From: Promethearchaeota archaeon
GTDB taxonomy: Archaea > Asgardarchaeota > Lokiarchaeia > Sigyniarchaeales > SOKP01
Length of the DNA: 15,803 nucleotides
Assembly (NCBI GenBank): GCA_013375475.1
Contig: JABXKD010000004.1
Coordinates: 76,789-92,591, forward strand
Direction of reading: 5' to 3'
The notes under the pieces: model-generated
What the model saw: only the letters and a program-made list of their open reading frames with translations
Databases searched by the model: none
Told to the model about the DNA's origin: nothing
Shown: positions 1 through 15,803 of the stretch, in pieces
Layout of the letters: each line of letters starts with the position of its first letter
Numbering within the stretch: the first letter of the stretch is position 1
Program-made: the position numbers and the translations under genes

Positions 1-1146
1 ATTGATATCCCCTACTATCCCATAATGAGCAACATTAAAAATAGGTGCACTGGGATCCTTATTAATTGCAACAATTACACCAGAGTTCTCCATACCAACA
101 ATATGCTGGATAGCCCCGGAAATACCACAGGCAATATATAGCTTTGGAGAAACAGTTACTCCCGTTTGGCCGATTTGTCTATCTGGTTCAAGCCAATTTA
201 ACTCAATCGTTATTCTTGAACCCCCTAATTCGGCACCCAGTGCGTTAGCTAAATCTTCAATAAGTTTGAAATTTTCCTTAGAACCTACTCCTCGTCCGCC
301 TGCAACTATAATTTTTGCGTCTTCGAGATTCACAATAGCTTTGCTCGTATTGATAACTTTTACAATCTTTGAAACAGAATCTTTTTCTTCAAACGAATAA
401 TTAATTTTTCTAATAGATGCTTTTTTTTTCCTTTTTTTAGGTGCTATGAAAATCCCAGGTCTCACTGTAGCCATTTGTGGTCGACTAGAGGGAGTTCTAA
501 TCGTAGCCATAATATTACCCCCGAAAGTAGGTCGAGTTTGAAGAAGATTCTTCGTCTCGAGATCGATACTTAAGGCGGTACAATCTGCAGTTAACCCGGC
601 ATTAAGTCTTTTAGCTACTCTTGGCGCAAAATCTCTTCCGGTTGGGGTAGCTCCGATTAATATTATTTCCGGTTTATTTTCAATTATTAACTCTGAAATC
701 ACTTTTACGTATAAATCCGAATAGTAATCTTTCAAAATAGGCGATTTCACATATATTATTTCGTCCATTCCATATTGGCCAAAATCTTCTAATTGTTCGT
801 CGAAGCTATCTCCTAAAATTACAAATGTTAATTTTACACTTAATGTGTCTGATAATTCTCGTCCTTTTCCTAATAATTGGAAAGCTACATTATGAATCTT
901 CTTTTTATAATGTTCAGCTATAACCCAAACACCTTTGAACTGAGAGATATCCATTTTCTCAGCTGCATATTCATCACGATCTAGTTTTATAGCTTCTACA
1001 GGACAAATTTCCACACATGCTCCACAAAGTGTACAATTCGGCAATATTTTCGCTTTATCGTCCTCTAATTCAATAGCTCCAAAGGGACAGCTGTCTATAC
1101 AGTTTCCACAGCCAGTACAAAGTTCATCGTCAATATTAATACTCAA
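1..1146 (-). CDS. etfA: Electron transfer flavoprotein alpha subunit with N-terminal 2x[4Fe-4S] ferredoxin domain (3' end runs off window)
   Basis: Not in the ORF track; translated manually from TTG at 1146, 6 nt after AGGAGGAG. Begins MSINIDDELCTGCGNCIDSCPFGAI...CTLCGACVEICPVEAI (two CxxCxxCxxxCP). EtfA motifs follow: GLTADCT, QTRPTFGGNIMATI, RPQMATVRPG, IVAGGRG, QIGQTGVTVSPKLYIACGISGAIQH, AINKDPSAPIF. Frame is continuous to base 1. Confidence 0.96.
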   Translation of the reverse strand, partial: MSINIDDELCTGCGNCIDSCPFGAIELEDDKAKILPNCTLCGACVEICPVEAIKLDRDEYAAEKMDISQFKGVWVIAEHYKKKIHNVAFQLLGKGRELSDTLSVKLTFVILGDSFDEQLEDFGQYGMDEIIYVKSPILKDYYSDLYVKVISELIIENKPEIILIGATPTGRDFAPRVAKRLNAGLTADCTALSIDLETKNLLQTRPTFGGNIMATIRTPSSRPQMATVRPGIFIAPKKRKKKASIRKINYSFEEKDSVSKIVKVINTSKAIVNLEDAKIIVAGGRGVGSKENFKLIEDLANALGAELGGSRITIELNWLEPDRQIGQTGVTVSPKLYIACGISGAIQHIVGMENSGVIVAINKDPSAPIFNVAHYGIVGDIN

Positions 1147-1152
1147 TTTAGG

Positions 1153-1160
1153 CTCCTCCT
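1153..1160 (-). promoter_or_regulatory. Shine-Dalgarno site of etfA overlapping the etfB stop codon
   Basis: Minus strand reads TAGGAGGAGCCTAAA-TTG; the TAG is the etfB stop. Confidence 0.8.
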
Positions 1161-1965
1161 AAAAAACCTTATCTTTTTTTAAATTTTGGCATAATTGTAG
1201 GACTATTTCTTCAATTGTTCCTTTTAGTATAACACGATCACCCTTTCTTTCAGGAGAGAAAATTTTCCATACTTCGGTATTCGAACCATTTAATCCAATT
1301 TTAGATTTATCAGCGTTTAAAGCGTCGGCGTCGTAATGAATAATTTTGGAGTTATCGTGTGCTTTCAGAATTCCAGCCATGCTAGGATACCGAGGATGGT
1401 TAATATCATTTAAAACGGATATTAACGCGGGTAATTTTGTTTCAATTACTACGATCTCAACTGCTCTAAATTTTCTTTCAGCGACTAATTTATTCTCATT
1501 TAATTCTACATTCAAAACATACGCAACTTGTGGAATTCCTAATTCTTCGGCTAGTTCTGGGGGAACTTGCCCAGTATCCCCGTCTATAGCTTGAGCACCA
1601 CAAATAACAAGATATTTTTCTTCAGAACCGGATTCAGTTAGTATTTTTTTGATTGCTAGTGCTAAAGTATAGGATGTAGCAAGCGTATCTGCTCCAGCAA
1701 AAGCTCTATCTGTTAATAGATATCCTTTGTCTGCGCCCATCGCTAAGGCTTCTCTTAGTATTTCTTCTGCCTGCGGAGGGCCCATACTCAGAACTATAAC
1801 TTCAACACCATGTTTTTCCTTTAAATTTAGAGCTAATTCTAGAGCATTTCGATCGTTGGGGTTGACTACAGATAAAATCCCCTCTCTTACAAGCGTATTG
1901 GTTTTCGGGTCTATTTTTACCTCTGATACGCCTGGTACTTGTTTTATGCAAACAAATATTTTCAA
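1159..1965 (-). CDS. etfB: Electron transfer flavoprotein beta subunit (FixA/EtfB)
   Basis: MKIFVCIKQVP start, NPND..ALE.AL, SMGPP, DRAFAGADTLATSYTLA, GAQAIDGDTGQV, PRYPS; TTG start; adjacent to etfA. Confidence 0.97.
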   Translation of the reverse strand: MKIFVCIKQVPGVSEVKIDPKTNTLVREGILSVVNPNDRNALELALNLKEKHGVEVIVLSMGPPQAEEILREALAMGADKGYLLTDRAFAGADTLATSYTLALAIKKILTESGSEEKYLVICGAQAIDGDTGQVPPELAEELGIPQVAYVLNVELNENKLVAERKFRAVEIVVIETKLPALISVLNDINHPRYPSMAGILKAHDNSKIIHYDADALNADKSKIGLNGSNTEVWKIFSPERKGDRVILKGTIEEIVLQLCQNLKKDKVF

Positions 1966-2123
1966 ATCGAAATCCCTTTTTATTTTTAGCTCTCTTTAGA
2001 ATAAATACTATCAATTTTTTATTAAAACGAATAATTTATTCAAGAAAAATAAATTTTCGATATTAAACAAAAATATGAAAGAAAAATTAGTTAAATAATA
2101 ATAATGAAACTCATTTATATCAA

Positions 2124-3278
2124 CTAAGCTCCTTTTCTTAGTAAAGTAGTAGCAATTACTAATCTTTGAATTTCACTTGTTCCCTCGTAAATTTCACCCA
2201 TCTTTGCATCTCTAAAGTATCTCTCTACAGGATACGCTTTCATTAAGCCATAACCTCCGTGTATTTGGACCGCACCATGGGCAGCTAGCATCGCAGCTTC
2301 AGAAGCAACTAATTTCGCCATAGAACTTGCCATTCCAAAATCCTCTCCTTTATCGTGTAAATAAGCTGCTTTATAAGTAAATAATCGTGCTGATTCAATA
2401 GCAACCGCCATATCGGCAATTTTCCATTGAATAGCTTGGAATCTTCCGATAGGTTTGTTAAACTGAACTCTTTCATTAGCATACTTAATTGAGGCTTCTA
2501 ATGCAGCTTGTCCTAAACCGACACATTGCGCGGCAATACCTATTCTTCCAAAATCCAATATTTTCATTGCCATTTTAAAACCCTCGCCAGGATTGCCTAA
2601 AATATTCTCTTGAGGAACTCTTACGTCTTGAAATACGAGTTCTGAGGTGTTGGATGCTCGAACTCCCATTTTATCCTCTTTAACCCCCACGGAATAACCA
2701 GGTGTATCAGCATCTACGATAAAAACGGTCATTTGTTTCCTGCTATCTTTTTCACCCGTTTTAGCAACTACAAGTAATGTCCCCGCGATACCACCAGATG
2801 TTGCAAATATCTTGGTTCCATTGAGTATGTAATCGTCTCCATCTTTAACAGCAGTTAATTGAACTCCTCCCGCATCGCTTCCAGCATTCGCTTCTGTAAG
2901 ACAGAAAGCTCCCACCTTATTACCTTTTGCGAGATCAATTAAAAATTTTTGTTTCTGTTCTTCCGTACCAAACTTATAAATAGGATACGCAGCAACGCCA
3001 TTGTGTACTGCTGTTGTAATTCCCCAAGCAGCGTCTCCGCGCGCAATTTCTTCTATTATGATGCTAAAACCTATTGTATCTTCGTGAAGTCCAGCTCCTC
3101 CATATTCTTCTGGTATACAACCACCAAAAAAATTCATTTCTTTCATTTTTTGAAAAACAGCATCGTTCAATTCTTGCTTTTCATCGCTTTCTCGAGCGAC
3201 AGGGACAATATACTCTTCAGCAAACTGTCTCGTAATTTTTTTTAACATTTTCTGTTTTTCAGTAAGCGAAAATTCCAT
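2124..3278 (-). CDS. bcd: Short-chain acyl-CoA (butyryl-CoA-type) dehydrogenase
   Basis: IPEEYGGAG, FCLTEANAGSDA, LNGTKIF, EDKMGVRAS, LDFGRIGIAAQ, RVQFNKPI, QIHGGYG, catalytic IYEGTSEIQ; 384 aa; next to etfBA. Exact substrate cannot be determined. Confidence 0.93.
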   Translation of the reverse strand: MEFSLTEKQKMLKKITRQFAEEYIVPVARESDEKQELNDAVFQKMKEMNFFGGCIPEEYGGAGLHEDTIGFSIIIEEIARGDAAWGITTAVHNGVAAYPIYKFGTEEQKQKFLIDLAKGNKVGAFCLTEANAGSDAGGVQLTAVKDGDDYILNGTKIFATSGGIAGTLLVVAKTGEKDSRKQMTVFIVDADTPGYSVGVKEDKMGVRASNTSELVFQDVRVPQENILGNPGEGFKMAMKILDFGRIGIAAQCVGLGQAALEASIKYANERVQFNKPIGRFQAIQWKIADMAVAIESARLFTYKAAYLHDKGEDFGMASSMAKLVASEAAMLAAHGAVQIHGGYGLMKAYPVERYFRDAKMGEIYEGTSEIQRLVIATTLLRKGA

Positions 3279-3395
3279 AAAATCACTATTAAGTCTTGTT
3301 ATTTTTATTTTTTAAATATATAATATAATTTAAACTATCTTAAAAGATAAATTCATCCATTATAGAGTATTGTTATAGCGTTTTCTAACATGTAT

Positions 3396-4160
3396 TTACG
3401 ATCTTTCCAAGAATTCCTTTAGTTTTTGTTTCGGGTCTCCCGAAGAAAAAAGCTCTTGAAAAGATTCTCCTTCCTTTTGAAAACCTTCCTCATTGTTAAA
3501 GATCCCCATTTGGATCAATTGCTTGCTTAAGGTAATGGCTCTCCCGGAATTATTTACCATCATATTTGCTATTTCTTTTACCTTTGTCTCAAGTTCTGAC
3601 AACGGAACAAGTTCATTTATTAAACCAATATTTAAAGCTTCTTGAGCGTTAATGATTCTTGAAGTGTAGATTAACTCCTTTGCCTTCATTGGGCCAATTA
3701 AGCGAACTAATCTCTGAGTGGCTCCCGCGGCAGGTGTCATCCCCCACTTTGTTTCAACTTGACCAAATTTTGCATTATCGGCAGCAATAATAATGTCTGC
3801 ACATAACATAAGCTCAAATCCCGCCGTAAGGTTCAATCCTTTTATTGCTGCAATAACCGGAATTGGAAGTTTTTCAATTTTAGTAAACAAATTCTGTAGA
3901 GTTCTAGTCATTTCTCCTGCCTTAGATTCTTCAAGAGTTACGAGCCATTTAATATCAAGTCCAACAGTAAAAACTTCGTCTAAAGAAGTAGTAATTACCA
4001 AAACTCGGATTTTATTATTTGGTTTAATCTCTTTTTCAAGAATTTGATCCATTTCGTTAGCTACAGCAAGATCAAATGTATTTTTTTTATTAATGTTGTT
4101 AAGATAGAGCCAAAAGATTTCATCTTCTAATTTAGTAAGCCAGAATTTATAGTTCGCCAT
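3396..4160 (-). CDS. Enoyl-CoA hydratase/isomerase (crotonase) family protein
   Basis: FTVGLDI, PIPVIAAIKG, AGFELMLCAD and FGQVETKWG (both catalytic Glu positions present), GATQRLVRLIG, AQEALNIGLIN. Confidence 0.93.
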   Translation of the reverse strand: MANYKFWLTKLEDEIFWLYLNNINKKNTFDLAVANEMDQILEKEIKPNNKIRVLVITTSLDEVFTVGLDIKWLVTLEESKAGEMTRTLQNLFTKIEKLPIPVIAAIKGLNLTAGFELMLCADIIIAADNAKFGQVETKWGMTPAAGATQRLVRLIGPMKAKELIYTSRIINAQEALNIGLINELVPLSELETKVKEIANMMVNNSGRAITLSKQLIQMGIFNNEEGFQKEGESFQELFSSGDPKQKLKEFLERS

Positions 4161-4207
4161 AATTTTTTTGTATAATTTTTATTTAGATTCATTTATATGT
4201 GTTATAA

Positions 4208-5512
4208 TTAATGAATTTCATAGCCCGAAAGATCGCTAAATTCTTTTTTAAGCCGATCCCGAAAATTAGGATGAGCAATTGCAATCAAACTTATTGCTCG
4301 TTCACGAATTGTTTTTCCTCTTAGGTTAGCAATGCCATATTCCGTTATTATATAATGAACATCGTTACGAGAAGTTGTCACACACGAACCATTATATAAT
4401 TTTGGAACAATTCGACTGATGGTTCCAGCTTTATTCGTTGATGGAAGAGCAATAATTGATTTACCTCCTGGGGATAAACTAGATGCTCGAACAAAATCAA
4501 CTTGCCCTCCAACGCCCGAAAATTGCTGATATCCTAAAGTATCAGCGCAAACTTGCCCAAATAAATCAACTTGGAGGGCAGAATTTATTGAAATTAATTT
4601 GTCAACCTTTCCAGCGTTCAAAATGTTATTTGTATAATCAACGGGATGCATTTTAACATCAGTATTGTTATCGACAAACTGATACAGTTTTTTTGTTCCC
4701 ATCAAGAAAGTTGCTGTAAATTTTCCTGGATTTAAATTGTTGAATTTATTTGTAATGATTCCTTTCTCGTAAAGCTCAACAACTCCGTCAGAAAACATTT
4801 CAGAATGTATTCCTAAATCTTTTTTGTCTATCAAAAATTTTAAAGCAGCATCTGGAATCCCCCCAATTCCTAACTGAAGGTTTGCATGATTAGGAACTAG
4901 TGAAGCAATATTCTGACCTATTCTTTCTTCAATTTCAGTAATAACTGGGGGAGTAAGTTCATTCAGTGATCTATCTGTTTCAACTATAAAATCGACTTTA
5001 GAATAATGAATTGAACTCCCCATTGTTCTAGGCATTTGTCTATTCACTTCAGCAATAACTAATTTTGCCGACTTTGATGCTTGTAAAGTGTAGTCAACTG
5101 AAACACCGAAACTCATATCACCGTTTTCATCCGGGGGTGATAACTGGATTAAAGCAACATCGATAGGGATAATGTTATCTCTAAACAAGCGAGGGATTTC
5201 TGAAAAGAATACAGGAGTATAATCTGCCCTGTCTTCCTTTATCGCTTTTCGGGTTCCATCGCCTGCAAATAAAGAGATATGCCTGAAATTATCCTTCATG
5301 TCGGGAAGGCAATAATTACACTCTCCTAGCGGAACCATATGAATAATTTTTACATTTTTAAGGCGTTCTTTTTGTCTCACAAGCTCATCTACTAAAGTTG
5401 TGGGTTCTCCAGCAGCATGACCAAACACTACAATATCTCCAGATTTAATCTGTGCTATAGCCTTTTCCTTAGAGGTAACTTTCTGAAAATATTCATGTCT
5501 CCAATTCTGCAT
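4208..5512 (-). CDS. cat2: Acetyl-CoA hydrolase/transferase family; 4-hydroxybutyrate/butyrate CoA-transferase-like
   Basis: DVALIQLSPPD..G.MSFG, AEVNRQMP, LQLGIGGIP, GIHSEM (catalytic Glu), SINSALQVDLFGQV, SGVGGQVDF, GGKSIIALPST, ITEYGIA.LRG, IAHP.FR; 434 aa. Confidence 0.92.
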   Translation of the reverse strand: MQNWRHEYFQKVTSKEKAIAQIKSGDIVVFGHAAGEPTTLVDELVRQKERLKNVKIIHMVPLGECNYCLPDMKDNFRHISLFAGDGTRKAIKEDRADYTPVFFSEIPRLFRDNIIPIDVALIQLSPPDENGDMSFGVSVDYTLQASKSAKLVIAEVNRQMPRTMGSSIHYSKVDFIVETDRSLNELTPPVITEIEERIGQNIASLVPNHANLQLGIGGIPDAALKFLIDKKDLGIHSEMFSDGVVELYEKGIITNKFNNLNPGKFTATFLMGTKKLYQFVDNNTDVKMHPVDYTNNILNAGKVDKLISINSALQVDLFGQVCADTLGYQQFSGVGGQVDFVRASSLSPGGKSIIALPSTNKAGTISRIVPKLYNGSCVTTSRNDVHYIITEYGIANLRGKTIRERAISLIAIAHPNFRDRLKKEFSDLSGYEIH

Positions 5513-5622
5513 TATCTATTCTATTCTGAATTTTTTAATCTAAGAATTTAGTACTAAGTATAAAAATCTTATATGATGAAAGCAATTTATACTTTAAATT
5601 AATTCATCTATGCTGTGTCATT

Positions 5623-6435
5623 ATGAGTGAAAAAAATCATTTTGAAATTTCAAAACACAAAGATTACTTGTATGTTATAAAAGAAAACATTTCTCTTGTC
5701 CATCCTGCATATACGAATGATCCTCTCAATATCTACCTGCTTCTGGGGGCTCATACTGCCCTATTACTTGATACAGGTTGTGGACTTTTCCCTATAAAAC
5801 CAATTGTCGATGAGCTGATAGGAAAAAGAAACCTTTTAGTTTTCAACACTCATTACCATTGGGATCATCCTTTAGGGAACGTAGAATTTGGTGAGGTATA
5901 TATTCACGAAAATGAAGTAAAATTGGTCTCGAATCCTTACGATGTTTCTTATTTTAAAGATTCTCCCAATGAAATTGTAAAAGTATATGCAGCACAAAAC
6001 TTCTTAATTCCCCCAGCAGATGTTATTAAACCTTTAAAGGATGGAGATACTTTTGATTTGGGTGAAATAGTAGTTGAGATTATACATTGTCCAGGGCATT
6101 CTACTGGGTCTATTTGTTTATTGGCATCCACAAAAGAACTATTTACCAGTGATGTCGCATATTACGGGGATCAATTTTTACCCAAAAAAGAAGATTTCCC
6201 CATCGTCCTCAAATCTCTTTCGAAACTGATTATATTATTCGAAAAACAAGAGAATATAGAGATTTACCCTTCACATAGAAAATATCCGTGTGATAAAAAT
6301 CTTTTAACAGACCTATACGATGGAATTACTAATATTGAAAAAATTTGGGATAGAAAAGTTGCCTTCGATTTTTTTGAATCATGGCAGATTGATGATCCCA
6401 GTGGAAAATTTAGATATTACATCGCTAGGGAATAA
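5623..6435 (+). CDS. Metallo-beta-lactamase fold hydrolase
   Basis: LLDTG, NTHYHWDH (HxHxDH), PGHSTGS, FTSD and PSH metal-ligand motifs. Confidence 0.92.
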   Translation: MSEKNHFEISKHKDYLYVIKENISLVHPAYTNDPLNIYLLLGAHTALLLDTGCGLFPIKPIVDELIGKRNLLVFNTHYHWDHPLGNVEFGEVYIHENEVKLVSNPYDVSYFKDSPNEIVKVYAAQNFLIPPADVIKPLKDGDTFDLGEIVVEIIHCPGHSTGSICLLASTKELFTSDVAYYGDQFLPKKEDFPIVLKSLSKLIILFEKQENIEIYPSHRKYPCDKNLLTDLYDGITNIEKIWDRKVAFDFFESWQIDDPSGKFRYYIARE

Positions 6436-6548
6436 CTTAGTTTTTAGTTGATTTATTGATAAATTATAAACAAAATTATCAAATATCATAAGTTCTAATT
6501 TAATAATTAGATTTAGAACGGAACGCAATTTAAGAAGATGATGATTAA

Positions 6549-7058
6549 TTGGCAAAAATAGCAATAATAGCAACAGATGGATTTGAGGAAGCAGAACTTA
6601 TTTACCCTTTTTATCGGTTAAAGGAAGCGGGTCATAAAAGTGTTGTAATTAGTCTCGGAAAAAGGCCTATTGAAGGAAAATATGGATACGTAATTAAACC
6701 TACATTTAAAATTGACGAAGTTAGCCCCAATGATTACGACGGAGTTATCGTACCTGGTGGAACCAAAAATCCTGATTATCTAAGAAGAAATAAAGATGTG
6801 CTTAATTTCGTGCATACAATAGATCAACAACATAAGCTTGTTGGCGCGATTTGCCATGCTGGATGGGTTTTAATATCTTCAAAAGTCATAAAAGCGAGAA
6901 AAGCAACAAGTTATTATGCAATAAAAGACGATATGATTAACGCTGGAGCAAAATTTGAAGACTCATCAGTTGTGGTTGATGGAAATTTAATAACATCAAG
7001 GATGCCCGATGATTTACCAGCCTTTATGAAAGAAGTATTAAGATTTATCCGAGGTTAG
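6549..7058 (+). CDS. pfpI: DJ-1/PfpI family protein (PfpI-type protease/deglycase, GATase1-like)
   Basis: DGFEEAEL, YDGVIVPGG, nucleophile elbow AICHAG, VVVDGNLITSR.PDDLPAF; 169 aa; TTG start. Confidence 0.95.
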   Translation: MAKIAIIATDGFEEAELIYPFYRLKEAGHKSVVISLGKRPIEGKYGYVIKPTFKIDEVSPNDYDGVIVPGGTKNPDYLRRNKDVLNFVHTIDQQHKLVGAICHAGWVLISSKVIKARKATSYYAIKDDMINAGAKFEDSSVVVDGNLITSRMPDDLPAFMKEVLRFIRG

Positions 7059-7143
7059 TTCTAAGACTATTTTAATACCAAATTTGTGAGGAAATTTACT
7101 TTTTAAAGATTTTATTTGATTTTTATGTCAATCCTATAATCTT

Positions 7144-7174
7144 GAGCGCTTAGAATATTATAATTCTGAGCCTC
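7144..7174. promoter_or_regulatory. Imperfect inverted repeat / hairpin in the pfpI-SCP2 intergenic region
   Basis: GAGCGCTTAGAAT-ATTATA-ATTCTGAGCCTC: 12 pairs including one G-U, one bulged C and a 6-nt loop; more GC-rich than its flanks. Confidence 0.45.
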
Positions 7175-7248
7175 TATCTTTAAAATGGTTATTAATTATG
7201 AACTATAATTGAAGTAAATAAAAAAATAAATGAAATGGTGAAATAAAA

Positions 7249-7779
7249 ATGAATTTAACTTGTACTGGCTGTGGAAATGAAATTGAAACCTTACCTTTAC
7301 AATGCGCTCATAGCCTTAGCATAAATACCGAAACCAATCAGATGGAGTGTTATATGGAAAATTGTGGAACTATCTCGATTGATGAATATATATGTGAGAG
7401 CTGTTGCACCAAAAGGAATATCATGAAATTAAACAAAACTTTCGAGCGCTTATCCTCAGAAAACGAAGAATTCAAGGAAGAGCTAACATTTTTCGATAAA
7501 AAGATCATCCAAATAAATACACCTGACTCTGATTTTAAATTCTGGGTCGAGTTTGGAAACGGAGTTTATATATGTGATAAAGGAGTAAAAGATGAAGCTC
7601 CGATAACATTCACCATCCCTAAGAAAAGCATAAATCTAATTCTTGAGGGACAAATGGAAGCTTTCGACGAATTTTTCAACGGAAATCTTAAAATTGAAGG
7701 GGATCTCCAATACGGAATCGTTTTTTCTGATATAGTAAAGCTAGCTTCAGAAATTATAAATGAAACAGGAGGTGCTTAA
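7249..7779 (+). CDS. Cys-rich putative Zn-binding domain fused to a C-terminal SCP2 (sterol carrier/lipid-binding) domain
   Basis: N-terminus CTGC..CAH..CYMENC..CESCC; C-terminus FWVEFGNG...APITFTI...LILEGQMEAFDEFFNGNLKIEGDL matches the SCP2 pattern (a..af..G.lki.GD). Confidence 0.8.
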   Translation: MNLTCTGCGNEIETLPLQCAHSLSINTETNQMECYMENCGTISIDEYICESCCTKRNIMKLNKTFERLSSENEEFKEELTFFDKKIIQINTPDSDFKFWVEFGNGVYICDKGVKDEAPITFTIPKKSINLILEGQMEAFDEFFNGNLKIEGDLQYGIVFSDIVKLASEIINETGGA

Positions 7780-7780
7780 T

Positions 7781-8530
7781 TTGAACAAAACAATTATATG
7801 GGGTCATCGAGGGACTGGATTCACAGGTACGCAAAACTCTTTCTCATCTTTTCGGAATGCAATTGATATGGGAGTCGATGGAATAAAAACTGAAACAAAA
7901 CTATCAAAAGAAGGCGAACTTATACTATCGTATTTCAATACTCTAAAAATAAACGGGGAAGAAGTTCCAATCCAAGAATTAACTATAGAAGAAATCAAAA
8001 AATTTAAACTTGAAAATAACGAATCAATCCCTACTCTACGCGAAGTTTTCGAAGCGTTTAAAAACTCAGATACTAGATATAATTTTGATATCGCCAATCC
8101 GAAAGAAGGAATACAAATCATTAAAACCGCGAAGGAGTATGGATTAGTAGATCACATAGAACTGGCTAAACCTTCAACGCGCCCAGATTCTCTCAGCGAT
8201 TTTTTTACTGAAATTAGAAATTTTGATAAGAACGTTATGTTGGTCAATTCTGTGTTTTTAAAACATTCTGTAATTGAAGATAAACATTTTGAACTCGATG
8301 ATATGAGAAAGTTAAACATTAAAGGAATTAATGTTAACTATAATTACACAAATTTCGAACTATTTAAAAGAGTTAAAGACCATGGCTTCAAATTTTGTGT
8401 TTGGGGCGTTCTCTTTAAAAGATCAATGAAAAAATTACTTACTATGAGATACAAGGGTGAATATATAGACGCCATGATGTCAAATCAACCAGGTAGATTA
8501 GTAAAATTCCGTAATGAACTTCAAAACTAA
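7781..8530 (+). CDS. Glycerophosphodiester phosphodiesterase (GDPD) fold protein with degenerate active site
   Basis: IWGHRG, FRNAIDMGVDG, LSKEGE, IPTLREVF, MSNQP. The track starts at ATG 7760, but TTG 7781 follows AGGAGGTG (7767-7774) and gives the typical MNKTIIWGHRG start. Confidence 0.85.
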   Translation: MNKTIIWGHRGTGFTGTQNSFSSFRNAIDMGVDGIKTETKLSKEGELILSYFNTLKINGEEVPIQELTIEEIKKFKLENNESIPTLREVFEAFKNSDTRYNFDIANPKEGIQIIKTAKEYGLVDHIELAKPSTRPDSLSDFFTEIRNFDKNVMLVNSVFLKHSVIEDKHFELDDMRKLNIKGINVNYNYTNFELFKRVKDHGFKFCVWGVLFKRSMKKLLTMRYKGEYIDAMMSNQPGRLVKFRNELQN

Positions 8531-8685
8531 ATATTTATTTCTCTTCTTTTTTATAAAACAAATTTTTCCTATAGAAGATTAATTGCTTAACTTGTTAGTA
8601 TTTTATCCTAAAATTATTTACTTAATCCCTATAATCAAAATGGTTAATTGAAAGAGATTAACAAATAAAATAGAAATAAGGAATA

Positions 8686-8880
8686 TTATAAAATTTGGAA
8701 CAGTCCTAAAATAAAGGGAATTAGAAAAAGTATTATTATCCCAAGTAAAGCAAAAAGAATAATTTGTTCATTTGAAGGATTTTTAATTTCTGCTATAATT
8801 ACTTTTATAATTAATATCCCGGCAATAATTAAAAGTCCAATTAAAACGATTATTAGGAAAAATAGGGAAATATCCGCCAT
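8686..8880 (-). CDS. Small hypothetical membrane protein (2 TM hairpin)
   Basis: 64 aa; two hydrophobic stretches separated by EIKNPSNEQ; ATG start; occupies otherwise intergenic space. Confidence 0.7.
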   Translation of the reverse strand: MADISLFFLIIVLIGLLIIAGILIIKVIIAEIKNPSNEQIILFALLGIIILFLIPFILGLFQIL

Positions 8881-8932
8881 TTTATCTTATAATTATTTAT
8901 ATCTTACAATTTTTAATTGTTATTATAAAATT

Positions 8933-8940
8933 AAAAAAAA
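8933..8940 (-). terminator. Oligo-T archaeal-type terminator after the coiled-coil gene
   Basis: A8 on the plus strand (T8 on minus), 12 nt past the stop at 8953. Confidence 0.5.
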
Positions 8941-8952
8941 GATTTAGCTATT

Positions 8953-9618
8953 TTAAGAACTAGTGGCTGGCGGTCTGATTTTTTCTCTTTCTGCTAATCT
9001 TTCTGAGTGTTCTTTCTTTAGATCAGCTAATTTATTCTGTTTTTTAATAAAGTTCTTATTTATTTCCGTGATATCAGTTTCAAGATTATTTAAATCTTTC
9101 TGAAGTTTTAGGTAAGTTTCCTCTGCTCTTGAAGTCTTCTCGCTAGGAGCATTTTCACTGACTAATTTAACATATACTAACATCTTTTTCGCTAGATTAC
9201 CTCTGTCTTTAGCTATATGAAGCTTCTTATTAGCAAGTTTTACCTTTACTTCCGCAATTTCAGTTTCTCCATTTGCTATCTTACGCTGAGTTTCAGCAAT
9301 CTTTGTTTGAATTTCAGCAACCCTTTCATTATAAATAGCTTGATCTTTCTCTATTTTTAAACCTTCATCACCATATTGCAATAGATCTTTTACTTTTACT
9401 TTTTTTTCAATTAACTTCTTTGTTTTCTCAGCTAAGCGTTCTCTTACCTTAGTAAGCTCAACTTCGGCCTCAACAAGCATTTCTCTAGCTTTAGCTCTTT
9501 TTACTGTTAGTTTAGCTAAAGACTTCATTTCATTTGCAGATTCTTCTTCCTGTTTCGCTATAATAGAATTTTCATCTGCTAATCTTTCCACATTTTTAAT
9601 CTCTTCCATATTCATCAT
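8953..9618 (-). CDS. All-helical coiled-coil protein of unknown function
   Basis: 221 aa, rich in E/K/A/L, with regular (I/L/V)A heptads (VAEIQTK IAETQRK IANGETE IAEVKVK LANKKLH IAKDRGN LAKKMLV); helix breaks at QYGDEG and ENAPSEK. Confidence 0.85.
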   Translation of the reverse strand: MMNMEEIKNVERLADENSIIAKQEEESANEMKSLAKLTVKRAKAREMLVEAEVELTKVRERLAEKTKKLIEKKVKVKDLLQYGDEGLKIEKDQAIYNERVAEIQTKIAETQRKIANGETEIAEVKVKLANKKLHIAKDRGNLAKKMLVYVKLVSENAPSEKTSRAEETYLKLQKDLNNLETDITEINKNFIKKQNKLADLKKEHSERLAEREKIRPPATSS

Positions 9619-9704
9619 CTCTTTTTATTTGGTTTGTGTTTATTTTTTACATTTTTTAGTAAATTTTTTTATAGAAATTGTCCTAACTTCATCATTTATT
9701 TAGA

Positions 9705-9848
9705 CTATCCATAAATCTCATCTTCGTCCTCTAAATCTTCGTCTTCGTCGTCATCTTCATAATCCTCCTCTTCCTCCTCTTCTTCCTCTTCATCATTATC
9801 GTCTTCATATTCATCAGATTCATAATCATACTTCTTTTTCATTTCCAT
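9705..9848 (-). CDS. Unannotated highly acidic micro-protein (47 aa) ending in IYG
   Basis: Manual translation MEMKKKYDYESDEYEDDNDEEEEEEEEEDYEDDDEDEDLEDEDEIYG*; 32 of 47 residues are D/E with mixed synonymous codons; SD-like AGGAGTGGAG just upstream. Alternative in-frame ATGs lie at 9878 (57 aa) and 9842. Too short for the ORF track. Confidence 0.75.
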   Translation of the reverse strand: MEMKKKYDYESDEYEDDNDEEEEEEEEEDYEDDDEDEDLEDEDEIYG

Positions 9849-9914
9849 CGGTTCTCCACTCCTTTTATGATATTTCATCAGTTTTTAATTATTTTTAAAG
9901 ATAATTCTTAATCA

Positions 9915-9999
9915 TGATAACATAATATTTAAATGTTTTCATATGCAAACAATTCCTAGAATCGACAACCTTATATACATTGAAAACATATTTTTATCA
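9915..9999. promoter_or_regulatory. Divergent promoter region with TATA-like boxes and repeated TGAWAACAT boxes
   Basis: TGATAACAT (9915-9923) and ATGTTTTCA (9933-9941) flank TTTAAATA on the minus strand (9925-9932); TTATATA on plus (9971-9977) is followed by TGAAAACAT (9981-9989). Confidence 0.5.
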
Positions 10000-10035
10000 C
10001 AAGACTTAATGTAAAAAAGGATACTGTATTTTTAA

Positions 10036-10605
10036 ATGGCAAAAAAAAATCCTTCAAAGAAAAGTAATTATCTTGGTTTTAGGCTTTCGGAAGAAGTACT
10101 CAACAAGCTAGATCTAATTGCACAGCAGGAGAATAAGTCGCGTGGTTTGGTTGCCAAAGATGCTATTGAGCAATGGCTTAATTTAGAATTATTTAATCAA
10201 AATAACAACTTGATTATGATATCTAAAACCACATTCTCTAAATTTTTATCTAAAGTGAATGATGAAGATTTAAATAGTTTAGCTAATGAAGTTTCTTCCT
10301 TATATTCTGACCTAATGAAATTTTTGGTAGCAGAACCTATGAATGACGATTCATTGAAGTCTTATACGGGAGTTTCAATTGAATTATTTGGAAAAAATGG
10401 ATTAAAATGGTTTAATACTATCGATATTCAGATTCAAAAGAATATTTTAATCTTTAGAGGTTTACATGACTTAGATGAGATTTTTTCAAATTACTTTTCA
10501 TTCTTATACAAAAATCTTTTATCCGAATTTTTTGAGTTAGAACTTATATTAACACGGGAAGAAAAAACCTCAAATTTAGTACATTTAGAGTTTGACTTTA
10601 AATGA
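10036..10605 (+). CDS. Ribbon-helix-helix (CopG/MetJ-like) DNA-binding protein with uncharacterised C-terminal alpha/beta domain
   Basis: YLGFRLSEEVLNKLDLIAQQENKSRGLVAKDAIEQWL fits the RHH strand-helix-helix pattern; about 135 further residues follow. Confidence 0.75.
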   Translation: MAKKNPSKKSNYLGFRLSEEVLNKLDLIAQQENKSRGLVAKDAIEQWLNLELFNQNNNLIMISKTTFSKFLSKVNDEDLNSLANEVSSLYSDLMKFLVAEPMNDDSLKSYTGVSIELFGKNGLKWFNTIDIQIQKNILIFRGLHDLDEIFSNYFSFLYKNLLSEFFELELILTREEKTSNLVHLEFDFK

Positions 10606-10662
10606 GATTAATTGAATCACAGTCTTTAAATTCAATAAAATTAAAGTGTTTGGATAAATACT

Positions 10663-11751
10663 ATGAATTTTAATAAAGTAGAACAAGCTAAAATCTATTT
10701 ATTAGCCTTTACAGTCCAAGATTTAAAGGGTATATGTAAAAAATATGGAATTAGAGGTTTTTCAAACTTAAATAAAGATGACATAATAAATCTTATTTTA
10801 ATATCAATTCCTAATAATATATTTCCCTCATTTTTAAAGGATTTGGAGCAAAAATCGTTAAATTCGATTATTTCACTAGTCCCAAAATATTTTAAAAAAG
10901 AAAATCCAACAAAACTCGAATCTTTACAGTTTGATGATAAAAATAATATTATAAGGTTAATCTTTAAAGGCTTCAAGTGGGAAATATATACAAATATTCA
11001 ATTTTTAAATTTAGAGAAAAAAACTGAACCTTTAAATTTCAAGTATAAATGTAATTGTGTATATGCTAAAGATGGAGGATTTTGTAGCCATTTTTGGGTA
11101 GGTATGATATGGGGATTCCGCAAATTCAACATAAATGCTTCCCGTTGGGATAAATTTAACCTCCCAGAAATATTTGACGAATTAATAAATAATTTGGATT
11201 TTAAATTCTTCTATAAAGACACATCGAAGCAGGAAAAAATTGGAATTTATTCAGTAGAAGAATTTTTAAAAACAAATTTAATGGGTAAAACTAAATTTAA
11301 CTTTGAGGATTTAGAAGATATTTCAGCTAAAGAAATAATAAAATTTATCTCAGGAACAAAAATCAAGATTACAGAAAACGAGAAATTAAAGCCAGTAAAA
11401 AAGAAATTAATTGATTTAATAAAAGATGAGTTAGATATCGTTGAATTTAGTAAAATGTTTTTTAATTTTAAAAAAAATTCTAGAATTTTAGAAGCTAAAA
11501 AAATTCCAGTAGATATTATTAAGGTTGAATGGGGCCCACCAGTCAATTGTTACGCAAGATTCAGAATGAATGAACAAGATGAAAAAGATCTCGATGTGAT
11601 TATAGAAAATAATCAGATTAAGCATAATAACTGCCATTGGGTTTATCATCGCTCAAATTTTTGTAGCCATTTAATTGCATTTTTTTTACATTTATCGAAC
11701 AGAAATCTTCCAAAAACTCTTGAATATCTTAAAGAATATTCAAAAGAGTAA
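10663..11751 (+). CDS. SWIM zinc-finger protein with Rho_N/SAP-like HeH domain, internally duplicated
   Basis: FTVQDLKGICKKYGIRGFSNLNKDDIINLI (HeH); CNC-x8-CSH (SWIM); second copy HNNC-x9-CSHLIAFF at the C-terminus. Confidence 0.78.
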   Translation: MNFNKVEQAKIYLLAFTVQDLKGICKKYGIRGFSNLNKDDIINLILISIPNNIFPSFLKDLEQKSLNSIISLVPKYFKKENPTKLESLQFDDKNNIIRLIFKGFKWEIYTNIQFLNLEKKTEPLNFKYKCNCVYAKDGGFCSHFWVGMIWGFRKFNINASRWDKFNLPEIFDELINNLDFKFFYKDTSKQEKIGIYSVEEFLKTNLMGKTKFNFEDLEDISAKEIIKFISGTKIKITENEKLKPVKKKLIDLIKDELDIVEFSKMFFNFKKNSRILEAKKIPVDIIKVEWGPPVNCYARFRMNEQDEKDLDVIIENNQIKHNNCHWVYHRSNFCSHLIAFFLHLSNRNLPKTLEYLKEYSKE

Positions 11752-11784
11752 AAAAAATATAAAATAAAAAAGTTTTTTGCTTTT
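11750..11784. terminator. Probable bidirectional oligo-T terminator between convergent genes
   Basis: A-runs followed by TTTTTTGCTTTT in the 35-bp gap between convergent stops. Confidence 0.45.
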
Positions 11785-11786
11785 CA

Positions 11787-12500
11787 CTAATCATTTGGAG
11801 ATATTTTATAGTTAATTAAGATAAGCAATAAGAAAATAGCTCCAGGGGGAAGGAAAATTAGCATGAAAATTCCTGTGATTTCATGTATACGATAGTACAG
11901 TTCTATCATTAGTATTCCAATATTAATTATAAACGCTCCTGTTAAAGCTGTGATATAACTAGGTTTTTCTAAGATTTTCCAGGTTGTGAAGACAAAAATC
12001 AATGCTCCTCCAACAATCAAAATATATGCCCATATTGGAACATTTGCCTCTTGAAAAAAATTGGGCACTCTGAAAGCAGCTTCAATCATGAAAAAGAAGA
12101 AAGAACCCGATATCAACATCAGTGAGACATTATAGGCGTTTTGATTGGGAAGAATTTCCTTGCTGTGATAATATGCAACGATAATAAGAACAGAAAAAGT
12201 AATTACAGGCAATATAATAAAAATACTTATCCAAAGATTCCTTAAAACAAGAGCAAAATAAGCAATAATAAAAACTTCACCAATTAATACTACAACTGTT
12301 CCTATTGTCTCTAATCGACGCCCTTCAACAAGAAAAATACCAATAAAATAAGTACTTAAACCCGCTATTGTTATGTATAATCCATAAATCCAAGTAGTTT
12401 CTATTGTTAAAGGAAAAACAACAATAATGTTTATTAAAACGGCAACTAGTATTACAATATTTATAATTCCGGTAATAATTAAGACTTTTTTCTTATCCAT
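11787..12500 (-). CDS. Hypothetical polytopic membrane protein (~8 TM)
   Basis: 237 aa of hydrophobic segments with short loops; no family motif recognised. Confidence 0.8.
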   Translation of the reverse strand: MDKKKVLIITGIINIVILVAVLINIIVVFPLTIETTWIYGLYITIAGLSTYFIGIFLVEGRRLETIGTVVVLIGEVFIIAYFALVLRNLWISIFIILPVITFSVLIIVAYYHSKEILPNQNAYNVSLMLISGSFFFFMIEAAFRVPNFFQEANVPIWAYILIVGGALIFVFTTWKILEKPSYITALTGAFIINIGILMIELYYRIHEITGIFMLIFLPPGAIFLLLILINYKISPND

Positions 12501-12546
12501 AATATTTCACACTCTAGTTTTTTTTTAACTAAAAAAAAGAAAAAAA

Positions 12547-13116
12547 TTATTCCTTTTTGCTAAGTTTTTCTGTTCCTGTTAGGCCGTAAAGAAATCGCGT
12601 AAAACCGTTGACAAAAAGAGATATTGCTATGAGGTAAATTGTTATAATAGTATCCAATTCTGCAACGAGTATAGAACTGAAACTTAGAACAATTGTAACA
12701 ATCCCCACAATTATAAGTAGAATTCTGAACCATTTGATAAATTTCTCATTCACTACTCCTGTCCCTACTCTGGCTATTCCTATAATAATTAAACCTATTG
12801 TAAGTAAGAAAATTAAGATATCTGTTGAGAATGTTGGATCTCCTAAAGTTGTAATAAATATTACAAATGAAATTATTATTAGAACAAAACCAGAGATAAA
12901 TTTAGTCGCTTTTCCAATATTACTCAGCTTCTCATTATTGATTGACATGTTTACTCTTGAGATACCTGATATTAAGATGATAATTGTGAATACATAGATT
13001 AAAAATATCAGAGCTGTGCCAGTGTAGAAGAATACAATTGTTGAAAGTATCATTAATATTACCCCGTTGATAATACTTGAGGAAGTAATCCCCTTTTTTT
13101 TAGATTCGTCACTCAT
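12547..13116 (-). CDS. HdeD/DUF308 family membrane protein
   Basis: 189 aa; three repeats of a two-TM unit starting I.G...II and ending G(I/F).R (ISGISRV, IIGIARV, VNGFTRF). Confidence 0.72.
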   Translation of the reverse strand: MSDESKKKGITSSSIINGVILMILSTIVFFYTGTALIFLIYVFTIIILISGISRVNMSINNEKLSNIGKATKFISGFVLIIISFVIFITTLGDPTFSTDILIFLLTIGLIIIGIARVGTGVVNEKFIKWFRILLIIVGIVTIVLSFSSILVAELDTIITIYLIAISLFVNGFTRFLYGLTGTEKLSKKE

Positions 13117-13273
13117 TAAAGATCACTTTTCATATAAAGGTAGTTATATATTTCTTATTATTAGGATTTATAAAAATTTTTAGTTATTTTAAAATAGAAA
13201 CTCATTTAATAAAGTATATTAACCTATCCTCATTTTAATGAAAATATTACTAATTAAACTATAATAAAGATTC

Positions 13274-14719
13274 TTGATAATCAGTACTATTCTCATTTTA
13301 GGATGTTTTTTATCAGTTATTATTTTAATTATAACCAATAAATTAAATAGGGCAATTTCCTCACTGTTAGGTGCTGTGATAACTTATTTTGTGTTAATTT
13401 TTATTGAGGGTTACGATTTTTCAATAATAGTTGATTTATTGTTTGGTACTCCAAGTGACGGATTTGTAAATCTACATTCAATAATATTAATTTTAGCGAT
13501 GATGATGATAGTTCAAATCGCTCATGAAGCAGGCACATTCCAATTCATAGCCGGTAAATTAATCAAATTGTCCAGAGGGAAACCGGTTCTTCTATTGATT
13601 ATTTTTTGTACAGTCACAGTCTTTATTTCAGCAATTTTAAATAATATTTTAACTGTTATTATTATAATTCCGTTAACTATCACAGTATCACGGATATTGA
13701 ATATAAATCCTTCTCCCTACATACTAACCCAAGCAGTTTTAGTAAACATTGGTGGTACGCTCTTCTCAATATCTTCAATTCCTAATATTTTAATAACAAC
13801 TTATGCAAATATAGAATTTTTTGAATTCTTTCTTAATATTGGTACGCTCTCTTTAATTGTGTTTTTATTTACATTAGCGTTTTTCATTCTACTATATAAA
13901 AGCGAGTTAAAAGTTCCAACAGGGGGACCAAAAGTTTTAGAAGAATTTAATGTATGGAATGTGGTGCAGAGTAGACGATTATTGTACCAATCGTTAATCT
14001 CATTTGTGATTTTAATGGTTTTACTTATTGTAATTCCTTCTTCTCTAATCTCTCCTGATATGATAGCTTTAAGCATAGCTTTAATCTTAATTATATTAAC
14101 AAGATTAAATCCTAAAGACATAATTTCAAAGGTCGATCTTGAACTTATCCTTTACTTATTGGGGATATTTATAATTGCGGGAGGTTTAGAAATCACAGGT
14201 GTAACTGATGCAATAGGTATAGCTCTTCTAAATATAGGGGGAGTAAATCTCTATCTGCAACTATTAATTCTGTTATGGTTCTCTGCTTATTTAAGTAGTT
14301 GTATCGATAATATTCCAATAACAAAAGTTTTAATTCCTGTGGCAGATGCTATGGCAGGAAGTGTTCCGTTAATAAATAGAAACAAAATTTTTTATAGTCT
14401 TGCTATTGGAGCAAATTGGGGAGACAATTTGACCCCTTTAGGTGATAATATACTAGTTGTAAATATTGCTGAACAAAATAAGCGCCCGATTAGTTACAAA
14501 TCTTTTTTTAAATTAGGTTTTGTTACAACAAACTATCAATTAATATTGATTTCGCTTTATTATACGGTGGTATTTAATCTGATAGTTGGACTCATAATTT
14601 TAGGAACAGTTATTTTTATAATGGTTATTGTTATTATATTACACAAATTTGGTCCCAATAAAGTTATTTCTCAGATAAATAAAATTACAAAAAAAATCAG
14701 AGATATAATAATAAGGTGA
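13274..14719 (+). CDS. Ion transporter (IT) superfamily permease, ArsB/NhaD/P-protein/SLC13-like
   Basis: 481 aa, more than 11 TM; AGTFQFIA, SAILNNILTV, NIGG...SIPNI, SSCIDNIP, GANWGDNLTPLG..N, ISYKSFFKLG; TTG start (exact start uncertain). Confidence 0.88.
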   Translation: MIISTILILGCFLSVIILIITNKLNRAISSLLGAVITYFVLIFIEGYDFSIIVDLLFGTPSDGFVNLHSIILILAMMMIVQIAHEAGTFQFIAGKLIKLSRGKPVLLLIIFCTVTVFISAILNNILTVIIIIPLTITVSRILNINPSPYILTQAVLVNIGGTLFSISSIPNILITTYANIEFFEFFLNIGTLSLIVFLFTLAFFILLYKSELKVPTGGPKVLEEFNVWNVVQSRRLLYQSLISFVILMVLLIVIPSSLISPDMIALSIALILIILTRLNPKDIISKVDLELILYLLGIFIIAGGLEITGVTDAIGIALLNIGGVNLYLQLLILLWFSAYLSSCIDNIPITKVLIPVADAMAGSVPLINRNKIFYSLAIGANWGDNLTPLGDNILVVNIAEQNKRPISYKSFFKLGFVTTNYQLILISLYYTVVFNLIVGLIILGTVIFIMVIVIILHKFGPNKVISQINKITKKIRDIIIR

Positions 14720-14726
14720 AACAATT

Positions 14727-15350
14727 TTGGTTTTTAAAAATTTAAGTAGAATAAAGACAGCCCTCCCAGAAGTAATTCATATTGTAATGTTTTATAATAA
14801 CGGTACTATATTTCAAACTACATTTGAACATGATATAAATATCCCAAAATTAGGTGATAATCTAGCAGAACTTATACATCATGTTAGAAATGTGTATGAA
14901 CTCAGCCAATTCAAAATGGATAGTTATAAGAAATTAATCTTTGAAACTGAGAATGTTTCCGTTATCATTCTAAAACTCGGGGAAGAGAGTAACATTGCTT
15001 TATTTTTCAAGAAAGAAGAGGAGACCGATTTAAACCTAAGTTCAATTAAAAGATACATTACAAGAATAGAATCTTTAATAGATATGAATGAAGAAGAAAT
15101 AATTCTTGAAGAAATATTAATGAAAGAAGGAATATTGCAAAATGTTCGAAATCTTCTCCAACTTAATCAGGAGAAACTTCAGTCTATTCATGATGAATTG
15201 AAAAGTTTAGATGAAAATGTGATCGCAGAAGCATCAAAACAGCTTGAGAAAGAGTTAATTTCCCTAAATGAAGAACATTCTAAATTAGAAAGAGATATAA
15301 TTAAATATCAAGAGGAAATTTTAGATTTAAGGCATATTATTGAGAAATAA
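14727..15350 (+). CDS. Roadblock/LC7 (profilin-like fold) domain fused to a C-terminal coiled coil
   Basis: First ~118 aa follow helix-beta-beta-helix-beta-beta-beta-helix order (LPEVIHIVMFYNNGTIF; KLIFETENVSVIILKLGEESNIALFF); the last ~85 aa are E/L-rich heptads. TTG start 7 nt after the upstream TGA, with AAGGTGA as SD. Confidence 0.65.
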   Translation: MVFKNLSRIKTALPEVIHIVMFYNNGTIFQTTFEHDINIPKLGDNLAELIHHVRNVYELSQFKMDSYKKLIFETENVSVIILKLGEESNIALFFKKEEETDLNLSSIKRYITRIESLIDMNEEEIILEEILMKEGILQNVRNLLQLNQEKLQSIHDELKSLDENVIAEASKQLEKELISLNEEHSKLERDIIKYQEEILDLRHIIEK

Positions 15351-15593
15351 CTCTCAATATTATCACACAAGTGGTTAACACCCTGGTAAGATTTTAAACT
15401 TGATCACAAGTCTCAATTAATCTATATGTTCCCGTAAAATAAAGGGACAATTTTTAGCAAATTAAGTTTAAATAGAATCATTTCTTGTTGATATATGCTT
15501 ATATTTTCATCCTTTGTATCCATATTAAAATTAAAATGAGATGGATAGATTAAATAGAGTAAATAAAGAAATGAAAGTAACAAGGAAACACTA

Positions 15594-15803
15594 ATGATTT
15601 TTCAAAATTTCTTAGATGTCTTGTTAGGTTGGTTATCTATATATTTTTTTCCAATACTTATATCATTATTAGCAATTGTTATAGGTTATATCATTTATCT
15701 AGTGGTTAAAAAGCAAATCTTAAAACTTGTAAAACTCGAGAAATTAGAGATAAATACAGCAAACAATATAATTAAATTAGTTAAATATCTCATTGTTTTG
15801 ATC
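15594..15803 (+). CDS. Membrane protein N-terminus, probably MscS-family mechanosensitive channel (runs off window)
   Basis: Open from ATG 15594 to the window end: MIFQNFLDVLLGWLSIYFFPILISLLAIVIGYIIYLVVKKQILKLVKLEKLEINTANNIIKLVKYLIVLI. The TM, basic linker, TM layout resembles MscS TM1-TM2; diagnostic TM3 not visible. Confidence 0.55.
   Translation, partial: MIFQNFLDVLLGWLSIYFFPILISLLAIVIGYIIYLVVKKQILKLVKLEKLEINTANNIIKLVKYLIVLI

Follow-up and report, generated by a model that had tools for sequence, protein, structure and literature searches.

A conserved polyacidic micro-protein gene of Promethearchaeia with a putative HbYX-type tail, located next to an RHH-like regulator

The micro-protein locus

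Within the window, i.e., the whole stretch of 15,803 nucleotides that was analysed, an open reading frame on the minus strand (9705-9848, including the stop codon at 9705-9707) was read and translated as a micro-protein of 47 amino acids, 32 of which are aspartate or glutamate (68%; net charge -29). A preliminary description of the same DNA had proposed this polyacidic ORF together with a short KKK head, spaced tyrosines, a Shine-Dalgarno-like site and an upstream TATA-like box, all of which were found again in the sequence: lysines are present at K4-K6 and tyrosines at positions 7, 9, 14, 30 and 46, the chain ends in I-Y-G, and both the Shine-Dalgarno-like site and the TATA box are kept in relatives. 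The codons of the C-terminal I-Y-G, which form an HbYX-type tail (hydrophobic residue, tyrosine, any residue), are located at 9708-9716, and those of the basic/aromatic head K4-Y14 (KKKYDYESDEY) at 9807-9839, both on the minus strand. When both strands were compared, this was the only frame open across the tract. In the host genome (G000; 3.92 Mb in 288 contigs, 32.5% G+C), only 9 of the 49,053 stop-to-stop frames of at least 30 amino acids carry at least 13 D/E within the C-terminal 25 residues.

The frame stays open as far as another ATG at 9876-9878, which would add ten codons (9849-9878, minus strand) and give a form of 57 amino acids. The start is placed at either 9848 or 9878, because the position that corresponds to the start ATG of relatives is not an ATG here. 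The start at 9848 is favoured by the Shine-Dalgarno-like GGAGTGGAG (9854-9862, minus strand), located 5 nt 5' of that ATG; in relatives a GGAGG lies about 13 nt before their ATG. Neither the 47-aa nor the 57-aa sequence was present in exact form in a collection of 15 billion proteins, and the ESM Atlas holds a letter-for-letter match to the 47-aa form.

Downstream of the micro-protein and on the same strand lies a gene for a basic coiled-coil protein (8953-9618, minus strand; 218 aa when read from 9609, where the protein begins with MEEIK), with a net charge of +7 and a pI of 9.25. Of 34 loci, 29 carry a gene of this type (~218 aa) 3' of the micro-protein and in the same orientation; in 25 of them it comes next, 10-161 nt away, and in the other four an Hsp20 gene is inserted in between. 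Gaps of 10-37 nt are too short to hold a promoter of their own, so that the two genes are likely to be co-transcribed where such gaps occur. Across loci the coiled-coil proteins carry a net charge of +7 to +10 (pI ~9.3) and the peptides one of -17 to -29. In total, Hsp20 genes (PF00011, E ~1e-24) adjoin the micro-protein in six of the 34 loci. Comparison with four RNA runs gave one metatranscriptome contig, which covers 8946-9168 at the 3' terminus of the coiled-coil gene.

The coiled-coil protein matched generic coiled-coil models. When 31 members were scanned for PspA_IM30, Snf7 and other named coiled-coil families, scattered coiled-coil noise was obtained and none of these families was recognised, and a PDB profile search returned designed or generic coiled coils only. 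In Pfam, NCBIfam and PADLOC no family was found for the peptide, the coiled-coil protein or a 362-aa gene, and Rfam gave no match anywhere in the window. An Atlas feature search with the peptide (top score 0.82) gave no lead.

On the other side of the micro-protein, and divergent from it, a gene on the plus strand (10036-10605) encodes a protein of 189 aa with a putative N-terminal ribbon-helix-helix (RHH) region and a C-terminal domain of about 140 aa, in which a conserved H-D-x-D-E stretch (residues 144-148) may serve as a ligand site. Its profile matches all fall below the curated cut-offs: Pfam RHH_1 at E 0.01 (16.2 bits, cut-off 20.5), NCBIfam aCcr1 at E 0.0032 (17.3 bits, cut-off 60), and CopG in the PDB at E 0.12. 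In its nearest Atlas clusters, RHH_1 is present in 79-96% of the members. We infer from these matches that the product is an RHH-like regulator. A gene of this type (~189 aa) adjoins the micro-protein in 31 of the 34 loci. In 29 of these the two genes diverge, and in the other two the RHH-like gene immediately precedes the peptide gene on one strand, with an overlap of 13 nt in one case (L036).

Between the two divergent genes, the intergenic sequence is strongly conserved across the 22 loci that were aligned and contains one TATA box per gene. The TATA box assigned to the micro-protein promoter, TTTAAATA (9926-9933, minus strand), is near-invariant among them. Directly 5' of it lies a palindromic operator (9934-9951) with the consensus TGTTTTCAnnTGAAAACA, recognisable in 22 of 22 aligned loci and carrying one mismatch here. 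A second conserved block on the plus strand (9971-9989), probably the promoter of the RHH-like gene that follows, combines a TATA-like box (9971-9978) with the operator half-site TGAAAACAT (9981-9989). The operator is local in G000, since the site of this locus is the only one in the genome with two mismatches or fewer. Sites with three mismatches numbered 69, against about 64 per shuffled genome (191 in three shuffles); as they were no commoner than in shuffled sequence, a wider regulon in G000 was rejected. At other loci, the palindrome (up to three mismatches) was found beside 15 of 22 RHH-like genes and at none of four loci without one. These include perfect or near-perfect copies between RHH-like paralogues and Hsp20 genes (L114-L116).

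Taken from gene order and spacing, the micro-protein is likely the first gene of a small operon, comprising the micro-protein, sometimes Hsp20, and the basic coiled-coil protein, and divergent from the RHH-like gene. The conserved basic/aromatic head, the link to the RHH-like regulator and its operator, and the coiled-coil and Hsp20 partners had escaped the preliminary description.

Conservation of the micro-protein and of its two ends

Searches with the neighbouring genes and subsequently with peptide profiles yielded 41 distinct small polyacidic ORFs at the collected loci after removal of duplicates. Thirty-four of these are distinct homologues that form one alignable family, and they are kin from four genera of a single Promethearchaeia family rather than independent observations. 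The same frame is open in all 34, and differences in length amount to whole codons. Based on 22 ungapped codons in 22 subfamily-1 rows (171 of 231 pairs usable), the median dN was 0.154 and the median dS 0.794, with a dN/dS of 0.19. Synonymous changes were observed at the conserved Tyr (TAT/TAC), Ile (ATT/ATC/ATA) and Leu (TTA/CTA) codons.

The peptide profile A4 (27 rows) matched at least 34 of the 134 other genomes of the window's family and none of 265 genomes from other families of the phylum. Per genus, the matches amount to at least 6 of 41 genomes in g1, 25 of 54 in g22, 2 of 6 in g15 and 1 of 4 in g16; all of these genome counts are lower bounds, as very long D/E runs escape profiles, and the peptides of four genomes (G100, G129, G098 and G133) were spotted only by eye beside the RHH-like gene. 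Among 1.84 billion representative proteins the profile found five matches at E <=0.001 and no further one at that threshold; all five have 54-73 aa, belong to this family and carry Hb-Y-X ends. In one complete genome (G015), the regulator and coiled-coil genes are present and the peptide is absent.

A frame that is open by chance within GA-rich trinucleotide repeats could in principle look similar, as the tract is indeed a low-complexity repeat with a period of 3/6/9. Neither RNA nor protein evidence was seen for the ORF itself; as the RNA mapping skips the repeat at 9728-9814, this result is neutral with regard to expression of the peptide. Against such an origin stand the retention of frame, start context, Shine-Dalgarno site and stop position in 34 homologues from four genera, together with the dN/dS given above, and we regard it as highly improbable. 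Judging from these signs of conservation and selection, the ORF is a genuine conserved gene, confined to one Promethearchaeia family.

The length and sequence of the D/E tract drift among the homologues, and both ends are kept. At the N-terminus, two types of head were distinguished: M-K-x-x-x-KKKK-YDYEYDDY in subfamily 1 and KKKK-x-SD(V/I)YG(D/E)EF in subfamily 2. No other occurrence of the head motif was found elsewhere in the host genome. In one lineage (L093) the YDYEYDDY head has been lost and the tail retained.

At the C-terminus, the family follows the pattern [L/I/V]-(E/D)-x-[Y/F/S/V]-(D/N/S)-(E/D)-Hb-Y-X, immediately followed by the stop codon, with hydrophobic residues at positions -9, -6 and -3/-2. 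All 34 homologues carry the penultimate tyrosine, which is the sole invariant column of A4. Position -3 is hydrophobic in 32 of the 34 (I in 26, M in 3, L in 2 and V in 1; Q and N once each), and the last residue varies (S in 26, R in 4, G in 2, N and T once each). The stop codon always comes one residue after the tyrosine, and none of the 34 homologues runs on. Conservation of a terminal Hb-Y-X alongside a drifting D/E tract, which the preliminary description had proposed to examine, is thus borne out, and orthologues lacking the penultimate tyrosine or the frame, which that description had regarded as fatal to its reading, were not encountered among the 34.

HbYX motifs have been defined as a hydrophobic residue, a tyrosine and any residue at the C-terminus (PMC13022661; PMC11475706). 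The micro-protein ends in precisely this order, as its last three residues and at a free C-terminus. As far as the aligned sequences go, the conservation pattern of the tail matches the published definition exactly. By itself the motif is weak evidence: Hb-Y-X ends occur by chance in 198 of 12,164 ORFs (1.6%) of the host genome, and ProEnd lists them for 0.93% of archaeal proteins (PMC11475706). The weight is therefore carried by the conservation pattern and not by the single instance.

The host proteasome and comparable systems

The host genome encodes two 20S alpha subunits, four Cdc48 proteins and two PAN-type ATPases, several of which have HbYX-type tails of their own. Three of the four Cdc48 copies end in EDMYR, SNLYK and EDIYR, one of the two PAN proteins in RMYS, and one of three PAC2/Pba-family proteins in SLYI. 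Human p97 ends in ...EDNDDDLYG. The PUB domain (PF09409), considered as a possible host receptor because the p97 tail also binds PUB/PUL cofactors, had no match in G000, a result to be read together with its positive control, which was also silent in 14 of 14 control genomes.

The alpha1 subunit of the host (238 aa) has an archaeal alpha chain as its top PDB match (3h4p_A, E 3.8e-60). Contacts of HbYX tails in the 20S proteasome of Thermoplasma acidophilum (T20S) have been reported to include a salt bridge between K66 and the carboxylate, a bond between G19 and the tyrosine hydroxyl, a pocket for the hydrophobic residue formed by L21 and V24, and further contacts that comprise G80 and L81 (PMC10349882). 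Host alpha1 keeps K66, G80, L81, P18, G20, L22 and V25, all of which are invariant across 21 relatives. P18, G20, L22 and V25 correspond to P17, G19, L21 and V24 of T20S, by an offset of +1 derived from the residue numbers in PMC10349882, in a mapping that leaves out A154. The residues of the pocket for HbYX ligands (K66, G19, L21, V24, G80 and L81) thus all have their counterparts in host alpha1; R34 is found where T20S carries K33. The alpha ring is itself acidic, with a net charge of -9 per subunit. C-terminal HbYX peptides alone have been described to open the 20S gate, and short unstructured HbYX carriers do so by themselves in vitro with the archaeal 20S (PMC10349882). Occupancy of the pocket for the hydrophobic residue has been reported as what opens the gate (PMC11142061).

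The micro-protein shares with the tails of Cdc48/VAT and PAN, as well as with those of eukaryotic Rpt2/3/5 and p97, an acidic run followed by hydrophobic-Tyr-X at a free C-terminus. The likeness is restricted to the tail, since the micro-protein has no homology to Cdc48/VAT or PAN: whereas the latter tails form the end of a hexameric AAA+ motor, the micro-protein is predicted to be a disordered monomer of 47 aa, without an ATPase and with at most one tail per molecule. PbaA and PbaB (PAC2 family) and PI31/Fub1 are ATP-independent proteasome binders that act via a C-terminal HbYX. These have folded domains and belong to recognised families, unlike the micro-protein, which is homologous to none of them and matches no Pfam, NCBIfam or PADLOC model. 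The C-terminal region of PI31 has been described as natively disordered (10.1101/2023.12.11.570853). Free HbYX peptides and the dipeptide mimetic ZYA are laboratory reagents, of which the micro-protein would be a genome-encoded and regulated candidate counterpart bearing a long polyanionic chain. As far as is known, HbYX motifs in nature always form the tail of a folded regulator (AAA+ motors, PA200, PAC/Pba chaperones and PI31).

Sem1/DSS1 and prothymosin-alpha are likewise small, disordered and acidic, with interspersed aromatic residues; this likeness is compositional. A Sem1/DSS1-like identity, which the preliminary description had offered as an option, found no support. The 57-aa form gave no match to the Pfam model DSS1_SEM1 (E <=0.01) and none in NCBIfam. 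In addition, the conserved motifs of Sem1/DSS1 and of the micro-protein differ, and the micro-protein is confined to a single family of archaea.

Pyrococcus offers a comparable case: its repressor Phr, which binds a palindrome, controls Hsp20, VAT1 (a homologue of Cdc48) and the HbYX chaperone PbaA, the latter being part of the heat-shock regulon (PMC10746257). The micro-protein locus resembles this module in its promoter palindrome and in the Hsp20 target, here found in sister genera, but differs in that its regulator is RHH-like with a C-terminal domain of ~140 aa and in that its operator is unique to the locus in G000. As a parallel, the Phr regulon would support a connection of the micro-protein module with stress and the proteasome.

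Candidate functions and their meaning

Among the mechanisms considered, docking to the proteasome is the leading one, and we favour it tentatively, as a real possibility rather than a probable one. The RHH-like protein would repress the operon at the palindrome that abuts the TATA box of the micro-protein, and the module would most likely be switched on by proteotoxic or other stress. The micro-protein, with 68% D/E and no hydrophobic core, would be a disordered polyanion in which two short linear motifs, head and tail, are linked by a drifting D/E linker. Like the tails of the host's Cdc48, PAN and PAC2 proteins, its free Hb-Y-X end may dock in the pockets between subunits of the 20S alpha ring and would thereby tether a polyanionic chain at the gate. 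Two outcomes are conceivable, ATP-independent opening of the gate or competition with the ATPases for the pockets, and the head or the acidic tract would stay free to hold the basic coiled-coil protein or an Hsp20 partner. The Hb-Y-X pattern, the pocket residues of the host, the tails of its own proteins and the Hsp20 context all point towards docking. It is opposed by the Q or N found at the Hb position in two of the 34 homologues, by a head that is almost as conserved as the tail and that HbYX docking would leave unexplained, by the link of the gene to an RHH-like regulator and not to proteasome genes, by G015, where the regulator and the coiled-coil gene occur and the peptide does not, and by the acidic nature of the alpha ring. 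Furthermore, five polyacidic micro-ORFs beside more distant RHH-like paralogues, followed by methyltransferase genes, end in WEEDM, YEFDD, FEYDY and, in two cases, GYYD; because these ORFs end differently, the canonical tail is dispensable for polyacidic micro-proteins in this setting.

The ligand of the tail, the head or both might instead be a protein of the same module, i.e., the basic coiled-coil protein, Hsp20 or the C-terminal domain of the RHH-like protein, which would make the peptide a co-factor or polyanionic partner of stress proteins. This is possible, if doubtful. Gene order and the short gaps to the coiled-coil gene, which imply co-transcription at several loci, fit such a partnership, as do the opposite charges of the two products. 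The conserved tail also extends beyond three residues, with a hydrophobic spacing reminiscent of a short amphipathic docking helix, and the head motif needs a receptor as well. An invariant tyrosine at a fixed distance from the C-terminus with a free last residue is however the signature of HbYX and would not be predicted for a partner of this kind, and two subfamily-2 peptides (L080 and L081) have neither a coiled-coil nor an RHH-like neighbour. A non-specific polyanion, either a heat-soluble 'Hero' or poly-D/E holdase for unfolded or basic proteins or a buffer for cations (Ca, Mg, Fe), would agree with the D/E content, with the drift of the tract in length and sequence, with the Hsp20 neighbour at some loci and with the presence of other small polyacidic ORFs in unrelated contexts of the genome (C1 and C252). 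For the second acidic micro-ORF, C1, a single-sequence search, which is insensitive, matched 3 of 135 genomes. Bulk polyanions have no need of purifying selection on two terminal motifs and on an exact stop position, and this role is considered unlikely.

Finally, the micro-protein could mimic nucleic acid and draw the RHH-like repressor away from its operator, as an anti-repressor in a feedback loop on the operon to which it belongs. No neighbour of the peptide is more constant than the RHH-like gene and, at the two loci with both genes on one strand, the peptide gene lies right behind it. Polyacidic micro-ORFs with a basic head also accompany distant RHH-like paralogues (L107 and L109-L112), and the strongly negative charge of the peptides suits a mimic of this sort. 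A local regulator would nevertheless be expected beside its target in any case, the strict positional motif at the C-terminus would go unexplained, three family members have no adjacent RHH-like gene, and G015 has the regulator but no peptide. In genus g15, an HbYX-type peptide occurs with Hsp20 and away from RHH-like genes, and a different, W-rich acidic micro-ORF stands beside an RHH-like paralogue; this arrangement favours an effector role in proteostasis over one as anti-repressor, which we hold to be distinctly unlikely.

Docking at the 20S gate can be extended to a two-part arrangement, put forward here as a somewhat unlikely option. A stress-induced, disordered HbYX plug may use its head or its acidic tract to hold the co-transcribed coiled-coil protein (and Hsp20), so as to form with it an ATP-independent proteasome cap or client-delivery adaptor in which the tail and the scaffold are separate gene products.

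In the literature searched, no description was found of a disordered HbYX micro-protein that stands alone, although catalogues such as ProEnd or atlases of small proteins may contain members. On the basis of its sequence features, the micro-protein can be regarded as a putative HbYX-type ligand in a new, minimal and regulated form. Whatever its mechanism, the present analysis defines an unannotated micro-protein family with its regulator and operator, as well as a candidate stress module (RHH-like regulator, palindrome, Hsp20 and coiled-coil protein) in uncultured Promethearchaeia. The micro-protein occurs in the archaeal lineage nearest to eukaryotes (Loki-type Asgard), with a tail that resembles those of Cdc48 and p97. 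If docking proves true, a disordered HbYX peptide that stands alone and answers to a dedicated repressor would represent a new and very simple control of 20S gating.

Genes around the module and length of the acidic tract

On the forward strand, the window carries a gene for a 362-aa protein (window 10663-11751), the N-terminus of which is Rho_N/SAP-like with an E-value of 1.3e-4, just under the Pfam cut-off, and in which two Cys-x-Cys...Cys-x-His stretches may be SWIM-like. This gene is also found downstream of the RHH-like regulator gene in several relatives (loci L085, L087 and L090). On the other side of the module, beyond the basic coiled-coil gene, a gene of about 214 aa is recurrent (L086:371-1015, L091:462-1097 and similar loci); its product has a coiled-coil tail and an N-terminal domain for which no Pfam match was obtained. 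Two of the related contigs, L087 and L095, are titled Nanopelagicaceae bacterium and Thorarchaeota archaeon, yet their module is the same as in Promethearchaeia records, and the titles are probably binning or labelling inconsistencies.

Within the micro-protein ORF, the stretch at window 9728-9818 counts 91 letters, compared to 28 in an ORF-spanning DNA contig from another sample (run X5, record 13). The difference of 63 nt (21 codons) is in frame, falls within the acidic tract, and may be a true length variant or a repeat collapsed in assembly.

Other polyacidic micro-ORFs

The host genome seems to be rich in small polyacidic micro-ORFs. A second one, W-rich and 42 aa long, is located on the forward strand of contig C1 (3395-3520; L150:1596-1721), next to a gene that we tentatively take to be deoxyhypusine-synthase-like. 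It is unrelated to the micro-protein of the window and represents a further acidic micro-protein with an aromatic-Tyr-Ser terminus: it ends in ALDFYS, and in the two relatives in which synteny is kept (L153 and L154) the ends are AVDFYS and SLGYYS. In addition, a tandem pair of small polyacidic W/Y-rich ORFs ending in WDEDSY and WDEEDE was identified on the reverse strand of contig C252 (15441-15626 and 15733-15888; L151), in another genomic context. Polyacidic W-rich micro-ORFs with a basic head, arranged divergently from distant RHH-like paralogues, were found in genera g12, g15 and g21 (L107, L109-L112). The next gene in L109-L112 codes for a class-I methyltransferase (Pfam Methyltransf_25/31/11), the C-terminal part of which we guess to be ATP-grasp-like.

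Proteasome alpha subunit and putative metabolic cluster

Archaeal 20S alpha subunits usually present a Y-D-R gate motif. At this position alpha1 of the host's family (L039:1492-2205 on contig C11, reverse strand) reads Y-D-M, the Met being nearly invariant in an alignment with 21 relatives (A5), and most genomes of the family harbor a second alpha paralogue of about 45% identity. The reverse strand at window 1-5512 has a cluster that looks like beta-oxidation or butyrate metabolism, with genes for ETF alpha and ETF beta (the former with a ferredoxin domain), for acyl-CoA dehydrogenase and enoyl-CoA hydratase, and for an acetyl-CoA hydrolase/transferase.

RHH-like regulator and palindrome

The RHH-like family (window 10036-10605) and its palindrome TGTTTTCAnnTGAAAACA (window 9934-9951; related loci L114-L116, L111, L104, L024 and L027) also precede Hsp20 genes in a sister genus (L114-L116), the palindrome copy in L114 being perfect. 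In the RHH-like protein, residues 144-148 form a conserved H-D-x-D-E stretch within the C-terminal domain, which is about 140 aa long. The protein may be the stress (heat-shock-type) repressor of the host's Promethearchaeia family.
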